NCBI GenBank assembly: GCA_963826225.1
Contig: CAWGWF010000006.1
Location: 28,243 to 92,242, forward strand
Source of the DNA: an uncultured Chloroflexia bacterium
Lineage (GTDB): Bacteria; Chloroflexota; Limnocylindria; Limnocylindrales; CSP1-4
Length of the DNA stretch: 64,000 nt
Direction: 5' to 3'
Made by a program: the position numbers and the translations under genes. Shown piece after piece: positions 1-64,000 of this stretch. How positions within the stretch are numbered: the first letter of the stretch is position 1; every line of letters begins with the position of its first letter. The notes under the pieces are model-generated. The model had not been told where the DNA came from. It ran no database searches and was given only the letters and a program-made list of their open reading frames with translations.

Positions 1-784
1 TCCGCACGACCTCCATCACCCGCGCGAACGATGCGACGAGCGGCCCCTCGAGGCGCTCGGAGAACGTCGGCTCGCCACCGGGCGTCGGCCGGAACTGATA
101 CACGAGCCGTGGTCGCTCCGCATCGGCGGGCAGCAAGAGGAGCGCGCCCGCGCGGTTCAGCCGCTCGCCGGCCAGCAGGTCGAGGGCCCGGAGCAGGTCG
201 AGGTCAGACATTGAAACGAGGCGGCGCCGGTCGTCGGGAAGCGCGGACAGGACGGACCTGACCGTCTCGAGGATGGCCGCGGAGACATCGCCCGGCGCGC
301 GATCCGACGCCTCGGCCGACCAGTCGTGCCCGAGGCGCTCCTCCCGGAGCCGCGTCGCCTCGGCGACCGGCATCGGCTGGCACTGGTTGCCGATGCGCTG
401 GTATGGGCGGCCCTTCGAGTCGGCGTAGACGTCGATCCCCTCGGGCACCTGGATGACGAGCAGCCGCACCCCTCGGCGGATGAGCTCCCGAACCTCGACA
501 AGGAGGCCCGGTTGCGTCGAGGCGTAGATGGACTGGCGGAGTCGATCGATCGCGAGCGCAGTGCCCAGGAGAGCGTCCGGGCCTGTGCGACGATCCGCGA
601 CGCCGAGCACGATCGTCCCGCCGGCGCCGTTCGCAAAGCACACCGCGGCCTCGGCGATGTCCCGCTCGGTCTCCTCGGGCAGGCGCTTGTCCTGCTTGAA
701 CTCCAGGATCTGGCTCTCGAGCTCCGCCGCGGGTCGCCCGTTGTCGAGCTCGGCCAGGATCCGCGCGATGTCGACGGCCACCAT
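1..784 (-). CDS. AlbA_2 (Schlafen-like) domain protein; 3' end runs off the window
   Basis: Not in the ORF track because there is no stop in the window. Manual translation from ATG 784 (RBS GAGGGG): MVAVDIARILAELDNGRPAAELESQILEFKQD...AAVCFANGAGGTIVLGVAD, the AlbA_2 signature. Frame appears open to position 1. Confidence 0.8.
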   Translation of the reverse strand, partial: MVAVDIARILAELDNGRPAAELESQILEFKQDKRLPEETERDIAEAAVCFANGAGGTIVLGVADRRTGPDALLGTALAIDRLRQSIYASTQPGLLVEVRELIRRGVRLLVIQVPEGIDVYADSKGRPYQRIGNQCQPMPVAEATRLREERLGHDWSAEASDRAPGDVSAAILETVRSVLSALPDDRRRLVSMSDLDLLRALDLLAGERLNRAGALLLLPADAERPRLVYQFRPTPGGEPTFSERLEGPLVASFARVMEVVR

Positions 785-806
785 CCCCTCGCCAGCAGTT
801 TCGCCG

Positions 807-847
807 GAGTTTAGCACCCTTGCGCTGCATGCGCACCCACTAAACTC
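807..847. promoter_or_regulatory. Inverted repeat upstream of the AlbA_2 gene, candidate operator
   Basis: GAGTTTAG (807-814) / CTAAACTC (840-847) around an internal TGCGC-TGCAT-GCGCA palindrome. Confidence 0.35.
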
Positions 848-1115
848 GCGACAAACCTGCCGTCCCGGCACCACCTCAGGGCGCGTACGGCGGAGGCCGA
901 CGCCGGGATCTGGACCCTGCAGCCGCCGAGGGGGGCGCAGCGCATCTCGGCGACACCGGAGGCACCCGAGAGGTCGCGAAGTGGCGAGCTCCCGCGCCTC
1001 CCCGGGACCCGTCCTTTACAGAATCGCCGTTCTTCACCCTGGCTGTAAAGAACGGCATGGCCCCGGTGACGTCCCCCCAACAGCGGCCGATCCGTGCGAC
1101 GGCGGAGAGGTCTCT

Positions 1116-1982
1116 CTAGCGGCCGCTGGCAGGCCGATCGGGGAACCGTCCGGCTCTGGCCTGGGCCTGATATGACTGCCCAAGGAAGACCGCCACGGTC
1201 GTCGCCGCGTTGACAACCACCTCCGCATGGTGACGAGCTGGCATGCGCACGCGAGCGTGACCATCGCTGAGCTTGTTGCGCAGAGGCGCGAGGCCGTTCA
1301 CGACCGTCACGAGCCCGCGAACAACATCCTTGAAGCGCGCGTCCAGATCCTCCCGCTCGTCGTCGAGTCGGAGCATCCGGGACACCGCCTTGTACTGCCG
1401 CGGGAGGTCGCCGGCGTAGTCGCTCCGGGCGCCGGTCAGGGCCTCTTCAAGCTCGCCGAGCACCACCTCCAGCAGCGTTCTTGCGTTCGTGATCGCCCCG
1501 TCGTAGTCGCCGGTCTCCAGCTTGACCCTGCACTTGTCCGCGAGCTCGCGGACGTAGTCGTCGGACAGCGGGTCACCACGTTGCGCTGCCGGCAAGTCGA
1601 CCATCGTTCGGCCCACGAGCCTATAGCCAGTCCCGACGCGAATGAGCTGATAACCCTCGGCCTTCAACGCGCTGTTGAGATACGTAACCGCCGGTCCTGG
1701 CTCCATCGACGAACCCGCGAAGCTCGCGGGTCCTACCACCGCCTCGACGATCTTCGCGAGCTCATCCGTTGCGTTGTATCTCCTCAGCCACGCTTCCGCC
1801 CGCTGCTGCCGACTGCCACCCTCCAGCTCGGCCGACTCAAGACCGAGGTCCTGCTCGAAGAACGCATCGATGTCCACATAGCGCCGATAAGGCGAGATGC
1901 TGACCTCGTCTGCACCCGCGTTCCCGCACACGACTTCGGCGATGATGCTCAGTGTTCGGACCGAGAGTCGAGGAGCCGTCAT
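1116..1982 (-). CDS. Abortive infection family protein with C-terminal Abi_C domain
   Basis: 288 aa; GDYDGAITNARTLLE and LAPLRNKLSDGH (R-x4-6-H HEPN-like motif); start overlaps the hsdS stop (ATGA). Confidence 0.75.
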   Translation of the reverse strand: MTAPRLSVRTLSIIAEVVCGNAGADEVSISPYRRYVDIDAFFEQDLGLESAELEGGSRQQRAEAWLRRYNATDELAKIVEAVVGPASFAGSSMEPGPAVTYLNSALKAEGYQLIRVGTGYRLVGRTMVDLPAAQRGDPLSDDYVRELADKCRVKLETGDYDGAITNARTLLEVVLGELEEALTGARSDYAGDLPRQYKAVSRMLRLDDEREDLDARFKDVVRGLVTVVNGLAPLRNKLSDGHARVRMPARHHAEVVVNAATTVAVFLGQSYQAQARAGRFPDRPASGR

Positions 1983-3194
1983 CGCATCTCGGGCCCACCG
2001 AACAGGCGCGGAAGGAGAGCATCGCGGAGTGACGCGAGTGTTCGCGCCGCAGAACGGGCGACCGCGATCCGATCATTCAGGAGCTCAAGACGCCCTGCCA
2101 CGGAGCGCCGGACGTCCGCTCTGGGCGCAGCAACAAGATGACCGGTCAGAGCAGACGTTGGGAGGACACCGGTTCCGTGCCCGGAACTCTCCACCCGGGC
2201 AAGAAGCACCTCCTGAGCGTCGAGGACCGAGAAGAGCAGCATCGCAGGCTCCAAATCCACAGGCGTCAGCGACTTCACGTCCTGGTTGAAGGTGACATCT
2301 TCGCGTGCCTGACTGACGCGGACCCGTTCGTGGAGGCCCATCCCGCGCACCATCACGAGCGTGCTGCCTGCTGGCGCGAGACGAGTACCGCGCCCGATCG
2401 CGGCCGGGCTGACCCACTCCTCCGGTTCATCGCAGTGGATGCTTGTCATTACCTTGGGGCTGATCCACGGAATCGGCCCCGCCCACAGCTCCTCGGTCCG
2501 CCTCGCTGGAGTCCCGCCGGACGACACCTGGCAGACGTCACCGATCGGACAGAAGTCCGTCTGCGGCAGCGCTTCTCGCCACTCACGGTACGTGAACCGC
2601 CCGAGAGTCTCGAGCGTGGCTGCCATTCGCTCGTTGAGCGCGATCCTGTCGTCGAGCGCGCCGAGCATGTCGGCGATCCGACGTTGGACCGGTAGCGCCG
2701 GGACTGGCACATGGAGCGTCTCGAGATCTCGACGCTTGACCCTCATGCGCGTCGTGCCCGTCGCAAGGCCATCGACGAATCGGAGACACGCTGGCGAGTT
2801 CAGGAAGTAGGACAAGTAGCGGCCGTCGAGGACGTTGGCCTTGGGCCGAAGTATCGCGACATCAACGGCGGTGACAGCTCGCCACGGAAGGCGATCGATC
2901 CACCAGGCTCTACCGGTAGGCTCAGGCATTCGAGCCACGAGCACGTCCCCAACGGCCAGCTCAGTACAGTTCAACCGTGTGAAGGTCTCCTGTGAGATCG
3001 AGCGGAAGTTGCCTGTCTCCACAAACCGCCCGACGCCGATGTTCGAGATCTGGAGCAGCCGGAAGGCATCCCCACCCTGGTCCTTGGTCTCGATCCAGTC
3101 GCCGTCGCGAACGAACTCGCAGAGACTCGCGATGGTCTCGGTTGCCCATCTCTCGGGAGTCGCCCCGGGCAACGGCTGGTTGACTGGACCCACT

Positions 3195-3202
<8 letters not shown>
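1979..3202 (-). CDS. hsdS: Type I restriction-modification specificity subunit
   Basis: Two TRDs with conserved spacers ([27 protein letters not shown]; [16 protein letters not shown]) and SSGGTP; GTG 3202 overlaps the hsdM stop. Confidence 0.9.
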
Positions 3203-4751
<1,549 letters not shown>

Positions 4752-4919
4752 GTCAGCTCCCCACTTCTATCGGTGAGGCGAGTCTAGCCGGGAGCGCACA
4801 GCCGCTTCCGCCGCTCGCGCCGTGAGAAGTCGGAGTCGCCCCCGCAGCATCCACCGCCCATCCGCATCACTGCCCAACATGTGGACAACGCCGCGCCCAC
4901 CGGCCGGATCTCGTGGATA

Positions 4920-4931
4920 GAACGTCTGTTC
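4920..4931. promoter_or_regulatory. LexA (SOS) box of GAAC-N4-GTTC type
   Basis: GAACGTCTGTTC in the divergent intergenic region between hsdM and the replication module. Confidence 0.55.
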
Positions 4932-5122
4932 ACACGGCAGCTGACGGCCTAAACTGAGCTGCTCGAAGCACCTCTGCTCGCCGGCCAGCCTCTCGGCTGA
5001 AACGTCATCCCGGAGGGCCGCTCCCCGTGTCCGAACCCGCTAGCGGCGCAGCCGCGCCCAGCGCCGCTCGCGGCCGCCCATCGCAGGGGCGGCGGGGCGG
5101 CAGGTGAGCCGAGTTCGACCCG

Positions 5123-5566
5123 GTGCTCATGCACGCGGTCGTCACGCGCGTGGAGGCCGAGCGGCCCGTGCTCGACCTAGACCTGGTCGTCGCCCTCTAC
5201 CACCACCTCACCGGGCTCGAGGGCCCCCAGCCGACGTTCGAGGCACTGCTCGAGTACCTGGACCGCGTCGAGCCCTGGCTCGGCGAGGGCGGGCTGCGCG
5301 AGCTCCTCGGGCTGGCGCCCGACGCTCCGCGCCGGCGGCGGGCAGCCGAGCGGCCGGGCGGCGACTCCCCCGTGCCCGGGCGCGGGCGCCCGAGGGGCAC
5401 GGGCCAGCTGACGGCCAGCGCGGTTCGGGCGGCGCACGAGGCCTTCCGAGTCGAGCGCGGACGCCGGCCGACCCAGGCCGAGCTCGCGTCGCGGATGGAC
5501 GTGGCGACACGTTCCCTCCAGCGCTTCCTGCACGACCACTGCCTGGGCTGGCCGCTCGAGGGGTAG
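5123..5566 (+). CDS. Hypothetical protein with C-terminal helix-turn-helix
   Basis: GRPRGTG...RRPTQAELASRMDVATRSLQRFL; start uncertain (possible indel after the GTG at 5104). Confidence 0.55.
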   Translation: MLMHAVVTRVEAERPVLDLDLVVALYHHLTGLEGPQPTFEALLEYLDRVEPWLGEGGLRELLGLAPDAPRRRRAAERPGGDSPVPGRGRPRGTGQLTASAVRAAHEAFRVERGRRPTQAELASRMDVATRSLQRFLHDHCLGWPLEG

Positions 5567-5671
5567 CCGCCTCGCCGCGGAGCGGATGGCGCATTCCTGG
5601 CGCATTGATGGCGTGTTGTTGTCGCGTTCGCCTCGTTTACCTGGCGTGTGGAGCGGACGTTCAATCGGGAC

Positions 5672-5872
5672 ATGCCCACGATCACCATCCGCATCCCCGA
5701 GGACGCAGAGGCGGCCTTGCGCGACCTCGCCCGGGCCGAGTGCCGCACCCCGCGCGACCAGGCCTCGTTCCTGGTCGTCCAGGGCCTCCGCGCCCGCGTC
5801 CGCGCGGCTGCTGGGCGCCGCGGCAGCGCGTCCACGTCGCGGCCGGGCGCTCCCGCGGATCCCACGCCGTGA
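5672..5872 (+). CDS. Ribbon-helix-helix (CopG/Arc-like) regulator
   Basis: MPTITIRIPEDAEAALRDLARAECRTPRDQASFLVVQGL; stop overlaps the GTG of the primase gene. Confidence 0.7.
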   Translation: MPTITIRIPEDAEAALRDLARAECRTPRDQASFLVVQGLRARVRAAAGRRGSASTSRPGAPADPTP

Positions 5873-8004
5873 CAGGCTCGCGCCCGACCGCCGAGGACCG
5901 CATTCGCGCCGCGACCTGGTTCGCCGACCGCGGCTTCGGGGTCTTCAGCGTGTGGAGCGCGGACCCCGACGGCACCTGCCGGTGCACGAAGCGGGCGGCG
6001 TGCGGGAGCCCCGGCAAGCACCCGATCGGCCGCCAGGGCTTCCTCGAGCACACGCGGGACCCCGAACGCATCCGGACGCTGCTCTCGGCGGCGTCGGAGC
6101 CCAACTACGGGCTCGTGTGCCCCGACGGCGTGTTCGTGCTCGACGTCGACGGCGACGGGGTCGCGCGGCTCGCCGAGCTCGAGGCGCGCCTGGGGCCGCT
6201 GCCGCCCACGCTGCGGACGAACACCGCGCACGGCCAGCACGTGTTCCTGCGCTGGCCGGCAGAGGCTTGCCGCGGCCCGCCGGACAGCTGTTCGGCTACG
6301 TGACGCGCTGGGGGTCCGGCCCCGGCGCGGGGTACGTGATCGGACCCCGCAGCGTCCACGCCTCGGGCGCGGTCTACGACGCCGGCCGGGCCCGTCCACC
6401 GACATCGCCGAGCTGCCCGACGCTTGGGCCCGCGCGGCAGTCGCGCCGGCGCGAGGCCGCGACGAGGACGCGATCGAGGTCTCGGGCGGGTACGAGCTGC
6501 CGCCGGCGGGCTACCCCGAGGCCCGCTACGACCAGATCCGCGACTACGTCGCGTCGCGCTACATGCGCGGCCTCGCCAGGGAGGAGATCTGGGCGGGCGT
6601 CCGGGCGTCCTGGCGCCCCGGTTCGCCGCGCCGCTCGCCGAGCCCGAGCATCCGGGAGCGCTTCGAGCGGGCGTGGCGGGGCACCCGGGAGCGCCTCGGC
6701 GAGCCGATGGCGGACCCCGGGGCGGACGCCGCGATCATGGCCGCGGCCGCCGCGGCGCCGGCAGAGCCGACCGCGGCGGATTGGCCCGCGCCGCCCGACG
6801 ACGCGGTCTACCACGGCCCGCTGGGCGAGATCGTGCGCGCCGTCGCCCCGCACACCGAGGCCGACCCGGTCGGGCGTGCTCGGGACGCTGCTCGCGTCCG
6901 TCGGCGCCGCCATGGGCGGCCTCCGCTTCATCTACCAGGGCAGCGCCCAGGCGCCGAACCTGTTCGTCGTCCTCGTCGGCGACAGCAGCACCGGGCGCAA
7001 GGGCACCGCGGGCTCGATCGCCCGCGAGGTGATGAACCGCGGCGTACCCCGACTGGAGCCAGCTGATCGTCGCCGGCCTGGGATCAGGCGAGGGCCTCGT
7101 CAGCTACCTCAAGGCGCACGAGACGCTGGGCGAGCACCGGGCGCTCGTCATGGAGAGCGAGTTCGGCCGCCTCCTCACGGTCATGGGCCGGGAGGGCTCG
7201 ACGCTCTCCCCGGTGGTCCGCGACGCCTGGGACGGCGTCCCGATGGGGCGCGTCCTCGCGCGCGAGCACGCGATCGTCCACGGGCACCACGTCGGGGTCG
7301 TGGCCCACGTCACCCCGGTCGAGCTCCGAGCGAAGCTCTGCGGCACCGACGCCGCGAACGGCTTCGGCAACCGCTTCATCTGGCTCGCGGTGCGGCGCAC
7401 CCGCCTCGTGCCCTTCCCCGTGTCGCCCGTCGAGCGCGTCGACCAGGGACTCCTCGCCGCCGTCGGCGCGGCGATCGCCGAGGCCCAGGCGCCAGGCGAG
7501 GTGCCCTGGTCACCCGACGCGCGCGACGCCTGGGAGGACCTGTACCTCGAGCTCTCGCTGCGGCGACCGTACGGGCTGCTGGCCGCCATGACGGCGCGGA
7601 CCGAGGCGCAGATCGTCCGCCTGGCGCTCGTGTACGCCCTGCTCGACCGGTCGGCGGTCATCGACGTCCCGCACCTGCGCGCCGCGCGCGCCCTGTGGGA
7701 CTACGCCGAGCGGTCGGTGCGCCACGTCTTCGGCGACTCGACCGGCGACCGCCATGCCGACGCGCTCCGGCTGCAGCTCGCCGACGGGCCGCTCCAGTGG
7801 GAGGAGGCGAAGCGGGCGTTGGGCGTCCGGAGCGCCGCCGAGCTCGAGTCCGCGGTCGCGCTCCTGGAGTCCCTCGGCATCGCCGAGCGGACGAAGGTGC
7901 GGCTCGCCACCTCGAAGCGGCCGGCGACCGTGATCCGCCTCGCCGGAACAACCACAACAACCACGACAACCACGCTAGCGCCCGCGCACGAGATGGGGGC
8001 CTAG
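5869..8004 (+). CDS. Bifunctional primase-polymerase (Prim-Pol) fused to a DUF3987 helicase-like domain; multiple frameshifts
   Basis: Pieces across frames: CRC..C.SPGKHP, NYGLVCPDGVFVLDVD, TAHGQHVFLRWP, GYVIGPRSVHASG; then PHTEADP, LVGDSSTGRKGTA (Walker A-like), SGEGL, ESEFG, DAWDG, NGFGNRF. Confidence 0.8.
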
Positions 8005-8107
8005 GACTGCATGGAAGCTGTGTGGTTTACGTGGTTATTGGCTTGGCGCGTAGGGATAGGGGTGTGCGCGCGACCCCTGTGTGGTTGTCGTGGTTCTCGC
8101 GGTTGTT
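7948..8107. repeat. Inverted arrays of 9-bp repeats (ACAACCAC core), putative replication origin
   Basis: ACAACCACA-ACAACCACG-ACAACCACG (7948-7974); GTGGTT at 8022 and 8031; GTGGTTGTC-GTGGTTCTC-GCGGTTGTT (8081-8107). Confidence 0.6.
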
Positions 8108-8114
8108 CGGGCTG

Positions 8115-8294
8115 ATGGCCGAGCAGGTGCGGCGGCCGGTGGAGCGTGATCCGCTCGTCGCCGCCCTCGCCCGCTACGTCGAGGCGCTCCATCGGCGCTA
8201 TCCCGACGGCCCCGACCAGCTGCGCCGGGAGCGCCTTGACGGCAGAGCAAAGGTGTCCGGCATGGTCAGGATCGCGAAGGCCGGCGCGGCGTGA
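8115..8294 (+). CDS. Small hypothetical protein coupled to the recombinase
   Basis: 59 aa MAEQVRRPVERDPLVAALARYVEALHRRYP...; TGA overlaps the recombinase GTG. Confidence 0.5.
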   Translation: MAEQVRRPVERDPLVAALARYVEALHRRYPDGPDQLRRERLDGRAKVSGMVRIAKAGAA

Positions 8295-9806
8295 CGCCGC
8301 AAGCGCCTGCCGCGCTCTCTCGACGACATCCGGGGTCTGCGGGTCGCCCGCTGGATCCGCGAGTCGACAGCCGGCCAGTACGACCGCTACGGCCCGGCCA
8401 GCCAGCGCGAGCAGCAGGACCGCTTCATCGAGCGCCACGGCCTCGTCGACACGGGGCTCGTGTTCCAGGTCGCCCACAGCGGCACGCACCGTCTGGCGCT
8501 CGGCGACGATGACCGAGATGCTCGCGGAGGCGCAGGCCGGGGCGTTCGACCTCCTCCTGGCCGGGTACTCCGACCGCTGGCAGCGCAACCTCCGGCGGAC
8601 GCTCGAGCTCCTCGAGGACGGCCTCCATCCCGCGGGCGTCGCCCTCGTCATGTGCGACCGGCGGATCCTGTCCTCCGACCCCCACGACTGGGACGAGCTG
8701 ATCTCGGAGGCCGCCGGGGCGGAGAAGTACAGCCGGCGCCTGTCGGAACGGATCACCGACGGCTACGCCGCGAAGTTCGACCACCGCGACGACCCGGGCG
8801 GCCACGCCGGCCTCGGCTTCCGGCGCTGCCGCGAGCCGCCGCACACGTCCTCGAGATCGACCCGGAGCGGATGCCGATCGCAGTCGGCCTGTTCGAGCGG
8901 TACGCCCTCGGCAACGTCAGCGCGAGCGAGCTCGAGGCGGAGACCGGGCTCGCCGCGACGGGCATCCGGATGATCCTGATGAACCCGCTCTACAACGGCT
9001 GGATCCGCCGGCACCGGCGGAAAGGACGAGACGCGCCGCAGCCGGCGCCGTGGCGCTCGAACCCACCCGTGTCAGACGAGCTGTGGGCGCGGGTCGAGGA
9101 GGTCCGGCGCGCCAAGACCCGTGGCGGGGGACCGAGCGACCGTGACCGGGTCGACCTGCTCGGCGGCCTGCTCTAGTGCGTCTGCGGTCGGCGGCTCCGC
9201 AACGACGGGACGTTCGCCGATGGCCGCCACCGCAAGCTCCACCCCAACCCGTGCGAGGCCTGGGGCCGCAAGGCCCGCCTCGGCGACGAGACCTGGGAGG
9301 CGCCGGTCCTGGCCCAGGTGGCCGGCATCGCGCTCGACGACGACACCATCGCGTCGGTCGTCGCGGCCCTCGGCTCGAGCCGCCAGCCGGTCGCGATCGA
9401 CCGCGCCCGGATCGAGCGGCAGATCCGCGAGCTCGCGCTCGAGCACGCCGCCGGCCGTCTCGGCGACGAGGCCTACCTCGCCCGCCTCAGGGTGCTCCGC
9501 GAGCAGCGGGACGCGATCGCCGAGCGGACGGCCGCCGGGCTACCGGCCGAGCGGGCGGTCGAGTGGCTGCGCGCCCTCGGCGAGTCCTCCAAGCCGGCAG
9601 ACGTACCGAAGGAGAAGGCAGACCTGATGCACGCCATCTACGAGCGGATCACGGTCGCGGGCCCCGAGATCGTGGGTGTCCGGCTGACCCCGGCGGCCTA
9701 CGCGCACGGATTGGCGCTGGCACTGCCCGAAAAGGTTGAACTGGCGCGCCCGACAGGATTCGAACCTGCGACCTTCGGCTCCGGAGGCCGACGCTCTATC
9801 CACTGA
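8291..9806 (+). CDS. Large serine recombinase (integrase); frameshifts plus in-frame TAG at 9174
   Basis: RVARWIRESTAGQ (catalytic Ser motif), GYSDRWQRN, LSERITDG, ILMNPLYNG, PPVSDELWARV, LLGGLL*CVCG zinc ribbon, C-terminal coiled coil. Confidence 0.85.
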
Positions 9807-9817
9807 GCTACAGGCGC
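9742..9817 (-). tRNA. tRNA-Arg (anticodon CCG)
   Basis: GCGCCTGTAGCTCAGTGGATAGAGCGTCGGCCT-CCG-GAGCCGAAGGTCGCAGGTTCGAATCCTGTCGGGCGCGCCA; cloverleaf with encoded CCA. Confidence 0.97.
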
Positions 9818-9871
9818 GCGCGGCCCATAGGGTACCGCACGACCGGCCGGGCTACCGCCTGTCGCCCCGGA

Positions 9872-10826
9872 TCAGCGTCGGCCTCCGGCCGGTGCCGAGA
9901 GCACGCGGGCCAGCACGTCGGCCAGCTGGGCCGTCGCGACGCCGATCACCGTGTCGGCGCCCCCGTAGTAGACGGAGAGGGTGCCGGTCGCGGCGTCCAG
10001 CGTCCAGCCGCAAGGGAACACGACGCGGCCCACGTCACCGGTGAGCTCGTACGGGGCGCTGGGGCCGAACACCCACTCGTCGGTCCGCCGGAGGACGCGG
10101 GTCGGGTCCTCCAGGTCCAGCAGGGCGAGGCCGGCGCGGTAGATCGGACCGTCCGAGGTGGCGTGGACGCCGTGGTACAGCACGAGCCAGCCTTCGGTCC
10201 GTCTCGAGCGGCGGCGGCCCGAGGCCGATCTTGTTGGCGTCCCACCAGGCGCCGGCGCGGGCCTCCAGCAGCAGCTGGTGATCGCCCCAGTGACGCAGGT
10301 CCGGTGAGTACGAGATCCAAATATGGGCGCCGCCGCGCAGCGGCGAGGGGCGGTGGATCATCGCCCAGCGCCCGTCGAACCGCCGCGGGAACAGGGCGGC
10401 GTCCTTGTCCTCGGGTGGCGTGGCGGGGCCCAGCCGGCGGACGGTCCGGAAGTCGCGCGTGGTCGCGAGCGACACGAGCGGCCCGCGACGGCTGTAGGCC
10501 GTGTAGGCGATGACCCACTCCTCGCGCTCCGGGAGCCAGGTGACGCGAGGGTCCTCGCAGCCCCAGGTCTCCTCCGGATCCTGGTCCACGTCGGCGCGCA
10601 GGAGCGGCTCCGGGTCGAACCGCCAGCCCGTGACGCCGTCCGCGCTGCGCGCGACGTGCAGCTGCGAGATTCCCCGCATGTCCTCGACGCGGGCAAGGAG
10701 CACGGTCTCGCCGCCCACCCGGGCGGCGCCCGGGTTGAACACGGAGTTGGCCTGGTAGGAAAGGTCCGCGACGGTCAGGATCGGGTTCAGGTCGGAGCGC
10801 TGGAACAGCTCCTGCGGTCGGGTCAC
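9872..10826 (-). CDS. GH130-family glycosidase/phosphorylase; frameshift near 10197
   Basis: NPILT, VFNPGAA, GCEDPRVT, EDKDAALFP, MIHRP, then LYHGV...YRAGLALLDLEDP, VVFPCG, YYGGADT. Confidence 0.85.
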
Positions 10827-11950
10827 GACCCGGTTCCCACGGCCACGCCGGCGTGCCGTGCGTGAGCGGACGTCGTCGAAGCGGTCGTCGTCTCCGGTGC
10901 CGCGCCGGCCGCCCGCACCCGGCGGACGTGCTCGGCGGCGGTCAGCCACATGAGCGTGGACTCGGCGCCCTGGTTGGCGTTGACACCGCCCGGCGTGAGG
11001 CCGTCGTGACACGCCCCGCGAGCGGGGTCGGCCACGGGCACGCCGAGGTCGTTGTCGCCCAGGAACCAGGCGTACGCCCGCTCGAGTGCGACGAGGTAGC
11101 GGCGTTCATGGGTGACCTCGTACGCCACCTCGGACGCGAGGAGCAGCGCGGTCGCCTCGATCGGCTGCTGGTCGAAGCGGGCCTTCTCCCCGCCCCGCGG
11201 CCACCACCCGTTGCCGACCGGGGAGAGGTGACCCCCCGGCGCGATCTGGACGTCGATCAGCCAGTCCAGGACGCGCAGCCCGGTGCCGACCATGGAGGCC
11301 GACCGGAGCTGCCGACCGCCGGCGATCAGCGCCCTGGGCGGCAGGGCGTTCTCGTAGGTGAGCACCGGCTCCGGCCAGGGCCACGCCGAGCCCCGCAGGG
11401 CGACGAACCGCGACTCGAGACCGCTCGCGATGCCATGGGCGGCCGACTCGATCCCGTAGCTCGGCCGCACGGCCAGCACCGCGGTGCAACCCAGCAGCAC
11501 GGATGCCTGCGCCCGGAGCGCGGTCAGCTCTCGCGTTGCCGGCAGGGCACTGGCGAACAGCTCGGCCGCCTCGTCGGACATCGCCGGGTCGGTCCCGTCG
11601 GCCACGAGATCGCCCAGGGCGTGCATGGCCCGGCCCTGGCAGTCCTCGGAGGCCTCGCCCCCGAGCCACGACCCGTCCACGGCCCGGAAGTTGCGGAACC
11701 GCCCCGTGGAGGGATCGAAAGCCGCGACGAGGAAGTCTAGGCTCCGCCGGGCGCGCCCCGAGACGGCGGGCCAGCCCAGCTCACGCCCGTGGAGCAGGTC
11801 CACCTGTAGCGCGCGCGCGACGTCGTCCGTGCAGTAGCCGTGTGCGGGGTCCGGGACCGGCCCCGCAGCGTGCTGCATGATCCCGACCGCGTCGGTGAGG
11901 ACGTCGAGGTGCAGGCGGCTGGCGGGATGGAGCGGTGCCAGCTCACGCAT
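10823..11950 (-). CDS. Glycosyltransferase-associated protein (six-hairpin-like domain often fused to GT4)
   Basis: LTDAVGIMQHA, GYCTDDVARAL, SEDCQGRA, LTYENA, FDQQPIEA, WFLGDND, NQGAESTL. Confidence 0.75.
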   Translation of the reverse strand: MRELAPLHPASRLHLDVLTDAVGIMQHAAGPVPDPAHGYCTDDVARALQVDLLHGRELGWPAVSGRARRSLDFLVAAFDPSTGRFRNFRAVDGSWLGGEASEDCQGRAMHALGDLVADGTDPAMSDEAAELFASALPATRELTALRAQASVLLGCTAVLAVRPSYGIESAAHGIASGLESRFVALRGSAWPWPEPVLTYENALPPRALIAGGRQLRSASMVGTGLRVLDWLIDVQIAPGGHLSPVGNGWWPRGGEKARFDQQPIEATALLLASEVAYEVTHERRYLVALERAYAWFLGDNDLGVPVADPARGACHDGLTPGGVNANQGAESTLMWLTAAEHVRRVRAAGAAPETTTASTTSAHARHAGVAVGTGS

Positions 11951-13106
11951 TGACGGCGACCGGGGTCGGGACCCGAAGGGTCGTCGGCGGCATGACGCTG
12001 ACCCGCTCGAACAGGCGGCGGTACTCGGCGCCAACGGCGGGCCAGGCCATCCGCCGGCTGTGCTCCCAGGCGCGCCGTCCGATGGCGGCGCGCAGCATGC
12101 GATCCCCGAGCACCTCGTTGAGCGCCCCGGCGAGCGCCGGCGGCGAGCCGGGCGGCACGAGCACGCCCCGGCCGTCGGCAAGCAGCTCCGCGGCATAGGC
12201 GTACGGCGTGGAGACCACGACGCGGCCGGCGCCCATTGCGTATGACAGGGTCCCCGAGACGATCTGGTCCAACTGCGGGTAGGGCGTGACGAACACGTCC
12301 GCCGCCTCCAGCCAGCGCGAGAGCTCGGCCTTGCCCACGAAGCGGTCCACGAACCGGACGTGATCCTCCATGCCCAGCCGGCGGACCTGCGCCTCGAGGC
12401 TCCGCCGGTAGGCCTCGCCCTCGTGGCGGACCAGCTCCGGATGGGTCGCGCCAACGACCACGTAGAGCGCCGTCGGGTGGGTCGCGACGACGGCGGGCAG
12501 GGCGTCGATCGCCAGTTCGTAGCCCTTGCCCTGCCCGAGCAGGCCGAAGCTCAGGATGACGGCGCGTCCCTCGACGCCCAGCGATGGCTTGACGGTGTCC
12601 GAGTCCACGAGCGGCAGGTCCGGCACCCCGTGCGGGATGACGTCCAGGCGCCGTCCGTCGACGCCGTAGGCCGTCGTGAGCAGCTGGGCCGCGGATCGCG
12701 ACATGACCACGGTGGCCGCGGAGCGGGCGACCAGGGCGGAGAGGATGGACCGCTGGCGGGCCGTGGGCTGCCGCAGGACCGTGTGGAGCGTGGCGACCGT
12801 CGGCACGCTGAGCGCGCGGACGAAGTCCAGGACGTACTCGCCGTCGTCCCCGCCCCAGATGCCGTACTCGTGCTGGACGGAGACCACGTCCGCGGTCTCC
12901 CCGAGCGTCCGGGCGACGGCGGCGTAGTCCGCGCGCACGTGCTTGCGGATCCGGTGCCGGACCTCGAGCGGGTACGGGGACCCCGTGTCGTCCGGGTGGA
13001 GGGCGACGATCTCGCCCCCGCCGGTCGCGCGCGCCAGGTCCTGGGTGAAGGACGCGATGCCGCAGCGCCGGGGCGGGTAGGTGGAGACGAAGGCGGTGAT
13101 GCCGAT
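11943..13106 (-). CDS. Glycosyltransferase family 4
   Basis: FVSTYPPRRCGIASFT, QHEYGIWGG, TLHTVL, IPHGVP, FGLLGQGKGYE, SGTLSYA; RBS AGGAG is followed by ATC at 13106 rather than ATG. Confidence 0.85.
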   Translation of the reverse strand: MGITAFVSTYPPRRCGIASFTQDLARATGGGEIVALHPDDTGSPYPLEVRHRIRKHVRADYAAVARTLGETADVVSVQHEYGIWGGDDGEYVLDFVRALSVPTVATLHTVLRQPTARQRSILSALVARSAATVVMSRSAAQLLTTAYGVDGRRLDVIPHGVPDLPLVDSDTVKPSLGVEGRAVILSFGLLGQGKGYELAIDALPAVVATHPTALYVVVGATHPELVRHEGEAYRRSLEAQVRRLGMEDHVRFVDRFVGKAELSRWLEAADVFVTPYPQLDQIVSGTLSYAMGAGRVVVSTPYAYAAELLADGRGVLVPPGSPPALAGALNEVLGDRMLRAAIGRRAWEHSRRMAWPAVGAEYRRLFERVSVMPPTTLRVPTPVAVNA

Positions 13107-13272
13107 GGCGGTGCTCCTCTCGAGCGGTCCCGCGGGACGGCGAGGCGGGCCTGCGCAGGGCGCGCGGACACGCGGGCCGTCGGTAGGACAGCCGGCCCGG
13201 ACCTGGAGCCGCGCCGTCGCTGCTGGTGGGGGGATGCCGGCGGCTCGCCCGGATGGGCGAGCCGCGGATGGG

Positions 13273-13476
13273 TCAGACCGCGCGGACGCGGGCTGCCCGG
13301 GCGCCCTTGGGGTTCGACTCGATGTCGAACTCGACGCGCTCGCCGCCGACAAGGCGGTCGAAGTCCATCGAGGAATCGAGGGCGTCGCGATGGAAGAAGT
13401 AGTCCTTCGTATCCTCGCCGGTGATGAAGCCGAAGCCGCGATCGGCGACGATCTTCTTGACGGTACCGGTGGCCAT
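13273..13476 (-). CDS. Cold-shock domain protein
   Basis: MATGTVKKIVADRGFGFI (RNP1), DYFFH (RNP2), KGARAARV; RBS GGAGG. Confidence 0.95.
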   Translation of the reverse strand: MATGTVKKIVADRGFGFITGEDTKDYFFHRDALDSSMDFDRLVGGERVEFDIESNPKGARAARVRAV

Positions 13477-13578
13477 GATGACCTCCACGCTTCCCGAACT
13501 GGGATGGCTGAACGCACGGTCCGTTCGAGAAGGGGGTCGACCACACGGAGCATCGTCGCGAGTCGCGGCGAGGGCGCG

Positions 13579-13587
13579 ATCGTAGCA
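13579..13587 (-). promoter_or_regulatory. Extended -10 promoter of the cold-shock gene
   Basis: TGCTACGAT on the minus strand about 100 nt upstream of the ATG, consistent with long csp 5' UTRs. Confidence 0.4.
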
Positions 13588-13765
13588 CAGGTGTTCGAGA
13601 TCCGGTGACGATCGTCTTGGTCCCGCTCGCCGATTGGGGCATCGACGCGCGTGCGAGGCGCGGCCACGATCGCGGGCACGAGGCGCCGGTCACGGAAGCC
13701 GACCGACGCCCACGGGAGACGAACGATGGCCACGGAAGCACGCGACATCGCGCTACCGGGGTCGC

Positions 13766-14272
13766 GTGGATCGCTACGAGCGCCGGCACGAGCAGGGGCT
13801 TCGCCGTCTGCAGCGCCGGCTGGACGCGGTGCGCGAGATCGAGGAGAAGCGGTCCCGCCAGGCAGCGAAGGCGCATGAGCGCGGCGCGGCCCGCAAGATC
13901 CAGGCAAAGCGGTCCCGGCAGGCGGAGGAGGCCCGGCGCCGGGCGGCCGCGATCGCAGCGGCAATCGAAGGCCTGCGCGCCGCCGCGGCGGTCGCCGAAG
14001 CCCTCGGGGCGCCGGTTTCCGACGTGCCCGACGCCACGGTTCCGGAGGCCGGGGCGCCGGTGGCGGCCACTGCCCCGGAGGCCATCGATCCGGCTGGGGT
14101 CGCCGATGCGCCGAGCACGGCCATCTCCGGGCCGCGCGGCTACTGCCTGCGCGAGCGCGAGTCCGTCGAGCTTGCGGGCGCGAAGGCGGTCGTCATGCGC
14201 AACGGGCGCGCCGGCATCGAGGGCACGTGCCCCAACTGCGGCACGCGGATCGTCCGCTTCGGCCGGCTGTAG
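13766..14272 (+). CDS. DUF5679-like zinc-ribbon protein with N-terminal coiled coil
   Basis: C-terminal GYCLRERESVELAGAKAVVMRNGRAGIEGTCPNCGTRIVRFG; start uncertain. Confidence 0.65.
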   Translation: MDRYERRHEQGLRRLQRRLDAVREIEEKRSRQAAKAHERGAARKIQAKRSRQAEEARRRAAAIAAAIEGLRAAAAVAEALGAPVSDVPDATVPEAGAPVAATAPEAIDPAGVADAPSTAISGPRGYCLRERESVELAGAKAVVMRNGRAGIEGTCPNCGTRIVRFGRL

Positions 14273-14354
14273 CCCGTCGCCGCGGCCCGTCACCGCGGCC
14301 CGGCCACCAGGCGCGCCCCCGCCCGCGCCCCGATCCCGCCGCACAGACCACGGA

Positions 14355-14530
14355 TAAACGTACGAGGCGGCTCCAGAAGGAGCCGCCTCGTGGCTGTCCC
14401 GGTGAAGGTGTCCGCCTAAGCTGACCTTCTGCCACGCTCCAGGATCATCTATCGCGTCGGCTTAACCGACTACCCTAACCCAACCTACCCATGATCCTGA
14501 TGCTGGGGCAGCGCGCTGACTAGCAGCATC
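14355..14530 (-). ncRNA. Candidate structured non-coding RNA, family not recognised
   Basis: Gap between convergent genes, mostly without ORFs in the track; nested stems; putative promoter TTCCCT-17-TAGGAT (14562-14534); terminal hairpin. Confidence 0.55.
14362..14391. terminator. 13-bp perfect hairpin, probable intrinsic terminator
   Basis: ACGAGGCGGCTCC-AGAA-GGAGCCGCCTCGT; followed by ACGTTTAT on the minus strand. Confidence 0.65.
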
Positions 14531-14643
14531 GATATCCTAGCGGGCAGGTGCGGATTAGGGAAGGGTTTTGTTCAACCCTTCGGTGAAAATCCCTTAACCT
14601 TCGTGCGCGGACGTCATGGACCGGGACTGCAGCGCGGGACGCG

Positions 14644-15138
14644 TCAGCCCTCGTCGAGGATCGTCACCGAGGTCATCGCCACCGGCGCGTCCGGCAGGTC
14701 CTTGCCATTGCGCGCCGCGGTCGCGATCGCGTCCACCACCTCGAAGCCCTTCGTGACCTGGCCGAAGATCGTGTACTGCTTGGGCAGCTTGCCCGTCAGG
14801 TCCTGGTGGCAGATGAAGAACTGCGAGCCGTTGGTGTTGGGACCCGCGTTGGCCATCGCGAGCGTGCCCCGGTAGTACTCGCCGGAGATCGGCTCGTCCG
14901 CGAACTTGTACCCGGGTCCGCCGGACCCGACGCGCCCGGCGTTGAGCGACGCCTTCTTGCCGAACTCCCCGTCGCCGCCCTGGATCACGAAGCCCGGGAT
15001 GACGCGGTGGAAGATGACATCGTCGTAGAAGCCCTGCTTCGCGAGGTCGATGAAGTTGCCGGCGGCCTTGGGCGCGCCGTCCGTGAACAGGTCGAGCTCG
15101 ATGTCGCCGGCCTCGGTGGCGATGATGGCGCGGGTCAT
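14644..15138 (-). CDS. Cyclophilin-type peptidyl-prolyl isomerase (cytoplasmic)
   Basis: FHRVIPGFVIQGGD, GTLAMANAGPNTNGSQFFI. Confidence 0.95.
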   Translation of the reverse strand: MTRAIIATEAGDIELDLFTDGAPKAAGNFIDLAKQGFYDDVIFHRVIPGFVIQGGDGEFGKKASLNAGRVGSGGPGYKFADEPISGEYYRGTLAMANAGPNTNGSQFFICHQDLTGKLPKQYTIFGQVTKGFEVVDAIATAARNGKDLPDAPVAMTSVTILDEG

Positions 15139-15181
15139 GGGCGTTCTCCTTGCTGGGGCGGGGGTTCAGGTGCGGTGTGCG

Positions 15182-15912
15182 TCACGGCCTGGTGACCGTG
15201 ACCTCGGCCATGGGCAGCGGCTCCAGCGCCGCGTTCGTTGGCGGGCCCGCGTTGGGCATGGCCGCGATGGCGTCCACCACGTCCATCCCCTCGGTCACGT
15301 GCCGATGATCTGGTAGGTGTTGTACTGGGCAAGCGCCTCCTCGGCGCCGTCGTCGAGGATCACGAAGAACTGCGAGCCGACGGAGTTCGGCTGCGAGGTG
15401 CGGGCCATCGCCACGACGCCGCGTCCGTACTTCGCCGTGACCGGCTCGTCCTGGATGGTGTAGGGCGGGCCGCCGGACCCCATCAGTTCCGGGATCACGT
15501 CCGGGCTGCGGCCGAACTGGCCGTCGCCGCCCTGGATGACGAAGCCCGGGACCAGGCGGTGGAACACGACGTTGTCGTAGTAGCCGCAGTCGGCGAGGGT
15601 CACGAAGTTGCCCGCGGCGATCGGCGACAGCGCGCCCTCGACCTTGATGTCGAAGGAGCCCTTGTCGGTGGTGATCGTCACCGTGGCCGTCTCGTCCGCG
15701 CCCATCGCCGCGGGCTGCTCCCGCGGGCAGCCGGGCGGGAAGGTGGGGCCCGGGTGCGTGGGCGCGGCCGACTCGATGCCGCCCGATGGCGTGGGCGTCG
15801 CAGGCGGGATCGTCGGCAGGCCGGCCGAGCCGCCGCCCGAGCTGCACGCGGCGAGAAGGATGGGGATCGCCAGGGCGGCGAGGGTCCGGGTGGCGAGACG
15901 GTGACGGGTCAT
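15182..15912 (-). CDS. Cyclophilin-type PPIase, lipoprotein; frameshift near 15300
   Basis: Lipobox LLAAC; FHRLVPGFVIQGGD, AMARTSQPNSVGSQFF; C-terminus VTEGMDVVDAIAAMP in another frame. Confidence 0.85.
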
Positions 15913-16610
15913 GCGGCGGCCTCCAGCGCACGGGGGAAGTCGATGGCCCCGGAAAGCAGCGCCTCTCCGAGGATGAGCCCGGCCACGCCGGCGTCGCGCA
16001 TGCGGCGGACGCCGTCGAGGTCGGTGACGCCGCCCGCAACGAGCACGTCGGCGTCGTGACGGCGGACGAGCGATTGCAGCAACCCGGCGTCGGGCGCGCC
16101 GGCGCCATGGGCAAGCACCAGTCGGCGCACGCCGCGCGCCACGAGCTCCTCCACCAGCGCGTCCAGCGGCGGCGGCTCGGGACGGCGCCACGGGAACGCG
16201 GCCAGCCGCTCCGGGCGAGGGTCCAGGCCCACGGCCAGCCAGTCCCCCGCGACCGCGAGGCACTCGCGCAGCGCGTCCGGGCGCTCCACGATCGCCACGG
16301 ACAGCACCACCCGCGTGGCGCCCGCGGCGAACGCGAGGCGGACGTGGTCCGGCTCCTCAAGGCCACCGGCCACCTGGAGCGGCACGGCGACCCGCGCGGC
16401 CACGGCACCGACGGCCTCGAGGTTGGCCGGAGCGGCCCGCCGGGCGCCATCGAAGTCCACGAGGTGCAGGATCCGGGCGCCTTGGGCGACCAACAGCTCC
16501 GCGATCCGCTCCGGGCGGTCGGTCGGGGTGCCGGTGCCGGCGGCGGCGCCGGGCCAGTAGACGAGGCGGGAGCGCCCGCCCGCGAGGTCGATCGCGGGGA
16601 TCACGTCCAT
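15909..16610 (-). CDS. HisA/HisF-family TIM-barrel protein (divergent HisA paralog)
   Basis: VIPAIDL, LHLVDFDGA, LQVAGG, AGATRVVL, LVAGGV, LILGEAL. Confidence 0.75.
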   Translation of the reverse strand: MDVIPAIDLAGGRSRLVYWPGAAAGTGTPTDRPERIAELLVAQGARILHLVDFDGARRAAPANLEAVGAVAARVAVPLQVAGGLEEPDHVRLAFAAGATRVVLSVAIVERPDALRECLAVAGDWLAVGLDPRPERLAAFPWRRPEPPPLDALVEELVARGVRRLVLAHGAGAPDAGLLQSLVRRHDADVLVAGGVTDLDGVRRMRDAGVAGLILGEALLSGAIDFPRALEAAA

Positions 16611-18295
16611 CGCCCGGAGACCCCGTCCTGGAGCAGGCGGCGGTGGAAGCTGATGGGCAGCGAGCCGTTGCGCAGCAGCGTGTCGTGGAAGTCGCGGAGC
16701 GAGAACGCGCCGCCCCGTCGCCGCCCCTCCTCCTCGCGCAGCCCCAGGATCAGGACCTTGCCCAGCAGGTAGCTCAGCTGGTAGCCCGGCGTGTACGTGT
16801 AGCGGCGGACCTCCGCGCGGGCATTCGCAAGCTCGAAACCCGTGTGCTCGACCATGAAGTCGGTCGCCTCCTGGGGCGTCAGCTCGCCGCGGTGCATGCG
16901 CACGTCCAGCACGATCCGGCAGGCGCGCCAGATCGCGTCCGTGTACATCGCCGTCCGGAAGGCCGGGCCGTCGTCGAAGCCCTCCTCGCGCATCATCTGC
17001 TCGGAGTACATGCCCCAGCCCTCGACGAACTCGGGGGCGTCGGTGAGCATCCGGGTCAGCGACGGGTGGCGCGCCGCGACCGCCAGCTGGAGGTGATGGC
17101 CCGGGTACGCCTCGTGGACGCTGGTGTTCGAGATCGAGGCGCGGTAGTGCTCCCGCATCGCGTTGGGGTCGTCGTCCACCGCGGACGTGACGACGTAGAT
17201 GCCCCGCTGATCGGCATCGAACCGCGCGGGCGAGAAGTACGCCGCGAACGGCATCACCGAGCGCAGGTACTCGGGGGTCTCGATGACGTCGATGACCTCG
17301 CCGTCCGGGATGGTGACGAGGTCTCGCTCCAGCAGATGCGCCCGGGCCCGGCGCATCGCGTCCCGGTACCCCTCCAGCGCCTCGGCGAACGTGGCCGGAT
17401 GGTCGGACTTGAGGCGATCGAGAATCGCGGGCAGGTCCGCGTCCGGATCAAGCTCCCGGGCGGCTGCCCGCCGGGCCTCGAGGTTGGCGTGGAGCTGCTC
17501 GAGCCCGATCCCGAGGATCGCGTCCGGATCCAGGTCGCCGAAGGCACGGCGGCGGATCAGCTCCTCGTACAGCTCCGTGCCCAGCGGCCAGTCGTCCGTC
17601 GCGTCCGCGAGGGTCTCCCGGAGCCATCCCCGGTGCGCCTCGAGGGCCGAGCCGGCGCCCGCGATCGCGCGGTCCAGGCGCCGGAGCTCCGCCTCGCCGA
17701 GCACCCCGTCCGCCGCGGTGCGAACCTCGCCGAACAGGGATGGCAGATCCGTGGCGTAGCGGGCGTCCACCTGCTGCCAGATGCCGACCTGGGGTCCGGC
17801 GGCACGCGTCCGCGCCTCGAGCAGGAAGGCCGGGGCCTGCTCCAGCCGTGCCGTGATGTGCTCGAGCCGTTCCGCGAGGGGGGCGGCGCCGCGCGCGAAC
17901 AGGAGGAAGACCGCGTCGCCCAGCTCGCCGGCCGCGGTGGAGCGTCGCTCCCAGCGGCGGATATCGTCCGCCTCGAGCAGTCCCAGCCGGACGTTGTGGA
18001 TCTCGAGGTCCCGCTCGAAGCGCGCTCCGGCGGACAGCCCGGCGGGATCCAGCGCCTCCACGGCGGCCAGGTGCGCACGCTCGGCGGCGATCTCCGCGAG
18101 CACGGCGTCGCGCCCCGGATCCCCCAGGCGGTCGTCTTCGGTGTGGATGCCGAACCCAGTCGCGAGGACGGGGTTGTCCGCCAGCAGCCGGCGGACGCGC
18201 GCCTCGACCAGGTCGTACAGGCGCGCGTCCAGCGGACCCGCGTCGGGGGCGGGGTCCGGTCGCGGGAGCTCGACGCCCGGGAGCTGCCGGGTCAT
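16601..18295 (-). CDS. DUF885 domain protein
   Basis: HEAYPGHHLQ, FVEGWGMYSE, WRACRIVLDVRMH, PGYQLSYLLGK, FSLRDFHD. Confidence 0.9.
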   Translation of the reverse strand: MTRQLPGVELPRPDPAPDAGPLDARLYDLVEARVRRLLADNPVLATGFGIHTEDDRLGDPGRDAVLAEIAAERAHLAAVEALDPAGLSAGARFERDLEIHNVRLGLLEADDIRRWERRSTAAGELGDAVFLLFARGAAPLAERLEHITARLEQAPAFLLEARTRAAGPQVGIWQQVDARYATDLPSLFGEVRTAADGVLGEAELRRLDRAIAGAGSALEAHRGWLRETLADATDDWPLGTELYEELIRRRAFGDLDPDAILGIGLEQLHANLEARRAAARELDPDADLPAILDRLKSDHPATFAEALEGYRDAMRRARAHLLERDLVTIPDGEVIDVIETPEYLRSVMPFAAYFSPARFDADQRGIYVVTSAVDDDPNAMREHYRASISNTSVHEAYPGHHLQLAVAARHPSLTRMLTDAPEFVEGWGMYSEQMMREEGFDDGPAFRTAMYTDAIWRACRIVLDVRMHRGELTPQEATDFMVEHTGFELANARAEVRRYTYTPGYQLSYLLGKVLILGLREEEGRRRGGAFSLRDFHDTLLRNGSLPISFHRRLLQDGVSGRWT

Positions 18296-18308
18296 CGGGC
18301 CGTGGGCG

Positions 18309-19427
18309 TCATCGGGTCGCGCTCGCGGCCGGGGCGGGCGCCGTGTCGCGGAGGGCGCCGGCGACGGCGAGGATCACCTGCTCGACGTCGCGCCCCGTGA
18401 CGCCATGGTGGGTGACCGCTCGGATCTGCCTGTGCGGGTAGGAGACCATCGCCACGCCGCGGGCCCGGAGGGCTTCGAGGAATGCTGATCGATCCCGGTC
18501 CACCCGGAACAGGACGAAGTTCGTCCGTACCCGGGCGGGATCGAGCGGCCCCGTCCCGCCATCCGGCTGGGCGATGTTGCCCGGCGATCGGATCCCGTCC
18601 ATGGTCGAGATCGCCTCCGCCAGGCGCCGCGCGTTCACGTGGTCCTCGGCCAGACGGTCGATCATGCCGGCATCCCCGTCCCGCAGCGCCACCAGGCCCG
18701 CCGCCGCCAGCACGCCGACCTGGCGCATGCCGCCGCCGACCAGCTTGCGCGCGCGCCGCGCCCGGGCGACGAAGTCCGAGCGGCCCACGACCAGCGAGCC
18801 CACCGGGGCCGCCAGCCCCTTGGACAGGCAGAACGAGACCGAGTCCGCCGGCTCGGCGAGCTGCCGGCCGGACACGCCCAGCGCAACGGCGGCGTTGAAG
18901 AGCCGGGCGCCGTCCACGTGGAGGGGCACGCCTCGCTCGTGCGCGATGGCCGCGATCGTGCGTGTGTAGTCCACGGTCAGCGGCTGTCCGCCGGAGTGGG
19001 CGTGCGTGTTCTCGATCACCAGCAGCCCGGTGACGGGCTCGTGGATGTCCTCGCTGTCCCGGAACGCATCCGCAACCTCGGCCGGGTCCAGCGTGCCGTC
19101 CGGTCGCTCGCGCAGCGCGCGGATCGGCGCCCCGACCACGACCGCGTGGTTGCCGGCCTCGTCCACGACGGTATGCGTCTGGTAGCCGGCGATGACCTCG
19201 TGCCCACGTGCGACGTGGGCCATCATCGCGACGAGGTTGGCCATCGTGCCGCTGGCGACGAACAGGCCCGCCTCCTTGCCGAGCAGGTCGGCGGCGCGCT
19301 CCTCCAGGGCGTTGACCGTGGGGTCGTCGCCGAACACGTCGTCGCCCACCTCCGCGGCCGCCATCGCGCGACGCATGTCGTCGGTGGGGTGCGTGACCGT
19401 GTCTGAGCGCAGGTCGATCATGCCCAT
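18309..19427 (-). CDS. ltaE: Low-specificity L-threonine aldolase
   Basis: [50 protein letters not shown] (PLP lysine), GGGMRQ. Confidence 0.9.
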
Positions 19428-19512
19428 GGCCGGGCGAGCATAGCGCGGGTCGCGCGCACGGGAGCCGGCCGGGGTCCTCCCCGCGGGTGTCCCGCCCGGA
19501 GTCGCCGCGCCG

Positions 19513-20703
19513 TCAGCCGGTCGGGGTGCGCCCGCTCCGGCCCGGTGCGGGAGCGGGACTCGTTTCGCTCGCACTGGCGGGGTTTGGGACGGGATCGGCG
19601 TCCGTCGCGATCAGCAGGTTGCCGCTCACGTCCGACCCGCCCAGCGACACGATGGCGCGCGTGTTCCCGGCGGCCTGCTCGGCCACCCGGAGACGTGCCA
19701 GCTGCAGGTCGAACTGCGCTGCGGCGGGGTACGCCGCCAGCCGGGCCTCCAGCTTCGCGAGCCGCAGCTCCTCGACCTCCGCCGCCTTCTGCACCGCCGC
19801 GCGGCGGCCTTCCTGCTCCTCGACCTCCAGGCGGGCCTGGTCGGCGATCCGGCGCTGATCGAGGGCAGTCTGCTCCACCTGCTCCGCGAGCTTGACCGCC
19901 GCCAGGCGCCGCGCCTCGAGCGACGCCGTCAGCTCGGCCGGCAGCGTGACGTTCGTGATCGCGACCGACGGCACGTTCAGCCCGAACGACCCCAGCCGCT
20001 CGTCGATGATCGCCCGCAGCCGGTCGGTCGCCTCCGGTCCAATGTCGAGCGTCGCCAGCGCGTCCATGCCCCGCACCAGCTTGCGCACCGCGTCCTGGCT
20101 CGTCGCATGGACGAGCTGGTCCAGGTCGCCGGTCGAGATCGAGCGCACGAGCTGCTGGGCGTCGGTGACCACCAGCGTGAGCAGGGCGTCCACGCTCACC
20201 CCCACGCCGTCCGAAGAACGGACCGCGACCGCGGGGACGTCGAACGCGAGCTGGCGGGTGGACACGAGGTGCGTCAGCGCGATGATCGGCAGGACCGTGT
20301 GGACGCCCTCGCCGAGGGCGCCGGCCGGCCGGCCGCCCCGGACGACGACTCCGACGGCCCCGACCGGCACGCGGATGAAGATCCGGGCCAGGAGCCCGAC
20401 GACCAGCGCCATGACCGCGCCGATGATGATCAGGAGTCGCAGGAACAGGTCGAGCGTGGGTACCAGGATCCCCGATGCCACGAGCGCGATCGCGACCACG
20501 ATCCACACGGGCTGGATGGGCGGCTGGGCGCGGATCCGGGCGATCAGCGGCACGCGCCCGTAGGCGTCGCGCTGCTCGAGGAGCGCCGCGGCGCCCACGA
20601 TCCCGGTCTCCACCTCGGTGATCTGGATGTATGCCTGCGCGAGGGCCCGGGCGGCCTCGCCGGCCGCCTCGACGGATTCGATGCGCGCCGGGTCGTCGCT
20701 CAC
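19513..20703 (-). CDS. SPFH/band 7 domain membrane protein
   Basis: Two TM helices, SPFH-like beta domain (SSDGVGVSVDALL), C-terminal coiled coil. Confidence 0.75.
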   Translation of the reverse strand: MSDDPARIESVEAAGEAARALAQAYIQITEVETGIVGAAALLEQRDAYGRVPLIARIRAQPPIQPVWIVVAIALVASGILVPTLDLFLRLLIIIGAVMALVVGLLARIFIRVPVGAVGVVVRGGRPAGALGEGVHTVLPIIALTHLVSTRQLAFDVPAVAVRSSDGVGVSVDALLTLVVTDAQQLVRSISTGDLDQLVHATSQDAVRKLVRGMDALATLDIGPEATDRLRAIIDERLGSFGLNVPSVAITNVTLPAELTASLEARRLAAVKLAEQVEQTALDQRRIADQARLEVEEQEGRRAAVQKAAEVEELRLAKLEARLAAYPAAAQFDLQLARLRVAEQAAGNTRAIVSLGGSDVSGNLLIATDADPVPNPASASETSPAPAPGRSGRTPTG

Positions 20704-22001
20704 GGAACGGCACTCCTCGTGGTGGTGGTGGCAGTGGCGGTGGTCGCCGCGGGCCTCGCGGCGGCGGTGCGGTAGACGGACGGCACGACGGCGGACATTG
20801 CCTGGCGGCTGCGACGCCGCTCACCGGGCAGCACCCCGGCAGGCGCCGCGGGCTCGGACAGCCGGCCGTGGAGGTAGCGGACGACGTCGCGTGCAATCGC
20901 GATGGCGGGGGCCGCGAACAGCAGCCAGCCGATGCCGAACTCGCTCAGGACCACGATGCCGGGGATCAGCAGCCCCGGATGGACATCCAGGATGCCGCGG
21001 CGCACCCGGCCGCCCACCGCGGCGTCCGCGATCTTGACCGCGCCGACGTACACGATGGTGATCACCAGCGCCGGCCCAGGCCCGGCGATCGCAAGCACCA
21101 AGAGGATGGGCAGGAAGCCGAGGAAGAAACCGAGCTCCGGGATGAGCTGCAGGATCCCCAGCAGTGCCCCCCCGGTTGCCGCATACGGGAACTCGCCGAT
21201 GCCGGCCGCGGACGCGACCTGGAGCCCGAGCCAGATGAGGACGCCCGACGTGAGCGCGAGGAGGACCTGGCCGCGCAGGAACGACGACAGCGCCCGGTCC
21301 ACGATCCGGACCACGGCGATGACGTCCGGGCGGATCGCCGGGGCGATGAGCCGGCCCGCGCGGCGCTTGATGTTGCCCTCGTCGGCGACGACCGTCAGGA
21401 TCCAGACCGGGATCACGAGCAGGCCCACCACGAAGCTCACCGTGCCGAGGATGCCCAGCATCTGGTCCGTGATGAACGTCGCGGCCCCCGCCACGAGCCC
21501 GTCGATCGCAGCCGAGAGGCGGGCGACGACCTCCGTGCTGACGTCGAGCACGATGCTGCGCATCGGCTCCGGCAGGTCGCCGAGCTGCGTCTCGAGGCCG
21601 GTCAGCTGGCCCCGGATCTCGTCCGCGGTGGGCAGCCGAAGCGCCACCTGGACGAGACCGCGCAGCACCGGCGGCACGATCACCGCAAATGCGCCGACCA
21701 GGACGGCCAGCGCCACGACCTCGGCGAGCAGCGCGGCCAGGACCCGCGGCATCACCGCGTCGAGGCGGTTCGCGATCGGCAGGACGGCATAGGCCAGCAC
21801 GGCGCCCACGATGAACGGCAGCACGGCGGGCCAGGTGGCCGTGACGACCCACCCCGCAAGCGCGAGGGTGGTGATCGCCAGCACGGCCCGACCCACCGCC
21901 TGCGGCGTGGTGGTCCGCGCCCGTGCGCCGAGATCGGCCCACGCGCGTCGCGCGCGCGCCTGGGCGCCGGCCTGTGCCCGGGCTGTCGGTGACATCGTCA
22001 T
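20700..22001 (-). CDS. AI-2E family transporter
   Basis: LPFIVGAVLAYAVLP, SFLRGQ, LQLIPELG, VHPG; many TM helices. Confidence 0.85.
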   Translation of the reverse strand: MTMSPTARAQAGAQARARRAWADLGARARTTTPQAVGRAVLAITTLALAGWVVTATWPAVLPFIVGAVLAYAVLPIANRLDAVMPRVLAALLAEVVALAVLVGAFAVIVPPVLRGLVQVALRLPTADEIRGQLTGLETQLGDLPEPMRSIVLDVSTEVVARLSAAIDGLVAGAATFITDQMLGILGTVSFVVGLLVIPVWILTVVADEGNIKRRAGRLIAPAIRPDVIAVVRIVDRALSSFLRGQVLLALTSGVLIWLGLQVASAAGIGEFPYAATGGALLGILQLIPELGFFLGFLPILLVLAIAGPGPALVITIVYVGAVKIADAAVGGRVRRGILDVHPGLLIPGIVVLSEFGIGWLLFAAPAIAIARDVVRYLHGRLSEPAAPAGVLPGERRRSRQAMSAVVPSVYRTAAARPAATTATATTTTRSAVP

Positions 22002-22114
22002 GACGGGGATCCTGGCAACTGCGCCTGCCTACTGGAGCGTGAGGGAGAGGGACGCGGCGAGTATAGGCATCGTCGGCCTCCCCGGCCGCCGCGGTGGCGG
22101 CATCGGGGAGCCCC

Positions 22115-22123
22115 TGCTATGAT
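22115..22123 (+). promoter_or_regulatory. Extended -10 promoter for tRNA-Asp
   Basis: TGCTATGAT ending 14 nt before the tRNA. Confidence 0.55.
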
Positions 22124-22137
22124 CCGCCACCGGCCGA

Positions 22138-22214
22138 GGACCCGTGGTGTAGCGGCCCAACATGCCAGCCTGTCACGCTGGAGATCGCCGGTTCGAATCC
22201 GGTCGGGTCCGCCA
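22138..22214 (+). tRNA. tRNA-Asp (anticodon GTC)
   Basis: GGACCCGTGGTGTAGCGGCCCAACATGCCAGCCT-GTC-ACGCTGGAGATCGCCGGTTCGAATCCGGTCGGGTCCGCCA. Confidence 0.97.
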
Positions 22215-22235
22215 CCAACCCCGCTTCTTCCCTAC

Positions 22236-22270
22236 GCCCCGTCCGCCCGCCCGGACGGGGCGTTCCCTTT
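22236..22270 (+). terminator. Terminator after tRNA-Asp
   Basis: GCCCCGTCCG...CGGACGGGGC hairpin followed by GTTCCCTTT. Confidence 0.6.
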
Positions 22271-22335
22271 CCCCGGACCGGCCACCGAGACCGGCTCGGG
22301 ATCGATGCGCGGCTCTCGGGTACCCTCCGCCTGCC

Positions 22336-24109
22336 ATGTCCGTCCGCGATCCCGGCTTCGACCCGCGCCGAGCCCGCCGCCACCCGCGGAGCGGCGCTCA
22401 CCGCCTCCAGGCCGGCCCGTCACGCCCCGCCTGGCTGCTGCCCGGCGCGGCCGTCGTCGCGGTGCTGGCGGTCCTCGTGCTCGGCTTCGGCAGCGGGCTG
22501 CTCGCCGGCAGTGGGTCCTCGCCGTCGCCCGGTGGCATGGCCGCCGCACCGGTCGCGCCGACGACGACGCCGGCCTCCGGGTCGCCGACCATCACCGACC
22601 CCTCGCCCGAGAGTGCACCCCCGGCCGCCGAGCCCCCGGCCGCCGAGCAGCCGTCCGAGGAGCCCCCCGAAGCGGTGCCGCCGGTCACCGTGGACGCGGA
22701 CGTCGCGATCGTGCCCGCCACGAGCTTCCGGTCACCGCGGACGAGCGTGCGCCCCGCCGACGTGCGGGCGATCGCCGCCGGGGACGGTGCCTTCGAGGCG
22801 CTCGTGCTGGTGGACGCCGAGGCGGATGCCATCCTCTCGGCGCTCGGGCGGGACCGGGCAGCATTCGGCAAGCGGCTCGTCACCGTGGCCGATGCGGCCG
22901 CGCTCCGGACGCACCTCACGAAGCGGGCGACCTCGCTCGGGTTCCTGCGCGCGGACGACATCGACGCATCGGTGCGTGCCCTCGGGTGGGGCGACAAGTC
23001 CCTGTTCGGCGTGGACCGCGTCGCGTCCCTGGCCGGCTGGCCGCTGACCGCGCAGCTCCCCGTCTCCTCCGGAGAGGTCCCCGCCTACGATCCCGGCGCG
23101 TCATGGACGATGGTCGCCGGTGGTGACGTCCTCCTGGACCGGGGGGTGCACCTCGCCATCGAGGACAGCCGGCGCGGCGCCAACTTCCCGTGGGACGGGG
23201 GCACCGTGGATATCACCGGGCGGTGCAAGGACTGCTCCGTCTTCGGCTGGGACCTGCCGTACACGAAGCGGACCGGCAACGGCGGCGCGGTCCGCGACCT
23301 GTTCAAGAGCGCGGACCTCGCCATCGCCAACTTCGAGAATCCGGCGCCGGACCGCTGGCGGTTCCACAGCAAGGGAACGGTGTTCTCGGCCAACCCGGCC
23401 CACCTGTCCGGTCTCGTCAACGCGGGCATCGACTGGGTGTCCCTGGCCAACAACCACATCGGCGACGCGGGCCGCAACGGCATCCTCCAGACGATGGGCA
23501 ACCTGGACGACGTCGGGATCCGCCACGGGGGCACCGGTCGGGACGCGACCCGGGCGCACCGGGCGACCCTGATGGAGGTCGGCGACGTCACGGTCGGGAT
23601 CCTGGGCTACGACACGATCGCCGCCTACTACCACGCGGACGCCGACACGGCCGGCAGCGCGAACATGACCACGAAGGGTCTCAGGCGGGACATCGCCGCC
23701 GCGCGCGAGGCGGGGGCGGACGTGGTGGTCGTGTTCCCGCACTGGGGGGTCGAGTACCAGGCGAAGGCGACACCCAAGCAGCAGCGCCTGGGCCGGGCCG
23801 CCATCGATGCCGGCGCGGACCTCGTGATCGGCAACCACCCGCACTGGGCGGGTGCCATGGAGACCTACAAGGGCAAGCCCATCTGGTACGCGCTGGGCAA
23901 TCTTCGTGTTCGACCAGACATGGTCCGAGTACACGATGGAGGGCCTCACCCTGGAGCTCACCTTCGACGGGGCGGATCTCGTCCAGGCGCGGATGCGCCC
24001 GCACCTGATCCTGGGCAGGGCCCAGCCCAACTTCCTTGACCCGGCCGGCGACGGCAAGTTCGTGATGAACCAGGTCTTCCGCGCCTCGGAGGGGCTCCTG
24101 GACTGGTAG
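22336..24109 (+). CDS. CapA (PGA_cap) family metallophosphoesterase, membrane anchored; frameshift near 23903
   Basis: AGGDVLLDR, ANFENP, SLANNHIGD, PHWGVEY, IGNHPH, YALGN then VFDQ in another frame. Confidence 0.85.
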
Positions 24110-24128
24110 CGGTCCCGCGCGGGCGGGC

Positions 24129-25118
24129 TCAGGCCCAGCCGTACGGGCCGGGTGCCAGCCCGTCGAGGCCGGCGAACAGGTCCGTCTCGTGGTCCGGGGC
24201 GTCGATCCGGCACTCGCGCCGGACGAACGCCTCGCGGTTCCAGAACTCGGCCCATGCCTCCTTGCCGAAGCGGACGAACGGGTTCCCGTCCGAGATCTGC
24301 GTGACGTGGGCGCGCATCGCGTCCCAGCGCTGGTCCAGCACGGCCGACACGTCCACCCACGCCGTGATCGTCTCGTCGGGCACCAGCATCCGGGCGGCGT
24401 ACGCCTCGAACTCCGCCCGCTCCTCCTCGGTGGCGTCCTCGGGTGGCGTCCAGAACGAGCGCTCGCCCACCGCCTCCATCCGGTCCTGCAGCGCCGTGCG
24501 GACCGAGGCGGGCAGCGCCTGCTCGTACAGCTTCGCTGGCGCCCACGGCGCCAGGCCGCCCTCGCCTGCGGGCGCACCGGTTCCCCCGTGCTCGGGCGCG
24601 AGCTGCCCCGGGTACCAGGCGGGATCGCCCGCCCGGGCGAACGCGCCGACGGCCACGACGTGCGTCCGGATATGGTCCGGGTGCCCGTAGCCGCCGAAGT
24701 CGTTGTAGGTCGTCATGACGTCCGGGCGGTACCGGCGGACCATCCAGGTCATGCGGCCGATCGCCTCGTCGATGTCGGCCTGCCAGAAGCAGCGCGGATC
24801 GTGGTTGCCGGGCCGGCCCATCATGTCCGAGTCCCGGTAGCCCAGCGTGTCCCACTCGGTCACGCCCAGGGCGGCGACGGAGCGCTCCAGCTCGGCGGCG
24901 CGCAGCTCGCCCAGGCGTCGGTGGTTGTCCTCGGTGTCCATCTCCGGGACGACGATGTCGCCCATCTCGCCGCGCGTGCAGGTGATCAGCACGACGCGCC
25001 GGCCGTCGCGCACCGCGCGGGCCATCGTGCCCCCGGTGCCGATCACCTCGTCGTCGGGGTGCGCGTGGGTGGTCATCAGGGTGGGAACGTGGGTCGCCTG
25101 GGACGTCGCGGTGCTCAT
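24129..25118 (-). CDS. PIG-L family deacetylase (Mca/MshB-like)
   Basis: HAHPDDE, CTRGEMG, LGYRDS, TYNDFGGYGHPDHI, AHVTQI. Confidence 0.85.
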   Translation of the reverse strand: MSTATSQATHVPTLMTTHAHPDDEVIGTGGTMARAVRDGRRVVLITCTRGEMGDIVVPEMDTEDNHRRLGELRAAELERSVAALGVTEWDTLGYRDSDMMGRPGNHDPRCFWQADIDEAIGRMTWMVRRYRPDVMTTYNDFGGYGHPDHIRTHVVAVGAFARAGDPAWYPGQLAPEHGGTGAPAGEGGLAPWAPAKLYEQALPASVRTALQDRMEAVGERSFWTPPEDATEEERAEFEAYAARMLVPDETITAWVDVSAVLDQRWDAMRAHVTQISDGNPFVRFGKEAWAEFWNREAFVRRECRIDAPDHETDLFAGLDGLAPGPYGWA

Positions 25119-25217
25119 GGGCGGCAATGCTAGCCTCCCGGGCGGTCACGGTCGCGTCACGGACCATCCGGCATCATCCGGTGGCTCCGCCGCCCGCCAC
25201 CCCACCAGAGGTCGCCC

Positions 25218-25920
25218 ATGATCCGCTTCGCCCGCCCGCACCGTCCCGCCGCCCGTCGGCGCCCGCCTCGCCGCGGCCCTCGTCGTCGCCGTCATCGCCG
25301 TGGGCGCATGCGGCGGCACCTCTGCCACGGACGAGCCCGCGGCCACCGCCGCCCCCGCGGCCACCGACGCAGCGCCGGCACCCGCCACCGACGCGCCGGC
25401 CGCCTCACCGGGTGCCTCGCCGGCCGCAGGAGCCCCCTCCGCCGCCCCCTCCGCGGCCCCCATCGCGAACCCCGCCGCGGCCGCCCTGGCCGGCAAGGCG
25501 TGGGCGACGGCCGAGCTCACGGATGTGGCGACCGGGCAGCCGTTCCGGATCGCGGACTTCGCCGGTCGCACCGTGTTCGTCGAGACGATGGCCATCTGGT
25601 GCGCCAACTGCCGGGCGCAGCAGGGCCGCTTCACCGAGGCGCTCGGCCGCCTGGACCCGGAGCGCGTCGCGTACGTCGTGCTCACCGTGGAGCCGTCCGA
25701 GACCGCGGACGACCTCGCCCGCTACCGCGAGAAGCAGGGCTTCGCCGGCTCGTACGCGGTCGCCGGGCGGGACGTGTCCGCGGCGCTCGACGCGGAGTTC
25801 GGGGCCAACGTCCTCAACCCGCCGTCGGTGCCCGTGATCGTGATCGCCCCGGACGGCACCGTGTCGTTCCGGACCGGCGCCGAGAGCGCGGACGAGATCG
25901 TCAAGCTCGCCGGCGGCTGA
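25218..25920 (+). CDS. TlpA-like thioredoxin lipoprotein; probable indel just after the ATG
   Basis: Lipobox VGAC, Ala/Pro linker, FVETMAIWCANC (CxxC), PVIVIAPDG. Confidence 0.75.
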
Positions 25921-25922
25921 CG

Positions 25923-26597
25923 TTGGGCGAGCTCGCGGCCGTGTTCCTGGCCGGCCTGGCCAGCGCCGCCAGCCCCTGCCTGCTGCCGCTCTACCCGGGC
26001 TTCATCGCCTACCTGTCGGCGAACGCAGGGTCCTTCGCCGGGCGCCGGGCGAGCGGCCTCCTGGGCCTGCTCGTGCTGCTCGGCGTCCTCTCCACGATGG
26101 CGGTCGTCGGCCTCGTCCTGTTCCTGGTGTCGGTGCCCATCGGCCGGGTCGCGAGCCTGCTGGTGCCGGTCATCGACGGCGTCCTGATCGCCCTCGGCGT
26201 CCTGCTGCTCCTGGGGCGCAACCCGTTCAACCGGCTGCCCGGGATGCGGGTCCCGATCGTGGCCAACCCGTACCGCCAGGCGTACCTCTACGGGGTCATG
26301 CTGGGGCCCATCGCGCTGCCTTGCGCGGGGCCGTTCCTGGCCGCGCTGCTGGCGGTCTCGGTGGGCTTCGGCGACGCCGCCTGGCGGATCGGGACGTTTC
26401 TCGTGTTCGGCCTGGGGTTCGGGCTGCCGCTGGTGCTCCTGTCGCTGGTGGCGGGCGCGCGGCAGCGGACGGTCGTCCGGTTCGTGCTGGACCACCACCG
26501 GGCGATCGAGATCGTGTCCGGCGTGGTCCTGATCCTGGTGGCGACCTGGGACCTGCGCGAGAACTGGGACGGGATCCTGTTCACGCTGGGGCTGTAG
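25923..26597 (+). CDS. ccdA: Cytochrome c biogenesis CcdA/DsbD-family membrane protein
   Basis: ASPCLLPLYPGFIAYL and ALPCAGP conserved Cys motifs; about 6 TM helices. Confidence 0.85.
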   Translation: MGELAAVFLAGLASAASPCLLPLYPGFIAYLSANAGSFAGRRASGLLGLLVLLGVLSTMAVVGLVLFLVSVPIGRVASLLVPVIDGVLIALGVLLLLGRNPFNRLPGMRVPIVANPYRQAYLYGVMLGPIALPCAGPFLAALLAVSVGFGDAAWRIGTFLVFGLGFGLPLVLLSLVAGARQRTVVRFVLDHHRAIEIVSGVVLILVATWDLRENWDGILFTLGL

Positions 26598-26610
26598 GCT
26601 TCGCCGTCCG

Positions 26611-27102
26611 ATGACCGAGCCGTTCACCAGCCCGGCGATCGCGGCCCTCGAAGCCGCCGGCATCCCGTTCCGCCTCGTGCGCACGGAGATTGCCCGCAAC
26701 GCCGAGGAGAGCGCGGCGTTCCAGGGAATCCCCGTGGGCTCCCTGCTGCGCTCGATCCTCGTGCGCCGCGCCGCCGACGACTACCTGTTCGTGCTGGTCC
26801 CCGGCGGCCGTCGCTTCGACTGGCCGAAGCTGCGCGCGCACCTGGGCACGAGCCGCCTCTCGCTCCCGGACGCGGACGAGGCGAAGGCGATCACCGGCTA
26901 CGAGCGGGGTGCCATCACGCCGTTCGGGGCGCTGCGCCCCTGGCCGGTCATCGCGGACGCGTCGATCCTGGGCCTGGACTCGGTGGCGATCGGCGGCGGC
27001 GCTCGTGGCGTCAACGTGCACGTGACGCCGGCGGACCTGATCGCGGCAGCCGGCGCCGAGGTCCTGGACATCAGCGTGCCCGAGCCACCGGCGGGCGGCT
27101 GA
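26611..27102 (+). CDS. YbaK/EbsC aminoacyl-tRNA deacylase family
   Basis: ITGYERGAITPFG, AIGGGARG. Confidence 0.85.
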   Translation: MTEPFTSPAIAALEAAGIPFRLVRTEIARNAEESAAFQGIPVGSLLRSILVRRAADDYLFVLVPGGRRFDWPKLRAHLGTSRLSLPDADEAKAITGYERGAITPFGALRPWPVIADASILGLDSVAIGGGARGVNVHVTPADLIAAAGAEVLDISVPEPPAGG

Positions 27103-27130
27103 CCCCGCGGCAGGGCTACCATCGATGCTG

Positions 27131-28387
27131 ATGGCCGAAACCTCCTCGCCCGCCCCCGGTCCCGGCCCGCTGGCCGGCATCCGCATCGCCGACTGCTCCA
27201 CGGTCCTCGCCGGCCCGCTGTGCACGATGATCCTGGCGGACCTGGGCGCCAACGTGGTCAAGGTGGAGCCGCCGGAGGGCGACGCGACCCGCGGCTGGGG
27301 TCCTCCCTGGGTGGGGGACGAGGCCGCCGGCACGCTGACCGCCGCCTACTACCTGGCCGTCAACCGCAACAAGCGCTCGATCCGCCTCGACCTGCGGCAG
27401 CCGGCCGGACGCGAGGTGCTGGGGCGCATCCTGGCCTCCTCGGACGTGCTGGTGGAGAACTTCCGGGTGGGCGGGCTGGAGCGCCTGGGCCTGGGCGACG
27501 ACGTGCTCGAGGCGATCAACCCGGACCTCGTTCACCTCGCCATCTCCGGCTTCGGGCCGGACGGGCCGGACGCCGCGAAGCCGGGCTACGACTTCGTGGT
27601 CCAGGCCGTGGGCGGCCTGATGTCCATCACGGGCCAGCCGGACGCGGACGGCGGGGAACCCACCAAGGTGGGCGTCGCGATCAGCGACGTGGTGACCGGG
27701 TTGTTCGGGGCGGTGTCCGTGCTGGCCGCGCTGCTGGGCAGGAACCTCTCGGAGGCGGCCGAGGCGGGAGGCGTCGGCCAGCGGATCGACGTGTCGCTCC
27801 TGGAGTCCACCCTCGCCGCGCTGGTCAACCAGGCGCAGAACGCGTTCGTCACCGGGCGCGCCCCGGGCCGCATGGGCAACGCCCATCCCAACATCGCCCC
27901 GTACGAGACGTTCCGGACCGCGGACGGCGAGCTGGTGCTGGCGGTCGGAAGCGAGCGCCAGTGGCCGCGCCTGTGCGAGGCGATGGGGATGCCCGAGCTG
28001 GCCGCGGACCCGCGCTTCGTGGCCAACGGGGACCGGGTCGTCCATCGGGCGGAGCTCCGCCCGATCCTGGCCGAGCGGTTCCTCGCCCGCCCCACCGCCG
28101 AGTGGCTGGCGGACCTGGATGCGGCGGACGTGCCATGCAGCCCTGTCAACGACCTGGTGGCGGCCTTCGCCTCGCCGCAGGCGCAGGCGCGGGGCATGAC
28201 CGTGGACGTGGAGCACCCGGTGATGGGCACGATCCGCCAGGTCGGCCCGCCGTTCCGGTTCTCCGCCACGCCCGCCTCCATCCGGACCGCGCCGCCGATG
28301 CTGGGCGAGCACACGGACGAGATCCTGGAGCAGCTGGGCTACGAGGCCGACGAGATCGAGGAGCTGCGGGCGGCGGGAACGGTCTGA
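27131..28387 (+). CDS. CaiB/BaiF family III CoA transferase
   Basis: LAGP, LADLGANVVKVEPPEGD, NRNKRSI, ENFR, ISGFG, PGYD, PMLGEHT. Confidence 0.92.
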   Translation: MAETSSPAPGPGPLAGIRIADCSTVLAGPLCTMILADLGANVVKVEPPEGDATRGWGPPWVGDEAAGTLTAAYYLAVNRNKRSIRLDLRQPAGREVLGRILASSDVLVENFRVGGLERLGLGDDVLEAINPDLVHLAISGFGPDGPDAAKPGYDFVVQAVGGLMSITGQPDADGGEPTKVGVAISDVVTGLFGAVSVLAALLGRNLSEAAEAGGVGQRIDVSLLESTLAALVNQAQNAFVTGRAPGRMGNAHPNIAPYETFRTADGELVLAVGSERQWPRLCEAMGMPELAADPRFVANGDRVVHRAELRPILAERFLARPTAEWLADLDAADVPCSPVNDLVAAFASPQAQARGMTVDVEHPVMGTIRQVGPPFRFSATPASIRTAPPMLGEHTDEILEQLGYEADEIEELRAAGTV

Positions 28388-28389
28388 CC

Positions 28390-28833
28390 GTGCGGCGCGG
28401 GATGATCACCTACCCGACGGGGCGCCTGCTCGCCGTCGTGGATCGCCCGGAGACGGCGGCCGCTGCGGCGACGGCCCTGGTGGAGGACGGTGTGGTGCCC
28501 GCGGCGGACGTGGAGATCCTGGCCGGCCCGGACGGGAGGGAGCGCCTGGGACGGCTCGGCTCGCGGCCCAACCTGCTGTCCCGCACCGTCCGGCTGTTCC
28601 AGTTCATGAGCATGGACCAGCTGCCGGACTTCCTGGTCTACGAGCGCGCGATCGACGACGGCCGGGCGGTGGTCGCGGTCCGCGTGACCGGACGCGAGGC
28701 GATGCTCCGCGTCCGGGACGTCCTGGAGCACCACGGCGCGCACTTCCAGAACCACTTCGGGCGCTTCCAGACCGAGGAGGTCTCGATGTGGCGGGGCCCG
28801 GAGCCGGACATCCCGGGCCCGCTGCGCCGCTGA
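28390..28833 (+). CDS. Hypothetical protein
   Basis: VRRGMITYPTGRLLAVVD...HFGRF; coding-like codon usage; 2 bp after the upstream stop. Confidence 0.6.
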   Translation: MRRGMITYPTGRLLAVVDRPETAAAAATALVEDGVVPAADVEILAGPDGRERLGRLGSRPNLLSRTVRLFQFMSMDQLPDFLVYERAIDDGRAVVAVRVTGREAMLRVRDVLEHHGAHFQNHFGRFQTEEVSMWRGPEPDIPGPLRR

Positions 28834-29262
28834 ACCACCTCGGCCTCGGCCGTTCCGCCGCGGCACCCATCAGACCTCAGCCCCCGCCGGCCACGCGCGT
28901 ATGCGTACTGGGCTTAGCGGATACGGTTCCAGGCCCCGTCGGGAGTTCGGACTGGGACGCACCCCGGCTTCGGCCCGATCCACGCACGTGCATCCGTGCC
29001 ACGCATCTTCCGCTCGTATCAACACCGATGCCCGTGCCCGCCGCCGGAGCCTGCGGCGAACGAAGCGTGGTACGCATAGCGGACGCGGTGGAGCCGCCCG
29101 GGGGCGATGGACGCCGTGGCCGCACCCCGTGTTCGTGGGCCTCCTCAGCGTTGCCGCAGCCCACGGCGACGCCTCGAGGACGGGGCCCGAGGACCGCAGC
29201 CGCGCCTCGCGGGCGCTGGCCGGAGGGCCGCAGCAGCAGGCGCACAGGTCTATCGTTGAACC

Positions 29263-29676
29263 GTGAGCCACGACCCTCTCCCGCCGATGGGCCCTTCGGA
29301 CCCTCCGGTCGCGCGCATCCTCGAGCGCGCCTGGCGTCTCACGCCCAGCGAGGCAGCGTTGCTCGACGCCGCCGTCCGCAGGAACGTCGGTGTCGGCCTC
29401 ACGGCCCGCCGTGCCCTCGATGCGCATCATCGATTCCTGAACGCCACCGCCATGTTCACCGACTGGCCGGACCCGGCACCCGAGATGATGGAGGCGCGTC
29501 GGCGGGTCGCGGTCGTGCTTGGCGCGCCCCTCCGACCCTTCGATCCGATCGAGCCGGATGACGGCAGCGTCCTATGGGGCGCATCGACCGCCACCGCCTA
29601 CGCCGTCCTCGGGTCCGGGCGGGCCGCGTCGTCGGCGGAGCTTCGCGCTGCCTGGGAGGAGGTCATCGGCAGGTAG
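29263..29676 (+). CDS. Hypothetical protein
   Basis: 137-aa ORF with ordinary protein composition; no recognised motif. Confidence 0.45.
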   Translation: MSHDPLPPMGPSDPPVARILERAWRLTPSEAALLDAAVRRNVGVGLTARRALDAHHRFLNATAMFTDWPDPAPEMMEARRRVAVVLGAPLRPFDPIEPDDGSVLWGASTATAYAVLGSGRAASSAELRAAWEEVIGR

Positions 29677-29820
29677 CCTGAAGACCCTGCCGGACGCTCC
29701 GTGGCACAGGTCGGTGCCATACCGTGGTGGTTCACGCAGTACTGGCGCCGGGAACCGGGGTGTTCGACGCGGGAGCCACGCTCCTTGGGCCCGCTGGTGG
29801 CACCGAGGCGTGCCACGCAA

Positions 29821-29897
29821 CGGTGGAACGAACGGGCGCCGGTACGCCGGGCGGCAAAACCGCGGTGGAACGAACGGGCGCCGCTACGCCGGGCGGC
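29821..29897. repeat. Direct repeat, 35 bp x2 with 42-bp period, covering the GntR stop codon
   Basis: CGGTGGAACGAACGGGCGCCG(G/C)TACGCCGGGCGGC at 29821 and 29863. Confidence 0.8.
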
Positions 29898-30567
29898 GAT
29901 CCCGCGGCTGGTCCGATCCCGTCGCGAACAGGCGATCCTGCGTGTACCGGTAGTGGGCGCCCACTGCCTCGACCGCCCCGGCCGCGTCCCGGGCGGCGAT
30001 GCTGGTCGCGATGTGGCGGTGGTACTCCACCGGTGGGGTCCAGCCCAGGGACTCGCGCGTGGCCAGGGCCGTTCGCATCAGGAGCACCGTCTGCGACGCC
30101 AGCCGGTCGAACAGCTCCAGCAGCCGCCCGTTGCCGGACAGCACGCAGTAGCTCCGGTGGAAGGCCATGTCGGCCTCCCAGGCGGCCGGCAGGTCGCCCC
30201 GCCCATAGGCCGTCTCGGCCTCGGCGAGGGTCGCGAACACCGTCTCGAGGTCCGAGTCGGCCGCGCGCTCGATGACCAGCCGGACGGCCGCCTCCTCGAT
30301 CGCCCGGCGCAGGACGTAGACCTCGTCCAGGTCCGCCTCCGTCAGGCTGCTCACGAAGGTGCCTCGCCGGGGGAGGTCCACGACCAGCCCGCCGCGCGAC
30401 AGCTCGGCAAGGGCGTCGCGGATGGGACCCCGCGACACGCCGAACCGCCCGGCCAGGTCCGTCTCGCGGAGGCGCGATCCGGCCGGCAGTCGTCCGTCCA
30501 GGATCTCGTCGCGCAGCTGGTCCGCGATCGACTCCCAGAGCTGCTTGTGCTCGAAGGGGGCGTGCAT
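29884..30567 (-). CDS. GntR/FCD family transcriptional regulator
   Basis: LRDEILDGRLPAGSRLRETDLAGRFGVSRGPIRDAL, LRRAIE, ADMAFH, SGNGRL. Confidence 0.92.
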   Translation of the reverse strand: MHAPFEHKQLWESIADQLRDEILDGRLPAGSRLRETDLAGRFGVSRGPIRDALAELSRGGLVVDLPRRGTFVSSLTEADLDEVYVLRRAIEEAAVRLVIERAADSDLETVFATLAEAETAYGRGDLPAAWEADMAFHRSYCVLSGNGRLLELFDRLASQTVLLMRTALATRESLGWTPPVEYHRHIATSIAARDAAGAVEAVGAHYRYTQDRLFATGSDQPRDRRPA

Positions 30568-30584
30568 CTCGGGGGCAGAATGCG

Positions 30585-30615
30585 TGTTGACATGACGATT
30601 GTCAACAGTTAGCCT
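30585..30615 (+). promoter_or_regulatory. Sigma70-type promoter overlapped by a palindromic operator
   Basis: TTGACA (30587)-17 bp-TAGCCT (30610); TGTTGACA-N7-TGTCAACA (30585-30607). Confidence 0.7.
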
Positions 30616-30691
30616 CGCGGCAACTCCCGCGTGGGCGTCCCTGCCCGCGCGCACCCACACCGGCATCGACAGCGCGACAGGAGCAGTCCCC

Positions 30692-33200
30692 ATGGCCAGC
30701 TTTCCGACCCAGGCGAAGGTCGTGATCATCGGCGCCGGCATCGTCGGCAACAGCGTGGCCTACCACCTGGCCAACCTCGGCTGGAAGGACATCCTGCTGA
30801 TCGACAAGGGGCCGCTGCCCAACCCTGGCGGCTCCACCGGTCACGCGTCGAACTTCCTCTACCTGGCCGACCACAACAAGGAGATGGCCGAGCTCACCTT
30901 GGAGAGCGCGCGCCAGTACAAGGAGTGGGGCGTCTACACCGAGTGCGGCGGGCTCGAGGTCGCCCGGTCCGAGACGCGCATGAACGAGCTCCGCCGCAAG
31001 GTGGACTCGTCCAAGAACTGGCACATCGATTCCCGGATGGTGACGCCGGCCGAGATCAAGGCGCTCGTGCCGTTCATCAACGAGGAGATCCTGGTCGGCG
31101 GCTTCTACTCGCCCGGCGTCGGCGTCTGCGACTCGCTCCAGTTCGGGACGCTGTGCCGCGAGAAGGCCGAGGCGATGGGCGCCCTCACGGTGTTCGCCAA
31201 CACCGAGGTCACGGCCATGGGCGTGGAGGACGGGCGCATCCGCAGCGTCACCACCACCCGCGGCACCGTCGAGGCGGAGTACGTCGTCATCGCCTGCGGC
31301 GTGTGGGCGCCGCTGCTGGCCGAGATGGCCGGCGCGCTACATCCCGCTCACGCCGGTCGTCCACCAGATGGCCGACTACGGCCCCGTCCCGCTGTTCGAG
31401 CGCTCGTCCAAGGCGATCGAGTACCCGATCGTGCGCGACATGGACGTCCTGATGTACGAGCGACAGGACGGCATCGGCTTCGAGGTGGGCTCCTACGCCC
31501 ACCGCTCGATCCTCCATGACCCTGAGGAGATCCCGTCGGTCGAGCAGGCGGCCCTCTCGCCCACGGAGTTCCCGTTCACCCAGGACGATTTCGATCCGCA
31601 GCTCGAGGACGCGCTCGAGATCTTCCCCGAGATCCTGGGCGACGAGCGTGTCGGCCAGAAGTACGCGATCAATGGCCTCATCGCGCTCACCCCGGACGGC
31701 ATGCCGCTGCTGGGCGAGACCCCCGAGGTCCAGGGCCTGTGGTCGGCCAACGCGGTGTGGGTCAAGGAGGGCCCGGCCGTCGGCAAGTCGATCGCCGAGT
31801 GGATGGTCCACGGCGAGCCCGAGATCGACTGCAACCAGTCCGACATCAGCCGCTTCCACGCCCACCAGAAGACGCGCCGGCACACGAAGGAGCGCTCGTT
31901 CGAGGCGTTCCCCAAGACCTACGGCATCGTCCACCCGGCCGAGCAGTACCTGTCCGACCGCCCGCTCCGCAGGTCGCCGATGCACGAGTGGCACGCGGCG
32001 CACGACGCGGAGTTCTTCGAGCTCGCCGGCTGGGAGCGCACCCAGTGGTTCAACTCCAACGCCGGGCTGGTGGAGAAGTACGGCCTCGGGACGCGGCCCA
32101 ACGAGTGGGACGCCCGCTGGTGGAGCCCGATCATCAACGCCGAGCACCTCGCGATGCGCGAGGCGGCGGGCATCTTCGACCTGTCGTCGTTCATGATCTT
32201 CGACATCGTCGGACCGGGTGCCCTGGCCTCCGTCCAGCGGGTCGCGATGCGCCAGATGGACGTCGCGGTCGGGCGCGTGGTGTACACCCCGATCCTGGCC
32301 GAGAGCGGCGGCTTCAAGAGCGACCTCACGATCATGCGCCTGGCGAAGGATGTGTTCCGGGTCGTCACGGGCGCCGGCCACGGCCCGGCCGACCTCAAGT
32401 GGTTCCGCGATCACCTGGCGGCGGACGCCGCCCTGGTGGATCAGACGACGGCGTTCACCACGATCGGGATCTGGGGCCCGCGCGCGCGGGACATCGTGCA
32501 GTCCATCACCCGCGCCGACATGTCCAACGAGGCGTTCAAGTTCGGCACCTGCCGGACCGTGGAGATCGGCTCGCAGCTGGTGCTGGCGTCGCGGATCTCG
32601 TACGTGGGCGATCTCGGCTGGGAGCTGTACGTCCCGATCGAGCAGGGCCGGCGCCTGTGGGAGGAGCTGTGGGCGGCCGGGCAGCCGCACGGGCTGACCG
32701 CCTGCGGGATGGGCGTCTACGGCACCACCGGCCGGCTGGAGAAGGCATACCGCCTGTTCGGCGCCGAGCTGGACCTCGACTACACCGTGGTCGAGGCCGA
32801 CATGGCCCCGCCCAGGGTGAAGGCCCAGGACTTCATCGGCAAGGCGGCCGTCGTGGCCGCCATGGCCGAGGCGCCCGCAGCAACGCTGTGCACCCTCACC
32901 GTGGACGACCACACGTCGGCCGGCGGCGAGCGGCGCTACATGCTGGGTCGCCAGCCGATCGTGGCCGATGCAGTGGGCACCCCGATCACCGACGCCAAGG
33001 GCCGCCGGTCGTATGCGACCTCGGCCGGCGCGGGACCGTCGCTCGGCAAGCACATCCTGCTGGCCTACCTGCCGCCGGAATACGCGGTCGAAGGGAACCG
33101 GCTGTTCGTGGAGTACTTCCAGGAGCACTACCCGGTGACCGTGGCCGTGGTCGGGGCGCGCCCGCCATTCGATCCCGACAACACGCGCATCCGGGCCTGA
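30692..33200 (+). CDS. Dimethylglycine oxidase/dehydrogenase-like FAD + GcvT flavoprotein #1; frameshift near 31337
   Basis: IIGAGIVG, GGSTGHAS, TPDG, GWER, GGFKSDLT, SYVGDLGWEL, RLEKAYR, FDPDNTRIRA. Confidence 0.9.
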
Positions 33201-33204
33201 CGCG

Positions 33205-33969
33205 ATGAAGGTCCTCGTGTGCATCAAGCGCGTCCCCGCGGTCGCCGGCCGGATCACCCTCACGGATGACGGCCGGGCGATCGACGTCAAGTACCTGGGC
33301 TTCGCCATCGGCCCGCACGAGGAGTGCGCGGTGGAGCAGGCCGTCCGCCTGGTGGAGGAGCACGGCGGCGAGTCCGTGGTGCTCACCCTGGGCCCGGCCG
33401 AGGCCCTCGAGCAGCTGCGCGAGGCGATGTCCCTGGGCGTCTCGCGGGCGATCCACCTCGTCACCGACGGGGAGGAGTGGGACCCGGAGTCCACGGCGGC
33501 CGCGATCGTGGACGCCGTCCGGGTGGACGAGGCGGAGTCCGGCCCGTTCGATGTCCTGCTGATGGGCAACGAGGCCGGCGACACCGGGGGCTACCAGGTG
33601 GGCGTCCGCGTCGGGCGTGCCCTGGGACGCCCGGTGGTGACCGGCGTGAAGGGGATGGCCGTGGCCGGCGGCGTGGCACGCTGCGAGCAGGAGGCCGCCG
33701 GCGGGCGCGCCGTGTTCGAGGTGCCGGTTCCGGCCGTCGTGGGGGTCCTGGAGGGGTTGAACCTCCCGCGATACCCGTCCGTCCCGGGGCGCATCCGGGC
33801 GAAGAGCAAGCCGGTCGCCGCGTCCAACCCGGAGCGGCCGCCGCAGCGGCTGGAGATGATCCGCCTCGAGGTGCCGGAGACGGCGGCCAAGGAGGCCACG
33901 ATCCTGGGCCACGGGGCCGCGGCCGCACCGGCGGTGGTGGACGTGCTGGCCGGGGCGGGGGTGCTGTGA
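33205..33969 (+). CDS. etfB: Electron transfer flavoprotein beta subunit
   Basis: MKVLVCIKRVP, ECAVEQAVRL, LTLGP, GNEAGD, NLPRYPS. Confidence 0.92.
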   Translation: MKVLVCIKRVPAVAGRITLTDDGRAIDVKYLGFAIGPHEECAVEQAVRLVEEHGGESVVLTLGPAEALEQLREAMSLGVSRAIHLVTDGEEWDPESTAAAIVDAVRVDEAESGPFDVLLMGNEAGDTGGYQVGVRVGRALGRPVVTGVKGMAVAGGVARCEQEAAGGRAVFEVPVPAVVGVLEGLNLPRYPSVPGRIRAKSKPVAASNPERPPQRLEMIRLEVPETAAKEATILGHGAAAAPAVVDVLAGAGVL

Positions 33970-34949
33970 TGGCCACGGTGCTGGTGCTCGTCACGACCGG
34001 TGACGATGGCGTCGACAAGGTCGCCCTCCAGGCGCTCACCCTGGGCCGGCAGGTCGCCGCCGGGGGTCCCGTCCATGCCCTGCTGGCCGGCGGGGAGGAC
34101 GACGCCGGCCTCGATGCCGCCGCCATCGGACTCGGCGAGTGGGGCGCCACGGGCGTCCACGTCGCCCGCCACCCCGCGCTGGGCGGGGGCGCGCCCGACG
34201 CGCAGGCCCGGGTCCTGCACGACCTGGCGGATCGGCTGGGTGCGGACATCGTCATCGGACCCGGGACCGACGAGGGCAACACCGTGGTCGCCCGCGCGGC
34301 CGCCCGGGCCGGGCTCCCGTTCGCCGCCAACTGCACCGCCGTCACGACCGGGAGCCCGCTCACGGTCACGCGGCAGCGGTGGGGCGGCAGCCTGCTCGAG
34401 GATGCCGCGATCCACGCCCCGCGGGCGATGCTCACCGTGGCTCCGCACGCGATCGTCGCGGAGCAGGGCGGTGGCGCGGCCCCCGCGGAGGCATTCACGC
34501 CGGAGCTGGACGACGCGGACCTCACCGTCCGGGTCGTGGGCCGGATCCCCGCGCCGGACACCGGCGTCTCGCTGGCCGAGGCGAAGGTGGTCGTGACCGG
34601 CGGGCGTGGCGCAGGGTCCGCGGAGGGCTTCGCGCCCGTCGTGGAGCTGGCCGGGTTGCTGGGGGCGGCTGTCGGATGCTCCCGGGCGGTGACGATCGCC
34701 GGCTGGCGCCCGCATACCGAGCAGGTGGGCCAGACCGGCACCAAGATCGCCCCCGAGGTGTACATCGCCGCCGGCATCAGCGGCGCGACCCAGCACCTGG
34801 CGGGCTGCAAGGGCGCCAAGCGGATCCTGGCCATCAACAAGGACCCCGAGGCGCCGATCATGTGGTCCGCGGACTACGCCGTGATCGGGGACCTCCACGA
34901 GGTCCTGCCCGCGATCAGCGCCGAGATCCGTCGCCGGCGCGGCGAGTAG
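33969..34949 (+). CDS. etfA: Electron transfer flavoprotein alpha subunit
   Basis: VVTGGRG, VGCSRAV, QVGQTG, GISGATQHLAG, AINKDPEAPI. Confidence 0.93.
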   Translation: MATVLVLVTTGDDGVDKVALQALTLGRQVAAGGPVHALLAGGEDDAGLDAAAIGLGEWGATGVHVARHPALGGGAPDAQARVLHDLADRLGADIVIGPGTDEGNTVVARAAARAGLPFAANCTAVTTGSPLTVTRQRWGGSLLEDAAIHAPRAMLTVAPHAIVAEQGGGAAPAEAFTPELDDADLTVRVVGRIPAPDTGVSLAEAKVVVTGGRGAGSAEGFAPVVELAGLLGAAVGCSRAVTIAGWRPHTEQVGQTGTKIAPEVYIAAGISGATQHLAGCKGAKRILAINKDPEAPIMWSADYAVIGDLHEVLPAISAEIRRRRGE

Positions 34950-34984
34950 CGGCGGTCCGTCACGTGCCCCACGAGGATGGACGC

Positions 34985-36139
34985 ATGACATCGGCATGGG
35001 AGGTCATCCGGCGGCAGACGGAGATCCGGGCCGATCGGTTCGACCTCGTCCCCGGTCGCCCGACGATGAAGGCCGTCGTCACGACCGGCAACGGCGGTCT
35101 CGACCGGCTGGTCTACCGAGACGTGCCGGTGCCGGTGCCGGGCCCGGGCGAGGTCCTGGTGCAGGTCCTGGCCGCGGGAGTGAACAACACCGAGATCAAC
35201 ACCCGCCTCGGGTGGTACTCGGCGACGGTGACGACGGACACGGCCAGCGCCTCCGACGCGGAGGAGCGGGAGGCCAGGGCCAAGGCCGACGGCGGCTGGA
35301 GCGCCCCGACGCCCTTCCCGTTCATCCAGGGCACGGACTGCTGCGGACGGGTCAGCGAGGTTGGGCCGGAGGTCGACCCGGCCATCACCGGCCGTCGGGT
35401 GCTCATCCGGTCGTGCATGCGTCCCCGGGGGTTCGATTCCCTGGACAACATCTGGATGGCCTCCGACTTCGACGGCGCCTTCGCCCAATACGTCAAGGCA
35501 CCGGCTTCGGAGGTGTTCACCGTCGACAGCGACTGGACGGACGTGGAGCTCGGCACGATCCCGTGCGCGTACGGGACCGCCGAGAACATGGTGCACCGCG
35601 CTCGCGTGGCGCGGGGCGACCATGTCGTCGTGACGGGAGCCTCGGGCGGCGTGGGCTCGGCAGCGGTCCAGCTGGCCAGGCGGCGCGGCGCGGCGGTCAC
35701 GGCGGTCGCGGCGGGTGCCAAGGCGGCGCAGGTGCTGGCGATCGGGGCAGACCGGGTGCTGGACCGCGACGACGACGTCGTCGCCGCGCTCGGCACGGAG
35801 TCCGTGGACGTGGTCATCGACAACGTCTCGGGCCCGGGCTTCGGCGCGCTCGTGGAGGTGCTGCGGACCGGTGGCCGGTACGCATCGTCGGGCGCCATCG
35901 CAGGCCCCATCGTGAGCTTCGACAAGCGGACCTTCTACCTGCGCGACATCACGCTCATCGGGTGCACCGCCTGGGACGAGCCCGTCTTCCCGAGCGTCAT
36001 CTCCGCGATCGAGCACGGCGAGATCCGCCCGCTGGTCGCCGGGACGTTCCCGCTGGAGCGGATCGCCGACGCCCAGCGCGAGTTCCTCGAGAAGCGGCAC
36101 GTGGGCAAGCTCGTGCTGATCCCGCCCCCCGTGGACTGA
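34985..36139 (+). CDS. Medium-chain (zinc-binding-type) alcohol dehydrogenase family protein
   Basis: EVLVQVLAAGVNNTE, IQGTDCCG, TGASGGVG, HVGKLVL; alternative ATG at 35066. Confidence 0.85.
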   Translation: MTSAWEVIRRQTEIRADRFDLVPGRPTMKAVVTTGNGGLDRLVYRDVPVPVPGPGEVLVQVLAAGVNNTEINTRLGWYSATVTTDTASASDAEEREARAKADGGWSAPTPFPFIQGTDCCGRVSEVGPEVDPAITGRRVLIRSCMRPRGFDSLDNIWMASDFDGAFAQYVKAPASEVFTVDSDWTDVELGTIPCAYGTAENMVHRARVARGDHVVVTGASGGVGSAAVQLARRRGAAVTAVAAGAKAAQVLAIGADRVLDRDDDVVAALGTESVDVVIDNVSGPGFGALVEVLRTGGRYASSGAIAGPIVSFDKRTFYLRDITLIGCTAWDEPVFPSVISAIEHGEIRPLVAGTFPLERIADAQREFLEKRHVGKLVLIPPPVD

Positions 36140-36173
36140 GCCTCCGCCGGCCCAGGGTCCGCCGCGTCGAGCG

Positions 36174-37706
36174 CTACCAGCGGTCGGACCCGGGGGCCAT
36201 GGACTCGCGCGGCAGGCGAATGTCCCACAGCGCCCGGATCTGCTCGTCCACCAGGGGATCGACGCTCGCGGGGTAGTGCTCGGCCAGGATTGCCCGCACC
36301 CTGGCGCGCGCGCGCTCGCGCACCTGGGCTCGGCCGCCCTCTTCCCAGGCGGACGGAGCGTCCCGGTTGCCGACCTTCGGGTACACGAAGTCGCGACGCA
36401 TGCGCGCCCTGGTCTCGGGGCGACCGAGGTAGTGACCGTCCTCGAGGACGGCGCCGCGGATGGCCTCGACCGACAGCGTGTCCTCGTTGACCTCGATGCC
36501 CCGGACCGTGCGCTGCACGGCGGCGAGCATCTCGTTGTCGAGCACGAACGCCTCCAGCGAGACGCCCATCAGGCTCGCCTGCATACCCGCCGACTCGAGG
36601 ATCATCGACGCGCCGGCGTTGGCCGTCAGCGCGAGCGACAGCGCCTTCTCGGCTCCGGCCTGCACGTCAGGCTCCTTGGAGTCGGTCATGCCCGCCGCGA
36701 TGCTCGCCGGGAGTCGCCAGAAGTGCGTCAGCTGGGCGAAGCCCGAGGCCAGGAGCCCCTGTTCGGCCGCGCCGGCGGAGCTGGCGCCGGTCCGCAGATC
36801 CGAGACAAATGGGAAGGCGGAGAGGTGGACCCGGCAGTTGGGGTCGAGCAGGTAGGCGAAGACGAGTCCCGCGAGGCACTCCGCCGCCGTCTGGGCGATC
36901 ATCGCGGCGAGCGTGACGGGACTGGTGCTGCCGGCCTGGCCCGCCGAGACCACGCCGACCGGCATGCCCGCGACCACCGCCGCCTCGAGGGCGTCGCACG
37001 AGTCGGCGGCGAAGCGCAGCGGCGGAATGACGTGGCAGCATGACGCCGAGCAGAACGGGCGCTCGCGGAACCGGCCCTCCCCGCCCAGGACCATGTCGAA
37101 CATCCTGACGGCTGAGCGCACGGAGTCGCCGTTGACGAAGCTGGCCGTGAAGTGCTTCGTCGTGCCCTGCATACAGGCGTACGCGGTGTTGATGTCAAGG
37201 ACGGCTGCCTCGGCGATGTCCGCGGCGGCGATCGATCGCCAGAAGAAGTGGATGTTCTCCATGCGGTCGACAAGCCGGGCGACATCGTAGAGGTCGGCGA
37301 TCGAGGCCTGGCGGTAGCGGCCCGTGGCGAAGTCCACGATGTTGGGCGATGCCCCACCCGTGCCGGTGTGGAGTCGCCCTTCGCCAACCTGCAGGTCATG
37401 GCGCGGATCCCGCCCTGGCAGGACCAGCGTGCGCGGGGCGTTGGCGATCACGTCCTCGACAAGGCTGCTGGGAAAGCGCAGCCGTCCGTGCTCGTCCACC
37501 CAGCCGCCCCTGGCGCCCACAACCTCGATCAGCCGGGGTGTCGGATCCGCGAATCCGACCCACTCCATGATGTCCAGAACACCCTGGTGCATGCGGGCAA
37601 GCTCGTCCGGCGTCATGGGCATGAAGCGTCCGCTGGGGATACCCGGCCAGACAGGTGCCCCAGCGTCCGGGGCCGGTGACTGGTAGGTCTGAGGTGCAGA
37701 TTCCAT
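36174..37706 (-). CDS. Trimethylamine methyltransferase (MttB) family, non-pyrrolysine #1
   Basis: PPLRF, QAGSTSPVTLA, SDLRTGA, AGMTDSKEPDVQAGAEKA, GHYLG; no in-frame TAG. Confidence 0.9.
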   Translation of the reverse strand: MESAPQTYQSPAPDAGAPVWPGIPSGRFMPMTPDELARMHQGVLDIMEWVGFADPTPRLIEVVGARGGWVDEHGRLRFPSSLVEDVIANAPRTLVLPGRDPRHDLQVGEGRLHTGTGGASPNIVDFATGRYRQASIADLYDVARLVDRMENIHFFWRSIAAADIAEAAVLDINTAYACMQGTTKHFTASFVNGDSVRSAVRMFDMVLGGEGRFRERPFCSASCCHVIPPLRFAADSCDALEAAVVAGMPVGVVSAGQAGSTSPVTLAAMIAQTAAECLAGLVFAYLLDPNCRVHLSAFPFVSDLRTGASSAGAAEQGLLASGFAQLTHFWRLPASIAAGMTDSKEPDVQAGAEKALSLALTANAGASMILESAGMQASLMGVSLEAFVLDNEMLAAVQRTVRGIEVNEDTLSVEAIRGAVLEDGHYLGRPETRARMRRDFVYPKVGNRDAPSAWEEGGRAQVRERARARVRAILAEHYPASVDPLVDEQIRALWDIRLPRESMAPGSDRW

Positions 37707-37768
37707 GTGACTCTCCTTGCCCCAGTTGAGGGTTGGTCAGGCTCGGCTGCCGCTCGGCTGCCGGTGGG

Positions 37769-40246
37769 TCAGGCCCTGATGCGGGCGTTCGTGGGGTCGT
37801 ACGGCGCCCGGAGCGATGCCGTCGCCGGGATGCGTTCGGTGGCGACCTCGACCTCGTAGGTCCCCGCAGCGATCCAGTCGGGAGTCGCGAGCCCGTCCGG
37901 ACGCTGGACATAGCCGAGCCCGATCGAGCGCCCGATGGTGTGCCCGAACATCGCCGACGTGATCCGGCCGACCAGCTCGCCGTCGCGCAGGATCGGCTCG
38001 TTGTGGTACATGAGCGGCTCGGGGTCGTCCAGGACGAACACGGCCAGGCGCCTGCTGACGCCGGCGTCGCGCTGGCGCAGCAGTGCGTCGTGACCGATGA
38101 AGCCGCCCCGCTTGTCCCAGGCAGCCGTGAACCCGAGGCCCGCCTCGAGCAGCGTGTCCTCGTCGCTCATGTCGTGGCCCCAGTGGCGGTACGCCTTCTC
38201 GATCCGGAGCGAGTTGAGTGCGTGGTAGCCGGCGTGGCGCAGGCCGAACGCCTCGCCGGCGGCGACGATCTCGTCGTAGACGTGGGTCGCGAACTCGGTC
38301 GGGACGTACAGCTCCCAGCCCAGCTCGCCCACGTACGTGGTCCGGGCGGCCCGGGCGAACGCGTAGCCGAGGTCGATCTCGCGCACGGCTCCGAACGGGA
38401 ACGCCTCGTTGGTGAGGTCGGCGTCGGTCATCGACGCCAGGAGCTCCCGCGAGCGGGGGCCCATCGCCGCGATCACCGCCTCGCCCGAGGTGACGTCGGC
38501 CACCGTGACGTGTGCGTCGGGCGGTATCTCGCGCCGCAGCCAGTCGAGATCGCGGATCGTCTGGGTCCCGGTGGTGACGACCAGGAACCGACCCTCGTCC
38601 AGGCGGCTGACGGTGAGGTCCGCCTCCACGCAGCCACGGTCGTTGAGCCACTGCGTGTAGACGATGCGCCCGGGCTCCACGTCCACATCGGCGGTGCAGA
38701 TCCGGTTGAGCGCTCGGGCCGCGTCCCGCCCCTGGACCAGCAGCTTGCCGAATGATGTCTGGTCGAACACGGCCACACCCTCGCGGACGGCGCGGTGCTC
38801 CTCGGCGGAGTACGGGAACCAGTTCTGGCGGCCATAGCTGTACTCGTACTCAGGCGTCGCGCCAGCGGGCGCATACCAGTTCGCCCGCTCCCAGCCACCG
38901 ACCTCCCCGAAGCACGCATTGCGGGCCGCAAGCCGGTCGTGGAGCGGCGAGCGACGGATGCCACGGGCGGTCGTCATCTGCCTGAACGGCCAGTGGGTCG
39001 CGTAGACGATCCCCACCGTCTCGGTCGTCCGCTGGTACAGGTACCGGCGGTTGCGCTGGAACGGCATGAACCGCCGGATGTCCACCTCCCACAGGTCCAT
39101 CGGCGGGCGGCCGTCCACGATCCAGTCGGCGACTGCCCGGCCGGCGCCGCCGCCGGTCGCGAAGCCGCTGGAGTTGAACCCGGCGGCGACGAAGTAGCCG
39201 CGGTTGCCCGGCGCCTCGCCCATGATGTAGCGGCCATCCGGCGTGAAGGCCTCCGGACCGTTGAAGAACAGCTGGATGCCCCTCTCGCCGAACACCGGGA
39301 TCCGAGTGGCGGCCTTGAGGATGTAGGGCTCGAGATGGTCCCAGTCCGCCGGCAGCGTCAGGAACTCCGCGTCGGCAGGGATCCCCTCGGTGGCCCAGGG
39401 CTTCGCGCGCGGCTCGAAGAACCCCACCATCAGCTTCCCGGCCTCGTTGCGCACATAGGTGGCGTCGTCGGGCATCCGCAGTACCGGCAGGTCCGGCATG
39501 AGCTCGTCGATCGGCTCCGTAACCAGGTAGAAGTGCTCGGCCGCGTGGAGCGGGACCGCCACGTCGTCCTGGGCGCCCAGCTCGCGCGCCCACATGCCGG
39601 TGCAGTTGACGACGTACTCGCAGGTGATCGTTCCATGGTCGGTCTCCACGCCCGAGACCCGGCCGTCGCGCCGGAGGATGCGCGTCACGCTCGTGTTCTC
39701 GAGGACGCGGGCACCGCCCAGCCTTGCCGCCTTGGCGAGGGCGAGCGTGACGTCCACCGGACTGGCCATCCCGTCCTTGGGAATGAACGCCGCGCCGACG
39801 ACGCCCTCCGTGTTCATCAGCGGCCACATTGCGCCCAGGCGCTCGGGCGTGATGAGGTCCATCTCGATCCCCGTGGTGCTCGCCATGGACGCGTTGCGGC
39901 GGATCTCTTCCCAGCGTCCATGGGTGTGCGCGACCAGGACCGAGCCGTGCTGCTCGAAACCGGTGCTGTCGCCGGTCCGTCGCTCGAGCTCTCGGAACAG
40001 GTCCTTCGCGTAGCTCGCGAACGCCGTCATGCTGTGTGACGCGCGCAGCTGGCCCACCAGGCCGGCGGCATGCCAGGTGGTGCCGCTGGTGAGCTTCCGG
40101 CGCTCGAGGAGGACCACGTCCCTCCAGCCGCGCTCCGTCAGGTGGAAGGCGACGCTGGCGCCGACGATGCCGCCGCCGATCACGACGACCCGCGCGGCGG
40201 ACGGACGGCCCTCCGCGATGCTTGTCCGGATGGGCGCTTCGTCCAT
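37769..40246 (-). CDS. Sarcosine/dimethylglycine dehydrogenase-like FAD + GcvT flavoprotein #2
   Basis: IGGGIVG, SGTTWHAAG, EHFY, NGPEAFTPDG, GWERANW, EADLTV, YVGELGWEL, YDPTNARIRA. Confidence 0.92.
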   Translation of the reverse strand: MDEAPIRTSIAEGRPSAARVVVIGGGIVGASVAFHLTERGWRDVVLLERRKLTSGTTWHAAGLVGQLRASHSMTAFASYAKDLFRELERRTGDSTGFEQHGSVLVAHTHGRWEEIRRNASMASTTGIEMDLITPERLGAMWPLMNTEGVVGAAFIPKDGMASPVDVTLALAKAARLGGARVLENTSVTRILRRDGRVSGVETDHGTITCEYVVNCTGMWARELGAQDDVAVPLHAAEHFYLVTEPIDELMPDLPVLRMPDDATYVRNEAGKLMVGFFEPRAKPWATEGIPADAEFLTLPADWDHLEPYILKAATRIPVFGERGIQLFFNGPEAFTPDGRYIMGEAPGNRGYFVAAGFNSSGFATGGGAGRAVADWIVDGRPPMDLWEVDIRRFMPFQRNRRYLYQRTTETVGIVYATHWPFRQMTTARGIRRSPLHDRLAARNACFGEVGGWERANWYAPAGATPEYEYSYGRQNWFPYSAEEHRAVREGVAVFDQTSFGKLLVQGRDAARALNRICTADVDVEPGRIVYTQWLNDRGCVEADLTVSRLDEGRFLVVTTGTQTIRDLDWLRREIPPDAHVTVADVTSGEAVIAAMGPRSRELLASMTDADLTNEAFPFGAVREIDLGYAFARAARTTYVGELGWELYVPTEFATHVYDEIVAAGEAFGLRHAGYHALNSLRIEKAYRHWGHDMSDEDTLLEAGLGFTAAWDKRGGFIGHDALLRQRDAGVSRRLAVFVLDDPEPLMYHNEPILRDGELVGRITSAMFGHTIGRSIGLGYVQRPDGLATPDWIAAGTYEVEVATERIPATASLRAPYDPTNARIRA

Positions 40247-40317
40247 CGCCGATGTGACTCCTCGGTGCAGTGGCGGCCGGGCGGCTCGACCTGCTCGGGT
40301 GCGCCCAGTGTAGGACA

Positions 40318-40350
40318 AATGTACCGCAAGAGGTCGCAGTATGGTACATT
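40318..40350. promoter_or_regulatory. Inverted repeat in the divergent promoter, candidate RpiR operator
   Basis: AATGTACC (40318-40325)-N17-GGTACATT (40343-40350). Confidence 0.5.
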
Positions 40351-40407
40351 CAGACTGTCGACAGCACGACGGTGCCGCTCGGCCGCGAAGGACGGAGGTG
40401 AACGCGG

Positions 40408-41316
40408 ATGGGGCAGGACATCGGCAACCCGACCGCGCTGCCCTCCGATCCGGAAGCGATCCTTCGGCTGCTGTCCGCGACGCTGGACGAGCTTCCGCCC
40501 CAGGTCCGCCGGGCGGCCACCTACGTCCTCGAGAACCCCGGCAAGATCGCCGTCTCGTCCATGCGCACCGTGGCCGACACGGCGGGGGTCAAGCCGAACA
40601 CGCTCGTGCGAATGGCCCGTGCCGTGGGGTTCCCGGCGTACGAGGAGTTCCGCGCGCCGTTCCGCGACCACGCCGCGGAGGGAGCGGTCTCATTTCCCGA
40701 CCGCGCGCGATTCCTCCAGGGGCTGGGACAGGGGACCAGCCACAGCGACGTGCTTGCCGGGATGGCCGGCGCCGCTCTTGCGAACCTCGAGACGATGTTC
40801 TCGGGCGTCTCCACGGCGTCCCTGTGCTCGGCTGCCGACCTCGTCAACCGCGCCGTCCACGCCTATGTCCTGGGCGTGGGGACGTCCAAGCCGCTGGCCG
40901 AGAACTTCGCCTATGTCGCCGGGATGGCGCTCGACAACGTCACGGCCATCCCGACGATCGGGCTCGCGATCGACGACGTGGGCCGAATGACCGGGCGTGA
41001 CGCCCTGGTCGCCATCACGTTCAGCCCCTTTCGGGTGGAGATCGTCGAGGCCGTCCGGCTCGCCGCAGCGCGGCGCGTCCCGATCATCGCCGTCACCAAC
41101 ACCCACGCGTCGCCGCTCATCCCGCTCGCTGAACACGCGTTCGTCGTCCCCAACGACTCGCCGCTGCCGTGGTCGTCGAACGTCGCCGCCACGGCGCTCC
41201 TCGAGACGATCCTCGCCTTCATGTTCGCCCGGTCCGAGGGGGATGTCGCCGGCGCGATCGACCGGTTCCACGCCAACCGGCGCGCCGTCGGCATCTACAC
41301 CGCCAACCCCGGCTGA
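40408..41316 (+). CDS. MurR/RpiR family transcriptional regulator
   Basis: HTH SMRTVADTAGVKPNTLVRMARAVGF plus SIS domain (AITFSPF, IAVTN, SPL). Confidence 0.9.
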   Translation: MGQDIGNPTALPSDPEAILRLLSATLDELPPQVRRAATYVLENPGKIAVSSMRTVADTAGVKPNTLVRMARAVGFPAYEEFRAPFRDHAAEGAVSFPDRARFLQGLGQGTSHSDVLAGMAGAALANLETMFSGVSTASLCSAADLVNRAVHAYVLGVGTSKPLAENFAYVAGMALDNVTAIPTIGLAIDDVGRMTGRDALVAITFSPFRVEIVEAVRLAAARRVPIIAVTNTHASPLIPLAEHAFVVPNDSPLPWSSNVAATALLETILAFMFARSEGDVAGAIDRFHANRRAVGIYTANPG

Positions 41317-41347
41317 CCAGCACCCGGCAGAGCCCGAAGGAGACCCG

Positions 41348-42460
41348 ATGCAGCTTGCCCACCCCGGACTCGCCGATCCCGAGTACTACGTCGCCGGCCT
41401 GCCGGCCGATTACGTTGCCACGCGCTATGGGATCGACCCCTCCCGGGTCTCCAAGCTGGGGTCGGCCGAGAACCCGTTCGGCGCGTCTCCCAAGGCGATC
41501 GAGGCCGTCTCCGGGGCGATGGGCAGGCTCCACCTGTACCCGACCTGGACCGCCCAGCCGCTGCGCGAGAAGATCGCCGCCGTGTACGGCTACTCCCCGG
41601 ACCAGGTCGTGTGCGGGTCGGGCGAGACCGAGGTGATCTCGCTTCTCATCCGGTCGTTCTCGGAGCCGGGTGGCGAGGTGCTGATGCCCGCGCCGTGCTT
41701 CCCGATCTACCACCTGTTCGCCGAGGCCGAGGGCCGCCAGGTGGTCCTGTCCCACCGCTCGACGAACCCGGCGACGATGGCCATCGACCTCGACGCGTAC
41801 ATCGCGGCGATCAAGCCCACGACCCAGATCGTGTTCCTCACCAACCCGCACAGCCCTTCGGGCACGTGGCTGGAGGAGGCCGACGTGCGGCGGGTGGTCG
41901 AGGCCGCGCCCAACGCCCTCGTTGTCCTGGACGAGGCGTACGTCCACTACAGCGAGACGCCGGGCTACATCCACCTCGCGCGCGAGTACGAGAACATCAT
42001 TGTGCTGCGCACGTTCTCCAAGGCGTTTGGCCTGGCCGGCCTGCGGATCGGCTTCGGCGTCGCGCCCGTCCCGGTCATCCGCGCCTTGCTGGCCGTGAAG
42101 CCGACCTGGAACATGGGCCAACTCCAGATCGCAGGCGGCATCGCCGCGCTCGACGACGACGCCCACGTGAACCGGACCGTGCAGGCGATCGTGGCCGGCC
42201 GTGCCCACGTGGCCGAGCGGTTCCGGACCCTCGACCGGTTCGAGATGATCCCGGGCAGCCGCTCGAACTTCTTCCTGATCCGGATCCTGGACCCGGCCAC
42301 GGACTCCACGAAGGTGTTCAACGGCCTGCTCGAGCGGGGGGTGATCGTCAAGGACGGCTCGGTCAGCTTCCGCGGGCTCGCGGACCGCTACCTGCGATCC
42401 GACGTGAACCTCCCGGAACACATGGACCGCCTGATCGCCGCGCTCTCCGACCTCCCGTGA
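41348..42460 (+). CDS. Histidinol-phosphate aminotransferase-like PLP enzyme
   Basis: KLGSAENPFG, GSGETE, TNPHSPSG, LDEAY, LRTFSKAFGLAGLRIG. Confidence 0.88.
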   Translation: MQLAHPGLADPEYYVAGLPADYVATRYGIDPSRVSKLGSAENPFGASPKAIEAVSGAMGRLHLYPTWTAQPLREKIAAVYGYSPDQVVCGSGETEVISLLIRSFSEPGGEVLMPAPCFPIYHLFAEAEGRQVVLSHRSTNPATMAIDLDAYIAAIKPTTQIVFLTNPHSPSGTWLEEADVRRVVEAAPNALVVLDEAYVHYSETPGYIHLAREYENIIVLRTFSKAFGLAGLRIGFGVAPVPVIRALLAVKPTWNMGQLQIAGGIAALDDDAHVNRTVQAIVAGRAHVAERFRTLDRFEMIPGSRSNFFLIRILDPATDSTKVFNGLLERGVIVKDGSVSFRGLADRYLRSDVNLPEHMDRLIAALSDLP

Positions 42461-43899
42461 CCGGCGCGCCGACTGCCTCGCGGGCACTCGCGGACTTCCT
42501 GGCCGGACTCCCGGGCCGGGTTGACGAGCGCGTCGTCGGACTGGCAGTGGACCGCCTCGTGGACACCGTCGGCGTGATCGTTCACGGGTCGCGGCAGCCG
42601 TGGTCGCGGGCTGTCGCGGCCCATGCCCTGGCCACCGGAGCCGACGGCGCGTCCACGCTCGTGGGTGTCGGCGCCGCGCGCTCGGCGCCGATGGCCGCCC
42701 TCGCCAACGGGGCAGCGGCACACGCGTTCGAGCTCGATGACGTGCACGAGGAGGCCATCAGCCACCCGGGCGCCGTGGTCGTGCCGGCGGCGCTCGCGCT
42801 GGCCGAGGAGACCGGCGCCTCGGGGCGCGACCTGCTCGAAGCCGTGGTGATCGGATACGAGGCCATGGGGCGGGCCGGCATCGCGGTCGGTCCCGCGTCG
42901 CACATGCTGCGCGGCTTCCACCCGACCTCGATGTCAGGGGTGTTCGGCGCCGCCGCGGCTGCCGGGCGCCTCCTCGGGTTCGACGGCGCCCGGCTGAATC
43001 ACGCCTTCGGCCTCGCGGCGTCGATGGCCTCCGGCACCATGGAATTCGCGGCCTCGGGCGGGATGGCAAAGCGCCTGCATGCCGGTCGAGCCGCCGAGGG
43101 CGGGCTGCTGGCCGCCCTGCTCGCCGCGCGCGGCCTCGAGGGTGCGGAGGACGGTCTCGCGGGCAGGTACGGGTTCTGTCGCGTGTTCACCGAGCAACCG
43201 CAGGTGGATCTGCTCACCGCCGGTCTCGGCTCGCGCTGGATGATCGACGAGATCACGACCAAGCCCTACGCCGCTTGCAGCGACATCCATCCCATGATCC
43301 AGGCGGCAATGGAGCTCCGGGAGAACCACCGACTCGACCCGGAGCAGGTGGTCTGGATCGAGGCCGAGGGACCCACGAAGGCCGCCGTCCAGAACAACCT
43401 GGACGGGACGACCTCGGTGATGGCGGCGCAATACTCCGCGCAGTTCAACATCGCGGCTGCCCTGCTGGCCGACCCGCGCGAACCGGCCACGTACGCTCCG
43501 GAGCGGATTGCCGACCCGCGCCTCGCAGCCATGCAGGCGCGCGTGCGCTCGGTCGCCCCGGCGCCGGAGTTCGACGCCACCTACGCGTGGAAGATGGGCG
43601 GCCGCGTCCGGATCGGCCTGGCCGACGGCCGCGTGCTCGAGCGCGAGGTTCACGGCCAGCTCGGGTCGATGCACGACCCGCTCGACAGCCGCCAGGTGGA
43701 CGACAAGTTCTCTCGCCTTGTCGATGCCGCCGGCGACCGAGCGGTGGCCGCGGGCCTGCTCGCCACGCTGCGCACCATCCACGGGGGTCGGGTGTCCGAC
43801 CTCACGCGACGCCTGCTGCGCGTGCCGCCGGGCGCGCCATCGGCCGGGGGCCAATACGAGATCGTAGGCCGCCGACCCGCGGCCAGAGGAGGCGACTGA
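42457..43899 (+). CDS. MmgE/PrpD family protein
   Basis: ANGAAAHAFELDDVH, HPG, GYE, GFHPT, KRLHAG, KPYAAC, AQYS. Confidence 0.9.
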   Translation: MTGAPTASRALADFLAGLPGRVDERVVGLAVDRLVDTVGVIVHGSRQPWSRAVAAHALATGADGASTLVGVGAARSAPMAALANGAAAHAFELDDVHEEAISHPGAVVVPAALALAEETGASGRDLLEAVVIGYEAMGRAGIAVGPASHMLRGFHPTSMSGVFGAAAAAGRLLGFDGARLNHAFGLAASMASGTMEFAASGGMAKRLHAGRAAEGGLLAALLAARGLEGAEDGLAGRYGFCRVFTEQPQVDLLTAGLGSRWMIDEITTKPYAACSDIHPMIQAAMELRENHRLDPEQVVWIEAEGPTKAAVQNNLDGTTSVMAAQYSAQFNIAAALLADPREPATYAPERIADPRLAAMQARVRSVAPAPEFDATYAWKMGGRVRIGLADGRVLEREVHGQLGSMHDPLDSRQVDDKFSRLVDAAGDRAVAAGLLATLRTIHGGRVSDLTRRLLRVPPGAPSAGGQYEIVGRRPAARGGD

Positions 43900-43900
43900 C

Positions 43901-46336
43901 ATGGTCACGAGCGCGCGGGTCGTGGTCGTCGGTGGCGGTGTCGTCGGCACCAGCGTCCTGTACCACCTGGCGGAGCGGGGATGGACGGACGCCGTGCTGT
44001 GCGAGAAGGACCAGTTGACCTCCGGGTCCACCTGGCACGCGGCGGGACACGTCATCGCCTACGGTCTCAACCCCGCCAACTGCCGCCTGAACGAATACAG
44101 CTGCCGCCTCTATGCCGACCTCGAACGGCGAACGGGACAGCCGTCGGGGTTCCACCAGGTGGGGAACCTGCGCTTGGCAACCGCCCCCGGCCGACTCGAC
44201 GAGTACCGCCGGTTCATCGGGCTGGCCGAGACGCTGGGCATCCAGGCCGAGCTCCTCGACGCCGATGGCGTCAAGGGCGTCTGGCCGCTCGTGGACACGA
44301 CCGGGCTCCTGGGCGGCCTGCTCACCCCGGAGGACGGTCACGCCGACCCGACGGCACTCACGATGGCGCTTGCGGCCGGAGCGCGCCAGTTGGGTGCCAC
44401 GATCCTCCAGGGGACGGAGGTGACGGGGTTCTCGGAGCGCCCCGGCGGCTGGCGCGTCCACACGAGCGGCGGCGAGATCGACTGCGAGCATGTCGTCTCG
44501 TGCAGCGGCAACCAGAGCCAGCAGGTCCTCGGCATGGTCGGCCTGCCGTCGCACGTGATCTCGATCCGGCACCAGTTTCTCGTCAGCGGCCCGATCCCGG
44601 CATTCGCCGAGCACCGCCGTCTCGGCCTGCCCGAGATGCCCGTCATGCGTGATCCAGAGCAGCTGTTCTACGTCCGGCCCGAGGTGGACGGGGTGGTGCT
44701 CGGGTTCTTCGGCGGGCGCGGCGAGTCCGTGTTCATGAACGGAGTCCCACGGAACTTCGTCCGGGCGCTGCTCGGGCCCGACATGGAGGCCCTCCTGCCG
44801 TACGCGGTCGCCGCCGCCGAGCGCGTCCCCGCGCTCGAGGATCTCGAGATCCGGAGCATCGTCAACGGGCCCATGCCGTACTCGCCCGACGATCTCCCGA
44901 TGGTCGGGCCCGTGCCGGGCCGTCGGAACTTCTGGCAGGCCGAGGGGACGCCCAATGGCATCACCCTGGCAGGCGGCATCGGCTGGCAGCTGGCGACGTG
45001 GATCACGGAGGGCGAGCCCTCGATCGACCTTGGTGCGCTCGACCCGCGCAGGTTCGGCTCCCACGCCACCCGCACCTGGAGCGCCCGCAAGACCGAGGAG
45101 GCCAACGAGCGGACCTACCAGGTGCCCCTGCCCGACGAGGAGATGGCAGCCGGTCGCCCGCTCAAGACCACGCCGATCCACGACATCCTGGCGGCGCGCG
45201 GCGCCGTGTTCGGTGAGGTGCACGGCTGGGAGCGCCCCAACTGGTTCGCGCCCGCGGGTACCGAGCCGGTGGAGCGGTACGGCTTCCGAGAGCAGTCGTG
45301 GGGCGATCATGTCGCCCGGGAGTGCGCCGCCATCCGGGGCGGCCTCTCGGCGGCCGACGTGTCCCACGGCGCCAGGATCGAGGTGGCGGGCCCCGGCGCG
45401 CGGCCGCTGCTCGAGCTGCTGGTGCGGCCGGCCGTCCCCGACGCCGGCCACGCCGCGAACGCCTGGATCCCGACCGGGCGCGAGACCGTCGCCCTGATGA
45501 TCGGCATCCAGGCCGACGCGGACGACCGGTTCGTCGTCAGCTCCGCGGCCGGCTCGGAGCGCCTCTGCCGCGACCTGATCGATCGGGCCGCGGGCGGCCG
45601 ATCCGACGTCCGCCTGGCGGACCTCACGGGACGCGAGGGGTGCCTGCTCCTGTCCGGGCCCGCGGCGCCGGCGATCCTGCGGGGTCTGTCGCGGTCCGAC
45701 ATCCGCGACCTGGACCCGGTCGAGTTCGACGAGCGGCGATTCCCGGTGGGCGCGCTGCGCCACGTCCTCGTGAACTTCGCGCCGGTGCTCGCCGTCAGAA
45801 CCGACGCCTTCGGGCAGCCGGCGTGGGAGTTGCACACCGCGTCGGAGTTCCTGCGCCACGTCTTCCTCGAGGTGGCGGCTGCCGCCGACGGCCTGATGCT
45901 CGTCGGCGCACGATCCCTCGAGGCGATGCGCCTCGAGCTTCGAGCACCAGCGTGGGGACGGGAGATCGACGGCGACACGATGCTCGCCACCGACGGCTGT
46001 GCGCGTCGGGGGGACGAGCCCTGGCCTGTCGGTCTCCACAGGGCAGGCAAGCCGGCCGGCCCTGTTCGCCGCCGGCTCGCGTCGGTACGCTTGGATGCCG
46101 CCCCGCCGTTCCCGCTCTCCTCCAGCCAGCCGATCCGCGAACCCTCCGGCCGACTCGTCGGCGTCGCCACATCGGCGGGCGTGGACACGTCGTCAGGCCT
46201 CGGCGTGGCGCTGGGCTACCTCGACCCCGACGTCGAACCCGGCGACGCCGTGACCCTCACCGCCCTCGGCCAGCGCCTGCCCGCCGTCGTCGAGCGCTGG
46301 CTGCCCAACCCCTACGCCGCCCCGTCCAAGCCGTAG
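43901..46336 (+). CDS. FAD + GcvT-type flavoprotein #3 with degenerate folate-binding domain
   Basis: VGGGVVG, SGSTWHAAG, HQF, NGPMPYSPD and GWERPNW intact; C-terminal GcvT motifs diverged. Confidence 0.88.
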   Translation: MVTSARVVVVGGGVVGTSVLYHLAERGWTDAVLCEKDQLTSGSTWHAAGHVIAYGLNPANCRLNEYSCRLYADLERRTGQPSGFHQVGNLRLATAPGRLDEYRRFIGLAETLGIQAELLDADGVKGVWPLVDTTGLLGGLLTPEDGHADPTALTMALAAGARQLGATILQGTEVTGFSERPGGWRVHTSGGEIDCEHVVSCSGNQSQQVLGMVGLPSHVISIRHQFLVSGPIPAFAEHRRLGLPEMPVMRDPEQLFYVRPEVDGVVLGFFGGRGESVFMNGVPRNFVRALLGPDMEALLPYAVAAAERVPALEDLEIRSIVNGPMPYSPDDLPMVGPVPGRRNFWQAEGTPNGITLAGGIGWQLATWITEGEPSIDLGALDPRRFGSHATRTWSARKTEEANERTYQVPLPDEEMAAGRPLKTTPIHDILAARGAVFGEVHGWERPNWFAPAGTEPVERYGFREQSWGDHVARECAAIRGGLSAADVSHGARIEVAGPGARPLLELLVRPAVPDAGHAANAWIPTGRETVALMIGIQADADDRFVVSSAAGSERLCRDLIDRAAGGRSDVRLADLTGREGCLLLSGPAAPAILRGLSRSDIRDLDPVEFDERRFPVGALRHVLVNFAPVLAVRTDAFGQPAWELHTASEFLRHVFLEVAAAADGLMLVGARSLEAMRLELRAPAWGREIDGDTMLATDGCARRGDEPWPVGLHRAGKPAGPVRRRLASVRLDAAPPFPLSSSQPIREPSGRLVGVATSAGVDTSSGLGVALGYLDPDVEPGDAVTLTALGQRLPAVVERWLPNPYAAPSKP

Positions 46337-46358
46337 CCGCACGACCGGAGGACCCGCG

Positions 46359-47816
46359 ATGACCACGACCGATCTTCCGTACACCAGGAACTTCATCGGC
46401 GGCACCTGGGTGGATGCCGCCGACGGCCGCCGCATGGTGACGAGCGACCCGGCCACCACAGCACCGATCGCCGAGGTGGCGCGCTCGTCGGCCGCCGATG
46501 TCGACCGCGCGGTTGCCGGCGCTCGCGCCGCCGTCCGGGCCCGGACGTGGTCGGGCATGCGGCCGCTCGCGCGGGGACGGGTGCTGGCCGAGATGAGTCG
46601 CATCCTGCGATCACGCAAGGAGGAGTACGCCCGCCAGCTGACGTTCGACTGCGGCAAGCGGATCTCCGAGGGGCGGGCCGAGATCGAAGGCGCCGCCCGG
46701 TACCTCGAGTACTACGGCGGGCTGGCCGCGGCGTTGGAAGGGAGGTACATCCCGCTCGGCGACGGGTACATGGACTTCGTGGTGCCCGTCCCGCACGGCG
46801 TGACCGCCCACGTCATCCCGTGGAACTACCCCGCGGGCATGGTGGCGCGATCCCTCTCACCGGCGCTCGCCGCCGGCAACACCGCGGTTGTCAAGACGCC
46901 GTCGCTGGACCCGCTGTCGGCGTTCATCTTCGCGGCGGCCGCGCTCGAGGCAGGCCTGCCCGAGGGCGTGCTCAACATCGTGTCCGGCGCCGGCTCCGAG
47001 GCGGGCGCTGCCCTGGTCTCCCACCCGGACATCGACCACATCGTGTTCACGGGCTCGACCGAGGTCGGCCGCTCGATCATGCACGCCGCGGCGGACCGGG
47101 CCGTACCCGTGATCCTGGAGCTGGGCGGCAAGTCGGCAGGCATCGTCTTCGCGGATGCGGACATGGAGAACCTGGAAGCCAGCATCGTCGGCGGCCTGTT
47201 CGAGAACTCCGGCCAGGTCTGCGACTCGATGACGCGCCTGATCGTTGAGGACGCAGCCTACGATGAGGTCGTGGAGCGTGCCACGACCCTCGTGGCGGAG
47301 TTCTCGGTGGGCCCCGGCATCGACGACGCTCAGATCACACCCCTCATTTCGGCCGAGCACCTCGATACGGTCGAGGGCTTCGCCTTTCGCGCGAGGGACT
47401 ACGGCGCCCGGATCACCACCGGCGGCGCCCGCCGCGCCGACCTGCCGGGCCACTTCATGGCGCCGACCGTCGCCGCCGACGTGACGCCCGAGATGGAGCT
47501 CAACCGGTCGGAGGTCTTCGGCCCGGTGCTGACGATCCTGCGGTTCTCGACGGCCAGCGAGGCCGTGGAGATCGCGAACGGCACGGACTACGGCCTCGCG
47601 GGTGGTGTGTTCACGGCCGACCTCGACCGGGCCCTGTGGTGCGCCGAGCGCCTCGAGGCGGGACAGGTCCACGTCAACGAGTGGGGCGTCGGTGGAGTCG
47701 AGACGCCGTTCGGCGGCTTCAAGCAGTCCGGCCTCGGTCGGGAGAAGGGCCTGGAATCGCTCGAGAGCTACACGCAATCCAAGAACGTCGGCATCCGCCG
47801 GCTCACGAACCCCTGA
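46359..47816 (+). CDS. Aldehyde dehydrogenase
   Basis: PWNYP, FTGSTEVG, LELGGKS, GQVC, EVFGP, PFGGFKQSGLGRE. Confidence 0.95.
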   Translation: MTTTDLPYTRNFIGGTWVDAADGRRMVTSDPATTAPIAEVARSSAADVDRAVAGARAAVRARTWSGMRPLARGRVLAEMSRILRSRKEEYARQLTFDCGKRISEGRAEIEGAARYLEYYGGLAAALEGRYIPLGDGYMDFVVPVPHGVTAHVIPWNYPAGMVARSLSPALAAGNTAVVKTPSLDPLSAFIFAAAALEAGLPEGVLNIVSGAGSEAGAALVSHPDIDHIVFTGSTEVGRSIMHAAADRAVPVILELGGKSAGIVFADADMENLEASIVGGLFENSGQVCDSMTRLIVEDAAYDEVVERATTLVAEFSVGPGIDDAQITPLISAEHLDTVEGFAFRARDYGARITTGGARRADLPGHFMAPTVAADVTPEMELNRSEVFGPVLTILRFSTASEAVEIANGTDYGLAGGVFTADLDRALWCAERLEAGQVHVNEWGVGGVETPFGGFKQSGLGREKGLESLESYTQSKNVGIRRLTNP

Positions 47817-47825
47817 GGTCGCGTC

Positions 47826-48560
47826 ATGGGCAAGGTCTACACCGTCGGACGGGGCCAGGACGTCAGCGGCATCCCGCTCGGCGTGATCGTCATGGACGAC
47901 TACATCCCATACCCGCCCGGCACGCCCGGCAATGCCCGGACGTTCGACCACCCGGTGCTGTACTCGGTGGTCCGCGGCGCGGACATGGAGAACCTCATCT
48001 ACAACCCGAAGCCCGAGCTGACGGAGCGGTTCCTCGAGGCCGGGCACGAGCTCGTCCGGCAGGGCGTGCAGGCGGTGACGGGCAACTGCGGCTTCATGAT
48101 CCTCTTCCAGGACCAGCTGGCGGCCGACCTACCGGTACCGGTCTTCATGTCGAGCCTGCTCCAGCTTCCGTGGATCGCGGCCGCGCTCCGGCCGGGGCAG
48201 CGGATCGGGGTGCTCACGGCCTCGGGGCAGTCGCTGACACCGCGCCACCTGGAGATCGCCACCCGGGGCGCCCCGGTTGACATCGTGGTCCGCGGGCTCG
48301 AGCACGGGCCTGCCTTCAAGGCGGCGATCCACGACCAGGTCGGCACGCTGGACTTCGACGCCGTCGAGGCCGAGGCGGTTGCGGCGGCCATGGACATCGT
48401 CCGGACGGAGGGCGACATCGGCGCGATCCTGTTCGAGTGCACGGATCTGCCGCCGTACGCCCACGCGGTCCAGCAGGCGACCGGCCTGCCGGTGTTCGAC
48501 ATCACGACCCTGATCAAGTTCGCGATGGCGGGCTTGGAGCGGCGACCCTTCGGCGTGTAG
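47826..48560 (+). CDS. Asp/Glu/hydantoin racemase family protein
   Basis: PGNARTF, TGNCGF, SSLLQ, LFECTDLPPY (both Cys retained). Confidence 0.85.
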   Translation: MGKVYTVGRGQDVSGIPLGVIVMDDYIPYPPGTPGNARTFDHPVLYSVVRGADMENLIYNPKPELTERFLEAGHELVRQGVQAVTGNCGFMILFQDQLAADLPVPVFMSSLLQLPWIAAALRPGQRIGVLTASGQSLTPRHLEIATRGAPVDIVVRGLEHGPAFKAAIHDQVGTLDFDAVEAEAVAAAMDIVRTEGDIGAILFECTDLPPYAHAVQQATGLPVFDITTLIKFAMAGLERRPFGV

Positions 48561-48624
48561 CGGCGGCCACCCGGAGCGAACCGCACCCCGGAGCGAGCGC
48601 GCCGCGGCTGGATCGTGCCGCGCG

Positions 48625-51045
48625 TCAGGCCTTGACGCGCACGTTCTGCGGGTCGTAGATCGGGCCGGCCAGCACCGTCGCCGCCCGGCGGTCGCCCAGC
48701 AGGGCCACCTCGAGCGCCGTCCCGGCCGCATCGAAGCCGCTGTCCACATACGCGAACGCGAGGCTGGTACCGGTGGCGTGCCCGTAGCCGCCCGAGGTCG
48801 TCACCCCGATCGCCCGATCGCCCGAGAACACCGGCTCGCCGCCGGCGACGTCGAAGTCCACCGCGTCCACGGACAGGCAGACCAGGTGGGTCGTCGCCCC
48901 CCTGGCCATGGCGGCCTCGACCGCCGCGCGGCCGCGGAAGTCATGGTCCAGCTTGACGAACCGCATGTGGTTCGCCTCGACCGGCGTGACCTCGTTGGTC
49001 AGCTCGGAGCCGAGGCCCGCGTACGCCTTCTCCATGCGCAGGCTGTTCATCGCGTACAGCCCGAAGTCGGCGATGCCCAGCGGCTCGCCGGCCGCCCACA
49101 CGGCGTCGTACAGCGCGACGGCGTCGGCCATCCGGACGTGGAGCTCCCAGCCCAGCTCGCCGACGTAGTTGACACGCAGGGCCCGCACGCCGATGCCGGC
49201 GACCTCGATCTCCTGGCCCGTCAGCCACGGGAAGGCCCCGTTGCCCAGGTCCGCCGAGGTCAGCGTCGCCAGCAGGTCCCGTGACCGCGGCCCGGCCACG
49301 ATGAGCACGGTCCACTGCTCGGTCAGGTCCTCGATCGTGACGTCCTCGCCGTCGCCCACCTCGGCGCGCAGCAGGTCCCCATCCCGCTCGTGCGCGGTCG
49401 AGGCCGAGAGCAGCATGTACCGGTCGGCGGCGATGCGGGTGACCGTGAACTCGGTCACGTAGCGGCCGTTCTCGGACAGGGCGTGGGCGAGCACGATCCC
49501 GCCGACGCGCCCCGGCATCCGGTTGGCGCACAGGCGGTTGAGCACCGTCTCGGCGTCGCGCCCGGACACGTCGTACCGGGTGAAGCCCGGCAGCTCCATC
49601 ACGCCCACCCGCTCGCGGACCGCCGCGCATTCGGCGGCCATGACCGGGAACGTGTTGTTGCGGCGGAAGGTGCCTTCCTCATCGGCTCCGTCGGGTGAGA
49701 ACCACTTCGGTCGCTCCCAGCCGAAGCCCTCGGTGAACACGCAGCCCTTGGCCAGCAGCCGGTCGTACAGCGGCGAGGCCTTCGCCGGGCGACCCTCCGG
49801 CCGCTCCTCGCCGGGCGGGATCAGGCGGTACATGTCCCAGTACTCGCGGTGGGCCTTGGCCGAGGCGTACTCCTGATCGCAGAAGTCGCCATAGCGCCGC
49901 GGGTCCATGCCCGCCATGTTGATCTCGGCGTCGCCGTGGACCATCCACTGCGCGAGGTACTTGCCGCACCCGGGGCCCTGGGCGATGCCGATGCCCGTCC
50001 CGGTGGCCAGCCAGAAGTTGCGCACCCCTGCGGCGGGCCCGACCAGCGGGTTGCTGTCCGGGGTGTGCGAGATCGCCCCGTTGACGACCTTCTTGATGCC
50101 GGCGTCGGCGAAGATCGGCATCCGCTCCATGACCCGCTCGAGGTAGGGCGTGATCCGGTCGAACTGGGCCTCGAACAGCTCGTAGGTGGACTCCCAGGGC
50201 GGCCCGCCCTGTGCCTTCCAGGCCTCCTCCGTGTCGCTGCCCTCGTAGATGCCGATCAGCCCCGACTCCTGCTCCTGGCGGTAATAGGAGGAGCAGTGCG
50301 GGTCGCGCATCACCGGGATCTCGCCGTCGCGGCCCAGGAACTCCTTGACCGGCCCGGTGACCACGTACTGGTGCTTCATGTTGGCGAACCGCGTGGTGAC
50401 ACCGAGCCAGGCGCTCACCCGGTCGGCGTAGCAGCCGGCGGCGTTGACGACGTGCTCGCAGGTGATGTCGCCCTGCTCGGTGGACACGCGGAACTCGCCG
50501 GAGGGGAGCTGCTCGACGCCGAGCACCCGGTTGTGGCGCACGATCGTGGCGCCCAGACCCCGGGCCGCCTTGGCCATCGCGTTGCACGAGCTCGAGGGAT
50601 CCACGTAGCCATCGTCCAGCGTCCAGGCCCCGGCCAGCACCCCCTCCGTGGTCACGAACGGGTTGATCCGCCGGATCTCCTCGGGGCTGATGACCTGCAT
50701 CCGGAAGCCGATGTTGGCAGCCACGCCCTCGACGCGCTTGAAGTGGTCCAGCTCCAGCTGGTTGGTCGCGAAGCGGATTCCGCCGGTCGCGTGCCAGCCG
50801 GTGGCCTCCCCGGTCATCGCCTCCAGCCTGGCGTACAGGTCGTTGCTGTAGGCGTGGACCTTGGCCAGGTTGTAGTTGGCGATGAAGCTGGGGCACTGGC
50901 CTGCTGCATGCCACGTCGAGCCCGACGTCAGCTCCCCCTTCTCGACCAGGATCGTGTCGGTCCAGCCCTCCTCGGCGAGGCCGTACAGGAGCCCGATCCC
51001 CATGACGCCGCCGCCGATGATGACGACCCGTGCCGTTGACCGCAT
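48625..51045 (-). CDS. Dimethylglycine dehydrogenase-like FAD + GcvT flavoprotein #4
   Basis: IGGGVMG, SGSTWHAAG, KHQY, HTPD, GWERPKW, YVGELGWELH, SLRMEKAY, YDPQN. Confidence 0.92.
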   Translation of the reverse strand: MRSTARVVIIGGGVMGIGLLYGLAEEGWTDTILVEKGELTSGSTWHAAGQCPSFIANYNLAKVHAYSNDLYARLEAMTGEATGWHATGGIRFATNQLELDHFKRVEGVAANIGFRMQVISPEEIRRINPFVTTEGVLAGAWTLDDGYVDPSSSCNAMAKAARGLGATIVRHNRVLGVEQLPSGEFRVSTEQGDITCEHVVNAAGCYADRVSAWLGVTTRFANMKHQYVVTGPVKEFLGRDGEIPVMRDPHCSSYYRQEQESGLIGIYEGSDTEEAWKAQGGPPWESTYELFEAQFDRITPYLERVMERMPIFADAGIKKVVNGAISHTPDSNPLVGPAAGVRNFWLATGTGIGIAQGPGCGKYLAQWMVHGDAEINMAGMDPRRYGDFCDQEYASAKAHREYWDMYRLIPPGEERPEGRPAKASPLYDRLLAKGCVFTEGFGWERPKWFSPDGADEEGTFRRNNTFPVMAAECAAVRERVGVMELPGFTRYDVSGRDAETVLNRLCANRMPGRVGGIVLAHALSENGRYVTEFTVTRIAADRYMLLSASTAHERDGDLLRAEVGDGEDVTIEDLTEQWTVLIVAGPRSRDLLATLTSADLGNGAFPWLTGQEIEVAGIGVRALRVNYVGELGWELHVRMADAVALYDAVWAAGEPLGIADFGLYAMNSLRMEKAYAGLGSELTNEVTPVEANHMRFVKLDHDFRGRAAVEAAMARGATTHLVCLSVDAVDFDVAGGEPVFSGDRAIGVTTSGGYGHATGTSLAFAYVDSGFDAAGTALEVALLGDRRAATVLAGPIYDPQNVRVKA

Positions 51046-51068
51046 CTCGTCTCCTCCCGGTTCTTCAG

Positions 51069-52589
51069 CTACCAGCGACCATTGCCGGGACGCATGGCCT
51101 CACGGGGCAGCAGGATGTCGAACGCACCGCGGATCCGGTCGTCGACGTCCATGCCGACGTGATCGGGGTAATGGGTGCCCAACGTCTCTCGCACCCGCCG
51201 CCGCGCCCGCTCCCGGGCGTCCATCGATCCACCTTCCTCCCAGGCTCCGGGGCTCCCGCGATCCCCGATGGCCGGGTAGACGAAGTCGCTTCGCATCCGG
51301 CGGCGGGTCTCCGGGTGGCTGAGGAAGTGACCGTCGCCCTGCACCACGTCGCGGATCATGTCGAAGGCCAGCGTCTCGTCCGTCACCTCGATGCCGCGCA
51401 CCGTCCGCTGGACGGCCGCCAGCATGTCGTCGTCGATGACATACGCCTCGAACGCCGTGGCCATCAGGCTGGCCTGCATCCCGGCGGCCTCGCAGACGAG
51501 GCTGGAGCCCGCGTTCGCGGCCATCAGCGCGGTCGACGCCTTCTCCGCTCCCGACTGGGCGTCGGGGAGCTTGGAGTCGGTCATGCCGGCCGCCACGCTC
51601 CCGGGCAGGTCGTAGAACCCAGCCATCTGCGCACAGCCCGCCACGATCAGCCCGTTCTCCGCGCTGCCGGCGGACATCGCCCCGGTGCGCAGGTCGGACA
51701 GGAACGGCCAGGTGCCGAGGTGGGCGCGGCAGTCGGGATCGATCAGGAAGCAGAACACGAGGCCGCCGAGGCACTCCGCCATGGACTGCACGATGGTGCC
51801 CGCCAGCGTGACCGGGCTGGTCGCACCGGCCTGGGGCGCGGACACGATGCCGACCGGCATGCCGGCTCGCACGGCCGCCTCCATGGCCTCGCACGAGTCT
51901 TTCGCGAACCGGAGCGGCGGCACGACGTGGGTGCACGCCATGGAGCAGAACGGGCGCTTGCGGAACTCACCCTCACCGCCCAGGCGCATGTCCAGCATGG
52001 CGACCGCATTCCGGACGCTGGCACCGTTGTTGAAGCTGCCGGTGATGTGCTTCGTCGTGCCCTGCATGCAGGCGTAGACCGTGTTCAGGTCGTTGGCGTC
52101 CCAGGTCGGCATGTCGCGGGCGACGATCGACCGCCAGTAGAAGTGGATGTTCTCCAGGGTGTCCACCAGGCGGGCGATGTCGTACAGGTCCACGGTCGTC
52201 GTGGGCCGGTGGAGCCCGGTCTCGAAGTCGACGATCAGGGGCGCCGCACCACCCGTGCCGAGATGGACGCGTCCGCCGCCGATCTCCAGGTCGTGCGACG
52301 GATCCTGGCCCGGCAGGACGAAGCTGCGCGGCGCACGGGCGATGACGTCCTCGACGAGGGCGCGGGGATAGTGCAGCCGCCCCTCGTCGTCCGTCCACCC
52401 ACCGGCGGCGGTCACCAGCTCGACCATCGAAGGGATGGCGTCGGCGAACCCGATCTGCTCCATCACGTCGAGCACGGTCCGATGGATCTGCTCCATCTCC
52501 GGCTGCGTCAGCGGCTGGTACCGGCCGCCAACGAGCCCGGGCCACACCGGCGGCGTCACTCTGCGATCCGGTCGGTGCTCAGATTTCAT
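51069..52589 (-). CDS. MttB-family methyltransferase, non-pyrrolysine #2
   Basis: Clear paralog of #1: VWPG, PPLRF, QAGATSPVTLAG, SDLRTGA, AGMTDSKLPDAQSGAEKA. Confidence 0.9.
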   Translation of the reverse strand: MKSEHRPDRRVTPPVWPGLVGGRYQPLTQPEMEQIHRTVLDVMEQIGFADAIPSMVELVTAAGGWTDDEGRLHYPRALVEDVIARAPRSFVLPGQDPSHDLEIGGGRVHLGTGGAAPLIVDFETGLHRPTTTVDLYDIARLVDTLENIHFYWRSIVARDMPTWDANDLNTVYACMQGTTKHITGSFNNGASVRNAVAMLDMRLGGEGEFRKRPFCSMACTHVVPPLRFAKDSCEAMEAAVRAGMPVGIVSAPQAGATSPVTLAGTIVQSMAECLGGLVFCFLIDPDCRAHLGTWPFLSDLRTGAMSAGSAENGLIVAGCAQMAGFYDLPGSVAAGMTDSKLPDAQSGAEKASTALMAANAGSSLVCEAAGMQASLMATAFEAYVIDDDMLAAVQRTVRGIEVTDETLAFDMIRDVVQGDGHFLSHPETRRRMRSDFVYPAIGDRGSPGAWEEGGSMDARERARRRVRETLGTHYPDHVGMDVDDRIRGAFDILLPREAMRPGNGRW

Positions 52590-52761
52590 CGGTGGACCTC
52601 CAGGGCGGTGAACCCGCGGCTGCGCTCGGCGGGCACGTGCTCGGTCACGAGGGTGGGAACGACGGGCGACCGGGGTTCATCACGCCGCACGATCACGGAT
52701 CGCGCGGCGCCGGACATGCGCCGACCACCGGCGCCGGAACCGCCGACTGCCCGGCGTCCGG

Positions 52762-53412
52762 TCACAGACGCCGCGCCCCGGACGCCGCGCCCGCATCGAT
52801 CACGGACCGGCCCACTCCCAGCAGAGCCCGGGCCGTCCCATGGAACACGCGCCGGAGCTGCTCGGCCGACACCCCCGGGGCCTCGAGCGAGACCGCGACC
52901 GACGCCCCGTCGCCGAGGATCACGAACAGATCGACGATGTCCTCGACCGGCGCTGCGGGATGGAATGCCCCGGATTCGATTCCCGCCTCGATCACCTCCC
53001 GGAACGGCGGCCGCCAGGCGTCATAGAACCGGTCGAGCTTGGCCCGCAGCTCGTCGTCGCGGGCCATGGCGCAGAACTCGATCCAGACCCGGCTGCGCCA
53101 CAGCAGCGGCTCGGGCAGCGACGCGTCGAGGAGCGCCAGGAGTCGCTGCAAGGGGTCGCCGTCAGTGGGTGCCGCGGCCTGCCAGGCGCTCAGCCGGCGC
53201 TCGTTCGACCAGTCGAACAGCTCGGCGATCAGGCGGTCCCGGGTGTCGAAGTAGTGCTGGACGGTGCCGATCGAGACCCCGGCGGCCTCGCTCACGTCAC
53301 GGAGGCGGGCCCGCTCCACGCCGTGGGTCACCAGCAACCGTTCGGCGGCAGACAGGATCCGCTCGCGCTGCGCCGCGCGGAGCGCCTCGTTGTTCGTCGA
53401 TCGCCCGCCCAC
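52762..53412 (-). CDS. TetR family regulator (BetI-like C-terminus)
   Basis: RERILSAAERL, LRDVSEAAGVSIGTVQHYF, VWIEF; GTG start at 53412 inferred. Confidence 0.88.
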   Translation of the reverse strand: MGGRSTNNEALRAAQRERILSAAERLLVTHGVERARLRDVSEAAGVSIGTVQHYFDTRDRLIAELFDWSNERRLSAWQAAAPTDGDPLQRLLALLDASLPEPLLWRSRVWIEFCAMARDDELRAKLDRFYDAWRPPFREVIEAGIESGAFHPAAPVEDIVDLFVILGDGASVAVSLEAPGVSAEQLRRVFHGTARALLGVGRSVIDAGAASGARRL

Positions 53413-53747
53413 GCGTCCCGCCCGCCTCCATGATCGGACCGAATTCCACGGGTCGGCCGGAATCTGGCCCGGCCTGCTGTTGGCGCCTTGCGTCGGGGGC
53501 CGCGGCAGCGCAGGATTGGCCTGCGCAGCGCCGGCGACCCGACTATCCTGCGGGCATCCTAACACTCCATTCGTAATACGCCATTATGACCAATGGACCG
53601 CTGGGCAGGGCGGGCCGGACCCTGACGCTGTGCCGATCGCGTGGCGTGACGATGTACAGGGAAGGCCACGACCGAACCAGGCGTCCACGCATGCCGGGAC
53701 CGGCACGCAGACAATGGGATTGAGCGTTGGCAAGGAGGAGAAGGCGC

Positions 53748-55094
53748 ATGACCAGTGATATCCGGCGGCACATCGGCTTGGCCGCCGTGGTCGCCCTCGT
53801 CGTCGCGGCGTGCAGCAGCACGGCCGCGACCCAGGCGCCCACCACACCTGAGCCGGCGGCCTCGGCGCCGGCGGCCTCGGCGCCGGCCGCATCGGGCGGC
53901 ACGGGCTGCACCGAGCCCGCTCCCGCGACGATCAAGCTCGGCATCTCCGGCCCGTTCACCGGCGCCAACGCCCTGACCGGCGAGGAGATCAAGAACGGCA
54001 TCAACATGGCGTTCGAGAAGGTGGGCTGGAAGATCGGCCCGTACACCGTCGAGCCCGTCTACATCGACGACCAGTCCGATCCCGCCAAGGGCACGCAGGC
54101 CTACGAGCAGGCCGCGTCGGCCGACAAGATCGTGGCCGGCCTCCTCGGCTGGCACAGCTCGGTCGCGGTCGCCCAGATGGAGGTCACCTCGAAGTACAAG
54201 ATCCCGCACTTCTTCGCGCTGGGTGCCGCGAACACCATCGACGCGAAGTTCCAGGGCGACCCGGACAAGTTCGGGTACTGGACCGCCAAGGGCTGGCCGA
54301 CCCCCGAGAAGCTCACCATCGGCTACGTCGAGGCGATCGAGGAGGCGATCACCGCCGGCACCTTCGCTCCCGCCGAGAAGAAGGTCGCCCTGTTCGGCGA
54401 GGACACCGACTGGGGCCGCTCGCTGGCCAAGGGCCTCAAGGATCAGCTGACGGCCACCGGCTGGACCGTTCTCTACGAGGACTACTTCGCAGCGGACCAG
54501 ATGGACTTCTCGGCCCTGGTCTCCCGCTACAAGTCCGACAACGTGCCCCTGATCGCGGGCACGACGACGTTCGCCAACTCGCTGTCGGCATTCCTCAAGG
54601 CGATCTCCGACAGCGGCGTCAAGTCGCTGGTCGTGGCCGACGGCCTGGGCTGGATCGGCAACTGGTACGAGCTGAGCGGGTCGGCCTCCGACTATGTCGT
54701 GGACCAGATTCCGCAGTTCGCCTCGGACAAGGCCAAGCAGTACGCGGCCGACTACGAGGCCAAGTACGGGAGCAAGCCGAGCCCGTCCTCGGCCGGCCTG
54801 TCCTACGACTACGCCAACTTCTTCATGAAGATCGCTGAGACGGCCCTCGCGGACTCGTGCGAGATCTCCAGCGCGTCGCTGTACAAGGTCGCCCAGGAGA
54901 AGCTCTGGACCGGCCAGCTGACGTACACCGACGGGATCATCATGTCGAACTACGACTACTCCACGGACACGATCCCCGATCCGATCGTCGGCGGGGGTCA
55001 CTTCACCTTCCCGGCCCTCCAGTACATGGGCGGCGAGGCCACCGTGGTCTGGCCCTCGGACGTCGCGACCGGGACCCTCAAGAGCAAGCCCTAG
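53748..55094 (+). CDS. Branched-chain amino acid-type ABC transporter substrate-binding lipoprotein
   Basis: RBS AAGGAGGAG; lipobox VVAAC; IKLGISGPFTG, IDDQSDP, DTDWG. Confidence 0.88.
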   Translation: MTSDIRRHIGLAAVVALVVAACSSTAATQAPTTPEPAASAPAASAPAASGGTGCTEPAPATIKLGISGPFTGANALTGEEIKNGINMAFEKVGWKIGPYTVEPVYIDDQSDPAKGTQAYEQAASADKIVAGLLGWHSSVAVAQMEVTSKYKIPHFFALGAANTIDAKFQGDPDKFGYWTAKGWPTPEKLTIGYVEAIEEAITAGTFAPAEKKVALFGEDTDWGRSLAKGLKDQLTATGWTVLYEDYFAADQMDFSALVSRYKSDNVPLIAGTTTFANSLSAFLKAISDSGVKSLVVADGLGWIGNWYELSGSASDYVVDQIPQFASDKAKQYAADYEAKYGSKPSPSSAGLSYDYANFFMKIAETALADSCEISSASLYKVAQEKLWTGQLTYTDGIIMSNYDYSTDTIPDPIVGGGHFTFPALQYMGGEATVVWPSDVATGTLKSKP

Positions 55095-55109
55095 CACCAT
55101 CACGACCGA

Positions 55110-55140
55110 GGTGGGGAGCCGGCTCCGCCGGCTCCCCACC
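55110..55140. other. 13-bp intercistronic hairpin after the binding-protein gene
   Basis: GGTGGGGAGCCGG-CTCCG-CCGGCTCCCCACC. Confidence 0.65.
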
Positions 55141-55167
55141 TGTGCCTGAGAGGAACCCCGCGGGCAC

Positions 55168-55896
55168 ATGGCGCTCCTCGAGATCAGCGGCGTCACCAAG
55201 CGTTTCGGTGGCCTGACGGCCGTCGACAACGTCACCTTCTCCGTCGAGGCGGGCGAGATCTTCGGTCTGATCGGCCCCAACGGAGCCGGCAAGACGACGC
55301 TGCTCAACTGCCTGGCCGGCGGATCGCCGCCGAACGCGGGCACGATCCGGTTCGACGGCCGGGACACGACCGGCATGTCGGCCGAGCAGATGTGCCGGCT
55401 GGGCGTCGGCCGCACCTTCCAGATCCCGCGGCCGTTCCCGCGCATGACCGCGTTCGAGAACGTGGTCGTCGCCGCCACCTTCGGCGATCCGCACCTGGCC
55501 CACGCCGACGTGGCCACCCGGGCGCTCAAGATGATCGAGTACGTCGAGTTCCCGCGGCCGGTCGGAACGATCGCGTCACACCTCAACGCCTCCCAGCTCA
55601 AGCGGCTGGACCTGGCCCGCGCCCTGGCCAGCGGCCCCAAGCTGCTGCTGCTCGACGAATTCGCCGCCGGCCTCACGCCCAGTGAGCTGGTGGACATCGC
55701 CAAGCTGCTGCGCCGGATCCGCGACGACGGCGTCACGATCGTCATGGTCGAGCACGTGATGCGGCTGATCATGGACCTGTGCGGCCGGTTGTCGGTGCTC
55801 CAGTACGGGCAGCTGATCGCCCACGGCGACGCCGCAACGGTCGCGCAGGACGATCGGGTCCGTGAGGCCTATCTGGGCCAGAACTACATCCTCTGA
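55168..55896 (+). CDS. livG: Liv-type ABC transporter ATP-binding protein
   Basis: KRFGGLTAV, GPNGAGKTT, RTFQ, LLLDE, VEH, EAYLG. Confidence 0.9.
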   Translation: MALLEISGVTKRFGGLTAVDNVTFSVEAGEIFGLIGPNGAGKTTLLNCLAGGSPPNAGTIRFDGRDTTGMSAEQMCRLGVGRTFQIPRPFPRMTAFENVVVAATFGDPHLAHADVATRALKMIEYVEFPRPVGTIASHLNASQLKRLDLARALASGPKLLLLDEFAAGLTPSELVDIAKLLRRIRDDGVTIVMVEHVMRLIMDLCGRLSVLQYGQLIAHGDAATVAQDDRVREAYLGQNYIL

Positions 55897-55912
55897 CGGG
55901 ACGGAGGCACGC

Positions 55913-56618
55913 GTGCTCCAACTCACCGGCGTCGAAGCGGGCTACGACCTCCTCCAGGTCCTGTGGGGGGTCGACCTGCACGTGGACGAGGGCGAGTTCG
56001 TCGCGCTGCTGGGCCCCAACGGGGCGGGCAAGACGACGACCCTGCGCACGATCGCGGGCTTCCTGCCGCCGATCCGGGGTTCGGTCATGTTCCGCGGCGC
56101 GCATCTCGACGGCGTGTCCCCGCACCGGGTGAGCACGACCGGCGTCGGCTACGTGTCCGAGAGCCTCAACCTGTTCCCGGCCATGTCCGTGTACGAGAAC
56201 CTGCTGGTGGGCGCCTACGCCGTGAGGGACAAGGCCACGATCTCGTCCACGATGGACCTCGTCTTCGAGCTGTTCCCGCGGCTCCTGGAGCGGCGGGACC
56301 AGCTGGCCGGCACCCTGTCGGGCGGCGAGCGGAAGATGCTCGCCATCGGGCGCGGGCTGATGCCGTCGCCCTCGCTGCTCCTCGTGGACGAGCCGTCGCT
56401 GGGCCTGGCCCCGATGGCCACCCTCACCACGTTCGAGGCGCTCAAGGCGCTGCACGCGACGCGGCGTGACGATCCTGCTCGTCGAGCAGAACGTGAACAC
56501 CACGCTCCACCTGGTGGATCGGGCATATGTGCTGGAGCAGGGGCAGATCGTGCTCGAGGGGACCGGGCAGGAGCTGCTCGGCAACAGCCACGTCCAGGAA
56601 GCCTACCTGGGGATCTGA
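55913..56618 (+). CDS. livF: Liv-type ABC transporter ATP-binding protein; frameshift near 56460
   Basis: GPNGAGKTT, LFPRLLER, TLSGGE, DEPSLGLAP, then ILLVEQN...EAYLGI in another frame. Confidence 0.88.
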
Positions 56619-56625
56619 GCGAGCC

Positions 56626-57663
56626 ATGACCACCGCCACCAACGTCCGCGCCGTCCCGTTCGCCAGGCGGTTCATGTCGTTCACGTGGATCGTGATCGGC
56701 ATCTTCGTCCTGGCCATGATCGCGTCCGCGTTCCTCAAGCCCTCGATCCTCGTGGACACGCTCATCACGGGCGGCATGTGGGCGCTCATGGCCGGCGGCC
56801 TCGCACTGGTGTTCGGGGTGATGAACCTCCCCAACTTCGCCCACGGCGAGTTCTTCATGATCGGCTCGCTGGTGGCGATCACGGTCCTGCGCCCGATCCA
56901 GGATGCGCTCCGCGCCGACCCGGAGAGCACGGTCCTCAAGGTGTTCAGCCCGTTCCCGGGCATGATCGTCGCGGTCGCGGTCGGCTTCATCGCCGGGGTG
57001 CTGCTCGAGGTCTTCCTGTTCCGGGCCCTGCGCCGGCGAAGCAGCGAGCAGTGGGTCATGAACACGTTCCTGCTCACCGCGGGCGTGTCGGTCATCCTGA
57101 TCAACGGCAACCGGTTGCTGTTCGGCAACGATTTCCAGGGGATCAGGGCCTACTGGGACGTGCCGCCGATCGAGATCCTCGGCGTGGGGGTCTCCGTCGA
57201 CCGCGGGATGGTGTTCGTGATCGCCATGATCACGATCGCCGCGTTCGCCGTGTTCCTCCAGCGGACGAGGACCGGCCGGGCCATGCGGGCGGTGGCCCAG
57301 GACGAGACCGGCGCCCAGATGGCGGGCATCGAGCTCAACCGCGTCTTCATGCTGACGATGGGCCTCAGCTGCGCCCTGGCCGCCCTGGCCGGCGCGGCGC
57401 TGCTGTTCATGTACCCGTCGTACCCCAACGTCGGCCTCCAGCCGCTGTATCTCGCCTGGTTCGTCGTGATCCTGGCGGGTCTCGGCAACGTCCAGGGCGC
57501 GATCGTCGGGGCGTTCATCGTGTCGTTCCTCCAGACGCTGACCGTGTACTACATCGGCATCGGCTGGGTGGACGTCCTGCCAACCGCAGTCATCATCCTC
57601 ATCCTGCTGTTCAAGCCCTCGGGCCTGTTCGGCAGCGAGGTGAAAGGGGTCTGGGAGCAGTAG
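56626..57663 (+). CDS. livH: Liv-type ABC transporter permease
   Basis: GLALVFGVMNLPNFAHGE, GRAMRAVAQD, LAGLGN, KPSGLFG. Confidence 0.9.
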   Translation: MTTATNVRAVPFARRFMSFTWIVIGIFVLAMIASAFLKPSILVDTLITGGMWALMAGGLALVFGVMNLPNFAHGEFFMIGSLVAITVLRPIQDALRADPESTVLKVFSPFPGMIVAVAVGFIAGVLLEVFLFRALRRRSSEQWVMNTFLLTAGVSVILINGNRLLFGNDFQGIRAYWDVPPIEILGVGVSVDRGMVFVIAMITIAAFAVFLQRTRTGRAMRAVAQDETGAQMAGIELNRVFMLTMGLSCALAALAGAALLFMYPSYPNVGLQPLYLAWFVVILAGLGNVQGAIVGAFIVSFLQTLTVYYIGIGWVDVLPTAVIILILLFKPSGLFGSEVKGVWEQ

Positions 57664-58694
57664 TGAGCGCCGAGCCCGCCACCCCGATCAGCGTCGCCAA
57701 CGGCGCACGCACGCGCGCCCGCCGAGCGGGACGCGTCGCGTCCCTGGCCGTGGTCGTGCTCGCGATCCTCCTGCCGCTGATCCCGCCCTTCAGCGACCAG
57801 GCCTACCAGCGCTGGCTCATCGGGGCGGCGCTCATGGGGGCGATGGCCGTCGCCTTCGACTTCACGGCCGGCTACATCAACATCGTGAACTTCGGCTTCG
57901 CGGCCTTCGTCGGCGTGGGCGCCTACACCTCGGGCCTGCTGGCAGCCAACCTCGGGATCTCCCCCTGGATCGGCATGTTCGTCGGCGCCGTCGCGGCCGG
58001 GTTCGTCGGCCTGCTCACGGGCATGCTCACCCTCCGGCTGCGCGGGATCTACGCGGCCGTCATGACCTGGTTCGTGGGCCTCGCGCTGCTGGGCCTTGCC
58101 CGGAACCTGACCGAGGTCACCCGCGGGTCGCTGGGGCTCAACGTGCCGCTGCTCCTCGAGACATCGGACAACCTGCCCTACTACTACGTCATCCTCGGCA
58201 TGCTGCTGGTGACGATCACGGTGCTCACGATCGTCATCCGCTCCGACATCGGGCTCGCCTTTCGGGCGATCGGCCAGAACCTCCAGGCCGCCCGGGCATC
58301 GGGCATCAACCCCACCCGGTTCCTGGTCGTCAACTTCACGCTCTCGTGCGCCTTCGCCGGCTGGCTGGGCGGGTTCTACGCCCACTACTACGGCATCCTC
58401 ACCCCGGACATCATGCTGACCTCCCACACGGTGGAGGTGCTCGCCGTCGCCTACATCGGGGGACGCGGGAGCCTGTGGGGGCCGGCGATCATCGCGTTCC
58501 CGCTGACGATCGCGGTCGAGATCCTGCGCACGCAGTTCGCGAACCTGCCGGGACTCCACCTCGTGCTGTACGGCGTGGTGCTGATCGTCGTGATGATCTT
58601 CTGGCCGCGAGGCGTGGCCGGCGTGGTCCGCGACATCGGGGCGAAGCTTGAGGCGCGCTGGGCTCGAGAGGGCAAGGCCGCCGACCCGGCTTGA
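57663..58694 (+). CDS. livM: Liv-type ABC transporter permease
   Basis: NFGFAAFVGVGAY, LRLRGIY, GLAFRAI, IGGRGSLWGP, WPRGVAG. Confidence 0.9.
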   Translation: MSAEPATPISVANGARTRARRAGRVASLAVVVLAILLPLIPPFSDQAYQRWLIGAALMGAMAVAFDFTAGYINIVNFGFAAFVGVGAYTSGLLAANLGISPWIGMFVGAVAAGFVGLLTGMLTLRLRGIYAAVMTWFVGLALLGLARNLTEVTRGSLGLNVPLLLETSDNLPYYYVILGMLLVTITVLTIVIRSDIGLAFRAIGQNLQAARASGINPTRFLVVNFTLSCAFAGWLGGFYAHYYGILTPDIMLTSHTVEVLAVAYIGGRGSLWGPAIIAFPLTIAVEILRTQFANLPGLHLVLYGVVLIVVMIFWPRGVAGVVRDIGAKLEARWAREGKAADPA

Positions 58695-58697
58695 CCC

Positions 58698-59936
58698 TCA
58701 GGCGCCGAACCGGGCGGGGCTGAACGGGGCGAGCACCTCCGGGGAGCCACCGTCCAGGATCATGTCCGCCAGCAGGGCGCCCGTGCGCGGGGCGAGCGTC
58801 AGGCCCAGCATCGCGTGCCCGCTCGCGACGTACACGTCGGCGTGCGGCGCCAGCCGGCCGATCACCGCGATCCCGTCCGGCGTCATCGGCCGCAGCCCGG
58901 CACTGGGGGCGAGGGCCGGGGCGTCCGGGTTCCAGTCCCGCAGGTACCGGCCGGGCGCCCGCTGGATCGCCCGCAGCCGGGCGGGCGCCATGCGCTCGTC
59001 GAGCCCCCCGAACTCCATCGTGCCCGCCACCCGCGTTGCGCCGTCGAGGGGCGTCAGCACGCAGTGGGCCTCGGCCATCATGATCATCATCCGTGCCGTC
59101 AGCTGCGGTGGCACATAGTCCACGCTGTAGCCCTTGCCGGGTCGGATCGGCAGCCGCGATCCGAACAGGCGCGCGACCCCCGGGCTCCAGGCGCCGGCGG
59201 CGATCACGACCGCGTCGGCCGCGACGGCGCCGAACCCGCCGCGCACCTCCGTCCGTCCGTCCGTGCCCCGTCCGCCGCCCGTCACGGCGCCGTCGAGGAG
59301 GGTGACGCCCAGCGCGCGGAGCCTTCCCGTCAGCGCCTCCACCACGGTGGCGGGCCGGACGTGCCGCTCGTGGGGGAAGAACACGGCCCCCACGATGGCG
59401 TCGGCGAGCTGGGGCACCATCGCCCGCACCTCATCGCCGGTCATCACGCGCGGATCGAAGCCGGCTCGTCGCGACCGGTCCAGCTCCGAGACCGCCGCGT
59501 CGAGCTCCTCACGAGTCAGGAACACCTCGAGCTCGCCCTCGGCGTGCATCTCGAAGGTCATGCCGTCCGCGGCCCAGGCGTCCACTGCCTCCATCGTTCC
59601 GCTGCCGAGCGCCGCCGTCGCCGACCACGAGCGGGCGTACCTGTCGGCGTTGCAGGCACGGAGCATCCCCCACATGAACCGGACGAACGAGGGCGCGAGC
59701 GACGGCCGGACGTAGACGGGGCTGTCCGGCCGCAGCATCGAGCGCAGCGTCTGGAGCACGATCCCCGGTGCGGGCACGGGGCCGGCCAGTGACGGCACGA
59801 CCCAGCCGGCGTTGTTGGTCGAGGCACCGCTGCCGGGGGCACGGTCGCCGATGACGACCACCTCGGCGCCTCGCCGGGCCAGGCTGTACGCGGTCGCGAG
59901 CCCGATGATCCCGGACCCGACGACAACGACCTTCAC
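58698..59936 (-). CDS. D-amino acid dehydrogenase (DadA-like) flavoprotein
   Basis: VVGSGIIG, GASTNNAG, AAGAWS, PGKGYS, AGTMEF, GLRPMTPDG, GHAMLGLT; GTG overlaps the upstream stop. Confidence 0.88.
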   Translation of the reverse strand: MKVVVVGSGIIGLATAYSLARRGAEVVVIGDRAPGSGASTNNAGWVVPSLAGPVPAPGIVLQTLRSMLRPDSPVYVRPSLAPSFVRFMWGMLRACNADRYARSWSATAALGSGTMEAVDAWAADGMTFEMHAEGELEVFLTREELDAAVSELDRSRRAGFDPRVMTGDEVRAMVPQLADAIVGAVFFPHERHVRPATVVEALTGRLRALGVTLLDGAVTGGGRGTDGRTEVRGGFGAVAADAVVIAAGAWSPGVARLFGSRLPIRPGKGYSVDYVPPQLTARMMIMMAEAHCVLTPLDGATRVAGTMEFGGLDERMAPARLRAIQRAPGRYLRDWNPDAPALAPSAGLRPMTPDGIAVIGRLAPHADVYVASGHAMLGLTLAPRTGALLADMILDGGSPEVLAPFSPARFGA

Positions 59937-62458
59937 GCCCCGGCCCCGAGCATGCGCGCGTTCTCCGGGTCGAACACGCCGGTCGGGCCGGCCGCGAGCA
60001 CGGTCACCGGGTAGAGCTCGCCGATGTACTCCACGGCAAGCCGGTTGCCGACGACGGCCTCCTCGATCGGCAGGTACGCCATCAGGAGGTGCTTGCCGAC
60101 CGACGGGCCGGAGGCTGCCGTGGTCACGAACGACCGGCGGCCGCTGCGGTCCGCGAGGACCGTGCCGTCGGGCCTGCAGATCGGCTCCCTGCCCAGCATG
60201 TAGCGCCTCTCGCCGGAGGCCGAGGTGTGGTCGTCCACGCCGAGGGTGCACAGCAGGTTGGCCGGCGCCGCGGCACGCTGCGCGAGGTACGCCGCCTTGC
60301 CGATGAAGTCCGCCTCCTTGACCCTGGGCCGCGCGAGGCCCGCCTCGACCAGGTTGCGGTCGAGCTCGAGCTCCGCGCCCATCAGGCGGTAGGACTTCTC
60401 CACGCGCAGGGTCCCGCCGTAGGCGGCGAGGCCCACCGGCGCGATGCCGAACGGCTTGCCGGCCTCCATCAGGACATCCCACAGATGCGCGCCCTGCTCG
60501 AAGGGGACGTGGAGCTCCCAGCCCAGCTCGCCCGCGTAGCTGATGCGGACCGCCAGGACCCGGACGGACTCGATGTCGATCCAGGCACAGCTCGCGTACG
60601 GGACCCCGGCGTCGGAGACGTCGTCGTCGGTGACCGAGGCCACCACGTCGCGGGCGCGCGGGCCCCAGACGGCCAGCATCGACCACGAGGTCGTGACGTC
60701 GGCGAAGTTGACGGATCCGTCCGCCGGCAGGTGGTCGGTCATCCACTTCCTGTCGGAGCTGCCGGCGAAGCCCGCGTCAACCACCCGGAAGAGCCGCTCA
60801 CCGAGGCGCAGGACGGTGACGTCGGCCTTGATGCCGCCGGCCTCGTTGAGCATCTGGGTGTAGACGACCTTGCCCACCGGCACGTCGACCTGGCCGACCA
60901 TCATGTGCCCGAGCCACGCGACGGCGCCCGGACCGGAGATGTCCCACTCGGCGAAGGCGGGGTTCTCGATGAGGCCCACCCGCTCGCGGAGCGCCAGGTG
61001 CTCGGCATTGACGATGGGGCTCCACCAGCGGCGGTCCCATTCGTGGGTGCGGTCCATGACCCGGTCGCCGAACTCGGCCAGCAGCGGCCGGTTCGACTCG
61101 TACCAGTTCGGCCGCTCCCAGCCGGAGATCTCCACGAACTCGCCGCCGAGGGCGACATGCCGGTCGTGGGCGGCGCCGAGGCGCACGTTGCGGTCGGTGG
61201 CCCACTGCTCGAAGGGGTGGACGATCCCGTAGAACTTGGGGAACAGCTCGCCCACCCGGTTCTCGACGTGGAACCGGGTCTTCTGGGTGTCGTAGAAGCG
61301 CGCGATGTTGACCGATGCCGGGTCCATCTCCGGCTTCCCGTCGGTCATCCACTCCGCGAGCATGCGACAGATGGACGGCGCCTCCTTGATCCAGATGGCG
61401 GAGCAGCACCACAGGCCCTTGACCTCGGGGGTCTCGCCCACGAGCGACATGCCGTCCGGGACGAACGACATCAGGCCATTGATCGCGTGCTTGATGCCGA
61501 CGGCCTCGTTGCCCACGATGGAGGGATAGAGCTCCAGCACCGTCTCCACGTACGGGTCGAAGTGCTCCGGCGTGAAGGGCAGCTCCGTGGGCGAGAGCCT
61601 CGCCTCCGCGTTGGACGGGATGTCGCGCGGCTGGACGATGAGCACCTCGTGCGCGTACGAGCCGATCTCGAGATCGGCGCCACTCTGGCGCGCGTACATC
61701 TTGGCGTCCATGTCGCGCACGACCGGGTAGGCGAGCGGGTTGTCGAGTGCCTCGAACTCCGGCACCGGGCCGATGTCCACCATCTGGTGGACAGCGGGCA
61801 CGAGCGGGATCGTGGCCCCCGCCATCGCAGCCACCTGGCGGCTCCAGACGCCGCCGCAGACGACCACGACCTCCGCCGCGATGTCGCCGCGCGTGGTCCG
61901 CACGCCGGTGATCCGCCCGTTCTCGACGTCGAGGCCGGTCACCTCCGTGCTGGCGAAGCTCTGGAGCGCTCCGAGCCCCGCCGCCTTGTCGCGGTACAGC
62001 GTGCCGGAATGGAGCGGGTCCACGACGCCCACCGCCGGCGTGTGGAAGCCGCCCAGGATCCTGGACGTGTCCATGTACGGCACGAGCTCGCCGACCTGCG
62101 CGGGGGTCAGGAGCTCGGAGTCGATGCCCCAGCTGTGGGCCAGCGCGAGGCGGCGGCCCAGCTCGTGCGCTCGCTCGGGGGTCCGGGCGATCTCGATGCC
62201 GCCGGTGCGTGTGAAGGTGCCCTGGTCCTCGAACTCGTGGATGCTCTCGATGGACCAGGTGGACGTCTGGCGCGAGTGGTCCACGGCAAACGTGAACGAC
62301 GAGGCGTGGCCGGTGGAGCCGCCGGGGTTGGGCAGCGGCCCCTTGTCCACCAGGACGATGTCCCGCCAGCCAAGGCGCGCCAGGTGCCAGGCGAGGCCGT
62401 TGCCGACGATGCCGGCCCCGATGATGACCACGCGGGCATGCGAGGGCAACGCGCTCAT
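59933..62458 (-). CDS. Dimethylglycine oxidase-like FAD + GcvT flavoprotein #5 (paralog of #1)
   Basis: IIGAGIVG, KGPLPNPGGSTGHAS, GGIKADVT, SYAGELGWEL, DDHTSASGERRYMLG. Confidence 0.92.
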   Translation of the reverse strand: MSALPSHARVVIIGAGIVGNGLAWHLARLGWRDIVLVDKGPLPNPGGSTGHASSFTFAVDHSRQTSTWSIESIHEFEDQGTFTRTGGIEIARTPERAHELGRRLALAHSWGIDSELLTPAQVGELVPYMDTSRILGGFHTPAVGVVDPLHSGTLYRDKAAGLGALQSFASTEVTGLDVENGRITGVRTTRGDIAAEVVVVCGGVWSRQVAAMAGATIPLVPAVHQMVDIGPVPEFEALDNPLAYPVVRDMDAKMYARQSGADLEIGSYAHEVLIVQPRDIPSNAEARLSPTELPFTPEHFDPYVETVLELYPSIVGNEAVGIKHAINGLMSFVPDGMSLVGETPEVKGLWCCSAIWIKEAPSICRMLAEWMTDGKPEMDPASVNIARFYDTQKTRFHVENRVGELFPKFYGIVHPFEQWATDRNVRLGAAHDRHVALGGEFVEISGWERPNWYESNRPLLAEFGDRVMDRTHEWDRRWWSPIVNAEHLALRERVGLIENPAFAEWDISGPGAVAWLGHMMVGQVDVPVGKVVYTQMLNEAGGIKADVTVLRLGERLFRVVDAGFAGSSDRKWMTDHLPADGSVNFADVTTSWSMLAVWGPRARDVVASVTDDDVSDAGVPYASCAWIDIESVRVLAVRISYAGELGWELHVPFEQGAHLWDVLMEAGKPFGIAPVGLAAYGGTLRVEKSYRLMGAELELDRNLVEAGLARPRVKEADFIGKAAYLAQRAAAPANLLCTLGVDDHTSASGERRYMLGREPICRPDGTVLADRSGRRSFVTTAASGPSVGKHLLMAYLPIEEAVVGNRLAVEYIGELYPVTVLAAGPTGVFDPENARMLGAGA

Positions 62459-62696
62459 GTGCTCTCCTCGTTCGTGGGACGCAGGTTCACATCCACGTCG
62501 AGCAGCGAGCTGCTCCGCGCTGGTGGGCGATCGCCCCGGCAATCTCCCTGGTGCATGGCTGTCGACCCCTAGATTGCGCGATCCGCCGGTTCGATGCATC
62601 CGGTTGCCGGTGCCGGCCTGCGGCGTCGTGCGACGGAGCCGATGATCGCGTAGCCATCGCCGACCGCTGCCACCCCGACGCCCGCGGCTCCGGCCC

Positions 62697-63170
62697 CTAC
62701 GCAGGATCCCCGGCTGCCTCCCGCTCGGTCAGCCCGGCAAGGTGCTCGTCGTCGTGGTCCGCGGCGATGCCCAGCAGCGCCGCCACGTCCAGCCGGCCGT
62801 ACACCGCGTGGGCGCCGGTCCGGGCCCAGCCCGCCTCGTCGAGGGCCGCCACGCGGGCCAGCGTCGCTTCGCGAGCCGCGGCGAACAGCCCCAGCGCCCC
62901 CTCCAGCGTGGCGGCCGCGGGATCCGTCACGGGCGCGGGCTCCCACCACGACCAGGTGGGCTCGGCCGGATCTGCCGCGAGCTGCTCGAGGCGCGCCTGC
63001 CACACGGCACCCTCCACGGCGACGAGGTGCGCCACGACCTCCCGGGCCGACCACTCGCCCGGCGGCGGGCCGTCGATCGCCTCGGACGAGGCGGCGTGCC
63101 CGGCGACGACCGCCAGGCGCGCCGGGAACCCGGCCAACCTCGCCACCACCTCCGCCCGCACGGCGTCCAT
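62697..63170 (-). CDS. DinB/YfiT-family protein
   Basis: PGEWSAREVVAHL...ADHDDEH (His triad). Confidence 0.8.
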   Translation of the reverse strand: MDAVRAEVVARLAGFPARLAVVAGHAASSEAIDGPPPGEWSAREVVAHLVAVEGAVWQARLEQLAADPAEPTWSWWEPAPVTDPAAATLEGALGLFAAAREATLARVAALDEAGWARTGAHAVYGRLDVAALLGIAADHDDEHLAGLTEREAAGDPA

Positions 63171-63172
63171 CG

Positions 63173-64000
63173 CTAGACGTCCGAGTCCGGCTCGGACGCC
63201 TTGCGCATGGCGACGAACTCCCGCAACGCCTCGTCGACGCCGGGGTCCAGCGGCGGCTGCTCGTACTCGGCGAGCATCCGCTTCCAGATCGCGTTGGCGC
63301 GCTGGGCGGCATCGAGCGAACCGCCCTCGAGCCACTGCTCGAAGCTGTTGTTGTCGGCGATCTCGGACCGGTAGAAGGCCGTCTCGAAGTTGGCCAGCGT
63401 GTGGGCGGTTCCCAGGAAGTGCTGGCCGGGGCCGTTCTCCCGGATGGCATCCAGCGCCTGGCCGTTCTCGGACAGGTCCATGCCCTCCACGAACACGCCC
63501 ATCATCCCGCACTGGTCGGCATCGAGGATGAGCTTCTCGTAGCCCATCGCCAGGCCGCCCTCCAGCCAGCCCGCGGCGTGGAGCACGAAGTTGACGCCCG
63601 CGAGAACCGTCGGCTGGAGCGTGGCCGCGGACTCGTACGCCGCCTGGGCGTCGGGGACCTTGGACGCGCACAGCGACCCGCCGGACCGGAACGGAACCCC
63701 CAGCCGGCGGGCGAGGGCGGCCATGGCGTACAGGATGAGCGCGGGCTCCGGGGTGCCGAAGGTGGGGGCGCCGGACTGCATCGAGATCGAGCTCGCGAAC
63801 GAGCCGAACACCATCGGGGCGCCGGGCCGGACGAGCTGGACGAAGGCCATCCCCGCCAGGGCCTCGGCCAGGGTCTGGGCACAGGCACCGGCCGCGGTCA
63901 CGGGCGCCATCGCCCCGGCCAGGATGAACGGCGTGATGAGCGTCGCCTGGTTGGCCAGGGCGTAGTTGCGGGCCGCGCCGACCATGCTGGCATCCCATAC
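63173..64000 (-). CDS. MttB-family methyltransferase, non-pyrrolysine #3; 5' end outside the window
   Basis: TPFILAGAMAPVT, SMQSGAPTFGTPE, SGGSLCASKVPDAQAAYES, HAAGWLEGGL, GQHFLG. Confidence 0.9.
   Translation of the reverse strand, partial: VWDASMVGAARNYALANQATLITPFILAGAMAPVTAAGACAQTLAEALAGMAFVQLVRPGAPMVFGSFASSISMQSGAPTFGTPEPALILYAMAALARRLGVPFRSGGSLCASKVPDAQAAYESAATLQPTVLAGVNFVLHAAGWLEGGLAMGYEKLILDADQCGMMGVFVEGMDLSENGQALDAIRENGPGQHFLGTAHTLANFETAFYRSEIADNNSFEQWLEGGSLDAAQRANAIWKRMLAEYEQPPLDPGVDEALREFVAMRKASEPDSDV

Follow-up and report, generated by a model that had tools for sequence, protein, structure and literature searches.

A very probable new small structured RNA gene, marked by a near-invariant G-tract loop, in three families of Limnocylindria

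What is encoded in the gap between two convergent genes of an uncultured Chloroflexia bacterium, where the G+C content falls to 59% compared with 72% for the window as a whole (the 64,000-nucleotide stretch of DNA analysed here, whose coordinates are used throughout)? The original prediction had remarked on this AT-richer gap and read its minus strand as specifying a structured, unannotated ncRNA of some 170 nt and of no recognised family, placed between a DUF5679 gene on the plus strand and a cyclophilin gene on the minus strand; repeated UAG triplets in its loops were proposed to make it a protein sponge or scaffold. The surroundings are as described: the convergent downstream neighbour (13634-14272, plus strand) carries a DUF5679 domain (PF18930, E = 8.8e-11), and the upstream neighbour (14644-15138, minus strand) encodes a cyclophilin-type peptidyl-prolyl isomerase (PF00160, E = 7.9e-44). 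The RNA itself also held up, and we regard it as very probable that the minus strand of the gap harbours a previously undescribed small structured RNA gene, representing a new, lineage-specific family.

The locus displays the features by which an independent bacterial small RNA gene is recognised: it is led by a promoter and closed by an intrinsic terminator, its structure covaries, and no reading frame is conserved. The promoter-like pair already pointed out in the prediction, TTCCCT and TAGGAT with a spacer of 17 nt, is read on the minus strand as a -35 box (14557-14562) and a -10 box (14534-14539), and relatives carry TTGnnn at the position of the -35. Indeed, the pattern TTGnnn-N16-18-TAnnnT at a fixed distance is found at 139 of 186 unique loci against none of 194 random control stretches, with the genus of the window (TTCCCT) counted among the misses. 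The -10 element ends 42-52 nt before the G-tract motif that marks the RNA, or 29 nt before it in the family that lacks the first hairpin. The promoter is of the sigma-70 type and belongs to the small RNA gene itself. Upstream of the -35, an AT-rich stretch, GGTTAAGGGATTTTCA (14584-14599, minus strand), resembles an UP element and may function as one; similar stretches of the TTAAGGAATTT type precede the RNA in other families. The 8-bp inverted repeat that had been noticed over the -35, GAAGGGTT/AACCCTTC (14581-14574 and 14567-14560, minus strand), is present but was rejected as a conserved stem, homologous locus L002, for example, reading GAAGGGCC.

At the other end lies an intrinsic terminator (14351-14390, minus strand), consisting of the predicted 13-bp hairpin, which is G+C-rich (14390-14361), with ACGUUUAUCC as its tail; 149 of 179 homologous loci likewise have a terminator-like hairpin that runs into T-rich sequence. 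If the -10 box is taken to set the 5' end and the U-tract the 3' end, the predicted transcript spans 14353-14527 on the minus strand, about 175 nt, in a family of roughly 150-175 nt. A covariance model of the RNA, R1, scores 159.8 bits on the organism's own genome at contig positions 42624-42775, corresponding to 14382-14533 of the window. The folding energy is below that of shuffled sequences on both strands (z = -4.2 for minus and -6.0 for plus). A short frame, AUG-GGU-AGG-UUG-GGU-UAG, can be read in the window, but it is broken by length changes of 1-2 nt in relatives, and a peptide is therefore unlikely. Such changes in the loop and hairpins of the homologues break any frame, and together with conservation at all positions of the loop they argue against a coding reading.

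Congruent with the claim of novelty, the Rfam search that the prediction had proposed returned no relevant match. Against the 4227 families of Rfam 15, a scan of the whole window at gathering thresholds gave nothing in the RNA region, with two tRNAs and PYLIS_3 elsewhere, while a scan of 14250-14700 at E<=10 yielded two chance-level matches only, mascRNA (16.2 bits) and Atu_C3 (12.7 bits), which fall on the terminator or flank. Neither Rfam nor the literature, the latter at the level of titles and the opening parts of abstracts, yielded any lineage-specific RNA described for Limnocylindria. The SRP RNA of this genome is located elsewhere.

Does the RNA keep a common fold? Read from 5' to 3', the architecture comprises P0, P1, a pyrimidine-rich joiner, P2, the G-tract loop, P3, a GYGAWAG strand, P4, the segment CCGGGACAGC and the terminator. 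Run on the MAFFT alignment, RNAalifold found P2, with 8 compensatory pairs, but drew the inner loop wrongly, and we therefore scored a hand-drawn structure of 31 pairs on a MAFFT alignment (A2) of 118 sequences below 95% identity, with the 3' partners slid as the control. Here 89.4% of the cells are paired, against 31-47% when slid; changes on both sides are seen at 19 of the 31 pairs (8-12 slid) and in 204 cells (25-85 slid), and the covariation score of 0.214 (0.04-0.07 slid) was reached by none of 500 shuffles. When 100 sequences are aligned by fitting them to the model, a procedure biased in the model's favour, 91.2% of cells are paired and compensatory changes occur at 24 of the 31 pairs. 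G-U wobbles are frequent in P2 and P3, and they fit the minus strand only.

Most of the stems that had been drawn from this single sequence are borne out by this covariation, all lying on the minus strand. The 5'-terminal hairpin P0, GCUG-CUAGU-CAGC (14515-14527), has compensatory changes at all four pairs and 98% of its cells paired; it is absent in the small-genome family f2. P1 joins CUGCC (14507-14511) to GGCAG (14429-14433), with 88-90% of cells paired, and reads, by eye, GCAGCU/AGCUGC in f2 and GAUUC/GAAUC in family f3. In P2, GCAUCAGGAUCAU (14491-14503) pairs with AUGAUCCUGGAGC (14436-14448), 8 of 12 pairs being compensatory and one position a conserved mismatch; on the minus strand of the window, the stem seen at the outset, CAGGAUCAU/AUGAUCCUG, encloses GGGUAGGUUGGGUUAGGGUAG. 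The hairpin P3, GUCGG-UUAAG-CCGAC (14456-14470), shows compensation at 4 of 5 pairs and 98% paired cells, and varies among relatives in sequence (for instance GUCGC/GCGAC, GCCGG/CCGGC, AGCGG-GAAA-CCGCU) and in length (5-6 bp). From the homologue alignment, the 3' strand of the internal loop is GCGAUAG (14449-14455; consensus GYGAWAG). P4 (14405-14428) is a hairpin whose length varies and whose closing stem is AAGGU/ACCUU (14428-14424 with 14409-14405), with all five counted pairs compensatory and 81% of cells paired, but absent in f3. The predicted GAAGGU/ACCUUC is present as drawn, as are the hairpins of P0 and P3, yet its flanking pair G14429/C14404 was not counted in P4 because G14429 is assigned to P1. 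One proposed stem did not generalise: CGUGGC/GCCACG is specific to this genome, relatives reading CAGCAACG, and GGCAG pairs with CUGCC of P1 instead.

The segment before the terminator, CCGGGACAGC (14393-14402, minus strand), is conserved; it is predicted either to remain unpaired or to serve as 3' strand in an alternative helix with GCUGCCCC. This long-range pairing, GCUGCCCC with GGGACAGC (AGCUG with CGGCU in f2), has 92.9% of its cells paired compared with 21-43% for slid partners, and at 3 of its 7 pairs both sides have changed. It makes 14393-14402 an alternative partner for the 5' strand of P1, and the two helices are mutually exclusive. To judge from the alignment, the alternative helix may either close a three-way junction or represent one of the states of a switch.

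Inside P2 lies the G-tract loop. This internal loop, GGGUAGGUUGGGUUAGGGUAG (14470-14490, minus strand), is near-invariant among homologues, with the consensus GGGUAGGU(N0-2)GGGUNAGGGUAG; its 21-22 nt face the 7 nt of GYGAWAG, which renders the loop asymmetric. It is invariant in 50 BLAST-derived homologues and exact in 31 of 32 model-derived copies, the exception being a single U-to-A change (GGGAAGG), and variation is confined to the N of UNA and to the 0-2 nt that follow GGU. Invariance is stated from these BLAST-derived and model-derived sets only, since the exact motif was itself used to collect many of the homologues. The loop contains four G-tracts 2-3 nt apart, three GGG and one GG, including GGGUUAGGG.

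How do the UAG triplets fare by comparison? Six CTA on the plus strand were found exactly at 14416, 14449, 14470, 14475, 14485 and 14520, and the predicted rarity of TAG elsewhere is correct: the window averages 0.45 per 181 nt, and at least six occur in only 0.16% of its 181-nt windows. From the composition of the region itself (59% G+C), 2.5 would be expected against the six present. Among the 118 homologues, where the stems covary as anticipated, the six, ordered by degree of conservation, are however kept in 118, 118, 107, 58, 2 and 2, so the repeated UAG loops are not supported as the functional unit. Only two to three of the six are conserved. The two kept throughout lie in the G-tract loop, one model-derived copy having AAG at the first, while the one kept in 107 lies in the GYGAWAG strand, where f3 has AAG or CAG. 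The conserved feature, judged from these sequences, is the G-tract array rather than UAG.

Which organisms carry the RNA? Using R1, exactly one match per genome was obtained in 42 of 44 genomes of f1, 6 of 6 of f2 and 47 of 50 of f3 (45 of 48 without the two unpublished genomes included there), all families of the Chloroflexota class Limnocylindria. The same search found none in 49 genomes of the sister family f4 and none in the single genome of f83. BLAST gave a congruent picture, with 33 of 36 genomes of the same genus matching at 82-91% identity over about 250 nt, and a second family, whose genomes are small (1.0-1.4 Mb), matching a 65-nt core (14431-14496 of the window) at 83-87% in 24 of 24 genomes. 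The exact loop motif occurs once per genome in 20 of 22 (f1), 4 of 4 (f2) and 15 of 17 (f3), and in one of about 355 other genomes of the phylum, a non-homologous chance match; a reversed-pattern control also gave one match. Loci L055, L182, L201 and L204 were dropped as non-homologous chance matches to the pattern. In a scan of one genome per species, the record titles of the carriers read Chloroflexota and 'Candidatus Limnocylindria/Limnocylindrales'. The same RNA turns up on a few contigs whose labels read Steroidobacteraceae, Polarisedimenticolia, Sulfomarinibacteraceae or Anaerolineaceae, probably a matter of labelling or binning. So far, the RNA is confined to three families of the class Limnocylindria.

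The neighbourhood is fixed on one side only. In 70 of the 74 loci with enough flank, the RNA is preceded on its own strand by a cyclophilin gene whose end is less than 400 nt away (median 156 nt), and a Pfam check of the upstream neighbour in a smaller set identified a cyclophilin at 10 of 14 loci. Downstream, the neighbour varies by lineage (DUF5679, GmrSD, KdpD, cyclase, amidase or tRNA-like DNA). The cold-shock gene, to which a speculative link had been drawn, is therefore no conserved partner, the constant neighbour being the upstream cyclophilin. On the other hand, the sister family f4 lacks the RNA (0/49) yet keeps cyclophilins, and the cyclophilin thus does not need the RNA. These f4 genes were not found by sequence query at E<=1e-20 and were recovered with PF00160. 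A search for a divergent RNA copy beside them, using R1 with filters off on five loci, gave a best score of 8.4 bits (E = 0.68), and coding-looking DNA directly follows the cyclophilin gene in both f4 loci read.

Is the region transcribed? Metatranscriptome contigs lie on the element in three of four runs, from three studies, at a depth of 2-7, with ends and strand not shown by the contigs. Two from RNA libraries, covering 14360-14510 and 14382-14493, have no differences to the window, whereas a third of 186 nt (14464-14649) has two differences and reaches into the cyclophilin gene; a contig from a relative covers 14355-14564. RNA libraries may carry DNA, and this coverage is compatible with transcription, and possibly with read-through from the cyclophilin gene, without proving either. 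Run X17 has no contig on the element and none was seen on 13988-14339, absences that we do not count as evidence, and read depth over the conserved motifs of the cyclophilin was ignored, coming as it does from many organisms.

What, then, might the RNA do? That it is single-copy, is missing from very few of the genomes sampled in three families and has 21 invariant nucleotides makes it likely to touch a central process. Tentatively, at somewhat less than an even chance, we favour a small RNA that docks a protein partner via its G-tract loop. It would act in trans, the P1-P2 stalk holding out the asymmetric internal loop with the G-tract array as the surface on which a conserved cellular partner docks, to be sequestered, scaffolded or modulated by the RNA; the loop itself may be single-stranded, or may form a compact G-rich or quadruplex-like core. 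A protein is a more likely partner than an mRNA, the first candidates being the neighbouring cyclophilin and RNA polymerase. The textbook partners of sponge RNAs appear to be missing, as CsrA (PF02599), Hfq (PF17209), RRM_1 and TROVE/Ro60 (PF05731) were not found in the organism's own 94%-complete genome, CsrA and RRM_1 being the partner proteins in two of the analogies that had been named for this locus. Like CsrB/RsmZ, the RNA has a stand-alone gene with its own promoter and terminator and repeats a short G-containing motif, so that sequestering is conceivable. Unlike them, it shows no conserved GGA repeats in hairpin loops, its GGGU/AGGU repeats sit in one internal loop rather than in many stem-loops, it has no Rfam match, and no CsrA gene was found in the genome. 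TRAP and HutP are known from Bacilli. The RNAs they bind, with UAG or GAG repeats, resemble this one in having several UAG triplets within a short single-stranded stretch, but here only 2-3 are conserved, with irregular spacing (7-9 nt and 2 nt) and an AAG variant. With PF17209 not found in the genome, the RNA would not count among the Hfq-dependent small RNAs, nor would it count as a Y RNA of a Ro RNP, the fold being different in addition to PF05731 not being found.

A base-pairing regulatory RNA, in which the G-rich loop serves as a seed for short C/U-rich mRNA sites without Hfq, is a possible but doubtful alternative. The anatomy would suit a trans-encoded small RNA, with a promoter of its own, a hairpin at the 5' end, a conserved stretch left exposed and Rho-independent termination, and Hfq-independent pairing is known in Actinobacteria and other high-G+C bacteria. 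However, 21 nt that are invariant over three families far exceed a typical seed, and G-rich seeds are unable to pair with purine-rich ribosome-binding sites. Moreover, the own genome holds no Watson-Crick complement of the loop of at least 12 nt and a single one of 11 nt, a depletion compared with a mean of 15.3 for shuffled loops; this scarcity speaks against extended antisense pairing, for example with part of an rRNA or tRNA, though not against short seeds of 6-10 nt. Alternatively, the internal loop, P3 and GYGAWAG could together form the pocket of a free-standing aptamer for a small molecule or ion, possibly with G-tetrads, where binding switches between P1 and the alternative helix. Invariant junction nucleotides between covarying helices are the typical pattern of riboswitch aptamers, the four closely spaced G-tracts are suggestive, and both of the exclusive helices are well paired with changes on both sides. 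Nevertheless, we find the aptamer fairly unlikely: there is no same-strand gene downstream to control, the next gene being convergent in the window and the downstream neighbours variable, which also sets the RNA apart from cis-regulatory riboswitches; the terminator has no visible anti-terminator partner; and no Rfam aptamer matched even at E<=10. G-quadruplex RNAs include telomeric-repeat RNA and aptamers of the Mango/Spinach type, and the likeness, known from sequence alone, lies in four G-tracts held between helices. With only three GGG and one GG in the loop, though, a canonical three-layer quadruplex is not possible, and unlike in those RNAs the loop nucleotides U and A are invariant too. 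To a similarly small probability we would assign a new housekeeping ribonucleoprotein or sensor RNA, whose quadruplex-like core would bind the cyclophilin in an RNA-chaperone/isomerase particle, or a planar or ionic ligand, the toggle between P1 and the alternative helix being the read-out.

The position of the RNA and the bridging contig raise a different question, namely whether it derives from the cyclophilin mRNA, either as a structured 3' UTR that terminates and stabilises the message or as a small RNA processed from it. Since one contig spans the junction, read-through or a 3'-UTR origin is possible; no clear terminator separates gene and RNA in the window, and the constant order of the two on one strand would fit. 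We still consider such a cis element quite unlikely, as the promoter between gene and RNA is conserved in position, the 21-nt invariance exceeds the needs of a stabilising hairpin, and f4 has cyclophilins without the element. Could the RNA instead stand in for 6S RNA (RF00013), binding RNA polymerase with a large loop that mimics open promoter DNA? It is likewise single-copy and housekeeping-like, of similar size (about 150-190 nt); as in 6S RNA, a helical stalk bears the large internal loop, the promoter looks strong, and in our reading UAGGUU-GGG is reminiscent of a -10 element (TAnnnT) with a GGG discriminator behind it. At E<=1, RF00013 matched neither this locus nor any other part of the own genome; it was not found in the 17 Limnocylindria of the phylum sample or in five f4 genomes either, while 35 of 151 Chloroflexota overall have it. 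But its matches are lacking in many other Chloroflexota families also, and f4 has neither 6S nor the small RNA, so the distributions are not complementary and the replacement idea gains little. Unlike 6S RNA, moreover, the molecule is not closed by its ends, which form no long stem, its apical stem is very short (5-6 bp), its loop is very asymmetric (21 versus 7 nt) and it carries the additional P4 hairpin and a terminator; the -10-like reading, finally, fails where the spacer is A, C or absent. A role as 6S substitute is hence very unlikely. That the element acts as DNA, as a protein-binding or recombination site, is extremely improbable: nothing specific speaks for it except that the plus strand also folds well, whereas compensatory changes keep the pairing, only one of the strands tolerates G-U wobbles, the orientation of promoter and terminator agrees with the RNA strand, and RNA-library contigs cover the region.

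In kind, the RNA also resembles the orphan structured RNA motifs found by comparative genomics, such as the raiA motif and OLE. Like these, it is restricted to a lineage, combines invariant junction nucleotides between covarying helices with a fixed gene neighbourhood, and has no known function; unlike them, it comes from a different phylum and matches no Rfam 15 family in sequence or structure. Soils, sediments and lakes harbour Limnocylindria in abundance, and for these uncultured Chloroflexota, a group without genetics, the RNA offers a concrete handle on RNA biology, comprising a covariance model, a defined loop for mutation or for use as bait, and a testable link to the cyclophilin. Should the loop turn out to act as a protein decoy or to fold as a natural quadruplex, the few bacterial small RNAs that bind proteins or ligands would gain a new motif.

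The conserved segment that precedes the terminator of the small RNA (window positions 14393-14402, minus strand) has the potential to form base pairs with P1, part of the closing stem, on its 5' strand at 14504-14512 (also minus strand), and this alternative helix is accompanied by compensatory change in the small-genome family. The pairing may reflect either a three-way junction in the RNA or a switch in its conformation.

Within the G-tract loop, the near-invariant internal loop, the first G-tract unit varies in a single one of the copies recovered by the covariance model, namely at locus L245 of genome G539, where GGGUAGG is replaced by GGGAAGG (positions 112-118, minus strand). Complements of the loop are depleted genome-wide in the source organism, with one 11-mer match versus approximately 15 for shuffled loops, an effect that may stem from the scarcity of UA-containing words in this genome of 72% G+C.

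Upstream of the small RNA, a minus-strand gene run (14644-18295) encodes DUF885-like and HisA/PriA-like proteins as well as two cyclophilins, one longer with an N-terminal extension and one short. The run recurs in part in other families, as His_biosynth and two cyclophilins at locus L039, and as DUF885 and one cyclophilin at L083. On the downstream side, in several genomes of the third Limnocylindria family, f3 (loci L084, L089 and L120), a tRNA-like sequence (GCGCGCCGGTAGCTCAGTGG...) directly follows the terminator.

Clear copies of the small RNA were also detected on public contigs L113, L115, L118, L125 and L138, deposited as Steroidobacteraceae, Polarisedimenticolia, Anaerolineaceae and Sulfomarinibacteraceae; their presence under these labels suggests that the contigs are mislabelled or mis-binned Limnocylindria.

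Elsewhere in the window, the Rfam scan recovered tRNA genes at 9745-9817 (minus strand) and 22138-22211 (plus strand), and Rfam PYLIS_3, the pyrrolysine insertion sequence of mttB, matched at 51485-51584 (minus strand) with 44.6 bits, where the gathering score is 38. The match is a hint that the source Chloroflexota genome carries a methyltransferase gene of the pyrrolysine type.
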